DNA of 62,219 bases, filler included, from Choristocarpus tenellus KU-1152 (Eukaryota; Protista; Phaeophyceae): the NCBI GenBank assembly GCA_964200185.2. It is 11 parts of 11 records of this genome, joined end to end, with 100 filler letters (N's around TTAATTAATTAA, not from the genome) between each part and the next. Parts side by side here need not be neighbours in the genome. Positions count along the whole stretch, not along the records: positions 55,282 to 62,219 come from CAXNAD020007011.1; 10 more parts are not named here. One strand, written 5' to 3'. Position 1 is the stretch's first letter; each line of letters starts with the position of its first letter. Made by a program: the position numbers and the translations under genes. The notes beneath the pieces are model-generated. The model made no database searches, was not told the origin of the DNA, and saw only the letters and a program-made list of their open reading frames with translations. Below are positions 1 to 62,219 of the stretch, one piece after another.

Positions 1-466
1 CCCGCCAGATACTTTGAGCTCCCCCTCTAGGATACTATGGGCCTTAGGTTTCAAGGCTGTTTTGAATGGAAGACTTGCATTTTAAATGGGATGTAATCAT
101 GTAGTCTAGGCCAGGCAGTGAAAAGCAGTGTGTAGTATACTGTTGTGTGTTTGTTTGTGTGTGTGTGTTTACACAACATCTTATGTGATGTATTTAAGTG
201 CCTACTTAAGGGGTATGGGCTGAGAAAGCTCAGGGAGGGATTCATCAATTCCACAGGGTAGGCAAGTTTGAAGTTTCCAGGGCAACATGGGACTGCTAGA
301 TGAGTGATGAACTTGTTGTTCATGTGTAGTATATACTATCCATGTACTTAGTTCCCTCAAAGTAATGCAGTACTTTCACAAGCCAAAATCGTACTTTGCA
401 GTCCATCAAAGAATGGAGAGCATGCTCAGTAGATGTGTGCTTCTGCTGTTGGTGCTAGCTTCACTC

Positions 467-3400
467 CTACTTCTTCACTGCACTCATCAGGGAACCCACG
501 CCCTTGTTGCTCGTTCTTGCTGATGGTTGCATTGTCACTGGTTCAGGAAGGTTATGTCTCCTCGCAGTATTGCTTGAATGTTTTGCCACTCCAAAAGGCT
601 CACCCCGAATACCTCTCATGATACCTTCATGATAGAATTCTTTGACCACGTCTCTAAGTCAATGTAGCATCTTAAGACTCTATTTTAAAAACAACCACAA
701 CATGGCAGTGTTCTTTGAATCGATTCCTTTCTACACAAGGCTAATTGTGCCATTCTAAAGCATTCCGCACTATTATTAAACTTGCTTAACAACAGAAATC
801 AAAGCATATGTGTTGCAATACCACTATCACATAGTTACAGCAGTATTTCCCACGGAACTATTGAAATGTCAAAATTCATATTAACACCATAATTAAAGAG
901 AAAACCAAATAAAAAAATCCATTGAAGGTAAAAATCCTCCAGTTTCGTGATTGAAGAAAATGAACAGGCCTGGGCTTGGTAGACTAGACTTTATGTGCAC
1001 TGTATATATATCAGATACTTATCATGCTTCTTGGATCAGACAATCCTGTCAAAAAGTAACTGAGAGACTCTATCATCGTATCAATAGATATGTCAATGGA
1101 CAGTGTAATCTTTCCCTTCACACATGATCTATGTCTTACACCCGTTCCACCATCACCAACGTCTGTAATATCAACTTTCAAGTTAGTAAACACTCAGTCA
1201 GGCATCCACCCATACATTCATGCAACCAAGCACAACATACCGACCACGCATTTTAACAAATCAAGATATTAGCAGTATTACACAGATCTTACGAAATAAT
1301 CAACATATTCAGCCCCACATAGCACTGTTGATCCAATCACTGCAACAAGATATTTGCAAAAGACAAAACAAGAACATATATATGGAGATGAGCATATAAA
1401 ATATAAAATGTACATAAATATCACATACCTATGAGCCTCCATCAACACTCTTACAAAGAGATTGCTCCAGGTTCCTCCCTCTCCACAGAGTCCTAAGGAA
1501 GACAACACACATGCTGCCTTGTGACGCACCCCATCATCTGGTCCCTAGTTAACACCATAACCCAGCAGGGAATCATTTCATTGTTGCAGGAACATAGTTG
1601 GTGGAAAGCAGGTTAGTCAGGCAGAGTGTGCGACGATAGAGAGAGAGAGGCACGACACTCAAGGTAGAGTTCACTGTGGTTAGTTGGTTAGCCTCATTGT
1701 CATTCGCCGTACCACCCACCCCCATCTCCACAGCACCATCGAGTGTTACCAATAGAACAGAAAGGAAACACGGTCCTCTATTGGTGGGGGGGGGGGGAGG
1801 TGGTGTGGAGGTACCTCTTCCAGCAGGGTCAGCAGCAAGAAGTGAAACTGACATGTTTGCAAAAATGAAAGGAAAAAAACTTAAAGGATTTCAGGGATAA
1901 TAATCTTAGGTCTTGGTCAAGTTATGGTTGAAAAACAACAATTCCACGTGAAACACGAAAAAACCACTAATCACTTATCGCATTGAAATACTCCTGTTGA
2001 CACTTCGTACTATAAAAAACGTACACATTTGTAGCAGTGGTACAGCTACTACAGCACAGCAAGTCCCATACTATCATGAAACCACAACATCAACACCAAG
2101 AGCTAATTCTGGTCTAGATAACATACACAATCCACACCATGGTTATCCCTGCTCTTTTCCATATTGTATGCCTCAACTCTATTTCTGCTGAATTTTATGA
2201 AAATGTATGAGTCAAAGTAGTTGTAACTAAGAGGCGTGCATATTTTGACAAATTTTGACCGTGTGTAGTTTGAAGGTTCTTTACACTATATTCTTGGAAG
2301 ATGAAGACCATAAAAAGGAGTGTCAATAAGGATAGCTTACTTATGCAAACCTAATGAACCCGCAACCCACAAACAAGCCAAAATGCACTCCACAGCCGTA
2401 AACTGAGTGCTTCAAAACCTCTTGCCACTAGAAAGCGAGAGGGACCCCTAGAACTCAACAGCACCCCCCCCTCAAATATTTTTTCTTCATGTCTATCTCT
2501 CACTCGAGAAGCAAAAAGGTCTAGCTTAGTGTACTTTACCTGAAGCAATGAAACAACTGCCATCTCTATTCGCTTTCCATATGGTCGTGTTGATGATCGG
2601 AGAAGGGACACAACTGTCTCCAGCACCCCAAGGGCAGCTGACATCAATGAATTAGGGGTTGACTCAGCAACTCTTCCACTGCAAACACCCTCCAGGCAAG
2701 AAATAACACTTGGCACCAACTTGGGAAGAAAGGATACCACAGTCTGTGGGGCAAGGTGATAGGTATCATGAGCAGAGGGAACAAACATGAATTGATCATT
2801 TCTCATCAATTTTCCTACAAGGAAAGTGCAAGGAGGAAGAGATCTAGAGATATCTGAGGCTTGATATGGTGGTGAAGGAGAGTGAGGGTTCACAATAAAG
2901 ACTGGGTGACATGTCAAACAAAAGGGTGGTACTTTGACACAGCAGTATATGTAATGCTGAGAAATCGGATGCTTCGAATGCTGTAGGCACCATCACCACT
3001 GCAGGTTCTTCAAGATATATACATATGACAATGAGCTGGCCAAGAGTGATTAATAGTATAATATTAAGTGGCATGATGAAGTAAGATGGGTTTGCATGCA
3101 ATAAATTATGAGTCATCATGTCTAAGCTCAAGTGCTTTGCAACGGTGTCTTTACTTCTACGAACCCCACTACTCTCCCACTCATTCAATCTACAAAGTAA
3201 CTAGTTACCTGCCGAGCACTACCTGGAGAACCTACCCCCCTGGGGGCACTGCCCACAACACCAGATGCTCCAATGCCTGCCCCAACCAATGCCCCCCCCC
3301 CTCCCATCCCCTGCTCCGATGTCAGCAGCCGCTGCATAACCTCATCAACAGCCAACAGGACCATTATACGTGTCCCATCCACTTTCTTCGATTTCATCTG

Positions 3401-4692
3401 GACCAGGAAATCCTTTAACAGTGGAGCAAGGATGGTCTCTAAAACTTCAAGTGGACAGCATCCCACTAGCCCCAGCAGGTGTTGAGCACCAATGAGGTCG
3501 AGGCGCGTGGCCCTACCTATTCCATCCTGTTGACGAATGGGTGGGTAGGGCATTTTGCACGTGTTGTGGGCGCGAAACGTGTCTATTGAGGCTTCAACAA
3601 AAATATGGTCTTGTCCAAATGCGAATCTGTCGAAACAGGGCAAGGATTAGTACAGAACCGTGATGTTGAATTAAGAAGAGCAGGTGTAGGGTAGGAGGCC
3701 ATCGTTTACAAACACCAACAAAGGTACCCTTCTAGCTAGGTTATTGAAGGTACCTACTCCAATATTGCACACACTTGGTCGTGTCACTATTCCAGCAAAT
3801 TTGTACCTATAGCACACTCTTTAAGAAACTGTGCTCCCAGGTAAAGATGCAACAATTTCATGAATGTGCCTTGAACTACCTTTCCAACGAAAAATACACC
3901 GAAGTCTAACACCTGTGTTATTACCTGACCGGGTGCTGTCCTCTCCCGCCATGCACGGGCCTCCCGTAATGCAGTGGCATGGGTTGGTGCATGTGTGATT
4001 GATGACTCCAGCGCCTCGATAGTGTCCAAGTGGAAATCCTGTATAAAATATTCTACAACTTGAGATAAAACCCGGTTATGCTTAAGTAAACGTTTCACAG
4101 CAACACAATTAGAATGCACGGATATTCTCAAAACCACGCCTGAGTACACGAGAATTTGAGAACAAGCACACTCTTGAAGCTATCCTATGTGACAAGGAGA
4201 TCAGGTGCAATTAAGAGTAAACTTGTATCTGGGAGCTCACAGGCGCATCAACGCCACACGATAACGATCCTGATATTCAGAAAGGGTAGAAGTCGCAAGG
4301 CAGGTCCGAGGGATTCCCCCCTTCCCTTGTCGTTTGTCAACGATCATCTCTATAACTTGACTTGATTGCTCAGTAAAAGACATACCAATTGCAAACTAGG
4401 CTCCGCTTTACACTTAAGTGGGCTACAATTTACGTTGAAGTTGGCAATAATTGCTAGATGGTCATGGCTGTACCCAGTCGAGTCCTGGGGAATGGGAGAG
4501 GGGATAGCCTCCAGCAACTTCACTTGCCTCTGTCATGGTCTCGGAGAATTCCAAAGGAATACCATCTTCACTCCTGAAATCCGGTACAGCAGATATAAAC
4601 CACTCGGTCAACATCCTTTCCTCGAGAGTGCAATGCCGACCATTCCAGTTTTCGACAGTAGTAGCAGTACAGACAATCAGAAGTAGTACCAA
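467..4692 (-). CDS. Spliced gene, PELP1/RIX1-like (rixosome/ribosome biogenesis) HEAT-type protein; outer boundaries uncertain
   Basis: Exons with GT-AG ends: ~3626-3209 (..LIGAQHLLGLVGCCPLEVLETILAPLLKDFLVQMKSKK..ARQ), 2743-2540 (TVVSFLPKLVPSVISCL..SAALGVLETVVSLLRSSTRPYGKRIEMAVVSLLQ) and 1544-1429 (GPDDGVRHKAACVLSSLGLCGEGGTWSNLFVRVLMEAHR) join in frame. The motif order (LPKL/LPxF, RPF/YxxxIE, WSxLxxxxL) resembles the RIX1/PELP1 N-terminal domain. Further likely exons lie in ORFs 3787-4149, 4462-4692, 1011-1193 and 467-649. Confidence 0.6.
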
Positions 4693-5371
4693 CTATTGTG
4701 GTATGGGGTGGTCCTCATTTCTGCTCAAACCCTAACCCTAGGTAGAGCACAGCGTGAAACGAAACATGTTGGACCGCTTGAGGGAGTTCATTGCTGATTA
4801 TTATTGGATGTTAGATGAGGTTAAAAATTGAAAATAAAAGTAGAAATATGCGATACATCGCGATTGGCTGATAACCATTACTGATTAGAGTTGAGATTGG
4901 AAATAATGGGTAAGATATTAGAGTTGAACAAAAACGAATCAACTAAAACAGAACATCCACTCATTCATTACAATAATAGTTCTAATCTCAACATGTTTCA
5001 AAAAGGAAATTTTTGGACTTCCCGATTAACAATCAGGGACCTTCCTCAATGAATTGGATGGGCAGGGGTGAGAGAGGGTCTGGGGGATACGCCAAAAAAG
5101 GAACCGTTGTCAAGACCTGCTTGATGAGAGAGATGTTTCAGAGTACGGTTATTATGATGAACGCTGGAAGCCGATTCACGAATCATAAGCATTTTTTTCC
5201 CTCCACAAAGTATCACTACCACATATGTGAGCACACTCAGTGCATGGTACCTGGCCGTCATTCCACATAGATAGTATTAGTAGGAGATTCACCCAGTAGT
5301 TGTTGCTGCCCTCACGAGATTTTTTTTACTACTGCTATCGAGAGCGATCTTGGAGGTGGATATAACATAAC

Positions 5372-5590
5372 GAGCCAAAGTAAACGAGAGGTACCCAGGT
5401 TTTGTCCGTTTTGCATTTTGAGTCACTTTGTGATCTTTCACAATTCACCCATCTTTCTATGGATCAATTTCTAAGTTTGGCTTGAGAACGTTGATCTACC
5501 CTGTACGCATTTGAAAAAATAGATGGTTTTGCAAGTATTTGTCAGTGTCCTTAAAATGCAATTCTGGGTATCTCTCGCTTACTTTGACTC
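5372..5590. mobile_element. MITE, family C (TIR GAGCCAAAGTAAACGAGAGGTACCCAG)
   Basis: Left end gagccaaagtaaacgagaggtacccag and right end ctgggtatctctcgcttactttgactc are imperfect inverted repeats. Flanks share aac. Related copies at 32381-32602 and 32906-33184. Confidence 0.8.
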
Positions 5591-5907
5591 AACAAGTTCG
5601 ATGCAGATATAGTTACTGCATGGTCCAGTTGACCCCACGAAACGGCAGAGCCCACATCCCTTCATGTTTGCCTCTTGAATGACTGCCCTCCAGTCACCTG
5701 TTCTGAAATCTACACCGTCACCATGGCCGCCCTTCCCCCACTGTTCTTCCTCTTCCCTTCATCACCATCACTTTCCCTTGTCCCTGATCTCAACACACTT
5801 CTCACATCTCCCCTGACTGAAAGGGTCATTGTGAACCACATTGCTGCGTATGTGTTTTTTTTATCATGCTTGTTTATCAGACAAGGTGTTGTATTGCAAA
5901 CAAACCT

Positions 5908-6484
5908 GGCTCAAAGTATCTGGGGGATGGGGGGGGTCTACACCAGGGTATCCATTTGGGGCATAACCAGGAAAAGTGCACTTACTAATCCATCCGACGT
6001 ATGCAACCAAATTACCCAAAAATAGCGGTATGAAAAAAAACAGCCCCCCCCCCCCCTCCCCCCCCCATACCTTTGGGCACGTCTCGAAATTTAAAAAACA
6101 CCTTCAAGTAACTCNNNNNNNNNNCGACGTATCCAACCAACTTACCACACAACAGCGATGTAAAAAAAAACCACCCCCCCCCCCCCTTCCCCCCCAGATA
6201 CTTTGAGTCAGCTCTGATATTTTAAAAAAGTGCTACAAGTACATCTATAGCATTTCCTTGAGCTTATTTTTCGGTGGAGGATATAGTTTTCACTATGAGG
6301 CTCAAAAGTATGTGGGGGGTGTGGCGGCTGCCCATTTGGAGTCATTTTTTTCATGTTGCGATTTTTGGGTGATTTGGTTGCATACGTCGGGGATGGATAA
6401 TGTAAATGCAATTTTCCTGGTTTTGGACCAAATGGACACCCCGGTGTAGACCTCCCCCCCCCCCCCCCCCTTAAAATTTGGGCT
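5908..6484. mobile_element. Cluster of 3 family-A MITE copies or fragments (5908-~6079, 6125-6209, 6299-~6484)
   Basis: Each carries the family-A core (gtccatttgg..gaaaagtgcacttac..atccatccgacgtatgcaaccaaat..) and/or the TIR caaagtatctggggg / cccccagatactttg. The last copy is inverted. A 10-N gap lies at 6115-6124. Confidence 0.8.
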
Positions 6485-6536
6485 TATGAAAAACCTTTTT
6501 TTTTTCCCCTAAATTTTTTCCTTTAAATAAGGGTTT

Positions 6537-6636
6537 NNNNNNNNNNNNNNNNNNNNNNNNNNNNNNNNNNNNNNNNNNNNTTAATTAATTAANNNNNNNN
6601 NNNNNNNNNNNNNNNNNNNNNNNNNNNNNNNNNNNN
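6537..6636. other. Artificial contig linker N44-TTAATTAATTAA-N44; also at 11743, 15492, 28008, 30875, 40495, 43681, 46479, 50226, 55182
   Basis: The identical 100-nt pattern occurs ten times. TTAATTAATTAA puts stop codons in all six frames, as scaffolding linkers do. Confidence 0.97.
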
Positions 6637-7872
6637 CAAAATTCGTACCCTCTAAGATACTTTCACTCTAAGGAAGTTGGTATAGAAGGCCCTGATTCTT
6701 TGACAACGAACCTTCAGGATGTACGTGTGGGTATCTATTTTATGTAGTGTGTAGTTTACAGAGAGAGAGGGAAAGGGACCTTTCTCAATGGGTTCACACT
6801 TTCTTGAACAAGTGCCTTCCAGCACATCTTTCCATACCATAGTACCAAATTGAACTCCGACAAGGTCATGTTGTGAATCATATTCGTTTGTGTTAGAAGG
6901 AGATTCCCCAAACGCGGCATTCCAGGGCAAACGAACATGAGGTATTTTTGAGCTGGCTTTGACAAATGTAGTACATAAATAAATCTTGTGGAAGGTGATA
7001 GGAATCATATCCAACATACCTTGTTAAGTTCATTTGATCTCTATATGTTACATTCGTCTAAAACGATGAAATATTTCAAGGTAATAACTATTCCTGAGAA
7101 GAATGATTCAACACTTTTTCTTTGTACTTTTTCTTCCCAGAGTAGTAGTAGTGGACATGCAAAAGACGAAAGTGCAGTATACACACACATCACGTTTGTT
7201 TTGAAGAGACTACGGTGGGGAGATATTCTCAACTTGATTTTCTACTTTAATGGCATGGATTCCCAATATTGTGTGAGAATACACTTGGAATGACACTACA
7301 GAAGGAACAATCGGAAGGTCTAGGGAAGTCTACCACTTGCCCTGCATTACTTTCTCCTCGAAAGAAGGACGCCAAAAATTAGTACTCAGGTTCAAGATAA
7401 GACGAGCAGCGGAGACTTTGTGGCATCTTGTGTGACTCTCTGTATTATTGTTCTCTCATATACTTGACCGTAATTGAAGTATATACTGAATAGCAGTGAA
7501 TCCCTTACAGGAAGTATACCCCTTTGCTCGAAAGTTTGGAGGAGTAGTGACTGCCTTAAACACGTAGTATATTTCTATAGGAGTGCGAGGAGATGAAGTG
7601 ACTATGCATACAACAATCAGCCATCATGTGAATAATCTGATGGAGAAAGCAATACTGGTACCATAAATTTTGTGTATATTTCAAAGCATTACATATTCGA
7701 GGCAAAACAATTTGAGCAGTGTTCCAATTGAAGTTACCCTCCTCCTGGACTCTGCTAAAGCTGTTAATGTCGTTGCCCATTTGGGCACAAATATCTCACT
7801 CTTCTATTCAAATATCTCTGCCACCGAGCCCTATCCAACCCCCAGGGTCTTCACATATATCACTTTTCTCAA

Positions 7873-9924
7873 TTATCCAATATAGGCGCTAGGGCTAGCA
7901 TTCACCCTGTGGTTGTGTAACCGCGATGCTAGTTTCCTGTGGTTTAGAAGATCCATTTTTGTGATGAGAACTGCCTGGACTCGCTGGGGTAGAGTAGTAA
8001 ACACTTCTGCAAACCTTCCAACAGAGAAACCCAAGAGCCCACAACGGGCAATTGCATCAACAAATTGGCGAAAGCTAAGGCCCATTCCTTGAGGCAGCGT
8101 ACTAGAGACAACACTTCTCTCCAATTGCTGCAAAAAATAAACGGTGGACCAGAGGAGAGGAAGACAGTTGCAAGTCAGCATCTTTAGTAGAGTTACTGAG
8201 GTAGATGTGAATAATTGGTTTTCCTGACAGCTATTAGCATTGTTGTTGCTGCTCTGAAATCATTGTATCAGGATGGTTCTTAAGTGCTTTACACGAGGTC
8301 TTCCTACAACCCCCAAGGCACAAATCGACCAACATGTTCCTCACATTCCAGTAAGCATCCTCCTCTGCATTGTTTCGCCCCTGCTGTCTCCAAGTCTCAT
8401 TCTCTGTGCCCCCCTCCCCCTCTGTCTCCAGGAACGATGCGACTTGAACCCCTTGAGTGCTTGCTGTGATAAAAGCAAGGCGAGCCTGCAGAGAGGAAAG
8501 TAGGAAATCTTTTCTTACACCTCTTTCCCACCTACCCTCCCTTTTAGATAATATAGATGCTTTTCTGGGAGCTGAGAATGGTCGGTGTTCCCGTTCAAAT
8601 GTAGGTGAAGAAGGGGCCAAATCAAAGTCGTGACAAACAGCACGAAAACCTTCCCAGGAAAGGAAAGGCCCCTGCAGCAGGAAAAACTGAAGAGGTACAG
8701 GTCTTCCTTGTAGCCACACTGTGTCTCCATCACGCTTGAGGGCCGGAACAGTGTGGCCTTTGACGTAAACGCCAAAAAGCTGTTTAATTACACTCATCCA
8801 TGGAAGATTACATGTTCGGGAAAAGAGGAGAAACTGAGGTGGGGTGATTTTTGACACCTATTGCAATATACTGGAGAGAAAGTATCAGAGAGGCACATGC
8901 CCTAAGATCAAGAAGCACGTGGTCTGCTCTCTTCAACTAACTGTAGCCATAATTGGCACGAGCATGGACTATCCTGAAAGATAGTTGCACGTGAAGAGCT
9001 CAGGCTTGTCGTGCCATTTCCTCAAGAGTATTGTACAAGTAGAGTAAGCCACACGCCAAGCACCAATGAATCACTCACCTGCTCAAGTGCCGCAAGTACT
9101 TCACTGGACTTCTCCATAGATGCAAGTGTGGTAGGCTCCACTCCGACCATGAAAGCTCGTGCTCGCCTGACCTCGACAAGAGCCTGGGGCCTACTACCTG
9201 TACCACTCGGAGAGCACATCCCACGATCTTCTCTGCCTGCCAATCCATTCGAAATACGGAGAAAGCTCCAGGCACTTGATTGGGTTGCTTTGTCCTCTGC
9301 TCCAACACCGCCAGGATAGGTACTGGACCATTCCTCGATGTGAATACTGGCGAGATGATCACGAAGTAGTTGCATGACCGCCAGCGCTCGCGGACAAAGT
9401 TGGCGTGGTCTTGCTGCCGCTGCAGTATATGCGGGGTAAGCTAACTCCCACGCTTCGACTGGACGATCGAGATGGTATAACAAAACGGAGGACACCTTTA
9501 GAACAAGCTCTAGCTGGAAGGGGTGTGATGCAGTTAGACTGTCGCCGGCGATAATACCATCGCCAGCATGTCCGGTCGAGGCTTTCTGGGCCAAGGAGTA
9601 CGCCTCGAGTGCCTCGTTGCTGAGAGAATAGCACTCTTCCTGGGGAGCACCCGTATGTCGTGCCATTTCAGCGAGGTGCATCAGATGGTCTCCTCTCAGC
9701 TTAGCATACATCACCCTACCTTCTACGGTCAGGGCACCCGAAGGTGATTCCACTGTCGTTAAGTCTGGCCTCCCGGTCCTGAGCGCGACGCCCTTGTTAT
9801 CCATCGGGACCAGGACACTTTTGGTGGCCCTTGCACGCACCTTGTCGTCGAAGGACAGGCGCCGGTCAATAACGGCCATTGTGGATGACCATGGACATTG
9901 ATCATGACCTCCAGTAAGGTTCAT
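7873..9924 (-). CDS. Spliced gene: divergent 14-3-3-like C-terminal half domain followed by an unrelated helical region; may extend to ~6830
   Basis: ORF 9022-10092 contains VMYAKLRGDHLMHLAE, ALEAYSLAQ, SHPFQLELVLKVS..LDRPVEAWELAYPAY and VMQLLRDHL, collinear with 14-3-3 helices 5-9. The donor cag|gtgagt at 9079 joins the acceptor at 8857 in frame (ORF 8234-8857). A further exon lies in ORF 7873-8181 (LSFRQFVDAIARCG). Start at ATG 9924 or 9879. Confidence 0.75.
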
Positions 9925-10117
9925 CAATCGGTTGTTCCTATTTATCTCCAAGTGCTCATAGAAAGCATACCGCAATGGTGGGTACCTATGAGCTGAGTAC
10001 GCAAACTTTGATGTGAAACCGATTGTCGTTTCGCCTACAAGGTTTGCGACTTGGAATGCATCAACGACTGCGGTGTCCCTGCAACAAGACACGTGTGCAA
10101 ACTCTCCCGGTCATACC

Positions 10118-10937
10118 ATGAACCGAGCTCTCAACAAGCTCTACGGGGAGTTAATCAGCCAGGCAGATAGGGAAGTTGAGAGGGAGAGGTTGGAGGAGAT
10201 AACCGAAGCTGAGAAAGCCAAGCGATTTCTTGAAGAAAAACGTGTGGCCGTGGCAAAGCTTAAGGAGGTGTGTCAGACGCACGCGGCATGATGATAATTA
10301 TTTGGGAGATTTTCCGGATGAGGTTCTCTTCAGCAATGCCTGACATATGGTGATTGACGGACTTAAACTCGATTCCTATCACAGTTAGTTGCAGTAACTA
10401 TTGTCAATAAACATACACCCAATTGTTAACTTTCTCTGCGCATGCTCGAGGCAGATAAGCATGAGAAAATTGGAAGAAGAAAACGAAAGTAAAGAGCAAC
10501 GGAAACTAGAGGAACTTGAGCGAAAGAGGCAGGTAAGTGGCACTCCTCTACAAGCAAAGAGGCTTGTCCATACTTGTCCAAAGAGCCAAAACTGTGCAAA
10601 GTACTTTGAATTGGGTTAGATGGGCACAACATCAACTTCTCGAAGCACACAGAGCTTGACATTTCCTTGTTTCCACACATATAATTCAGTATCAGAAATA
10701 AAATCCGACAATCATATATATATTCTTCTTAATGATGGCACTTGTTGCTCATTAATAGACGGCATCCCTCTCTAGTGTTTGCTTTCGCCCCTCCACAAGA
10801 ACATGTATCGTGGTCGGAGAGGGGCACTGAAAACGCCAGAATACTTCTAATATCCACCACAAATTTCAAATTCCACCTCACCAGGCAATCCTCGATGAAA
10901 AGAGACGGCGTGATGAGAGAGAGCAGCATCAGATGAA
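10118..10937 (+). CDS. Spliced gene, E/K/R-rich coiled-coil protein (5' part)
   Basis: ATG at 10118. Exons ~10118-10266 (MNRALNKLYGELISQADREVERERLEE..KLKE), ~10455-10532 (ISMRKLEEENESKEQRKLEELERKRQ|gtaagt) and ~10885-10937 (AILDEKRRRDEREQHQMK|gtaaga). Confidence 0.65.
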
Positions 10938-12836
10938 GTAAGACAAGTCAAATGCCTCAGAAATGGGCTCGTAGGTGTAACATTAGTCGTAAAAGAATAC
11001 CCTCACACGCAAATGTTTAGGCTCTTGAGAATACACTAAAGTTGGGAGCTGCGTATGTTACACTTGGTTGTGCAGAACAGCACATGTACATGTCGTTGGC
11101 TAGCCATTATTTTGAGTTTTATCACCGATCTATAGAGAAGTCTGACGGTGCGACACTGTAGTTGTGTATTGTTTTGATTGAGAACCCATGAATATGAGAT
11201 TAAAATGAGATAAGACAAGGGGGCGCCTTTCTACTGCGCCAGTGTCTATTTTTTCATGAGGGGGAACATAGGCTGGACTGCACATTATAGTCATCAAATA
11301 ATATTTCAGTATCTGCCAGCCAGTGACTCTAGCAACTTGTGCGCGGAACTGCGTACTTTCATACTGTGATACTTGAATATATGGAAAATCTATTTCCTAT
11401 GCCAATGACCAAATCTCCTATGTTCCAACAAATCCTGGATTGTTATTAGGCAGATTAGAAGGAGTGATATTACTTGCACTTTCTTCACTGATTCATCGAA
11501 TCTCTGAAGGGATTCCAGGGTAAATCCTGCCAAAAAAAATGATACGGAGTGCTGAAGTCAATGATATGTATGCTCCATACTGATGTGCCTTACTATTCTG
11601 TCACTTTTACCCTCATTCTTTCTTTTCAGCACAACTTGCTATTCATGAACAAAAATTTGTATCTCTGGTCATAGGGGCCTTAGTCTGCTTGTTAATCCTA
11701 TATAAATGACCCAAAGTATCTGGGGGGGGGGGGGGGCTACACNNNNNNNNNNNNNNNNNNNNNNNNNNNNNNNNNNNNNNNNNNNNTTAATTAATTAANN
11801 NNNNNNNNNNNNNNNNNNNNNNNNNNNNNNNNNNNNNNNNNNCCATGATTATACCCCGCTTGGCGTATGGGTGAAACTTTGAACCGGCTCCCCTCTGCTG
11901 CTTGTCCTGGTGAACATAGCACTCGCTCCCCCAGGTTCGAAGCCTATCATAGTTGAAAGATTTACCTATTAGACGCTCGCATGGTGTCTCTCCTCCGAGG
12001 TATTTGTGTGGCATGCCTTCAGTTTTGAAGGCGATGTCCGTGATTGCAAAGAACCAGAACTTGTCGCCCAGTCCAGCCTTTGCCAGTTGACTCCTTGGTG
12101 CCCCCATGAGTTGCTTTATCGCCCTTTTGGCAATCCCGTTGCTCTGTGGTGTTCTCGGTGGAGATTTCCTCCATCGGGTACTGTTATTCACCAGCATCCT
12201 CTGGAACTTCACCGATCTCCCAAGCTTGCCAGCACCATCCCCACGGATGCATTGGACTTGTATACCTTCCCTGGCCATCTGGTCCATATAGGCAGCAGTT
12301 GTGTCCGTCGCTGCATTTTTGGTTTTCAATCCATAAACCCTTTTGTCTCTGCTGCTCTCAACGACAAGCACCTGGAAATATTTATGACCAGTGATGTCTG
12401 CTTGAAAAGGTCCTCCCAAATCCGTGTGGACAACCTCGCCGGGCTGCTTGGGGGTCCTGCCAACCCGTTGATAGCTTAAGGCCTCGGATTTTCATTCCTT
12501 GCAGGTCTCGCACCGTAGTTCTGACCCCACAGTAGCGTCGGTAATCTCCAAAAGTCCACGTTTCTCGAGATACTTAATATGTTGTGCCAGTCCCTCAATG
12601 TCAGCCTCTGCTTTTGGTTGGCTCGTGCAGCGCTGGCTCTCAACTCTTGTTCCATGGTGATTATGGTTCCAGATAAATTTAAGAACCCCCCCAACTTTTG
12701 TAGGTTTATCTTGGGCGAATTCTTGGAGGTCCTCAGATAACTTTCATTCGTTCCTTAATCCATAAATTCTCCTCCATTCCGTCGTATACTTCCAGTACTC
12801 AATATGCGGCATGGTAGACCTGGCACCCATAGAACA

Positions 12837-13021
12837 AGGTCAAAGTATCTGGGGGTGGGGGTGGTTTGTGATGGGGCGTCCGTTTCGGTCAAACAACTCT
12901 TTTTTTTCTGCTGACATTTCAAAATCCGACACGTGCGACCAAATCACACCAAAAAAGTGAAAATCGAAAGAAGAGTGTGAAAAACGGACGCCGACACCCC
13001 CCCCCCCAGATACTTTGACCC
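12837..13021. mobile_element. 185-bp MITE (family A2) inserted in the copia protease region, 4-bp TSD AACA
   Basis: TIRs aggtcaaagtatctggggg / cccccagatactttgaccc; aaca at 12833-12836 and 13022-13025. Removing it restores the minus-strand reading VLKDVLWVPGLPCRILS. Confidence 0.92.
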
Positions 13022-14219
13022 AACATCCTTCAGAACCACTCTTGTTGGTCTGCCGTCCTTGTCCGTCACCATTAGAACCATATCCCCGGTTTCCTTTGCT
13101 TCCAATTTCACATTGTTTCCGCAGGTGCATGTCCGTTTGGTGCCCCAAGTGCTAAGGAGATCTTCACGATCAGGTGTAAGATGTACGTTTGCTCCCGAGT
13201 CACACAATCTCTCGACTTGTCTTCACTGGAGGAGTTGAACACCGCACTTTTGCTAACCTCCACATCTGCTGTCACCTTGAAAACGGAGAAGGAGTGTGCT
13301 TGGTTCCCGTCGACTCTGTTGCTGCTCCCACCAGGTGGAGTTGGCGGAAATGTACTCGCAGGTGCCATCCCAGGCGGACGTGTTGCAGGTGGCTTAAAGT
13401 TCCATTTAAATATGAATGACACTTCCGTCATTGATGTTTCATCTTCAAGTAGTATGCACATTGGTTTGGTTTGGGGCCGCTTCCAACTGATCCCCCGGTC
13501 TTCCGAGCATGACCGTTCCTTACATTGCCATGCATTGCCAATACCCCACCATGCCCATCTTGTCCTGAGTGAAGGTAAGTTGTCGATGAAATGATTGCCC
13601 GTTTGAGCTCCTCATAGCTAATGTCCGGGCGTGTTATTAATTGAGCGAACACATGTGGCATCGCTTGCTTGGTCCCAAGCAGTATAAATGCCCTCTTCAT
13701 GTTTTCCGATATTGGGTCCTTGAGCTCCTCGAATTCCGCAAAAAGTCGCTCTACCATAAGGACGAAATCGATGCTATCCTGAGATGCCAAGCACCGTAGT
13801 TCTCGGAGTTTCTCCTCGAAAGCGATGACCTGCACGGGGATCTCGTCCTCCGCGCGTCCTTCGTAGACTCTTTCTAGTTCCAACCTGGCCCCTCTGCCGT
13901 CTGGTTAACCCCTGTTTTCGTAACGTGCAATGATTGCCGATGCTGTTTCCTTTGTTGCTTGAATAAGCAGGAACCATAACGCCTTGTTGTTCTTCATATT
14001 CGTGGCATGTGCCGTTGGCACTGCCTCTCCCAAGATGGTGGTGGGTGTTTCAAGAATCTCGTAGTCCCTTGTCGTAATCTCATACAAAAACCCTTTCCAC
14101 CAGCGTGGCCTGTTAATGACAGTCTCCAGGTAGACCAGGTCTCCAATGACCTTCCTGTCACTGCCGTCCAGGAAACAAATTTCTTCAGGTCGGTCTCCAT
14201 ACTACTAAGGCTCATAACA

Positions 14220-14541
14220 TGTGTAATTTACCTTGGGAGGTAATGTTATTTATCAGTAGTAAAGACAAGAAGGTGTGAAGCCTCATATGATCCCCTTTGC
14301 TGAACGTGGAAATAATGGATGGAATTACAAGAGTGACCTTTGTGGGGTGTCTTCCTATTGCTTGTTTTATTGTTATTTTGAGCTTCCTGCATAAGTCCAA
14401 CGGTTATTATGTCAAAGTAGTTGAATGCAGAATAAAAACCCATACATATTCCCATTCATAATCCGGATGTACTATCTCATTAGATACATCTCTCATACAC
14501 AAAATAAGGTAACACCTCTCACTATTGTCTTATTTGGCACA
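14220..14541 (-). repeat. Copia LTR (~322 bp, TGT...ACA) between the PPT and the PBS
   Basis: On the minus strand, PPT gggggag (14542-14548) precedes tgtgcc.... The LTR ends ...ttacaca and is followed by copia-type PBS tgttatgagcc (14209-14219), then gag. Confidence 0.8.
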
Positions 14542-15866
14542 CTCCCCCACGAGAGTGCAGGCAATGAAGGGTTGCTGGAACTCTCAAACCTAAAACGTCT
14601 TATTCTGCACCACACTCCACCATGAGAGTGGAAGTAAAAGAAAATGGTTCAACTCTCACACACATCACATTTATCCTGTCAATGCAGTATAAGAACGCAG
14701 AATTACTTCAACTTTAACACAGTGTGTCCACAAAGTCTTCTACCTGCTTCTTACGTAATCTTTTGGTCAAGATGTCTGCACATTGTAGTTCCGTGGGTCC
14801 CATTCCTTTACTAACAATGCTCTCTGCATAGAAACGCTAGTCCAGTGTGATGCCAGCTTCATCCCGGTTGAAATGCCACCACTGGACTGAATGTGCTGAA
14901 GTAGTCCACCCCTTCTTGGTGGGAAAAAACCCGTGCCACCAGCCCAGCCTCGAACCTTTTCAATGTCTCCATTGGTTGTGTGTTTTATCTTGAATATGAA
15001 CAGATGTCACCTCCAATGCTCATCAAACAGTAGGCTTCATCCATGCTTGCTCTGAGTAGATTAACTATATGCTCTCCCAGTTCCGGGGTATCACCAGAGC
15101 GTAAATCCCTGTAGTCCAACCTGGGTTGTTCAGCTATCCTGGCTGAACTCCGTTGTCCACTAGGTGAACTTGTTGAGTTCTTGCTCGTGGCTGTTGCTTT
15201 ATGATATCGGATCGGCTGCAATATCGAAATCCTGATCAGAGTTGTCTTCAGTATCAGAAATCTCTTCATCATCCGTCAAAGTCATGGTCTCTCTCTCCCC
15301 CACGAAGTCCATGATGTGTTCATCTGGCTCAAACATCATCACTTGGGCTGAGGTCGTCACCAACTTGGCCTCTTGAGGAAGCCAGATGTACCAACACAGT
15401 GATGTACGGTCGTGTCCCATGATTATACCCCGCTTGGCGTATGGGTGAAACTTTGAACCGGCTCCCCTCTGCTGCTTGTCCTGGTGAACATNNNNNNNNN
15501 NNNNNNNNNNNNNNNNNNNNNNNNNNNNNNNNNNNTTAATTAATTAANNNNNNNNNNNNNNNNNNNNNNNNNNNNNNNNNNNNNNNNNNNNCCCAGATAC
15601 TTTGACCCATTGGTGAGTTTGTAGCAGGAGCAACATCACTCTATACCTGCCAGGCACACAAAACATTGCTGGCTACATTTCCCTAGGTCAGGATGAAGGA
15701 TTAATCAAAATTGAGTTGGGAAGTACTTGAGATATACCACATACCAAAAAGCAATGGATACTCAACACTGCCACTATCTCCTATCCCGACCAAAGGCACT
15801 TGCAACATTTCCACCTTTTCATTCTCACAGAATCCAACCCTAGCTCTAATTGTTACTCTGACTAAC

Positions 15867-18800
15867 CTGTACAAGATACTTTCCCTTGGCCGTGTTCTCC
15901 TCCTTGGTGTAAGGAGGGTTGATAATGCTCTTCTGCTTCCACAGGACAATCCCAAATAGCAGTGGTACACCAAACGGATCTAACAATAATAACAATCCGA
16001 GTAGAGGAGGCAACAGAGAACCATCATTTTTGCCGTTCAGGTTAAGGTAAGAAATAAAATGGGAGGTAGGGGATGATGTATACTGTTGACTATTGATGGT
16101 GAACGGATGACACAGAAATGCGTAATAACCAACAATCAACTATGATCCCCCTGATTACACTTCAACTTCCAAATGTATCAATGCACAAACATTATCCTAG
16201 GAGGAAGATCAGTCAATGAGGCGATGATATATTTTACTTCAATACATTAGTGCAATAAAGACGCAAAAGAATATACTTCAGAGAGCCAAACTAATTTAGA
16301 GGCGGCGGTCAGGGTTCCATTCCAAGGATCTCGAGAATGCAAAAATATGCCATACCGTATAATTGCAGAAAGAGTCATTGCTTATAATTGTGGTGTCACG
16401 TCTTGTGTGTAGAAAGGGGGAATATCAACTTTGTTTACACTGTTGTGCACATAAAAGCGATGAAGCAATGTGTATTGCACAGGGTAAGAAAGACGACTTA
16501 GAATGCAAAAGGGTTCAAACCTGCCTACCTCTCAATTGATTCGGCTCGGAATACTCTTATGATAAAGGAGAACAACAAGAGCTTCATTGTAGCACACCCA
16601 AAAAACATAGCACTTCTCAGTCTAGCATTGGTTCGAACAATCTGCAGGGCAGACTACGGTAAAAAGAAATGCACTGACAAAAAGTATAAAAGATTCATTC
16701 ACATTCTTAAGGGTCAGGCAAAAAAACTATTCCGAAGTTGCCTTAATTTCTCAGTGAAGTTTGACTAGGTCTACAAAAAGTGATTTCTGTCAGAAGAGTT
16801 TTATGTAAGCACACCAATTTTCCACACTTGATTGGCCCACAAACTGTTTGAACTGAACAGAGGACATAATAATGCTGGAGAACCCGCAATAATAATATCA
16901 ATGCAGTAAACCGATACTCTCTGGAGAAAATAGATACTAGACCTTGCTTGATTACCACCCAACTGTCAAGTAGGACGAATAGGAGACACACCATGATTGT
17001 AGCAATTCACAAAGGAAGATCATGAAACCAGCGTAGACCTTGTAAGCTCGATGTTCTTCAGTTTCACAGCGGATGCTGAAGTCTGCCCTCAAGTAGCTCT
17101 CATACTCACCTGATTCCTTAGAGATGTCCTCACACACGAACGTCTGGAATACCTACACTCATCATCAGCAAATTGTTGGTGCAAAAGTGTGTGTTTTAGG
17201 CCAGTACCAGAGTCAGGAAAGGGGGAGGGGTTACAGACAGTATACAGCCTATTTGGTTTCCTCCAAATAGCAATCTGATAACCAAGTAGCAGCTTCACTT
17301 TAGTGTAATATGCAAAATGATGTGAACCTGCTGTGCTGAGAAATCATGTCGAAAGGGAGAGAGACACAAATGCTCACAGAAAAGATGAAAAACGCACCAC
17401 TAAATCGTCCATCCTCTCAAAAATGTATGCATATATACATACATACATCAAACCTAAAAATACTACTTTTTGGTACAGTAAAAATATCCCCAAATCTTGC
17501 ACAGAAACATAGAAAAAATAATGGGGGTAAGGCGAGGGTGTGTGTCACATAGCTGTCTAACTCACGATTGTGGAAACCTGAGTGTAAATGAGGTAGATCA
17601 AAATCAAGAGGACCGTAGCGTGCCGAGCAAACAGTGACCACATCCTCCTCTGGAGAGTCAGAGATCAAAGAGAGGAAAGGAAAGAACGGGGAGGACAAGG
17701 TGGACATTGTCATTCTCGAATGGATGGCCAATTCATCCTAGCACACACATCATGCATCCCGCAAATATACCATAGGAACAAAACAGGGGGTAATGTAGGA
17801 GTTCACGAGTCCCTCGACATCTATCAGAGCCTACATAAAATATTCCCTGTCTCTGCCTAGAAGAAAAAAAATCCACTCGCTCAAAACCCCAACACGTTTT
17901 GGCAAATTAATGATGATATGGTAATGATTACGTGATGATGACCCATTGCAGTAGATGGGTTGACTCCTACCTTTTCTGTCTCCCAGACCCTACCAGGTCC
18001 GTCTTTGATGACCCGCAGCACACTGGTGCTCCTTCGGATACCTTGAACGGACTGGTTTCTCCTGGTTATGGTTGCCTCCGATCTGGTGCTAGATTCACCT
18101 TCTTGTTCGATATATATATTGTGATAATTTCGAAGGAACAACTTCAAAAAGTCGAACATTATAAAATAGAATAAACTCAATGGAAAGGTAGAACCTCCCC
18201 CTGGGAAAACACCTCCCGCACGGGTGGAAATGCCATGTATCAACCTGTCTTGAAAATTGTGAAAGCTCTAATCTAGTCAATAACTGAGTACAGAGACTAA
18301 CGAGGAACGGCCCCAACTCTACAAAAAATGTATATAGATAAATATATATTGAAAATACTGACGAGTGCATATTGATACTGGAATACTACATTGCAGCTCT
18401 CCAATACTTCTACTGAAAGTATATACATATATACATGAACCTGAAAACGTCCTACCTGGGACTGAGACACAGATTAATCTCAACGGCAAACTGGACTCCT
18501 GTATTGAGTTGGCCCCCAGATGGTAGGTAAGGGTCATCAATCCCAAGATGATCAACGGCGCAATAGTAGCGATGCTGACAACACAATAATAAAAAAGAGA
18601 CGATTCTAAGTAGAATATACAACAATGGAAAAGAATTCAGAGGGAGGCCAAGTTTTTCATTGTCACAAGGTACACTGTAGGCTATGATAATCTTCAGGCT
18701 ATGATACTGGGTTGGTTATGGGACAAGGATGTGTTCTCTAAGGACCCTGCCGTTGAAGCTCCAGCAAGACGAACAGTGTTGAAATTGTTTTTGCTAGAGA

Positions 18801-21800
18801 ATGGGCGGTCGATTCATGAAGGGGTAGAAGAGATAGAGTTGGGATACACGGAATATCGAAAAAAGAGCACAAAACATTGCCAGTCGCAACCTACAATTGC
18901 TTTGGGTAACACACTATAAGTAAGATTCAGGGATTATCAAACCCTATCAGTACAATGATTCCCCACAACGTGCAATGATTCCATGCCAATGCAGCAATAG
19001 CGGATCTGCAACTACTCTCCATCATCTCCGGTGTCGTCTAATACTCTGTCTCTGTATACAATGTATCTCACAGAAGCTTGTTGTAGAAATTGATGCTCTG
19101 CATCAGACATGTAGCTGAGAAAACCCAGCCCAAGTCGAAGTTGATGAGGCTGATCACCGACAAATATTTCTCAAAGATAGGCGGGAAGGACACCTGCGTG
19201 ATTTCTGCAAACTGCAGGCGTTTGTTGAAGCAGCATATGTGGTAAAATGGAGAAAAGGTTTAACGGGGGGGCGGCAGCCAGGAGGGTTCGTTTTATCGAT
19301 GAACTTTGTGTGATTGTGTAAGCCTGTCTTCAAAAACCTTAATTGCCGTTTCCACCTGAGACGACAGTTCGTTTTGTTTTCTTGACAAAAAAATAAAACT
19401 CACAGGTTTGAGACATGCAAAGAAAGAGGCAATACACAATACAATACACAAGGAATTTGATTAAGAAAAATACATGCATGTAAACTCTATGACTATCACA
19501 TAGCCCTATCAATCGTACATGGTAAAATAAAAGAATAAATCTCTAAAGCAAAGATGCGACAAGAGAGGACACATGCAGGTACCAACAAAGCACAACATTA
19601 CTCTATAGCAAAACTACTGTCTATTCTATTCAAGCAAGGGTGGGGTTCTCCAAGCAAATCATCCTCCCAAATACACAGCGTCAAAAACATACCTGAGAAG
19701 TGATCTGCCAGACCACTGCCATTAATTGTCAAGGAAAGGTGCAGGAAGAAGGTGCAGGACACAAAAACACAACGCCCACAGTGGTTAATAAGCAGGCGGC
19801 AGTAAAAATGTCGAGGGGATTGGCTAGGGGATATCCAAGTCATCAATTAGTATATTTCAGAGATGCCAGCAAAGAGGGAGGACGGGGAAGAGAAGAGGAT
19901 AAGGGGGGCGTAAGAATCAGCTTTGTGGTGTATATACGAAAGGAATTGCAATACTGGTCCATATATATAGGGTCAGTTATAATAGCCTGCACAAAAAAAC
20001 AATACAATACAATACACAACCAGTCAATATTGTGGTGTGTGAGTAGGTGGGTGATTTGGCAGAGCATCATCACTTTGTATCAATTCATATCACTTTGTGT
20101 AAGGACACACTGCACCCTCACCCAACCTATATTCCCACCCATTCACTGACTCTCCTTTCCCTTTCATGTACATGCACACCCACAAACGAAGCCCAACCTA
20201 ATTCAACAGCAGGAGCAGGAGCATCCCTCTCCACTGTACTTGTTCCTCCATCTGTACTGTACTCTCACAACCATTCGCCTTATCCCTAATGCTCACCAAT
20301 GACGATCTTGATCTTCTGAAAGGGAACTTTCGTCAGGAAGGCTTGCACCCTGGACGTGGAACCCCTCGAATGTTCGCCCTCATCAGTGAGCCTAGTACCA
20401 GCAGTGTTAGATGTAGTTTGGGGAGGATGCAAGTAAAACTTGGGAAGAGAACTGCTGACAGTCCCTACGGACATGGAGGTGGAATCTCCAATGGTGGACT
20501 GGTCCGACATTTCTGCTGGCATATCAGCTGTATCCTTTCCAACAGGGCCCTTTTCAACAGGTCCAGTGGCGGCTTCTCTAGAAACCTTGCTACTATTGAC
20601 GTACAGGACTGATGTTGTCCGCTTGATCTGTGCATAAGTGGTATCTATTGTAGATACCACTCTCGTGCCACCACTTCTCTGATTCATCAGGACACGAACC
20701 GGGGGACACAATTAGGTTTGTTGTTGTTGAAGGTACTGCAATCAGGAAGGATGAGGGGTTAGGGTAGGATCAGAATTTTTTCCACAAACAAGGTATGTTA
20801 CCTGTGTGGTCTGGCTAAGGAGGAGGGGGGACTAGGGGCGGGGGGGGTCAGCAGGTGAAATAAACTAGTTCAATTGTTCTTTTATCTTTGCCACTCACGA
20901 GGTACACTCCCAGAAGGTACAGGGCGGCGAGAATCACGAGAGATAACACTGCAAGGAGGAAGTACATACCACCCTTGAAGTCATTCGAGCACTTGTGACA
21001 TGTCAGACCCGCCCCCTGTCCGTAGTTGGATTCACACACAGCACAAACTGCCCCGCACAGACCAGCAATAAACATGTGCACACATAGTAAACGTTGAAAC
21101 AATAATAAAATATGTGAAATGTGAACGTGTAGGGTGAGCATGAAAACAGCATTCGACCACTTGTTTGCATCCCGAGTACATTTGTACCCTACCAATACTG
21201 ACATTACTAGACATTATCGTCGTAGTATTTACAACAATACTACTACTGTTGATTAGTTCATAAAATATTAAGAAAGCACTCTTATATTTTGGACATCAGG
21301 TAGATACATTTTACATGAACATGCTAGACGTAAAAATGTGGTGCATCCGACAATACAGCAGAATGTGTTTATCTTTATTCAACTCTATGTACATTATGCA
21401 TATATATATATATGTATGTATTGTTTATGAATCCATGCATTTACTTTGTATCCGTGCATTCACAGTATAGGACACGTCACGTGCACACCACAGGTGCATT
21501 ATACCTCCACACATCAAACTAAGATCAATGGTTATCGAGATGAAGGGACTGTTATAATTTATAGACATCATTTGTTTTAGAGGAGTATGCAGTATTGACT
21601 GAAGTGTTGTGAGGAAGTGCCAACACCAAAGAACTACAGCAAAGAAATAGGCATGGAGTAAAATCAGTACCACTTACAAATGGTAATTCCAACGAATCAG
21701 AAGCAAGAAAGAGGGGTTTATTTCCAAGTGCATAAGAAAAGTCTCTAATTGGACTCGTACTGGATCAAATGTCAATATTATGTGTAATTGTAATCAAACT

Positions 21801-24800
21801 TCCCCACTAAGCAAATAAAAGTAATAAAAAAAAGGCCTGATATGTCACCAACAAGGGGATAGGGCGTCACTCCCAATCTCCCTGATCTTATACAAACACA
21901 TAATCTCTTGATATCAGGAGCTTACCAAGCGTACCTCCCACCCTGCATCACAGCTATAATTCGATGTCCTTCTATCATCCCGTTCTAACCACCTCTTAAT
22001 CCCCCATAACACCATTTGACAATAATGTACGATATGTGCAAATACACAAGAGAGACACAATGATGGGATGGGGAAACAGAGTCTCACAAGGTCCGCTGTA
22101 TCCTACTGCGCAGTAGTCCTCAGCAGATGTAATAATTGTGTTTCCAATGCAGGCCTCCTGTTATCATACATAGTAGATCAGGAAAAAGCACAGCCACAAG
22201 TCGAAAAAGGGACCGCTTAGGGCGGGGTGGTGCTGTCTCTCATTGATTTAAATATCTCAAAGGCATGCCATGCACCTACTATTGTCCCACAAAACAAGGG
22301 GGAGAAACAGGCAAGACTATTATTTGGATCATGACCATACTAAAACAGGTATGATGGACTGTTGAGTATTCCATTATGCATAATTGTGCTTTTGAAGGAG
22401 AATTTACGAGCAAGAAGGTCAAGACTTCCCTCGTTGGTTGGATAATATACACGACAGAAGAGAATGGACAGGTGGACTGGCAGACTTCAATTGGCAAGAC
22501 AACACACCAATTACTACCTCAAAGGAAAAAACTTGCAAGCATAAGTCAAAGTGGATACATATACAGAGGTCTGCAGCTCTATCGCTAGTACTAATACATC
22601 ATACTACAACGAAGTGTGTAACTGTGGTGCTCACCTTCACAAAGCACTCCCTCACCACCAATGACTCATTGCTAGACCTCCAGAACCCACTTCTTATTGG
22701 CAGTGATGCCACAGTCGAACCTGGTTCACTGCAATCCAATCCCTAAAATGAGAGAAAGGGTAAATCCCCGTCAAAAAACAAGGAATAAAAACAAATATTT
22801 ACCAGGAGCGATGTAGCATGGTATATATGACTTGAGGTGTAGGAGCAGGAAAAAATGGGCAGAGAATGGGCTTTGGCAAACACCAAGGACTGACAATTGT
22901 ACAGGTGTGTTCTGGTTTAACTCGGGATGTGGATACAGGAGGGGGGGGGGTACACTACGGGTGATGTGTGTAGAATGGTTGCCTCCCAATTGCACTGCAG
23001 GGAAAACGAATTGCAAGAGTCTATAGCCTACCTATACAAACCAGTACTTCAACATACTGATTAAATACTTGATAGGATCGTGTAGAGGGACCATTGACCT
23101 GCGTCAAGCTGTGCAAAGGCATCTAAAGTCATTTATCAAGCACTCTAGTATAACAATAAAGCACAGTCAGGATATTAAAAAAAAAATGAAAGTGATCACA
23201 TGTTGCGGTAATTTCCCTTCATTCTGCACCAGCCATCCCTGCACCCAGCACACACACACACACATGTATTACACGCAAATGTATATGTCCAACTAATATG
23301 CACAAAGGTCTCACCTCCAAAATTATCTGATCCAAGATCCAGGCAACTCTTGCATATTGTACCATCCCAGTACTCCTTCTTCTCACAATGGTAATGCAAT
23401 GTCTGTAAAGTAAATGCCCCCGGGTTCCCCTCCTCTACTGCCACACTTGTAGCAGCATCCACGCCAGAGCCTCCATCAGAAACCGAAATGGTCCCCACAT
23501 TCCCACCATCAGTACCATTCCAGGTCACAAAGGTCGTCTCAGACCCACCGTCTATGGAAGAGTTGCCTGTGACTCTGATCTTCATGCTGCAGGCACAACA
23601 AATGCGGGGATAACACAGTGGCCACAGTCAAGCAAATATTACGGATGAGTTCGTGGATTGAGGTGCAATTTTGGGGGGAATCTACAAACAAGGGGAAGAG
23701 TGAAGAGTTGGCGACAGGTGTGCCAGTGAGTAGTGGTTGACAATTACTACTAGTAAGTAATAGTAGTGGATTGATACCTGTTCACCTATTGCTTCGATTT
23801 ATGTGCCCATTGACTTTTGCTTGATGTCGACTGCCTTCTGGCAGCGTGTGTCCTATGTGACACAACTGCTTATGGTTTCTCACATGTGCTCATAGCGTTC
23901 CTGCCATGTACACACATGGTCGCATATATATTAACCATTTTACTATTTTCAAGTAATAAACTGTACATAAAACATCAACCTGTGTCCAGGTAAAAAAATT
24001 GTCTCATAGTACTACAGGACATCATTGACAAATCACAACACATAACAACCTCTTCTCCTCCACCCCAACCTCATCAACAAAAGAAACATAATACCTCTAC
24101 TGCAGGTGTATGTGAAAGTTTGTGTGTGTAAAAGGGGTCCCACACACTAGAACTATGGATACAACCTCCTGAGGTGCATATTGAGGAGGGGGGGAGGACG
24201 TACTATAAACAAGTTGTTATTGAGACTGAGCCAGGCAAATTGGCATGGCACAAAGCTTGCCAATCGCAGTTCATGACAAAATCGTTGTTTCAGGTGGTAT
24301 CCTTACTCTAATTAAGGCTAGGGTAAGGATTGTTGCACCTTACTTTACAGCGCAATAAAGCAATCTGTAGTGTTCACTACACTATGTCTCTCTCTAGTGA
24401 TTTTGAGCCCAGGTGAAGGGGGGGCGCTCCGCAATTCTAGCGCATGGGGATCCTTGGTGTGTGTTGTGTGCGCGTGTGTGAGCAAATGTGATTTTCACCT
24501 TTCCCCTGGTCGCAGGAGTCCAGTGTCGGGAAATATACTCCAAGTTACAAGGTCAGAAGCAGAAACCGCAACAGACCACAATGCTGGCGTAGTTCCCAAT
24601 GCCCCAGCCGTCACTAACAAATCGGTCGATAATGACTCTGGGTAAAAGGCTTCTACTTTTCCAGTACTAAACGCTGTCAAGTTTAGAAGACCAGGGCTGT
24701 CAACACATACCTGGGAGGAGGCAGAGAAGGGAGTTAGGCGGAAGATGGGGGAGGGAGGGAATGTCACGAAGGTGTGCTCAGGTCGCACGAGTTCTCCTGT

Positions 24801-27544
24801 CCCAACCCTAATACATTACATACTACTAAGCACACGGTATTACACACATACATGTATATACATCATATCAACAAAGTGTGGGCCTAGTAAAGGTCCAACA
24901 AGACAGGAATGGCTAACAACTGAAACTCACATAAGCACCCTCTTGACCCTGATATCCCTCTAAGACTACCCTTACCTCCTCTCCCTCTGGTACAGTGCCC
25001 CCACTATAGCAGCCACAATAAACGCCAATATCACCCTCCATACAAACTGATCCACTGCAAAGAGAGCCCCCACCCTCAAACGGCCATGGATCAATGCAAC
25101 TAAGGTGGTGGTTCCAGAACGTGGCACCAGCACCTTCCTCAACCCCCTCTTCAAGAGGTCCTTTGTCTGTACCAAGCCAAAGAGTCAGGGGTGTATGAAC
25201 AGGTGGGCTCAGTCAACACAATGTATTAATGTAACGTAAAATCACTATGTACCGATAGTAGGATATGTGAGCTTCCACATACACAAGCAAGTGCCATGAA
25301 GACTGGCTTCTTCCTGAACAAACATCGTTTGGAATTGTAACACAAAAACGAAGATGTGCTCTGTAGAAAATGTATATAGACTAAATTTTAATGGGCATAC
25401 ACATATTGTACACCCAATTTCTGAATAATAACAAAGATGCAAATGCAACTTGGTAATGCTGCGAACTGTGATGGTTCAACCGGCTTCAGGTCACTTAATT
25501 GGAATAACCGAATAACTGGGCTAAACAACTTGGATTATTCAACTGTTTTTGATAACAATACAACCAGGACTATGACTAATTGAACAAGTTAGAGGTCACA
25601 GAACAACATACTTTCATATTCATCACAAGGTGAAACTACCCACAACTCACTACACATTTCCCTCCCCGCCTCCTGAGACTCGTGGAGGGCTTAGAGGTTT
25701 TCATCTCGTGTATTTACGATTCAATCAGATGAAGCGAAGTTGTCATACCTGACTTAATTTAATTTGAAAAAAGCTTCTGGTTCGGAACACTGCAAGTTGG
25801 GTATTGTTGAGTGTACCATGACAGGAGTTTCTAGCTGACCTCAAACACTAGCTGAAACCCTTCTCCAAATATCCCAAATACTCACAGTTGGCATATCCCA
25901 GGAATGTGTTGCGTATAACCGATTGGGCTTGATCAGGGGTGAAAACCAGGGCAGGAGCAGTGGACTGACTGAAGTCACAAGAGTCGAGAATCAGACCACC
26001 CTCATTGAAGACCACGGCCTTATAGTCAGGGTATAGAGATAAAAAAACAATCACATTATGGCAGAAGACTAGGGGTGTTAGTGTTGAGGTGGACATAGTT
26101 ACAGGGGATAGGGTCAGGGCTCATCAGTGGGCTTTGGTTTGTTGTGAACGATGATCAAATAGTCAACTGTTTCCATCTTTACTATGTATTCCAGTACAAT
26201 GCAGAGGTTCGTATTCAACTCCTGCTTTCTCATGGATCACACAAATATTCCAGTAGTGCAATCACTCATGAGAACTACTCTCTCATGTACCATGATGTAA
26301 TGTGTTGCACAAGAAAATGTCAGATATCACCCTTTTCCCTCTGAAGTACCTAGCAAATGGAAACAGCAACAAGTCTGTGTGAAAGACAACCTGTGTGAAA
26401 GACAACCTGTGTGAAAGACAACCCAATCCCTAACGCTTCCCGCACAAGACACAATCCTCATGAAAACAAGTGCCACATCACATTTTGTATGAAAAAAATG
26501 CTGGGTTCGTTTCGCAACCTGAGGACCCACCACAACAAGGAGCGCTCCAAAGAACCGTCAAGAAACACATCACTCTTTAAACAGCACACCAAGCACTGAG
26601 TATTTCGTATATTTCTCTGTATCTGCATGTGTCTATGTATGGAAACTCGTGAGTAGTACCACTTTGAGCAGACTGAAATCCTTCGATAACAAGTTAACGA
26701 TGAAAACTACTGTGAGCACCTACTCTCATATTGTTTCACATATAGCATACCAACATTCAAACTGTTGGCACCTCTCCCCTACCACCCCCACCCCCCCTCT
26801 ACGAATTTATTTGTTATAGAAAATTCCTACTGGATTCAACATACACATACCTAATGCTCCAATTCAACTTCCAGCAATGATAAAAACGCCCTTAAGGAAT
26901 AAAACGTATACAAAAAGAGAACCAGTTCATTGCAGGCCCACTGGTCGCACGGGTGGTGTGGGTAGTGTGTGGAGGCCACCCTATTTAGTCCCACCTATTT
27001 CACTACAACTATAGAGTGTTGGGACTTGCATCGGACAGTATTGAACTGGAGCTCCAAGTCCACGGTCAGGGCAACCCATACAAACAGAAAAATCGTACTG
27101 GCACCAATAAATCAGATGGGGATCCAGGTCTAGGTGCGACCCACAGAAACAGAAAAAAATGTAGTAGCATTTACATAGATAAGTCAGGTGGGGATCCAGG
27201 CCTAGTCAAGTTAACTCTACCTCCAGGAGGTTTACAAGGGAAGCACCAGCAAGACCTGTACCTGTGGTCACATAAATCAAACAAACCTTCGTATTCCCAC
27301 CCAATTATTTACTGGCTGCAACGTCATTTACCAGTCCATCCTAACCTGGTGTCAATATTCAATAACTCTACAAGATTCAGGAAAATCAATACACTTAATT
27401 TTTCTGATAGGTTCAGGTTCTAGTCGATTCACTGACCTCTCCAACAAAACCTACAAAGTTGGTGTTCCCCGCGACAACAGTGGAATCCTTGTCTGCCTGT
27501 ATGGCAGAAAGGTCTTCCGATGCTGTCAAATCGGTAAATGTCAC
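15867..27544 (-). CDS. Large spliced gene, partial at both ends: extracellular beta-helix-like and Cys-rich domains plus a multi-pass TM region (stramenopile adhesin/Pmp-like membrane protein family)
   Basis: Exons read in order: VTFTDLTASEDL.. (27544); AVVFNEGGLILDSCDFS (~26018); ..CSGSVCMEGDIGVYCGC (~25000-25165); VCVDSPG..LLRPGE (~24500-24710); ..HCEKKEYWDGTICKSC (~23315-23586); GLDCSEPG..GFWRSS..REC (~22635-22742); EACIG..YCAVGYSGP; CAVCESNYG..CHKC + TM; ..KIKIVI; VVWQITSQ (~19693-19715); FAEITQVSFPPIFEKYL..FYNKLL; FARHATVLLILIYLIYTQVSTI; VFQTFVCEDI..YLRADFSIRC; YPFGVPLLFGIVLW (to 15867). One phase junction near 23310/22742 is unresolved. Confidence 0.85.
26375..26422. repeat. Intronic minisatellite, 16-bp unit x3
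   Basis: ctgtgtgaaagacaac repeated exactly three times. Confidence 0.9.
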
Positions 27545-27854
27545 CTGCCAACAGGGGAAGGTGTAAGGGCCAACCTTGATTCGTCTTAATCTGGGGAGGG
27601 GAACTGAAGAGCTCGCGGCTTTGTTTCTATTCTTTCGGTTCATTGATGCATCATTAGATATTTTCATTATATGCAGTGAGTGGTACACAGCAACGTTTAT
27701 ACTTTTTAAAATGTACCAGAAACTGAGATGCGTATATGAAGGGTAGAGTGAACTGCTTGATATATACACATACTTGTAGTAGTGTATGTACACATTAAGG
27801 CATGGGGATGTAAACAGCATGACACTACGCTAAACTGGAGCACATACTTCACAT

Positions 27855-28007
27855 AGGCCCAGAGTATCTGGGGGGGGGGTGACGGCTGTCCATTTGGAGT
27901 CAATTTTTCATGTCACTATCTTATGGGTGATTTAGTTGCATACGTCGGATGTATAACGTAGATGTACTTTTCCTGATTTTGGTCCAAGTGGACACCCTGG
28001 TGTAGAC
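27855..28007. mobile_element. Family-A MITE, truncated by a gap
   Basis: ggcccagagtatctgggggg followed by the family-A core in reverse orientation. Confidence 0.8.
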
Positions 28008-29843
28008 NNNNNNNNNNNNNNNNNNNNNNNNNNNNNNNNNNNNNNNNNNNNTTAATTAATTAANNNNNNNNNNNNNNNNNNNNNNNNNNNNNNNNNNNNN
28101 NNNNNNNGGGGGGAGGGGGGGTGCATCCTGTCTCTCACCCCCTGAAGTGTCTTGGGGCCTATTGCCATCGTTGCCCCCCCACTCTAATAGGCGGCATCCT
28201 TGCTCAATTTCTCCATACGTGTGAATGAGGAATGTGTGCGGCTGTGCTGCGTAAGGTATGGTGCTTGTGGTCGTCCTAAGGACGACGGTAGATCTACTTG
28301 TTGTGTTACCAATATGGTTATTTTCTTTTTTATGTGTCGGTCCTGGTTATGTCTGTTCCGTTGTGTTATCGTTGATTAGTTCAAAGGGGGCACTGACACA
28401 GATATGATTTCAGAAATGGTACTTGGAGGGCAGTATGCACAAGGATAATAGCATGAAGGGAGTGAGTACTGTATAGATAGATGAGCATAGCAATGTAGAC
28501 TTGCCTGCAGTGAGGCAATACATGTAGTATGTGTGTGTCTAACGCTTGGCACTAGAGGTGAACCTTGAAACAATGTGACAAAATCGCACATGCTTGTGTT
28601 CTGTACGTGAATGCATTATACACCCTACTCGTCGAATCTCAATAATCAATAAACGTTCAGCTATATTTTTGCTCCTATGCAGTTGTAAGGATAGGAAAAT
28701 ATGCAATTGGTATATAAATGACAGCTACGTTTGTGTTTTTTATGGGACATAACTACAAGTTTTTACCTTGTATATAATACTGCGATGGGGACATGACTAT
28801 ATACGTATTGATTACTGGTATTAGACGCATTCATGTCCGTCACATTGGTTGTTGCAGAGGTTTTTGGAGATAGCTCTGATCGCTCCTTCTTTCTCATTCA
28901 ACACGGGTATATTTCTAAACAGTTGTCAGTAGGTAGAAGTATAGTGGTGTAAACGGTGGAAGAAATAAATTAGAGGGAAAAATGAAGTGGTGTGTGTATA
29001 CCCAAATGTGACATCCCCATCTCCCTTGAGGTGATGACGATGGACATTGCAATTTATGGGCACAGAAGCGGGCCATATTGTGCATGATGCAAACCAAATG
29101 TTGTATGCACCATACGGCTTGTGGGGATGTATTCCTGTTACAAGCATACCATGATGGGATATGTCATTCTAATCCATAACAGTGCACGTGGACAATAAGC
29201 TCGTACAAGCCTCCATGATGCACAAGTCGTCAAGTCATCATTATCATGACATAAAAGGAACCGGTCAACAATGTCCCATCTCAAACCATAATGAACAAAT
29301 AATACATTCTGTGGTAGTCAAGAAGTACAAACATAAAAAATCTTGGACTTCAAGATCAAAATAGCGTTTATGAAATCCCCAACGAGAAATATCGCCTGTA
29401 GCATTCCCCGTTGAGACATGAAAGATATCGTGTATTTGGAGTATGTATATGAGCCATGTAGGTAGGGTATAGAGATTACTACTTAACGAACTCGTGTAAG
29501 GCAGGTAGGTGAAGCACCCAGGCAATATTGATAGGGACGGGACCTCTGCAACTGTGATACAGTTTTTGTTGCGTACTTATGTATGTCAGTACTAACTGCA
29601 CGTTGCCGGTAATACACCCTGATTGATTCTTACCTGATCGATAATTGTTCATAATGACACACTACTTCTGTCTCATGCACCACGCAAGCAACCTGTGATG
29701 ATGAGGTATCCTACGAAAAAAGGGTTGACCTAATTTTCTCCTGCCACTCTGCTGAAAACGAAGCTTGAAACATCAATAAATGGGCTGCACAAACACATTA
29801 CAGCACTTCAAAACTATATACACAGACGGAATGAATCTTAGAA

Positions 29844-30019
29844 GGTACAAAGTATCTGTGGGAGGGTGGCGGCTGTCCATTCGCGGTCCATTTTTCCATG
29901 TCGCGATTTTTGTGTGATTTGGTTGCTTGCGTCGAATGGATAATGTAAGTGCACTTTTCGTGGTCAGGGCCCGAATGGACACCCTGGTGTAGACCTCCCC
30001 CCCCCAGATACTTTGAGCC
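29844..30019. mobile_element. Family-A MITE (176 bp), 4-bp TSD AGAA
   Basis: ggtacaaagtatctg ... cagatactttgagcc; agaa at 29840-29843 and 30020-30023. Confidence 0.9.
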
Positions 30020-30810
30020 AGAAGGGATTAACCAGTATGTACTTCATGCGCGCACATGTTCTCCTCACAACAAGAAATTGGTCTACTTAGTGAGTGGTAG
30101 AATTTAGGGGCACCCTTACGAATGTGCATACAAGGTCCCACATACAGTCATTACCATCATTTTCAGTATTGAAACATGTCACCCTCTTTGATAATGCAAA
30201 ATGACCATGTTAAGCATGGTCCTACGCACACAATGATCACCAACCTACACACTCACAGATGTGTTAAACGTCATAATAAGTGAGAGTTGTCTTCTGGCCA
30301 CTTGCTACAGCGCTGGAAGCAGCATTTCATGCGCGTCAAAATAGAGGAGAGTCAACAAAAGGAGACATTGTTGAACCAGAATAAAGTGTATGGGTTTGTG
30401 AGTGCAACGGAGACTTGCCACCCGCCAAGACAGGAAGAGGGAGGAAGGGTATGTGAGGAGTAGAGGAGGGCAGAGCTTCCAAGTCAACGAAGAGGATATA
30501 TATATATATTGGCCTGGGAATATCCATTTTACATATGTTTCAAAACGCTAACGGCATCTCGGTAGGACCGCCATGTTACATAACGCTCCACAATCTTACC
30601 ATGATGGGATATGTAGCTCCAATCCACCGGCCTGCAGTGCGTAGACAAGGCTTATTGAGGACTCTATAAAGGAATGTCGTCAAATGTGCTAGTTCATTCG
30701 CTTCACTAGTTTCAAGGGGGGACTGAACAGCCGCTCGCTCTAATGTGTGGCCTGATAATGACAAATAAATAGTCAAGAATTACAAATATATGAAACCTAA
30801 GACTTGAGGG

Positions 30811-31190
30811 GGGTCAAAGTATCTAGGTGGGGGTGCCGGTGTCCGTTTTTCACCCTGGCTCGAAGTATCTGGGGNNNNNNNNNNNNNNNNNNNNNNNNNN
30901 NNNNNNNNNNNNNNNNNNTTAATTAATTAANNNNNNNNNNNNNNNNNNNNNNNNNNNNNNNNNNNNNNNNNNNNCTACCCTCCCCCCCAGTCCCCGGGGG
31001 CCAAAACACCAAAAAAAAATGTGGGGGGCGGGGGGGGGGGGTCTACACCATGGTGTCCATTTGGACCAAAATCAGGAAAAGTGAACTTACGTTGTCCATG
31101 TGACGTATGCAACCAAATCACCCAAAAAATGCGACATGAAAAATTGACCCCAAAGAGACAGTCGCCATCCCCCCCCCGATACTTTGAGCC
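30811..31190. mobile_element. MITE ends on both sides of a gap: A2 start with a nested A-type end (30811-30874) and a family-A copy (~30998-31190)
   Basis: gggtcaaagtatctagg..gtccgtttttca then ggctcgaagtatctgggg. After the gap, the family-A core ends in cccccgatactttgagcc. Confidence 0.75.
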
Positions 31191-31268
31191 AAATGCCTGT
31201 GTGGGCACCACCTTCTTCATATAATTTTTGGCAATGTGTACCCGGATGGGGGGGCGATGAGATGAAGC

Positions 31269-31333
31269 GAGTCAAAGTAAATGAGACGTACCCAACTCTC
31301 TAAAATCTGGGTACCTTTAGTTTACTTCGAGTC
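31269..31333. mobile_element. 65-bp mini-MITE made almost only of family-C TIRs
   Basis: gagtcaaagtaaatgagacgtaccca ... tgggtacctttagtttacttcgagtc. Confidence 0.65.
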
Positions 31334-32380
31334 AGAGCCTATGCTTTGGTTGTCCTACTCCTGATGAGGAGAAGAGTGACAAGGACTCCAGTTCCGATGA
31401 GCCCGCTATTGTGTTGATTAGGGGGCGAAGGCTAAAGAGAGTGGACTAGAACACACCTGGGCATTGCTACACCAGGACAAAATAGAGGTCTTAAGTGTTT
31501 TTCCTTCAAGAAGACCTGAGATACAAACGGATATTCGACAGTTCCTTGACTAATATGTTGTTCCTGTCATCTGTACCAACAATATTAACTGCACACACAC
31601 ATAACATTACTGGGACACAATGTCATACCTGAGCGACTAGTAGAAGTCGTAAGCATGTGCCCCAAACTTGGTTTACAATACCATTTTTTTCATTCGTTGC
31701 AGGCACTTAAAAAAAAAAAAATCATTTTACGGCATCCTAGGTCCGAAAGGGCGACGCATGGGTCAACGTGGACTTTTCCCAGTAAGGCGCATGTGTTTTG
31801 GCTTGGGATAAACACGCCATAACACCATTCAGAACAAAATATTACTAAGTAGGTGAAACAATCAATCTCGGAAGCTAACTTTACAGGTGGTACAAGACAA
31901 TATAATTCCTTCTTATTGTGACAGGTTGTTGCGTTAGCCAAAAAATCTCAAGATCATGTTTTTAAGGCACTATCAGCAGCGTCGACGATGCGTAGACTCG
32001 CTAAAATAAACGTTACCTAAACTATGGAGGGATGAATTAATCTATATACACATAGATGTCAAAATGTAATAGGAAGTTGTTTTGGCCTACCAGATTGTAT
32101 AGACTACCGCATGGAAGCCTGCACTAGGGTAGTGGTTGAAGGATTGCTGTCAATGATGTATGTCCAACATGACCTACTCTTCATGAGGAACCCGATGGTG
32201 TCCGCCCCCCTACCCTGGTTCATCCTGTGGAGGGATATCAATTGACCAAGTGCACAGCTGATAGTGTAATTTACTCCGAGTACATGGGAATGTAACACAA
32301 CTTTGTTCTGAATCTATCTGTTAAAATGGCACCATCATTGTAATAACAAACATACTTCATGGTGGACAGAGTCCACCTTT

Positions 32381-33184
32381 GCCCCGAAGTAAACGAGGAG
32401 GTACCCATTTTTTGGTTGTTTTGCATTTAAGACAGTTTTTCAATCTTTTGAAATTCAACCATATTTCTATGGACGAAGTGTTAAGTTTGACTGGAGAGGG
32501 TTGATTCTCTATTGTCCGTAACTCTTCGACACAATTCGGAAAATACCCTGTACGACTTTGTGTTGAAATGCAACCCTGGGTACCTCTCGTTTACTTTGAC
32601 TATTTTTTGCCTCGTAACCTCACCCAGTACCTCGGCATCGTCGCTGCATTACTATGGCATCTCAGAAAATAGTAAGAATATCCCTGGTATATTCGATTCA
32701 ATATCAGCCGTGCAACGTTGTGAAATTTCTCGTAGGTTTTTGTTTGGATCACAAGTTTGCCTTCATTTAGTAACAACCTTTCCCACAATTTTACCATAGA
32801 AATCTGCATCCTTCATGAAGCACCCCAAAACGGAATATCCTGCTCCTCTCCCCCTTGTGAAGATTTTGATGAAGATCTTTTCATCTCTGTAGATCGAAAA
32901 ACTTTGAGTCAAAGTAAACCAGAGGTACACAGAGTTGCATTTTAAGGGTGCTGACAAACGTGGGAAAAACTCGGCTTCTAAAAAATATATATGTAGGACA
33001 TTTTCTGAATTATGTGAGAAAAGTTTCTAACAACGGAAATAAAAGGGCTTTCAAGTCAAATTCAGAACTTCATCCACGGAAATATGGGTGAATTGAAAAA
33101 GATTGAAAAACAGACTCAAAATGCAAAAAAAGACTTGAAATGAAAAACAGCCAAAACCTGCGTACCTCTCGTTTACTTTGGCCA
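32381..33184. mobile_element. Two family-C MITEs (32381-32602; 32906-33184, opposite orientation)
   Basis: TIRs (g)ccccgaagtaaacgaggaggtaccc / gggtacctctcgtttactttgac and gagtcaaagtaaaccagaggtac / gtacctctcgtttactttggcc. Internal similarity to 5372-5590 (ttttgcatt..ttcacccat..ttctatgga). Confidence 0.8.
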
Positions 33185-33816
33185 TTTACAATATGTTAGG
33201 GATTGTGTTTGTTTCCCTTGAAAGACAAGCTCACTCATCCATACAAATAAAGAAGAGGGACCATTAGATTCAATTCAATTCAATTATTTAGAACAAAACT
33301 AGAAACCTGATCTTTCTTTCTCTTTTTTTTTCTAACTATATACCATGACCATATTCAAACCCCTTCGTTTGGACCAACAAGGATGATAACTCTAGAGAAT
33401 AAACATGGATAGTGTGGAGGTCCTTTTATTACTTGCTAAGGCCTCATGTTGGAGAATGTGACAAAAGTCCCCAAAAGAAGTGAAATCGACACACTGCTCA
33501 AAGCCAGTTAAATGGCAACATAAGTACTGCATCTACCCTAAGGTCAACTCACTTCAAATACACATCTCCACGAACTTCAATTCCAAAACAATTTCTACAT
33601 GTCCTACAACGTCTATGGAAGCCCCGAATGGCATGTGCCTGGCCTTTTTCTATTGAAGCTCAATGCTACACACTGCCATTTTAAAATTTAACAGCAGCCC
33701 TGGCAATTCATACTTTCCACACCAAAAAGGCGTACAGTCTGAGACAGTAGAGTAGCATGAGAGCACTTCCAAGGGATATAGTATTTGCATATATTGAAAA
33801 GAAGTCAGCTCTTTTT

Positions 33817-36800
33817 TCACTGAAGATTGCAGAGATCACCATCCACGCCGACAATGGTAGAATCTTCATTGAAGATGTTGGCACAGTTCCCTTCCTGCGG
33901 TGGACCATATCAAATACAAACATATGTATCAGAGGACAAAATGGCAAGGGGCGGAAGGTGGGGATTATCTAGGTGGCCTTAGAACTGGTCTACAATACAA
34001 ATCCTGCTTTACGGGGGGGGCTAGCAAACTTTCAAGTCCTCTTGGATCTGTAGAACCCCTGAGATCGTTGAGTACACAGTCATTCATCTATGCACCCCAA
34101 TTGTGGTCTAATACAGCTCTAATTCGCACTCTGTTGTTTTGTTGGCTCAAAACAAGTCTGTTGGCGGTTCCTTGGGCTTGATCAACTCACGCTGACTTTG
34201 TTATTGTAGAAGAAGGGATCCACACCGTTAAAGAGAATAGTACCACCTTGGACGTTAGCAATGGCCCCACCGTTGCCCTCAGCAAAATTCTTCCTGAAGA
34301 TGGGTTCGCCTTCAAATCTATGAAGGCAAAAATGTTCCACAAAAAAACAACAAAGAAGTGCAGAGGGGAGAGAGTGAGAACCATCCAAACATGGAGCCCA
34401 CGCTGTTGTAGCTCAAGCAGAGCAGAAAATGTAAACAAGCATCTTGAATAGAGAGGCGCAGATATGACATGCTACAGCACAGCAATTTATTATAGACCAT
34501 AAAAGCAAAATGACAAGCAGTAGTAGAGAGACTTACGTTACCGTCCCAGTATTGTACAAGCCTCCACCATCATTCTCCATCGTGTTCCTCTTGAACACAC
34601 TCCGACCTTTGAATCTGTTTCCATAGTGTTTAATATTTTACCGAGACAGCAATGCGAATAGGGCAGGAGAGATAGCAAAAGCACCGTATCTGTGTTGGAG
34701 TAATTTCATTGGGCAGCAGAAGAAAAATAGTAAATTGGAGAATGCCACCACACCAAAAAGCACTTGCTTCAGGTCGACTGATGATGCTCTGGAGGTGAAG
34801 AGGGATAACCTCTTTGTGCTGTGATAGCCTTTGGCTCAAAACATCTGGAGGGGGTGGGGAGGAGGGAGGGCCTACACCAGGGTATCCATTCGGACCCTGA
34901 CCAGGAGAAGTGCACTTGCATTATCCATCCGATAAATGCAACCAAATCACCTGTAAATCGCGACATGGAAAAATGGGTCCCGGGTGGACAGCTGCCACCC
35001 CCCCCCCCAGATACTTTGAGCCTTTTACCCCACTAGGAGCTTTTGATTTAACCCTTCATAGATCGAGCAGTACTCAAATACTCCTAAAAGTACGTAAAAT
35101 GTGCTCTATGTACAGGATGTTTGGGATACTGTACAGATGGTGATGATTACACGGATGTGCATCAGAGCTCTGCAAAGACAAGACAAAGAGGGAGGGCTAT
35201 GGATCCGAGTGGTATTGAGGACAGCATCTACAATAAATTGTGCATAAGATCAGCATGGCACGATCCTCAGGAGGTACAAAGCCATTTCCGCCCAACGAAA
35301 AATTGGTGTTAAGAGGGACATTTGCTGCTCAGATCACTCAGCTTACAGCTAGTTACTCACATGATGTTAGGGTTAAGGTTAATTACTCACGTGAGGTCTC
35401 CAGCATTTCCAACTCCTCCTCCGACGCCGCCGTTGCCATTGTTATCAATAAAGACGGCCTTCTTGAATCTGAGCATGGCAAGCATATTGGGATATTGAGA
35501 AAAAGAGGCTTGTGGGTGAACATTCACACTGACTACATCAAGAATAAAAACTATGCAAAGCTGAAATAAGACCCTTCCTCGAGAGAAGAACCATTGTACC
35601 CTAGACAGGGGGGCAGGTATCCACTTGGGGCCTGTGTGAAGAGCCAAAGTATCTTAGAGGATAGAGCCGTGTCCGTTTGGGGGGTCAAAATCCATTATTG
35701 CGTTTTTTGATTTGTTTTTGCTATCGTGTTTGTCAGGAAGTGTCAATATCCTTGTTCCAGACACACCTTTTCATAACGTATACATGTTACTTACTCCGAA
35801 ACATTTTGGGGTAGGAAAATGTCAAAAAATCCATGGGAAGCCAGGCCCCAAATGGACAAACAATGCAAAACTTGTACCCTCTAAGATACTTTGGGTCTGA
35901 ACCTGTAGCAATGATTTCCATGTCATCTGAGTGAACGTGTCAGATGCAAGGGCAATTTTCTTCATCTGATCACACCTTCTTTTTGCATCCCCCTGCTTGA
36001 ACCAAATCTAAAGGAAATCCACTCACAAAATGGACATCAAAGTGGGGCATCTTACAACATCCCATCAAGCCTCAAATGGACAGCCTGAGCTAAACAACCC
36101 CCCCCCTCTCTAAGATTCTATGTCACAGAAATATAAGAAATAGTTCAACTGCTGAATTGATCTTGAGAAACGTGCTGAGTGACCAGCTCTAATGTGAAAC
36201 ACTTGAGCCCTACCAGCCCATGTGGGAACGAGAAAACTTACATGACACCTAATACAAAGCTTTGTCCCTAAAGCCTCTCAACGAGGTAATTTAGAACAGA
36301 ACGACATTGAGATTCTTCAATAAAGATTAACTTAGCCATAAGAGGATATATTTTTCTACCACACAGCACCCTTAATATATATGTGTGAGTATGGTGCATT
36401 TGTATGTTCCGAAGTACTACCCACAATTGTATTACTTGGTGCGTCAGTGTTAGATCTGTAACAGTACACATAAGTGCTATTCCAAGGTTCAATCTACCAT
36501 TGTAACTATTACATACTAATCTCAAGGACATTGTATTATCTGTTTGTTGATTCCATCGCAACTACAAACTGTTGTACTATAGTCTACTAACTACACTCTT
36601 AAGGAAGGGGAAAACGGTGGAGTATGTCTTTGTATATCCTGAAATATAGTTATAATATTATTATTCTGGCAGAGTGCAATGCAGTATTGAGTACTGCCGT
36701 AGTACTGTACAAAACACTCTCTAGCCAGCATTTGACATATAGATTGGGTGGATAGCTTACAGCATAGACCCCTGGTTGAACACTGCGCCTGCTCCTTCAT

Positions 36801-39800
36801 CAACATTGTGATTCTTGAATGTAGCCTTCTTCTTGAAGCTGGAGAAAGTAAAAGGTGAGAGTGAAATGTGTGCAGGATTAGAAGCAGGGAGAGAGGAGTG
36901 TCAGATATTTATAAACAAACCGTTCTTGACTATTCTCCGAAAATGTGCTACCATTATTGAGCTGAACCAATTGAAAAGTAGGCAGATTTGGAACGTTTTG
37001 CATTCGAAGTCAACTTTCTTACTCTGTTCAATACACTATTTATCACTTTATATGCACAATAGTGCACACAAAATCGATGTTTCTCCTTGTTACACAAACA
37101 AAGTGACACCACAACACAGCAACAGTTCTTTCTGCAATTGTACAAAATGTCTATATTTTTGCCCTCTCTAGGGATCCTTAAAATGCAACCCTGCCAACCT
37201 CTCAGTTGACTTAACTCATTATCACCACGCAGGTGTATTCAACTAAACACCAACCAGCATGATGGAAACCAAAACCTTGTCAACCCCCTAAGCAATAAAT
37301 ACTCTCCCCTATCCGCCTTTCCTATCTCAACTCCAACCCAAACACTTACGTCATTGTGCAGACATCACAGTTGTCGACCCCACCACCACTAACACCATCA
37401 AAGCTGCCTGCATTATCCTCAAAGTAAGCTTCGTCTTCAAATCTGCAGCACAAATGGGCAAGAGCAGGTGGTGTGCTCATAGTTTCAGACTAGTGGGGCA
37501 AAGCAGACTTTGAATTAAGCAGTAAGAGATGCATTCCACGTCAAAGGTTTGTACGCAACTATAATATCCCAACTACTCACACAATTGTGCCGCCCACACC
37601 ATCTAAATTGTCATCGTTGTCGATAGCAAGATAGAAGTTGTTTATGAAGGACGCCTTGCCACCAAACCTGGGAGTGGATTGAATGTAGGAGGTGTTGAGA
37701 TGTGGAAGTGTTCCAAGTGCCAAAACGTTTGAATTGTAGCGTCATGGACCAAACCCTCTCTACTTCAATTTTCAGATATAAACTGCAAGCATCATAAGTA
37801 TCATACCTGACATTCCCACCAAAGTTACTCCGCAATACGTTTCCATTCGATGTGAACGTGGTTGTCCCTGCGAAGCTGGGGAAGAAAAAAACGGCCGTAG
37901 GTCAATAGAGAGATGAAGAACTTTTATCTATGTGGAGATGCTGACAGGCCCGTGGCATACTACTCTGCAGATAAAACATCCCTTACATACCAGAAGAAAA
38001 GCAGTATGATTTACCTCTTGTACAAGCATGCAAAGACCCAAAACACAAGCAACACTATCTCATTGCATTGTATTTCCACACAATTATGAAAAGATTATGT
38101 GCATGTGCGGGTAGGCAATCTTACTCGAGATCTCCCCAGTTGCCGATGAAAGATCGTACATCCCTGACCTCGTTCGCCACAAGGTCTCCAGAGAATGACA
38201 TTGACCCGCCCTCCAGCACCCACAGCGAATAACCGGGATGGTCATCCTGATAAATGGTTGAGAGACTGTCAAGTAAGGTGGTAATTTAATCCTTGACCAT
38301 CCACAGAGCATGATGCAGAAAGCTCACACATCAAGAGTGCATCTTGTTGGTCAGTAAATCCTGCCAAAAATGTGCCAAAGCTCAAGATATTACCAGCCAG
38401 TCTCAGTAACACTCACCCTTCCACCCAACCTCTAGACAGATGAGAGTAGCCAACCAAATGCTAAACACAGTGAAGGATTGCAAGTTTTGATCACATCAAT
38501 GTGCACGACGAAATCAGGTCTCAAATGTTAGTGTCACCTGAGTGCGTGGGCTAGGTCCAAACGTGGTCGTGTCTACATCAAACACAATGCTTGCTCCATC
38601 GTAGACAACGAACCTGACCCTCTGGATTCTTCGGATGTGTAAGCAGAATGGGCATTCAGAATCGTGTGAGAACAGAGCATGCAGCTTGACACAGTGACGA
38701 TCTTGTATGATGCTAGTCAATTCGTTGGAGTTTGCCAATGATCAAAGGTTATGAAATCAAACAACACATTGCACTAAAAGAGGATCGGTAGAAAATAGAG
38801 ACATCAGGCATCAGTGAACAAACTTCTATGTCACAAATAATGAGTTTTCTGGCGATCTTCAACAATAGTAATCCAACAAATTAACTACACCAGTAGTAGT
38901 ACCAGTCCAAAGTAATGTGAGGTGTACATTGTAGTACTGTAGGAACCTGCATCATGAGTTTGGAGTGTGTTTGTACCACCGTATATAGAAAACAGTTGGC
39001 AACAACACCCACAAACACAAGTTATCTTCTCTCACTTTTTTCAGAGGGGTATCAGTTTATAGGCATTTGCAGGCACGCTCGCGGCACTTGAGGAAAGTAA
39101 AGACCTAAGAATCTCTATGAGTTCTATCTTGTGTGCAAAGGTCGAGGTGGATCTATCTGCTGTGTTATATTATGCAGAAGCCCATAACTTCCAACCCAAT
39201 ACGTTGAAAAACCAAGGAGCTGAAGAGGCTAGAGCCCATGTATGTTGTAAACGTTAGACCAGTGTACGGGTCATCATTGAATGTGGAAGAATGGCACCCG
39301 CCATTCTTAGTGGACTGGGCTCATCCCTCCAGGTTCTACGGTATGGAGAGGATCGTCCTATTTCAAAAAACACAGCTCTAAACCGATAACGCCCACACGG
39401 TGGCAAACCGTACTCGAGCTCTGGAATATGGTTGAACTATCAATGGTGTGTGTAGTACGAGTGATAGTTACTACGGTTTGATAGCGGATAGCAATTGGAA
39501 AAATTTCTAGCTCAAGGGTGCTCACACTTCAATGTGCGTCCAAAAGTATGAAATCCTAAGTACTCCAAGTATCAAATAGAAACTGCGGGATAGGAAGTGA
39601 AAGTTCAGCGAGCATATGCATGGCCATCAGCACACAGTGTGACTCAACAAGGTGTATAGATTTTTAGAGTCGAGGATATACAAATCAAATCCCCTCATTC
39701 TTTCCCCGACCATTCCGATGAGAAACCGTAGTCCTGCCTTTCTAGCCCGTCACTTACGTTATCTCCGAGCTCTTGATGGTCAGGGTACCACCCTGCACGT

Positions 39801-40208
39801 GAAGATCCGTCACCGTATCACAATAAATATGATCTTTGGGGGTGATTGTCATATCGCCAGGCATCGGGTAGGGCACTGCGAGGTCCGTGACATCGATGCA
39901 TTCAGCCTCGCATTGAGAATCGTAACAAGATGTGCCCTTGTTGAAGCCTAGATCATCACAGCATTCTGAACTCTCTGAACACCTTTCCCCCAAGGCAATG
40001 CAGGCCGCAGAAGATCTGGCAATATCCAGGACAAGGAGTGGCCAACAGTTTGTTGAGAATCAGGCGCAACTTGTGGCATGATGTACCAGACAATAAACAT
40101 GCAGCGCGTCTTCTGGTGTAATAAACATTTGTGGCAAACTTTCTCCATTCACCTTCCCACTGCATGTGCCCCGCAAAGAACAACTAGGAGGAACGAAGTG
40201 ATCTTCAT
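33817..40208 (-). CDS. Complete 11-exon gene, ~375-aa secreted protein: signal peptide, knottin-like Cys module, parallel beta-helix (polymorphic outer membrane protein/adhesin-like) repeats
   Basis: Exons 40208-40153, 40015-39758, 38628-38538, 38246-38125, 37875-37807, 37442-37350, 36838-36761, 35468-35391, 34614-34537, 34317-34191 and 33894-33817 all have GT-AG ends, are phase-compatible and total 1128 nt. N-terminus MKITSFLLVVLCGAHAVG. Repeats FxxN..GGG(V/L)/GGAI (FEDNAG..GGGV, FKRNTMENDGGGL, FRKNFAEGNGGAI). Ends ..DLCNLQ*. Confidence 0.88.
34833..35022. mobile_element. Family-A MITE in an intron
   Basis: ggctcaaaacatctgg ... ccagatactttgagcc; flanks cttt/tttt. Confidence 0.85.
35641..35897. 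mobile_element. Family-B MITE (257 bp), 4-bp TSD TGAA
   Basis: gagccaaagtatcttagagg ... cctctaagatactttgggtc; tgaa on both sides. Homologous to 54189-54446 (inverted). Confidence 0.9.
36959..37217. mobile_element. Degenerate MITE (family D, related to C); partial homolog at 46579-46818
   Basis: Imperfect TIR gagctgaaccaattgaaaagtaggcag / ctgccaacctctcagttgacttaactc. The segment ttctgcaattgtacaaaatg..gggatccttaaaatgcaac is shared with ~46730-46790. Confidence 0.6.
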
Positions 40209-40594
40209 TATTTTAATTGATAAAGTGTTGTGTTTAGTTGGGTTGAGGGATGGATGTAGGTGTTAGATTCATCAATCTCCTGGATAGGAAATTAGGAACA
40301 CTATTACTACATACCTAACAATTTGTATAAGTTACAATAAACATTTTATAAGTATTTTCTGATATGAGTGTGTCCAAACACATAATAATAAGTAATAATA
40401 ATATAAAAGATAAATTGTATAGGCGGTACTCAAATGAAAAATGGAGGGGTCTGTTGGATTCTTGGGATGCTTCCTTAGCTCCCCCCCCGGGGGCNNNNNN
40501 NNNNNNNNNNNNNNNNNNNNNNNNNNNNNNNNNNNNNNTTAATTAATTAANNNNNNNNNNNNNNNNNNNNNNNNNNNNNNNNNNNNNNNNNNNN

Positions 40595-42840
40595 CCGCTA
40601 ATAAACATATCCATACCACACAAAGCAAAATACTCTACTTGAGTAGCTCTCTTTTGCATAAGTACACCCCCCTTTGGTGTTTGAAGCTCACTCTCCTTTC
40701 TAACACCTTCCTTACTTCATGTACAAACTGTTCTACATAATGAGGAATTGATCGAGTTATTTACATACACAAGTCTTGGGAACACCAATTTTTAAACATG
40801 GTAGCTAGCACTACTTATTGAATTGTGCTAAGTTCTCAAGGCTAGCGTTAAATCGATATGAGGGGGAGTCCGATGGAGGAGGCCGTCGGTTACAGAAGAC
40901 GTACTTCAAGAAGAGCAGAGTATGGAGACACGACACCTGCAACACCAGTTGAAGAAGGTGAAGAGTTGGTCGAGTGTGAGGATGAAGAAGACAGAGGGGC
41001 GGTTAGCAGAACCGCACAACAGGAGGTATCAACGGACCGGAGATTGAAACGATTGGTCTCATTGCCATCAACGTTCAAGGTCTACTGTGGTGATGATGAG
41101 GGTGATGGATTTGCCATGTTTGAGCGAAAATTCCTTTCGTGTGCTGCCATGGGCAGATGGGAGGATACGTTGTTATCTGATGATCACATCAGAGAGTCAG
41201 CAGCGATTCCTTTGACGAGTCAAGATGGTCTGAACGTGAAATAGACAGGGCGAATATGGCGATGGCTGCTCTGGTGATGGCTTTGGATGGGTTTGCGGAA
41301 AAACTGGCGAGCAACCATGAAAGTCCTTCCAAAGCTTTCCAAGCTTTAAGGAACCACTTTAGGAGAAGTGGTACCACCGAAAGGGCCTACACCCCATCGA
41401 GTAATGGAACTGTTGGTTTTCAGAGGGATCGGCAGCCAAAACGTGTGGAGTGCTAGCAGTGTGGAGGACCACACTTTCAATCTTCTTGTCCCACCGTTGT
41501 TTCGTTCCGATCTTATACAGGTTCTTGTTATGTCCGTGAAGAAAAAGGACACAAGGCTTACAGTTGCCCCAAACGCGCTGGTGGTTTGGGAGAATCGGGT
41601 CAACGATCGTCTAGTCAAGATCCCCGAAGGAAGAAGAAGAATGGTAAAGGGAAGGGGAGTGGCAATGCAAGCAATACCGGTAAAGCTGGTGATGGTGAAC
41701 AGAAAGCTAATGATACACCAGTTCAGCTTGGAGGATTCTCATCGGTGAGCAATGGTGGATGGAAGTATTGTAGAAGTGGATGAACTTTGGTTCTTTGACA
41801 GTGGTCGTTCGTTTCATATGACAAACAATCCTACTGCTCTGATAGATCCAAAACCTGTCGTAGGGACATCGGTGACTGTTGGGGATGGAAAGGTTCTACA
41901 AGGTTCAGTCATAGGTAATGTTTCACTATCTTGTGTACATAATAGAGAAGTTTCAATCTTCATCTTACACAATGCGTCATTTGTTCCTGGGTTCAAATTT
42001 AACCTCTCTCAATGATACAAGCGGGGAAACAATCTGGGGGTGAATTATATTGGAAAAGGGAACATTATCTGCGATTAACCCCTTCTTCTGGAGGACCTGG
42101 ATTGGAATTTGTGAAGATAAATGGGAAGAATTATGGATCGTTTACATTGAAAGCTAATCGAAGAAGCTTCTTGACAATTCCTGATCTGCCCTCAAGACAA
42201 CTACCTGAAGTACCTGACATAACAGAGAGGATTGTGTCAGGACTAGTTCTAGCCGAGTGTGAGACGAGAGCAGACACACTCGCCCTGACAAGGGCTTAAG
42301 GAGATACCGTCACAGGTGGAAATCCGAGGAGACTGCAATGTCAGAGGAGGATGTTGCAGCGACAGGAGTGAATATCCTTGAGAGGGTTTCAGGTGATGCC
42401 ATCGACTCAGGGGGAACTGTAGAGGAGGAGAGGCCTACCTCAAAGGTGACTGGAATGGATGTTGATCTGGGGCGATCGACTGGAGCAAACGCAACATCAG
42501 AGGAGGATGTTGTGGCATCTGATAACCTCGCCCAAGAAGGGGTTAGATGATTCGATTTTGCACAGGATGAGGCTGGATGTATCGACCTAACCCACACTGG
42601 GGTTAGAGATTTCGATCTCGCCCTAGAGGAGTGTGGAGGAATGATGTTGGAGGCTACTATATCGCAGGAGGATGAAGTAGCGATTAGTACACTTTCCCTT
42701 GAGGGGGTTAAAGTTAATGCCATTGTCCCAGAGGGGATTGTTGGGGGGGAGGGACCTACCCCAAAGATGGCTCCGCCAGAGTTTGATCCAGGGGGGTCAA
42801 TTAGTCCGAGCGCAACGTCAGAGGAACTGAACTCCTCCTG
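40595..42840 (+). mobile_element. Degenerate Ty1/copia retrotransposon, 5' part (LTR end, gag, protease)
   Basis: Putative LTR end ..tttaaaca (40798) followed by PBS-like tggtagctagc. Gag-like ORFs run from 40858, with a decayed zinc knuckle (CYVREEKGHKAYSC, ~41525-41570). Protease motif LWFFDSGRSFHMT..VTVGDGK..FVPG (41752-42015). Acidic repeats gcaa(t/c)(g/a)tcagagga downstream. Confidence 0.8.
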
Positions 42841-43801
42841 AAGAGAGTAGATTGGCTGAGGATGTAGATCTTTACAATAGAAAGGAACTGTGCATAGAGA
42901 TCGACCATTGTTAAAAACCTCTCTGTACCGCGGACTTGTAGACTCACACTTTGCTCGAACAAAGAGTGTTCTAGGTCCACTTTAGTTTGTAGACTATCAC
43001 GGAAACCTCAAAAACGTTACACAGCTATAATTAGGAGTGCACTGCTTTTATTATATCATTAGTCTATGAATTCAAACAATATTTGGCTGATAAGATATAC
43101 TGTTCTTACAGTACTCTGAAATATATGAGTATACCCTCAATACCATTATTAAGTGTTACATAGAGTGTTCTGTCAACTCAATCGAAATGTCTTCTGGTAC
43201 ACAAAAGCGAGGTGATCGAAACACACATCCGTCATTGATGTGTCCTGCCTGTGGCACCATGAGGCGAAAGGTCCTGAGAACCTGGAGTGGGGCGCAACAT
43301 TTCCACTTGACCTCTTTTCTACACTCTTCATCACCAGAGACATGATCTTCTGCTATAGGAGCATCTGACGTAGCAGTATATCCCAGACAGGATATCAACA
43401 AAAAAATACTAGTATTTCTTGTTCATTCCTTGTCTTTCTCAAAGAGAAGGCTGAGGAATGTTTCCTTCCTTTCCTGGTTAAGGATATTCTTCACAAACAA
43501 GTTAGGGTGAGGGTGAGGTTTAGGAGTCAGGGTTAGATATAAGATTTGGTCTCAAAAAATACGTGCGAAGAGACGGGAAAAATATTACACTGGGGGCTCC
43601 CCACGGACAATGGGGGTTCTCAAAGACAAGGAGATTCCCCTGTGCACTGCACCAATTTTGTACTGCAAAACACTGCAGTANNNNNNNNNNNNNNNNNNNN
43701 NNNNNNNNNNNNNNNNNNNNNNNNTTAATTAATTAANNNNNNNNNNNNNNNNNNNNNNNNNNNNNNNNNNNNNNNNNNNNCCAGCGTCTGTTTTTGACCC
43801 T

Positions 43802-43979
43802 TGCTCAAAAGTATCTGGGGGGGGTGGTGGCTGTTCATTTGGGGCCAATTTTTTCATGTCGCGATTTTTGGGTGATTTGGTTGCATATGTTGGATGGATA
43901 ATGAAAGTACATTTTCCTGGTTTTGGTCCAAATGGACACTCTGGGGTAGACCCCCCCTCCCCCCCAGATACTTTGGGTC
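43802..43979. mobile_element. Family-A MITE
   Basis: gctcaaaagtatctgggggg ... cccccagatactttgggtc with the reverse-oriented core. Confidence 0.85.
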
Positions 43980-44991
43980 AGGGCTTTCAAAAACCAGTAT
44001 AACAAACACACACACTCTCTTCTAACTATTGGGGTGGACACCTCTATGGGCTGGGGGGAGTCAAAACATGCACATGATTCTTTTCACAAAAGGCATTTTG
44101 ACTCATGTCTAAAGCAAGCAATAAAATGTTGCGCAGAAAAATGACTACAATTTATACCAAACGTTCAACATATTTCAACTCAGCATCAGTGGAAGAGTAC
44201 AGGGGTACTGAGCATACAGAAGCCAACTAAAGTTTGGTCCCTGAACAAAGAGAAATTACATTCCAATCTTAGGATCACTCTACCAGGGAGTCTAAGCACA
44301 GCGTAAGGCTCCAGAATGAATTTTCCTACCTGCTCAACTTTTCCAAGCCTTATGGAATAAATATTCTTTACTCATTTTAGAACAGATAGAACAATATTTA
44401 CTTCTCTTTTAAAGATGAGTGTTGCCAAAGACCAATATTATGTTCCCTCTGATCACAACAATGTCATATTAGCACATCAATAAAAGCAGAAGTGTGGTGA
44501 TTCCCCACTCCCAAGGGCCCAAGAAAACAAAAACGTAACGAGAGAGATGACCAACAAGGTACACTTTACACCCCTGAGGGGGAACATAGGATAATGGGCA
44601 TTTGTAGGTGTGTTCTTTGTAGATCAAGGAAGTGGTACCAAAGGAGGAAGAAGCGAGGAGAAAATATATATTGAAGCATCAGATAAAAATCAAGATCACA
44701 CACAACCTTGACACTCAATAAAATACCTATTGGATACTTGAAAGCGGGTCCAATTTCTACTAGGAAAGTTATAAAAAAAATATAACACAAAATTACATCC
44801 ATCTTCTCTATGTTTATACCACCAAGCTTTTTCGGTCACACCTGTCGGTTTAGCCATCACACTAACCCTGCGTTAGTGAAAGGGAGTTCAACCCATTGAT
44901 AGGCCGGCTCACTTGATGTGTCAATCCATTTCCTGCAAAGTGCTAAGCCAATTACCAATCTATGCCCTATTCAAAAAACGCGAGATCTCAC

Positions 44992-46209
44992 CGTGCCTTG
45001 GCGCTGTTCCAATTCTGCTCGTAACAGGCCTCCCTTCCCCACCCCCCCGGAATCTGAAGGAGCCCTCAAGTATCTCTACATGCATGGGGGTTTGGTCCAG
45101 TGTGCGGTTGTTGAACTGGGACACAGCCTTCTCTGCAAGTGCTCTGCTTCCAAAGAGCAGAGTGGCCTCTCCTTCTGACCTGCCGCTCTTGTCAAATTTG
45201 ACCTAAGGAAACCCAGGACGAGGGAGGGGAGTGTTGGGACGCCGAGGCGAGTGATGGCGAGTTCAAAGTTACAGTAATCGAGGTAAGCGAAAATTTTGTC
45301 CAATTCTCAACCTTTACAAAAGACCATGAAACGGTGCGTGGGCGGAATCTGCATTGTCGACAGGATCATTGCTACGCAAAAAGTGGGCGAAACTGTCCAA
45401 CAAGGGAAGCGTACCTCGCACTGCTCGATCTTGCCCACGTGCTGGAATAGCTCTCTAACGTCTTCCTCCATGACATCATAGTTGAGATTGGACACCCGGA
45501 TAGCGGTAGAGCCAACCTTGTCTCCTGGTGATCAAAGGGGTCCATGCAATGGGAACATGGCGCGAAAGCGAAGGGGGGAGGGGGATACTTTTGGGGCCTA
45601 GACACCATGAGGAGGGTGTAGATGGGCAGGGGAACACATCCCTCACGTACAAACGGAGATATCAACGCCAAAATGACAGACGTCTCAGCGTTTGTGTCAC
45701 TTTTTGCGTCAATCGCGTGGTGATCCAACGCAAGATTCTCAGGTCGGTCTCAAAGTGCATCCACGAGGCCATCTAAGAGGATCCGACTACTTGGGATTCA
45801 AATATGGAGTGTTATGCTGAATATTTTACTCACCTAGGCGATCAAGTATGCTATCAGAACTGCGGGGAGGCAACTCCCTGCGATCATATGGAGCAGTTGA
45901 CCGGCGTGCAACTCGGCCAACGCCCATCCTCCGAACAGGTCCCACACCACCTGGTCGCGACACCTGAGAAGCAGCAGCACTAATCATCGCAGAGCGAAAT
46001 GTCCCAGCTGTCGGTGTAGCCCTCATGGCTATCTTGGGTCTTGTCTGGGCACGTCTGGCGACGCCATTACGGTCAACCCTTCCCCCGCCTCCATTAACAC
46101 GTCCCCGGTCTCTCCTCTCACCGCCAGCCCTCCCAGAAGCCGTGCTATGCTTCATTATATCATCAAGAGACATGCCTAGCATATCCACCGTATCCATACT
46201 GTCACCCAT
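44992..46209 (-). CDS. ALYREF: ALY/REF (THO complex subunit 4)-like RRM mRNA-export adaptor; 3' end not resolved
   Basis: Exon 46209-45834 has the N-terminal REF motif LGMSLDDIMK and an RG-rich linker. Exon 45524-45415 reads IRVSNLNYDVMEEDVRELFQHVG. Exon 45202-44992 reads VKFDKSGRSEGEATLLF..AVSQFNNRTLDQTPM, matching the ALY-type RRM (consensus DRSGRSxGxA). Confidence 0.8.
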
Positions 46210-47029
46210 GGTGCAAACCTTGGAATCCAGTGTGACCTAGATGTAGGTTCTCATCGGTTGGTGAAGGACATGATCGTGCTCACCGCGCGCTTGAATCGTG
46301 TACTCCCTTCAAACTACGTAAGAACCAACAACCTATACAACCACCATAATTCACAATCCAATAATTGTCCAAGAGGAAAAAATATAAATATTGATGGGTG
46401 GGTATGAAGAGGCTTTTTGTTTTGCTCACGAATTCTGGATTATTATTATTATTGGCACATTCCTATTTTCCTATTCCTNNNNNNNNNNNNNNNNNNNNNN
46501 NNNNNNNNNNNNNNNNNNNNNNTTAATTAATTAANNNNNNNNNNNNNNNNNNNNNNNNNNNNNNNNNNNNNNNNNNNNATAGCGTCGTTTTAAGGTCGTT
46601 GGATTTGAGTTGTACATCCTGGAAGGTGAGCATTGAGGGGCGCCTGTAACATATGTGCTCAATAGTATACGCAAAATTGATATCTCCCCCTTCCACACAC
46701 AGAGCGACGCCACAATTATGCAAAGGGTCCTTCTGCAATTGTACAAAATGACATATTTTTGTCTTTTCTTGGGATCCTTAAAATGCAACACTGCCTACCT
46801 CTGGATAGGTTTTGGCTCTTAGATAATGGGAACAATTAGACACACTGCCATGCATGTGATGTGAAGGAAGAAGGAACAGGGAACATGTGACAGAGATGTC
46901 AACATATAACTCGAAAGGCATTGCATACAGTTTTGTCAGCAAGTTTGACAAGTGACAGGTAAAGACTTACATGGTTCGGTTCTCCTAGAAGCGCTTCCAA
47001 CTTCTATTTTACCTCGGAGTACACTCCTA

Positions 47030-47518
47030 TTCCACCTCTTTGCCTCCCACTAAAACGTCGACATAAGTTGTGGGTGACCATCAGTTGTCGTTCTTGAAGA
47101 ATGATGACAGGTTCGAGGTACAGGGAACGGTCCATCATGGAATAAGTGGGATCATACCAATAAGTAGATGTACATCTTGCATCACTTTCTTCGGTTCAAT
47201 CCTGGACATCGTGCGCATCTCCTCCAAACACTCCTTGCGCTTACTGGTCTTTGAGTAGGCGCCAATAGCTCCCTGACCTGAGTTCATTACACCTTTTATA
47301 CCTTCCCCATTGAATGCTATACCAGCCACACACTCCAAACGTAGGTCTATGCAGTGGTAATTAATAATACGGTGGTCTTCCTCCTCAAGCAAGCGACCCG
47401 ATTGAACCAATATTGATTCAATGCCTGCCTTCAAGTCAGATCCTGTGTCTTCCTTCACCTTCCTTGTCATTATCCTCCACATACAGAAGGACGTATCCTC
47501 CAAATCAATTGACGTCAC
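47030..47518 (-). pseudogene. hAT-family transposase remnant
   Basis: TGSDLKAGIESIL (cf. HTGENLA), HCIDLRLECV (cf. CxxHxLNL) and EPKKVMQDV, then after a frameshift TYW..PTYSMMDRSLYLEPVI (cf. TRWNSTxxMLxRxL). Confidence 0.65.
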
Positions 47519-48455
47519 TCATTTAAGGTACCCACCCTCACCATCTTCAGAGTACCTGGGCACATCGTCGCTTATAATGTAGTCCTATATATAGTTGTGG
47601 TGCTTGTGTGATTGCTTGTGTGGCTGTGTTTGTCCTCTCCTCCAAATATTCCAGGGAAGAATTTTTTTTTAACCAAACTAATCGGTTCCAAGATATTCGG
47701 TTTCGATTATACTCCGATATTCCTGATTCCGAACGATTGAATCAGTACGATTCACAACAATATTTTAAAGTTATAGTAATATAATATTTTTTCTTATTGT
47801 CATGTCCGTCACATCATCTCCTATTTTCTTTCATATGACTCTTCAAAGTAGTACATCCTACCTACTTACCCACCAATAAGACAAAAAGAGTGTTACAGTG
47901 TTACTGCATCTGTTGTACCTCTGCCTTGTATGTTACATCTTGTTTCCTCCATGACAACATACGCAAAAATGTCAGGGAGCAAAACGATCATCTCCACCCC
48001 CTACATGTTGCTTCATCCCCACAACCACATAATCTTCAAAACCTTAGTGTGTCGAATATCACTCCTTAGTATTCCAGAGTGCATGTCTAGTCAATCGTTG
48101 AGCTTGAGGACTGGATTGGTGAGTGTGGTTGTGGCTAAAATCCTACTAGCAAGAGGATCAGTGATAACCAAGGAAACAACAAGTTCAGCAGATGCTGTCG
48201 AAAGCATTGCAGCTTCATGCATACCTCTTTATTAAAAGCTGACTCGAAGTACTGCCATCCTCGCCTCACAAAAGGTGTTTTCCAGGAGGGTGTGCTGGTG
48301 ATGAAGGTTAAGCAAGTTTCTTAGGGTCCTAGGAGGAGCGGGAACAGGCATAACAATAGTGCAAACACCCACATAGTGCTACCTTCAAGCAGTCATTAAA
48401 AAATGTCTGGTAAACAGCCCAAACAGGTAAGGGTGCCAGGCTTGTAGGAGCTCCT

Positions 48456-48640
48456 GCCTCACAGTACCTGGGGGGGGTGGCGACTGTCCATTTGGGGGCA
48501 ATTTTTTGATGTCTCGATTTTGGGTGATTTGGTCGCATATGTCGGATGGATAATGTAAGTGTACTTTTCCTGGATATGGGCAAAATGGACACCCTGGTGC
48601 AGACCCCCCCACCCCCCCACCCGCCCAGATACTTCGGGTC
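48456..48640. mobile_element. Family-A MITE within the LINE remnant
   Basis: gcctcacagtacctgggg ... cccagatacttcgggtc; flanks tcct/tcca. Confidence 0.85.
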
Positions 48641-49029
48641 TCCACTCGACACCTACACCAGGAAGATGGAAGACCGCATTCGCTATGAGGGTCAAGCTGA
48701 TTTGGACCAACACCAAAAAGTTTTCAAAGAAGAAAGGACGAGACGGAGAACTTCCCAACACATCTGCGATGGATCTGGCAGGCTATTGAAAACGCAAGGA
48801 CCCTCCAAAGAGTAATGGGGGCGACACTTTGAAGTACTCTCAAATGCCAAGTCCGTCAACCTCATTCCCCATTATGCAGAAATCATCAACCAATGGTCCA
48901 CCTGGATGGCACCCATTGATGTACCAACCCTTGAGGAAGTGACTGAAATAATCCATACCGTAGTGAAGGGGAAGGCAAAGGGATCAGATGATCTCCCAGT
49001 GAAAATCCTGAGACAAAATCTCAACAAGG

Positions 49030-49207
49030 GACCCAAAGTATCTGGGGGGGGGAGGGGGTTACACCATGGTGTCCATTTGGCCCATAACCAGGAAAAGTGC
49101 ACTTACATTATCCATCCGACATCCGCAACCAAATCGCACAAAAATCGCGACATGAAAAAAATGACCCCAAATGAACTGCCGCTACCCCCCTCCAGATACC
49201 TTGAGTC
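49030..49207. mobile_element. Family-A MITE (178 bp) in the LINE RT, 4-bp TSD AAGG
   Basis: gacccaaagtatctgggg ... ccagataccttgagtc; aagg at 49026-49029 and 49208-49211. Excision restores KILRQNLNKDEVILQGFH. Confidence 0.92.
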
Positions 49208-50072
49208 AAGGATGAGGTAATCCTTCAGGGTTTTCACAAAATTCCGTAAGCTATGCGGGACCAGAAATATATTCCGCAGGTTTGTAAGGGCGTGGTCATC
49301 AAGGTCCTCTACAAAAATAAGGATCATACGAATTGTTGTGACTACAGCTGCATCTAACTGGTGGCACACGCTGACAAAGTCCTCCTCAAGGCTGTTGCAC
49401 AATGGCTAGGAGCTTAACTGGAACCGGAGAACATACTACACGAGGAGCACCCTGGACTCCAGCCTTAATACTCCACTTTGAACATGATACACAGCCTACG
49501 TCCCCTCTAGAATCTTGGATGGGAAATTGATGCTTCACTCTATCTGTTCATCATGTGTCTGGTTGACACACAGAAGGCATATTACTCTGTTGACTGCGAT
49601 CTCCAATGGGCTATGATTGCCAAGATTGAAATGCCTGAGAAGATTACATCAGTCATTCACCAGCTCCATGTTGGAATGTGGGCATGCGTCCACATGGATG
49701 ATAAGCAGAATATGTATTGGTTTCGGGTCAGGCAAATACTTCATGAAGAGTGTATTCTATCTCCCACCCCTGTTCAGCATATTAATGTAAGTTCTAAGTG
49801 TAGCATTTATGGGGTTTAATGCTGACTTGATCATCTCCAAGAAGCGTCTTGAGATCAAGGGAGTTGCCACAAACAACTATAGCAGAGTAGGAGGAGCAAC
49901 AGGGAATGGGATCACGACTTGAGCAACTGTGTGAGGCGTGCTCTATTATTGTAATTTGGGCATTGAATATAGGAATCACAGACAAGCTTGATTTACTTTG
50001 AAGGCATCATCACTGACGAAGTTGATATCACGACCAAAATCAATCAACAGGTTCAAAACAGAGGGGTCTTTT

Positions 50073-50465
50073 GAGTGGCGGTATCTTAGAGGGTACAAGT
50101 TTTGACCTGTTTTATCAATTTTTGGGGCTTGGTTTCCCTTGTTTTTTAAAATGACATTTTGTGAAACAGGTGGAAACAGCCGACAGATTCTTCGTAATGA
50201 AGGGGAGCGGGAAGACCCACAGGAGNNNNNNNNNNNNNNNNNNNNNNNNNNNNNNNNNNNNNNNNNNNNTTAATTAATTAANNNNNNNNNNNNNNNNNNN
50301 NNNNNNNNNNNNNNNNNNNNNNNNNGGACCCACCTTTTCATAGCTAATAAATTTTGCCTACTCCGAAATATTTTGGAGTAGGTGAAAGTCGTATAAACCC
50401 CAAGGAAATCAAGTCCCAAATGGACAAACAAGGCAAAACTCGTACCCTCTAAGATACTTTCACTC
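50073..50465. mobile_element. Two family-B MITE ends flanking a gap; also a B end at 6637-6668
   Basis: gagtggcggtatcttagagggtacaag (50073) and cgtaccctctaagatactttcactc (ends 50465) are the same terminus in opposite orientations, so they come from different copies. Confidence 0.7.
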
Positions 50466-50910
50466 ATATGATGGAGAGGGTTCGTGTAACATGCTCTATG
50501 GTACTTCAAGTGTCTAATTTTCTGCTGCGTAAGCTATCGAGGCTAACTTGCTCTGGGCATAGCCCTAAAGCTGCATGAGGTCAGAATAGATTAAGAAAGG
50601 TTGCAGTCAACATTTGGGGCCTCTGCCAATCCTCTGAACTCCGCTTGAAACTTAATTTTGAATTTCCTGGAGTGATTCCCATTGTATGGATGAATGATAA
50701 AAAGGATCTCTGTAGAAATACTAGATGAAAATCATAGAGGTGCTGTGGATGTCATTTTCAATGATATAGTAGACTCAACACCCTCCTACAAGCAGTTATG
50801 TTGCCTGATTAATTGACCAAGCCCTCCACTCTGCACCAATCAGACATGGACCAGTGTCTCTTCTACAACCTATCCTATATGACTCCGCACTAGGTAGTCA
50901 TTGACCAAAC

Positions 50911-53900
50911 CTGTTTCCAGTGGCTTCCTCATATATTTTCCTCCATTTGAGGTAGACATAGCTCTTGTAGCACTGCAGATATGCCTGCTCCAGTGCAAAT
51001 ATTGACTGCATCGAGTTCCGGGCAGCCACCTTAGGGTGTTCAATTTTTGAGATGAAGTAAAAGAGCAAGGTGAGGGGAAGATCACCCGTAGGACGAAGAT
51101 TGTAGCAACCTTTGGAAATATTCAAATATTTTTTTCCAACTAAAAGCGACCGTGTTCCGAAAGAGTGAGCACTTCACCTATGGTGCACTAGTGCAATGAT
51201 TTGGAACTCTCTATTCTGAAGGTACAATATAACATTGCTTCAGCTTGACTTATGACCAGATGGCCCCGAGGACTTCAAGGTGTTTGAACTTCATTCAAGA
51301 TTGTCTCCATTCAAGATTGTCTTCATTCAAGATTGATTGTCCTTGCCTTGAGGTATTCTTCGGTATCTGCATCCACACGATAGAAGAGAACAGACACCAC
51401 CATGGCCATGATCAACCATCGGGACAGCAATAACCAGATCACGAAAAACAGAATGTCCACCTGCCGCCCTGTGGCTTCCACGGTGAGAGACACAACCTAC
51501 AAGATGGGTATTATAGGGAGTGGATGGGAAGCAGTCTGAGTTGATGACTAGTTAGGGGAGTGGGGTGTACTAGAAGGCTAGAATTATGGGTGATAATCAT
51601 GCAATGGACTTCGAAGTGCAGAGCTACTAATGCCCATCCATGTGGTATAACGTTAAGGACACTGTTCAAAATTCAATACATTTCTTTCTAATGCAACATG
51701 GGGAACTCTACAATTATTAAGGGAAAGGTACCCACTCTAAGGCCATTCTTGCCTTGCTCCATTGGTTGCCCGTGAGAAGGTCCAGCACCGTGATTGCAGC
51801 CTTGCCAAAGCTTCGAAAATTGAACTGTGGCACAAGTGAGTTGGTTTTAGGCTGTTTCAAGGACGTTCATTGGGTCCACAGCACCCCCAGATCCTGAAAC
51901 AGATTGTAACCTCAAACAAATGCTGGATATAAGCTTAGAGAAGGGGTGAAACTTAGAGGTAGATATGTGTGCTTGGTAAGCACTTCTCAATTAACACCAT
52001 GACTCCGAACTAGCATTTATTGTGCTGGATAGGAATGGTCAGTTCAGCTTTCACTATGGCACCAAACTACAGTATCATTGGAGTTGGAGTGTTAGGACAA
52101 CAAACCCAGCATTGTCCAAAATATTTCAGGCCCTAACTTAACGTTTGTATTTTGCTCTAACCCATGAATAAAGGTAGCCATATAATATGACATGTGTCAG
52201 ATGAAGGGTTATGTAGGAGGTTGCAGGTTACTGAAGTCCCTTACCTGGATGGCGTTGTCCCTCATGGAGTCAACATCTTCTATGTATTCACCGAAGAATT
52301 GCATGCCCAAGACAGAAAACGTGTAGATGAAGAGGACCAACACAGCATAGATGTTAAGAATCCAAACAAGAGATGTTGTCAAAATGCCTACAATGCGGGC
52401 TAGGTTAACCTGACACAAGCAAGAAATAAGCAAGGCACACATGTCATCAGCTCATCCTTGTCCTCAGGTTTATGCTTGTTCATTTCAAATGTATATGGTG
52501 CTCTAAATCTAAAAGTAGTTCTAGGAAGTGCTTTTGTTTACCTACTAAAATTCTTAAAGAAGAGGCCATATTATTGGTACTGAGGCCCAGCAGTTCCACC
52601 GTGTAAGCAATAGACGACACAAGATACGGCTCAAAGTATCTTGTGGGGGGGGAGGGATCTACACCAGGGTGTCCATTCGGGCCCTGGAAAGGAGAAGTGA
52701 ACTTACATTATCCATCTGACGCATGTAACCAAATCACACAAAAATTGCAAAATGGAAAAATAGACCCCAAATGGACAGCCGACACCCCCCCCCAGATACT
52801 TTGAGTCTACACTACTATGTGCCACAAGATAAGACATCTACCAGGAAAGATACGGTCCGTAACTTCCTCATTTGCCCCATTGAAGTGCCCATTTCTACAC
52901 TTGCCCATTTCCCTCCTCCTTATGTAGGTCTGTTTCCATTTTCTGGACGCACCTGGCAGCCCTTTTTGTTATAATATGCGTCATAGAAGACACTACTATT
53001 CTAATACACCCCATATACTTCTTTTGAAGCTCTGCGCATTTGTCGAAGATTAAGCACGGCATGAGGAATCAAGAACCCTATTCCTTTGACCTGAATTAGT
53101 TGTTGCACACACGTGCACTTTCTTTATATACAGGCATGGGTCTATGTGCTTCAACTAGCTTATGCCATAGCTAGAAATGAAAAAAGGATTATCATAGTAG
53201 CTCAAGCATTGCAGGGCACTTGACAGTTACTATGGAGTACAAAAAAATTGATCAAAGAAACATTGACAAATATCCTCCTACGCCATGTCGAGTTCACACT
53301 GTCAACATCAGTCTCTTTGCTAAAGATGTCATAAGGCAGCAATGACAATGAACCAAAAGGCAAGCCCGTGGGAGAACGAGCATTTGACTGAAGAAGGCGT
53401 TACCCAATCTTGAGGCTTCAATATTTATGCGGAAACCCACCAATCTCACAATACGCATATCCACGAGTCACCTCCCCAATAGCATTCCTCAAATATTAAT
53501 GTACTGATATCCTGACGTTTTTGTTGTCGTATACACAGGAAATGCAGCATGGTTAGCCAATAGCTTCAGGCTAGATACTTAGGGTCTGATATCATTGATT
53601 TCATCACCTTTGCTCTTTACCAAATATGAATCCGACAGGGGGTTTCCCCAATGACACCGTTCAAATAGGCAGATCCGCTACGGCAAAGAAAAATTCTGAA
53701 TAGTATTGAAACCGGAGACTTGATTGCAAGTTGTCACGCAGAACCATTCTCTACAGTCCTTGGTATGAAGTATTCTGTGGCATGCCAATGGTACCTGTGG
53801 AGAAGGACTGAAGCGTCCCCGACTGAGCTTTCCCAGTGTGGCAAGTCGAATGACACGTGCCACTCGAAAGATGCGAATTATCCTTAGGCCTGTGAAGAAA

Positions 53901-54927
53901 CCAGCAACCTGAAGAGGCAATAGGGAGGAAATAACCATACCCGAGCAAAATCTCAACATAGGTATCTTAACCATAATTGTCGTAGCATGTATGTGGTATT
54001 CGCAACTTGACCAATTCTGCCAAGGTTCCAGATTCAGCAGCATCACTTGATTACTTGGCTCAAGGTCAGTCAGTCAGAATATGTATTGTTTTTCATACAT
54101 ACGCTTCTTGTAATGGGAGGAAGAAAATGGATTAAGGTTCCATTATTGTTCCCTGACTGTCACCATGCAAGTCTCATTTGTCCTATGGGAGTGAAAGTAT
54201 CTTAGAGGGCAAGAGTTTTTCCCTGTTTGTCCATTTGGGGCTTGGCTTCCCACGGATTTTTTATGGCATTTTGCCTACTCCAAGATGTTCTGGAGTAGGT
54301 AAAATGTATACGTTATGAAACGGTGTGTCCAGAACAAGGTATTGACATCCTCTAACAAACATGATAGCCAAAATTAAATCAAAATTGCAACATTGGATTT
54401 TGTCCCCCAAATGGACGTGGCTCTACTCTCTAAGATACTATCACACATGGGTTTTGAACCAGATGAGAGATGTAACCTAATCCCCTGCATGACACAGTGC
54501 ACACTTGAGAGGGATATGACATGGTACATGAGACATCAACTCACCATGTTCCCAACAAAGTTGTTCTTTCGATATTACTTTGTCCTTCTGAAGATATACC
54601 TAAATAGGTACAGCTACCCCCACTGTTTCCACCTGGATAAAATTAGATACATATTTACAGTTTGTAACAGTGAACCGCTGTATCTAAAGGCTTGTTCCTT
54701 TGTAGTACTTGCATCCAAATGTTCTTCTCACCTGAACAGTGATCTCTATGATGCCCAACCAGGTAACCACAAAATCGAAGAGGTTGTATGGATCCATGAA
54801 GTACTGCAGTGGGCCCAGCAAACAAAGCTTGACAGTAATCTCGCCAACAAATACTGTGGTGAAACCCACATTGATCTGAGGACCTCCAAATCCGCCAGCA
54901 TATTCAGCACAAACGTCAAGAGTTAAG
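50911..54927 (-). CDS. Voltage-gated cation channel (Cav/Nav/TPC superfamily), one S2-S6 repeat; partial gene
   Basis: Exons: 54927-54732 (FTTVFVGEITVKL..YFMDPYNLFDFVV); 53908-53795 (S4 GLRIIRIFRVARVIRLA); 52409-52245 (S5 ..FIYTFSVLGMQFFG); 51851-51753 (pore NFRSFGKAAITVLDLLTGNQWSK); 51496-51347 (S6 LFFVIWLLLSRWLIMAMVVSVL); 51029-50911. Confidence 0.88.
51291..51334. repeat. Intronic 16-bp tandem repeat, about 3 units
   Basis: (t/c)cattcaagattgtct units. Confidence 0.8.
52628..52807. mobile_element. Family-A MITE in a channel intron
   Basis: ggctcaaagtatct ... cccagatactttgagtc; flanks share tac. Confidence 0.88.
54189..54446. mobile_element. Family-B MITE (258 bp), 4-bp TSD ATGG
   Basis: gagtgaaagtatcttagag ... 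ctctaagatactatcacac; atgg at 54185-54188 and 54447-54450. Confidence 0.9.
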
Positions 54928-55346
54928 CTGTGGCATTGAAGCAACAGCAACACTGTGTATCTGCTTCAAAAAGCTCATGTATTAACCAAAGTTCGATATT
55001 TTCAACACCGGAGAGAGGCCAGTAAGAGACCAGCGACAATGACATTCAACTGCCAATGAAAAGACATTATGGACAAAAGTTGCACATTTGATGTGCTGCG
55101 GATTTCATTTGTGATATTCCAAATCGGTAGAGACCCAAAGTATCTGGGAGGGGGGGGGGTCTACACCAAGGTGTCCATTTGNNNNNNNNNNNNNNNNNNN
55201 NNNNNNNNNNNNNNNNNNNNNNNNNTTAATTAATTAANNNNNNNNNNNNNNNNNNNNNNNNNNNNNNNNNNNNNNNNNNNNGGGGGGGGGGAGTGGAGTG
55301 GAGTGGGGCTGCTTTTCGCAAGACTTTGAAAATATAGGCGGGCAGG

Positions 55347-55436
55347 ATGGGGAACATGCCAGTGGTGGAGTTGGGCAGCAGAAAGGTTCGAGTTAAGCGA
55401 CTGCTCATGGAAGGGGGCTTTGCTTATGTTTACAAG
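55347..55436 (+). CDS. First exon of a NAK-family (GAK/AAK1/STK16-like) Ser/Thr kinase
   Basis: MGNMPVVELGSRKVRVKRLLMEGGFAYVYK|gtgagg. EGGFAxVY is the NAK-type glycine-rich loop. No further kinase exons were recognised downstream in this contig. Confidence 0.7.
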
Positions 55437-57440
55437 GTGAGGTGTAAGATGTCATGTCAATAAAAGTGTTGTCACCACAGTGAAACAACCCATAGGGTGA
55501 GGATCCTTGTTTGGCCAGAGCGGGTTTCGGCTCACACAAGATGATATTTTTAGGGGGTGATGGTTGAGCGTTAGAAGCAGTGATTGCCAGAAGAAAGGCC
55601 TCCACCCTAAAGTATGTAGTTATTTCCCCGGAGTTGTTATGGCCATCTCATAGAAATATTTGCGAATAATTCCCCCCAGGGTGTGATGCCGGGGCAAGAG
55701 TCAAACAGAGTGTGTAGTACCTTGATGTGCACTCTACTGGCTACAGCCTTGCTACACCGGCAGGACAAACAGACCAGTGTTTATTTATTTTTTATCGGTG
55801 ATTGTATTGGGAACTATGTACAGTGAACTCGATGTCTTGTATACTGTAGGTTTCAAATGTACAGTTCTGGTGCCATCCGTAAGGTACAGTATAATAGCAG
55901 GCTAAACATCATCCATTATACCTGGGTATTGAATATGTCACGCAACTGTATGGGAGAGTGATGCTAGAGTATATAAATCTAAAATGTTGTGTTTGTTGCT
56001 TTTGGCAATGAGCGCACATCTTGGTTTTACCTGTTTTCCTTTTCCAGCATTCCCCCCCCTGCCCACCCCCAATCCCCTCAACACATTCCATGAGAAGTCT
56101 CTATCTGCTTCCTGCGTTGTGGTGCCTAAGGCTGTGCTTGCAGTGCTGAATCAGGACATCATTTGATTGTTCGGGTGATAAACACACACCGGGTTGACTC
56201 TATCTTGAGATGGTGTTTCGCATGTTGTTTAGAATTTTTTTTTTTTGATGTTGCAGCGGGTAGTGCTTTTGACGTGCTTTGAAATGATACAAGAAATATC
56301 GGAAGGAGAGAGCTTTTGTGCGTTTGTGTTCAATCAGACTCACTCGACTCATTTCAGTCGAACCAGGACCAAGAAGGCACCTACAGCGGTTCTTCTGGGA
56401 CCATGGGGCGACTGGAAGCTGCAGTTGCAGTTGTCTACATAAGTGCTTTAAGACTTGGACTAAACGTTTTGTCCAAGGAAGTAGGACTTTTCACCGAAAT
56501 GGTTATTGTTGAGGGACCAGGCTGCAGACCGGTCCCCTAAGAAGTACTGGTCTGTGGACCAGTCTCAGTACAATATAATTGAAAAGATGGCTAGTCCAGG
56601 GCTGTCAGAGATTATCTGGACCAGACAGCAGGTCAATCCACAGACCTGTTATAATGTACCTCGAGATAGATGATACAGAACCAGTCTGGTGAGCTCTCGA
56701 TTAAGTCTATTTTGATGAGAATAGACATGGTTGAAGGGCTTTTTCATGAAAATATATTATTTTCTCCTGTGTGTATTTTGGGACAAATTTTGGGATAGGG
56801 CCAGGATGTTTTAACTGTTTTAGATCTTTAACTGGACTGGGCCACAGGCAGGGCCTGCTAAATATTTTCTAACAAGACTTGCCTGAGGTAATCAGAGATT
56901 TTAACAGGATTGGGCCATGGACCAGCCTCCTGTTAAGTGTGTTTTATCAGGGTTGGTTCAGGGCTGTGAGAGGTTGTAACATGGAATGGGCTGGGTGGCC
57001 CTGCTCCAGGCAGCCAGTCTGGTTAACTGCCAGTCTGGTGAAAAGCCCAGCGAGAAAGAATTGTCATTCCATTATGGAGTGGATTGAAGAGTTGAAGGGG
57101 CCTTCACAAGTGCAGTACTTGCAACCTTTTGAAATTTTGGTGCAGTATGGTGGGATGGGAGTGGGCGGGAAATGATTTGACTTTTGGCAGCATGGCGTTG
57201 CTTGCCTGAGCAAAAAGTTAGTGAGGCGTTTTGCTGTGGTATCCTGGAAAGGAAAGGATATTGAGAGCCATAAATATTAATTAATGTGTAAATATTAATT
57301 AATGTGCAGCCAAAAGAAGTGATGACCCATTAACTTAAATCCTTTAGAGAATGTAAGTCTATGACTTAGTGCCTTGATCTTGATTTTTTCTGCTATCGAC
57401 AATAATATTATCGTTATTATTTTTTGCAAGGTCATATTAT

Positions 57441-57545
57441 ATGAGCAGTAAAAATCGAAAATTATTTATAAAAAATCACTTTACGAAAGCTGTAGCAGAG
57501 GTTGTAAAGAAACTTATTTTATTATTGGCCAGATCACTAAAGATA
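57441..57545 (+). pseudogene. sdhE: Fragment of bacterial succinate dehydrogenase assembly factor SdhE/SDHAF2, Rickettsiaceae-like
   Basis: Reads MSSKNRKLFIK, then (with one A missing from an A-run) KSLYESCSRGCKETYFIIGQITK. Compare the SdhE motif KKLxYxSxxRGxxExDxIxGxF, with the RGCxE variant recalled from Rickettsia. No intron, no targeting peptide, AT-rich. Confidence 0.6.
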
Positions 57546-57564
57546 GTAAATTCGTTATGAAAAA

Positions 57565-57714
57565 TTATTTACTTAGGAAAAACAAATTACCCCAAGAAAT
57601 TATGATCACAAAAAAAACGGCTGTGAATCTTTGATTCCACCAGTGTTTAGATCCAGATTTTGCTGATCCTGTTTTTTTTTCTAACAATAAATCTGTTCTA
57701 AAATCTTTTTTCAT
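57565..57714 (-). pseudogene. sdhD: 5' fragment of alphaproteobacterial sdhD (succinate dehydrogenase hydrophobic anchor), Rickettsiaceae-like
   Basis: ATG 57714 reads MKKDFRTDLLLEKKTGSAKSGSKHWWNQRFTAVFFVIIISW, then a frameshift and stop. GSAKSG.xHWxxQRxT is the alphaproteobacterial SdhD N-terminal signature. Too short for the ORF track. Confidence 0.75.
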
Positions 57715-58694
57715 ATAGTAATTACTCACACATGTTTCCAGTAAATTACCATCAAAGCAGTTGATTAGAGTGTTTTAGAAATATCTGAGCATGTATGCAA
57801 TATTCTTGAGTGTGATTAAAGATTTGTTAGATTTGAATTTATTTATCAAGAACATCACAAATTTTATATATGTTAGAAGTCAACACCAATGTGGGAATTT
57901 CTCCTTCATCCATTGGTCCAGTTTGTTGCTTTCAAAGGATAGGGTACATTCATTTGGTGGCTCAAGTTTTAGGGAGGCAAATCATGTGTGCAATTTGGAT
58001 AAAAGGAGAATTTACTTTCTTTTTTGTTATATAACGGGTAGCAGTGCAGTGCTTTTTGAACTGAAAGTATCTGATACAAATTTTAGCAGGTTAGCTTCTG
58101 TGGTTGGCCCCGTAGTGATCCATGGATGTTCTGTAGTGCTCTGATGACTGCACTGTCTCAAGTTGTGTTACAGCTATTTTTTGATAACATTAAGAATTGA
58201 AAGATTTTCACGATTTTTTTAATATTGAATTTAGCACGATATTTTTTTAAAAATATTTTTTTGAGGTACGTGATTGGGACTGAACTGTGCGTGCAGCTCA
58301 TGCAGTGAGGCGCTTCGGGGAAATTTCTAGTAAAGAGAATGTAGGTGGGAAGAAGTACCTGACCAATTGGAACATCTGGTTGATTTCTCAAGCATTTAAT
58401 TTGTGGAACCAATCCCAGAGCATTGTATCAGCCGGTGAGACTATATGAAAAATAGTTGTGATCATTGCAATGTTGCCCTTTAGGTGCATGCATAAGACTC
58501 TTCACACACTAAAGAACAAGAAAGAGTCGACACAAGCTTCGGGTCAATTCTTGTCATTATTTGAAGAACACTGAAAAGACTTCTTGACAAGTTTTGACAG
58601 TTTTGATCAGTTTTGTATAGAGGTACGTATGTTGACATACGCCAACTGATCAGCTTTTTACCAGGGCTTTTCACCGGACTGGCAAATTGAAAAA

Positions 58695-59050
58695 GTTCCG
58701 TCCACTGGCTGGACCAGTCCCACAATTATTTAACACATCCCATTCCATGTCCACTGGCTGGACTGGTCCCACAATTATTTAACACATCCCAGGCCATGTC
58801 CACTAGCTTTTAGACTGGTCCATGTCCACTGACTGGACTGGTCCCACAATTACTTATCATGTCCCAGTCCATGTCCTCTAGGTATTGGTCTGGTCCATGT
58901 CCACTGACTGGATCAGCTTAAACATTCTCTGACCATGTCGATTGGACAATTACTTATTCCCACAATTACTTATCATGTCCCACAATTACTTATCATGTCT
59001 GGACCATATCCACTCGACACTCTACTGGTCCATATCCACCAGCCAGCCAG
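58695..59050. repeat. Complex minisatellite
   Basis: Recurrent units catgtccactg(g/a)ctggactggtcccacaatta(tttaacacatccc / cttatcatgtcc). Confidence 0.85.
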
Positions 59051-59980
59051 TCTAACTTCTTTCCTTGCATGTCGGGACCATGGCTGCTGACCAGTTCAAA
59101 TATTTTTCTGGCATGTCCGGGCCATGTCCACTACATCTTATACAAGTCTTATCAATTTTGTTTGACCTTTCCATCCCCCCCAAAAAAGTGTGTACAGTAT
59201 ATCGGAGGCTAAGTTGACACACACACACACGCACACACACATACACACGGATCAGAAATCACCTTAGGCACCCAACAATGATTGGTATTAAAATTTGTAA
59301 TTTTATTAGTCGTTAAAAGAGTAAAATAGGAAATGATATGTATAGTATTTTTAATACATAGAGTACTTACAGTACAAGTATAGGATACAAGATTGAAGTA
59401 GAGTGAATTAGGGAGTGATGGCCATGACGCAGTCGGTCCAAGTGTAAAGAAATATACTACCTGACTGGCCATAGATAAAATGTTCTGACATGGCTGGGGT
59501 CACTGGCTGGACATATGTACAACTAAGTTTGAACCTGACCGAGTCCATGGCCATCGACCGGTTCAGCATGGCTGGACCATGGCACGGACCGACCTGTGTC
59601 TGGACCATATGGCCGACAGTAGACATGATAACTGCCCTGCCCAGTGAAAATAACTGGAAAATTTCCTTCCCTTGTTTATTTTTTCTTTTACTATTGACCA
59701 TTTATTATTGACCATTTGCTGAGAACCCTGTCGTTCAGGTTGGGCTTGGCTTTCACATCCTACCAGTTTCATATTTATTTGTATTGTGTGCCTCAATACC
59801 CTCCCTGTAAGGTATTAATATTTATTGCTCTATTCTGTGTTCTTCTAGTGTATGGTACTTGGTACTTGGTACCGTTTGCATTGTTACCTGCTTGGTCTGT
59901 TTGCTACTTGAACTGAGCAATACCCCCCCTCCCCCTCCAATACATTTTTTTCTCTTCCTTTTCATTTCTTGGTTTGTTAG

Positions 59981-61494
59981 TCAGGGGAGGATGTTCGGCA
60001 GGACCAGTTGGCTGTGCACATGATCAGGCTCATGGACATGCAGCTCAAGGAGGCTGGGCTGGATCTTCACCTTAAGGTTGCCTCACAATCCCACCTCCCC
60101 CCCCCTCCCCTGGAGCGCCTTAACTATCACTGCATGGTTTATTGTTAGGGTTAGGGTTAGGATGACATTTTTTTGTTTAGTCCATACCACCACTTCCTCT
60201 TTTGTGACCAATTACTCATATCCTTACATACTGAAGAACTTTATAGTCTGGGGACTTAAATAGTTTTGGGTTACTAATCCCTCTACCTCAATGAAAAATG
60301 CCTGAATCTCTTTATTGAAATCCTGGATGTCAAAGCAGATGTTGAGTTTGGTCTCCTCTGTTTATATAACAGTATGTAGGAGTATGCCAACAGTGATGGT
60401 GGATGTGTGTTGAACATCAAGCAGTCTCATGAATTCAAGAACTGTTTCCAATGAAGTAATTCTTCACTGCAGACAGAGAGAACCCTGTTGCATTTTGATG
60501 TTGGAAAAAGTGAGAATTTTTTTCTGTAATCCCATGACACAGTAGTGCTGGCTCCATGGATACCATCACATCCTATTCAAACTACCAACCACTCTCCTAC
60601 TGGCCAATCCTTGTGTGGTATTGTTTTTAAGAGGAGGGTGGGGGAATGAATATCAACTTTGGTGTTGGTAGTAATGATGCATCAATGAAACCTTGTTATT
60701 TATCAGAGTGCACCAGAGTGTAGTATATGCTGAATGGTATGGTACTTTGTCGGTAATCAATGATGGTGACCAATGTTGGTGATCAATGTTGGTGATCAAT
60801 GATGGTAATCAATTATGGTAATCAATCTTGGTGATCAATCTTGGTGAATTTGTGTGGTATGCCTCGGCACCTAAGACTTGCGCTTACATTGAGTGATGAT
60901 CTCAAGTCAGGTTTAGCCAATATTTTGGTTTATTTTATTTTGCATACGGGCAATTTAAACTAGTATTTTTTCACCTGAGTTTTTCAGCTTGAAGTGTGTA
61001 ACATGCATCTGGTTGTATCTGGTATAAAGTATAGAAAGGTGTTGACATAATTTTCTCCCCTGCCGTAAGCTCTGCTATGGATGGATTGCATACAGTATTA
61101 GTGTTGTTGATGCAATATCTTGACTTTTCCCATCATCCCCCCAAAGCCCTTTCACCCCCCGGACACATAAATCAATCTACCAAGTCCATACACTAGCGCC
61201 CACCCACCTATGAGGCATACCAATGACCTATGTTACTCTGTTCACTGACAACAATGACTAACTTGGCAATGTACTCATGAACTGTACTTGTTCCTTCTCC
61301 CCTCCCTCTATCCCATCTTGCTTAATTGATCTGCTGGCCCAACACTGACTGTGATGTGGGGGGCTGGGGGGGGGGGGGGTTGGATGGGTGAAACAGACAT
61401 ATCGGGTGCTGGCAACAGGATTGAGCACTGGCATGGTAGAGTTTGTTCCTGGCTCTATCCCCATGTCTGCTGTCCTTACCCAACACTGCAACAG
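59981..61494 (+). CDS. VPS34: Two exons of a class III PI3-kinase (Vps34-like) catalytic domain
   Basis: Exon 59981-60076 SGEDVRQDQLAVHMIRLMDMQLKEAGLDLHLK (cf. GDDLRQDQL..LMDxLLxxxxLDLxL). Exon 61397-61494 TYRVLATGLSTGMVEFVPGSIPMSAVL (cf. PYxVLAT..G.vEFv). In frame, GT-AG. Confidence 0.8.
60752..60847. repeat. Intronic 12-bp minisatellite, about 8 units
   Basis: ggt(g/a)atcaat(g/c/t)(a/t)t units. Confidence 0.85.
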
Positions 61495-62219
61495 GTGAGT
61501 TGCGTCAGTTACATCAGATGGTGCAGAACCGTGGGTGTATATGTATTGAGAGATGCTGCCCTTGTATTGTTTGCTTTTAGACAATTAGTAAAAATGTGAT
61601 CGTGGCATTGATAGTATTTATGTACTATTATTTTTTTATTTTTAGCTTTATTTTGAGTGTCATTGAAGGCAAGCTCATTTTCTGTATCGTTTTTTTTTTG
61701 TTCTGAGGATAGAGGAATTTATTTATTTTACTGTTTTGTCCATTGTGTGTGTGTGTGTGTGTGTTTTTATCTCAATCTTTTTTATTATTGTCACTTGTGA
61801 TTGTTTTTTGTGTGCCATACTTTGGTCCACCCTCCATCCACATAGTGTGGGGTACTCTAGTGTGCATGTGTTGAGTGTCTGCTATCTGCTTGGTCAAGTG
61901 GTACAATCTCATTATATGCTTATCTAGAGTATCATATGATATGTCTGAAAAGTATGGTCACATTGAAATGTGTCCCTATGGTCTCCTTCCTAAATATTTA
62001 TTATTTGGCTAACGCTGATATTTTGTAGAGTTTGTCATGTGGGAATAAGAAGCAGCTTAAATTCTGGTGATTGATCTTAATTAATCAATGGGATGAAAAA
62101 ACAAAAACAAAAAAATAACATATTGCATTATACCTTTTCTTTTTTTTTTACTATCCTTGAGCTCCTCAGACCTTTTGATTGGTTTACAGTAGATCATTCA
62201 CCCCCACCTTCACCTTCCC

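Follow-up and report, generated by a model that had tools for sequence, protein, structure and literature searches.

Short Rickettsiales-like DNA fragments, among them an sdhC-sdhD junction, in a probable nuclear mosaic on a eukaryotic contig

Nuclear copies of organellar DNA (NUMTs and NUPTs) and of Wolbachia DNA arise by end-joining of fragments into chromosome breaks, and take the form of short, rearranged, non-functional pieces, often with several unlinked ones at a single site. Insertion of bacterial DNA into a nuclear genome is a known kind of event also in Volvox, where a Rickettsiaceae-type insert of ~6-9 kb, with its gene order kept and 88-100% identical to living endosymbionts, has been confirmed by PCR in several strains and is read as the trace of a lost endosymbiont (PMC4324946). 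In the fern Haplopteris ensiformis, DNA of rickettsial origin is reported from the mitogenome (PMC10027690).

The locus considered here is an AT-rich island at 57270-57900 of the window (the whole stretch of DNA that was analysed, 62,219 nt). GC content in 200-nt windows is 25-31% over ~57270-57900, compared with 44-50% in the flanks, and a milder AT-rich shoulder (34-38% GC) extends as far as ~58280. The island shares with the Volvox insert Rickettsiaceae-type DNA lying between host sequences, truncated genes and host transposons or repeats nearby, and the sequence LYMLEVNT is common to a ddl-like scrap in the island, DdlB of the Volvox insert and DdlB of algal endosymbionts (PMC4324946). In contrast to the Volvox insert, only ~190 and ~120 nt are recognisable here, the genes are unlinked, identity is 50-60% and integration is seen in an assembly alone; moreover, the Volvox insert is without sdh genes, whereas the island has a piece of sdhC-sdhD. 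Like Wolbachia transfers, NUMTs and NUPTs, the island would consist of short, rearranged, non-functional pieces in non-coding nuclear DNA. Wolbachia transfers, NUMTs and NUPTs are, however, usually recognised by high identity to their donor, while the donor of the island is judged from 46 codons and has no close known relative. The likeness to Haplopteris lies in Rickettsiales-derived DNA in a photosynthetic eukaryote (that the present host is photosynthetic is taken from an earlier, sequence-only reading of this DNA); the difference is that the fern recipient is a mitogenome and the contig of the island is nuclear.

The nature of that contig follows from its genes. Two plus-strand exons of a PI3K/PI4K catalytic domain, at 59984-60076 (PF00454, E 0.0014, profile positions 9-37; AG acceptor and GT donor visible) and, next along, at 61397-61494 (E 0.062, profile positions 41-71; splice signals visible here too), are collinear and separated by a 1320-nt GT-AG intron, so that the contig is eukaryotic. 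(The PF00454 matches come from exons searched singly.) Spliceosomal introns together with a PI3K/PI4K gene indicate, further, that it is nuclear. The island lies ~2 kb upstream of these exons, has host-type repeats on both sides, and is continuous with the repeats and the spliced exons in the assembly. Both of its junctions come from this one assembly, and the contig opens with poly-G and has another poly-G run inside, of a kind typical of short-read artefacts. The sequence-only reading had pointed out an AT-rich island on a contig that also carries spliceosomal exons; the GC profile and the PF00454 exons bear it out on both counts.

The most clearly identified part of the island is a 192-nt piece of a Rickettsiales-type sdhC-sdhD junction on the minus strand at 57573-57764. 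An nhmmer DNA profile built from nine Rickettsiales-type sdhC-sdhD loci matches it at 67 bits (E 8e-22), over model positions 348-539 of 799 only, and detectable DNA homology to sdhC-sdhD is confined to these coordinates. Nucleotide identity to loci of metagenome-assembled genomes (MAGs) is 58-62% overall and 70-80% in the core. Reading along the minus strand, the piece begins with the 3' tail of sdhC (57726-57764), 12 codons (STALMVIYWKHV) and a TGA stop at 57726-57728, identified by translation, DNA alignment and nhmmer. The tail was compared by eye with Rickettsiales SdhC C-termini (for example ..SVCLTVIYWLFM), and its stop lines up with those of Rickettsiales loci in the DNA alignment. Next comes an intergenic spacer of 11 nt (57715-57725), read directly from the sequence; metagenome operon L002 has a 12-nt sdhC-sdhD gap at the equivalent place. 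Then follow codons 1-46 of sdhD (57577-57714; MKKDFRTDLLLEKKTGSAKSGSKHWWNQRFTAVFFVIIISW...), identified by Pfam, TIGR02968, phmmer, tblastn and HMM searches; the ATG is at 57714 and the peptide is GSAKSGSKHWWNQRFT. The preservation of stop, spacer and start implies that the source was genomic DNA of a bacterial-type operon and not the host nuclear SDH4; the sequence comparisons make a strong case that 57573-57764 came from a bacterium.

The remainder of the operon is missing. The sdhCDAB operons of Rickettsiales MAGs (L005-L011 and L054) are collinear with the 46 codons, the start, an 11-12-nt spacer and the sdhC stop; compared with them, the island is without sdhA, sdhB, the body of sdhC and ~80 codons of sdhD. 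A tblastn search with seven SdhC proteins finds no sdhC body at 57765-58150, and tblastn with the ORFs of 13 sdh loci (sdhA and sdhB included for L002-L004) yields no further sdh gene; all that survives of the sdhC-sdhD-sdhA-sdhB context is the spacer and, ahead of it, the final 12 codons of sdhC with their stop. Absent, too, is a full-length SdhD anchor with its haem/quinone region and later helices: the ~80 missing codons, out of ~127, include the haem-ligand region, whose conserved core FYHAxLGMQVIIEDY is absent from every frame. Since the HMM and DNA-profile coverage is partial, 57573-57764 is a gene fragment and not a functional SdhD. Two ways of rescuing more of the gene were tried. A full-length, decayed sdhD running on through the supposed SdhE region would place IIFDFYCSY against IIEDYVHSR, and the best score of an SdhD C-terminal HMM is 0.7 bits (E 0.09); it is rejected because the DNA profile ends at 57573, and truncation is preferred. 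A spliced, functional sdhD could use a GT after W46 and an AG at ~57491, but meets stops at once in all three downstream frames.

The 46 codons themselves are well preserved. They lie inside an uninterrupted 54-codon ORF (57565-57729), and the frame is disturbed only near 57590, where 1 nt is inserted at the extreme end of sdhD homology; a stop-free frame with one 1-nt indel points mainly to truncation and rearrangement at insertion and away from long decay. In this respect the sequence-only reading, which had called the SdhD-like fragment frameshifted, has to be corrected. It had also supposed an old transfer; signs of decay in the sdhD codons are slight. It was right about the fragment itself, that is, about an ATG at 57714 and the peptide it quoted (the DNA match is far above chance), and about its being a truncated scrap and not a gene.

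Family searches with the sdhD fragment agree on its identity. Pfam PF01127 (Sdh_cyt) matches at E 8.5e-4 and TIGR02968 (succ_dehyd_anc) at E 8.4e-5 over profile positions 1-31 of 105, the score of 22.7 bits falling short of the 41.8 bits set for whole proteins, as no more than a third of the protein is present. A custom SdhD HMM finds it at E 6e-15 in a six-frame search of the examined piece (positions 2-46 of 126 only), tblastn with Rickettsiales SdhD at E 2e-13 to 6e-11, and a profile of Rickettsiales-type SdhDs matches only bacterial SdhD, and no mitochondrial SDHD, in the PDB. For 57577-57714, then, the SdhD family profile is found. Among 1.84 billion proteins phmmer returns 11 matches (best E 1e-5), of which the ten of SdhD length are 42-50% identical and none exceeds 50%. 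Contigs were examined for two of the matches, P0001 and P0009; in each the match adjoins sdhC, and P0009 has a full sdhCDAB operon. The exact peptide turns up neither in GTDB genomes nor in JGI metagenomes when these are scanned for it, no entry in a word index of public proteins of 38-120 residues has three 5-residue words in common with the fragment, and exact ORF look-ups show no gene on record with exactly its product.

By sequence comparison, the nearest known relatives of the sdh piece are Rickettsiales or Rickettsiaceae. Of 490 confirmed GTDB matches from 185,579 species genomes, the best seven are all Rickettsiales or Rickettsiaceae MAGs, at 49-54% identity, and the fragment shares with the Rickettsiales clade the position of the start and the N-terminus MK(N/K)(K/D)(F/Y)R(S/T)DL. 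In a phylogeny, of the kind that the sequence-only reading had proposed, it falls in a clade with all eight Rickettsiales rows (support 100/99), as that reading's Rickettsiales affinity would have it; the placement uses 46 residues on a branch of length 1.63 in a tree without mitochondrion-encoded sdh4, AT-rich composition may be pulling the fragment towards Rickettsiales, and a position outside the clade is not rejected by the AU test (p 0.33). The single Holosporales row, L047, scores lower and is placed in another clade.

A second fragment, which the sequence-only reading had overlooked, lies on the opposite strand ~90 nt from the sdh piece, where the body of sdhC would be expected. This plus-strand stretch of ~40 codons at 57855-57974 (..ILYMLEVNTNVGISPSSIGPVCCFQRIGYIHLVAQVL) is, on sequence similarity, probably the end of a D-alanine--D-alanine ligase (ddl) gene. 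NCBIfam NF002378 matches it at E 0.009 (14.7 bits, profile positions 259-299 of 305), a value that came from one of ~26 island pieces tested and is not formally significant alone. E. coli DdlB has its best tblastn match in the whole piece here (E 0.017, shuffle p 1e-4); control pieces gave unrelated matches at E 8e-4 and 0.037. A PDB search returns only two matches, both of them Ddl chains (266-302 of 306; E 1.4), and Pfam has none for this piece. The conserved C-terminal motif LE(V/I)NTxPG(M)T..S..P is present: LYMLEVNTNVGISPSSIGP in the island compares by eye with LYMLEVNTHPGMTPLSICP in DdlB of algal Rickettsiaceae (PMC4324946, supplement S1), and its LYMLEVNT recurs unchanged in DdlB of Rickettsiaceae that live as endosymbionts in green algae.

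Our favoured reading, to which we give somewhat better than an even chance, is that the island is a non-functional mosaic of short, unlinked Rickettsiales-like (probably Rickettsiaceae) pieces in eukaryotic nuclear non-coding DNA. It combines bacterial endosymbiont-type sequence with truncated or rearranged genes, and the second, unlinked fragment supports the "scrambled mosaic" of the sequence-only reading. The donor would have been an intracellular bacterium whose DNA was fragmented; end-joining would have sealed fragments into a chromosome break, and the inserted pieces, being without function, would since have drifted neutrally, so that the state of the sdh fragment would chiefly reflect events at insertion. 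A narrower and more tentative proposition is that a lost, Megaira-like Rickettsiaceae endosymbiont of an unsampled lineage left a true fossil in the nucleus of a host (possibly an alga) without a known Rickettsiales partner; we rate this a little short of evens. The identity of only 50-60% to any known genome is what suggests a donor lineage unsampled so far.

Other origins have to be weighed against the mosaic. The junctions themselves could be false, with the island coming from a co-sequenced bacterium, such as a living symbiont of the Rickettsiales whose sdh operon is decaying, and joined to host DNA as an assembly chimera or contamination. The short-read look of the contig with its poly-G runs, AT-rich and low-complexity edges that could mislead a de Bruijn assembler, and sdhD codons that are stop-free, like those of a recently living gene, all lend this some substance. 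We nevertheless consider it unlikely, though not negligible: host-type repeats and exons flank both sides, so that two false joins are required; a contaminant should have whole genes and not 192 nt of sdhCD with a ddl tail in place of sdhC; and the word index and ORF look-ups find neither a public protein of 38-120 residues with three 5-residue words in common nor a record of the exact product. A nuclear insert might equally stand with its donor changed to some other AT-rich alphaproteobacterium, of the Holosporales or of an unsampled lineage. The AU result, the possible compositional attraction and the distance even of the nearest Rickettsiales (49-54% for protein and 58-62% for nucleotides, compared with 62-85% for nucleotides among Rickettsiales themselves) leave room for such a donor. 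Yet the seven best genome matches, the signature at the N-terminus, the position of the start codon, the lower score and separate placement of the Holosporales row, and the agreement of LYMLEVNT in the ddl-like piece with the algal Rickettsiaceae motif all speak for Rickettsiales, and another donor seems rather improbable.

Origins outside bacteria fare less well. Mitochondrial DNAs of red algae, glaucophytes, cryptophytes, jakobids and some plants, which are AT-rich and of alphaproteobacterial descent, carry adjacent sdh3 and sdh4, and the sdh piece could on that account be a NUMT from such a pair in the host mitochondrion, the ddl resemblance then being due to chance. A mitochondrial sdh4 would, on general grounds, group near Rickettsiales in a tree that contained one (ours does not), and the ddl match falls short of formal significance. 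However, nothing among the 1.84 billion proteins is more than 50% identical, and NUMTs are usually much closer than this to mtDNA; the word index, whose 38-120 residues are the usual lengths of mitochondrial Sdh4, has no protein with three 5-residue words in common; the P0001 and P0009 matches lie in bacterial sdh operons; ddl is not a mitochondrial gene; and tRNA and rRNA pieces are absent. We regard a NUMT as decidedly unlikely. Some algal relatives of the Mimiviridae encode SDH subunits, and giant viruses insert into algal genomes, which would make an AT-rich island in an algal setting (if the sequence-only reading is right about the host) a conceivable remnant of an endogenised giant virus with SDH genes. 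A scan of IMG/VR gave 68 pattern matches and no confirmed relative, no island frame holds a viral hallmark, and the junction of sdhC stop, spacer and sdhD start matches Rickettsiales DNA; a viral origin is accordingly very improbable indeed.

If the junctions of the mosaic hold, the island preserves in DNA an earlier infection of a eukaryote by intracellular Rickettsiales, adding a case to the few outside arthropods and nematodes (with Volvox as the main algal precedent), from a donor lineage absent from the genomes currently sampled. If the fossil reading is true, further scraps should be dispersed over the genome, and with them the infection could be identified and dated. What this locus also illustrates is that a stop-spacer-start operon junction, though very short, can prove bacterial genomic origin. 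The evidence amounts to ~300 nt in one unverified assembly, and its weight is therefore modest. The functional consequence for the host is none; in practice this is a locus to mask or to annotate as a pseudogene, and not a host SDH gene.

The sequence-only reading had also placed an SdhE-like fragment in the island, convergent with the SdhD-like one and ~20 bp from it. The motif concerned, RGCKET..IIGQ (CSRGCKETYFIIGQ, at ~57491-57532), sits in a plus-strand stop-free frame at 57452-57631 and not in the frame of the ATG at 57441; the orientation is as described, but the stop-free frames overlap at 57568-57631. As SdhE the frame is unsupported. It has no Pfam or NCBIfam match at E up to 10, no SdhE chain in a phmmer search of the PDB, no homologue by word index or in the ESM Atlas, no relative among 328 metagenome stretches carrying an SdhE-like motif, and no hit in six frames from a local SdhE HMM of 92 sequences (a narrow one, because the E. 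coli query returned Enterobacterales only). The R-G-x-x-E motif is there, and C-S-R-G-C-K-E aligns with C-R-R-G-(M/T)-(R/K)-E in SdhE of E. coli and of Methylobacter, but the PF03937 (Sdh5) profile finds nothing beyond RGxxE. The local SdhE match extends over 14 residues with a shuffle p of 0.007-0.02; as one of ~100 comparable segments, this is a resemblance at chance level. With seven independent tests negative and the 14-residue resemblance alone remaining, an SdhE or SDHAF2 fragment at 57452-57631 is rejected, except conceivably as a very diverged scrap.

Family searches assign no recognisable origin to the remaining ~300-700 nt of the island, and for a stop-free 121-codon frame at 57779-58141 neither families nor the Atlas nor contigs give a match. 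Scans of the examined piece for tRNAs and against Rfam are both empty. The left edge of the island is marked by a perfect 18-nt tandem duplication on the plus strand at 57271-57306 (TAAATATTAATTAATGTG x2; repeat families D2 and D18). A 31-nt inverted pair (57028-57058 and 58654-58684, 84%) and one 18-nt pair bracket the island, and blastn finds no longer repeat arms around it; a transposon may conceivably have carried it. The dip in GC at ~57270 is the deepest and longest of the examined piece and not the sole one: GC content is 31-32% at 59182-59481, 28% at 61582-61781 and 29.5% at 61982-62181.

An uninterrupted 54-codon ORF on the minus strand (57565-57729) contains, from an ATG at 57714, the peptide MKKDFRTDLLLEKKTGSAKSGSKHWWNQRFTAVFFVIIISW. 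The SdhD-like fragment proposed at this position by the sequence-only reading is, judged by its matches, real: the peptide scores E 8.5e-4 against PF01127 and E 8.4e-5 against the SdhD equivalog TIGR02968 (profile positions 1-31), and a protein search (50%-cluster representatives, ~15 billion proteins) gave 11 matches at E <= 1e-3 (best E 1e-5), with 42-50% identity in the ten of SdhD length (89-163 residues). Contigs of two matches were inspected: one carries a complete sdhCDAB operon that includes the match, and on the other the match follows sdhC directly. (The best-scoring match, P0001, encoded at L001:6001-6336 on an ENA metagenome contig, is itself an SdhD in which unrelated sequence of higher GC stands in for the C-terminal third, ~130 nt from the end of the contig; a frameshift or a chimeric end may be the cause.) Among solved structures, a profile made from the matching SdhDs finds bacterial SdhD only (E. 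coli, Mycobacterium), without any mitochondrial SDHD chain, which rules out a host nuclear SDH4 exon as the explanation.

At the DNA level, 57573-57764 matches a profile of nine Rickettsiales-type sdhC-sdhD loci (799 positions) at E 8e-22, over model positions 348-539 only. These 192 nt hold, in this order, the sdhC tail (last 12 codons, STALMVIYWKHV; compare ..SVCLTVIYWLFM in the Rickettsiales MAG locus L010), the sdhC TGA stop (57726-57728), an 11-nt spacer (12 nt in the metagenome operon L002) and the start and first 46 codons of sdhD. Overall, the stretch is 58-62% identical in nucleotides to the Rickettsiales loci, with 70-80% in the core; identity drops to background beyond ~57765. The body of sdhC is absent upstream of the sdhD fragment, the strongly conserved SdhD core FYHAxLGMQVIIEDY is missing in all frames, and comparison with the ORFs of 13 sdh loci gave no further match. 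The single frame break, a 1-nt insertion near 57590, lies at the extreme end of the homologous stretch. The N-terminal third of sdhD (~50% identical to relatives) has no stop, yet nothing is left of the remainder, which is more conserved; the fragment is therefore truncated, not simply decayed, and the earlier argument from decay changes accordingly.

A second fragment is indicated on the plus strand. In a scan of every stop-free piece of the island of at least 25 codons, the frame 57837-58031 (+) matched the C-terminus of D-alanine--D-alanine ligase (NF002378 positions 259-299 of 305, E 0.009). The only two PDB sequences matched are both Ddl chains (positions 266-302 of 306), and the best tblastn match of E. 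coli DdlB in the whole 6.9-kb piece is at 57864-57971 (E 0.017), with a local score reached by 1 of 10,000 shuffles. Compared by eye, the piece reads ..LYMLEVNTNVGISPSSIGP.. where DdlB of the Rickettsiaceae endosymbionts of Carteria, Volvox and Pleodorina reads ..LYMLEVNTHPGMTPLSICP.. (Kawafune et al. 2015, PMC4324946, S1 File); Rickettsia and Orientia ddlB translations deviate in that motif, also by eye, in the alignment of the same file. Among twenty AT-rich stop-free control pieces taken beyond the island, two unrelated NCBIfam matches arose, one in a low-complexity piece (E 8e-4) and one at E 0.037, which makes a ddl C-terminus in this frame quite probable, not proven. About 90 nt separate the piece from the sdhC tail; it is on the opposite strand, exactly where contiguous DNA would have the sdhC body, and if it is real, the island would be a mosaic of unlinked pieces. 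Overlapping it in a different phase is a 121-codon stop-free frame at 57779-58141 (+) (ATG ORF of 117 aa; 33-38% GC), unusually long for such composition; family, Atlas and contig comparisons gave no match for it, and its Atlas recognition score is low.

The contig is eukaryotic. Two consecutive PI3K/PI4K catalytic-domain segments, each searched singly against PF00454, lie at 59984-60076 (positions 9-37, E 0.0014) and 61397-61492 (positions 41-71, E 0.062), and the 1320 nt between them form an intron with GT and AG ends, in agreement with the spliceosomal exons previously claimed for this contig. The AT-rich island is likewise as described: where the piece 55282-62219 averages ~43% GC, 200-nt windows give 25-31% at ~57270-57900, then 34-38% to ~58280. 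This is the longest and deepest GC dip of the piece, not the sole one (59182-59481, 31-32%; 61582-61781, 28%; 61982-62181, 29.5%; 200-nt windows). On the strand of the PI3K/PI4K exons, an ATG-started 30-codon segment at 55347-55436 (+), MGNMPVVELGSRKVRVKRLLMEGGFAYVYK, followed by GTGAGG, resembles by eye exon 1 of a NAK-type Ser/Thr kinase gene (no Pfam match at 30 codons). The intron after the first PI3K/PI4K exon carries a telomere-like interstitial run, TTAGGGTTAGGGTTAGG, at 60145-60161. Poly-G runs occupy the contig start (55282-55291) and 61358-61385 in the same intron; the terminal run resembles a two-colour Illumina artefact, so that the assembly is probably short-read.

With one genome per species (185,579 bacterial and archaeal species), 490 SdhD matches were confirmed, of which the best seven (49-54% identity, E 1e-12 to 2e-10) all come from MAGs with a Rickettsiales or Rickettsiaceae label, ahead of other Alpha- and Gammaproteobacteria. 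A maximum-likelihood tree of 85 SdhD rows, none of them a mitochondrion-encoded sdh4, places the fragment, on 46 residues and with a long branch of 1.63, inside a clade with all eight Rickettsiales rows (support 100/99), and its start position and N-terminal signature are common to that clade. No closer relative of the fragment is present in the collections searched. (The Rickettsiales clade also takes in the sdhD of L040, CAZUHH010000006.1, a contig labelled uncultured Bacteroides sp. and probably mis-binned; the amino-acid composition of this sdhD is odd.) The proposed Rickettsiales affinity has the genome matches and the clade on its side, but in an AU test a placement beyond the 13-row clade is not rejected (p 0.33), and AT-rich composition may pull the fragment towards Rickettsiales. 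That the donor was some other AT-rich alphaproteobacterium is decidedly unlikely.

The island is rather likely a dead mosaic, made of Rickettsiales-like DNA that became part of non-coding nuclear DNA; fragmented bacterial DNA was presumably joined in by end-joining. NUMTs, NUPTs and Wolbachia inserts form by end-joining of fragmented DNA. A NUMT as such is quite improbable here, and the ddl piece, if real, would exclude a purely mitochondrial source. Both island edges come from one assembly and the poly-G runs suggest short-read assembly, as would suit a chimera in which DNA of a co-sequenced bacterium was joined to host sequence on both sides; a contaminant, however, would be expected to bring whole genes, and a chimera is unlikely. 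An endogenised giant virus, for which no relative was found in IMG/VR, is far-fetched.

The closest precedent for the island is the Rickettsiaceae insert in the nuclear genome of Volvox carteri, with 16S, murB, ddlB and ftsQ (PMC4324946). That insert is far larger, with gene order kept, and it has been confirmed by PCR; its sequence is near-identical to that of living endosymbionts. The present putative insert, seen in one assembly, is of much smaller size, and its donor lineage is unsampled. The island would be a further case of this known kind, and of more interest if the host lineage is one without known Rickettsiales association and more fragments turn up.

The SdhE-like fragment of the sequence-only reading fares less well. 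The stop-free frame 57452-57631 does contain its letters, RGCKET..IIGQ, but SdhE identity is not supported by any of seven comparisons (Pfam, NCBIfam, PDB, word index, Atlas, a six-frame local SdhE HMM and a metagenome motif scan). The sole residual is a local match of 14 residues with SdhE from E. coli and Methylobacter (shuffle p 0.007-0.02), of a level that chance should produce about once in the ~100 comparable segments of the island. At most, the frame might be a very diverged SdhE scrap, the comparisons having included no Rickettsiales SdhE. An sdhE-like ORF is found in gammaproteobacterial loci (L060:5837-6112 (+), and likewise L018 and L016; Methylobacter, weaker in Arenimonas and Competibacterales) on the strand of sdhD, ~2.8-3 kb downstream of its start and at the expected position of the sdhB end; the Rickettsiales-type loci compared do not show this arrangement.

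Family and profile searches gave no recognisable origin for the rest of the island, and no tRNA or Rfam family is present. A 31-nt inverted pair (57028-57058 / 58654-58684; 84% complementary, 1.6 kb apart, without longer arms) brackets the island and belongs to a short motif, GGxCTTTTCACCGxAxTGG, dispersed in the flanks (further sites at 56483-56502 and 56979-56996 / 58733-58750); it could represent the ends of a non-autonomous transposon or just a dispersed host repeat. A C-rich array of degenerate ~75-nt units (..CCATGTCCACTGGCTGGACTGGTCCCACAATTATTTAACACATCCCA..) extends over 58695-59130. G-rich motifs related to it lie inverted at 56380-57060, and the sign of the GC skew changes across the island. 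At 60726-60860 there is a minisatellite of ~10 copies of the 13-nt unit GGTGATCAATGWT.
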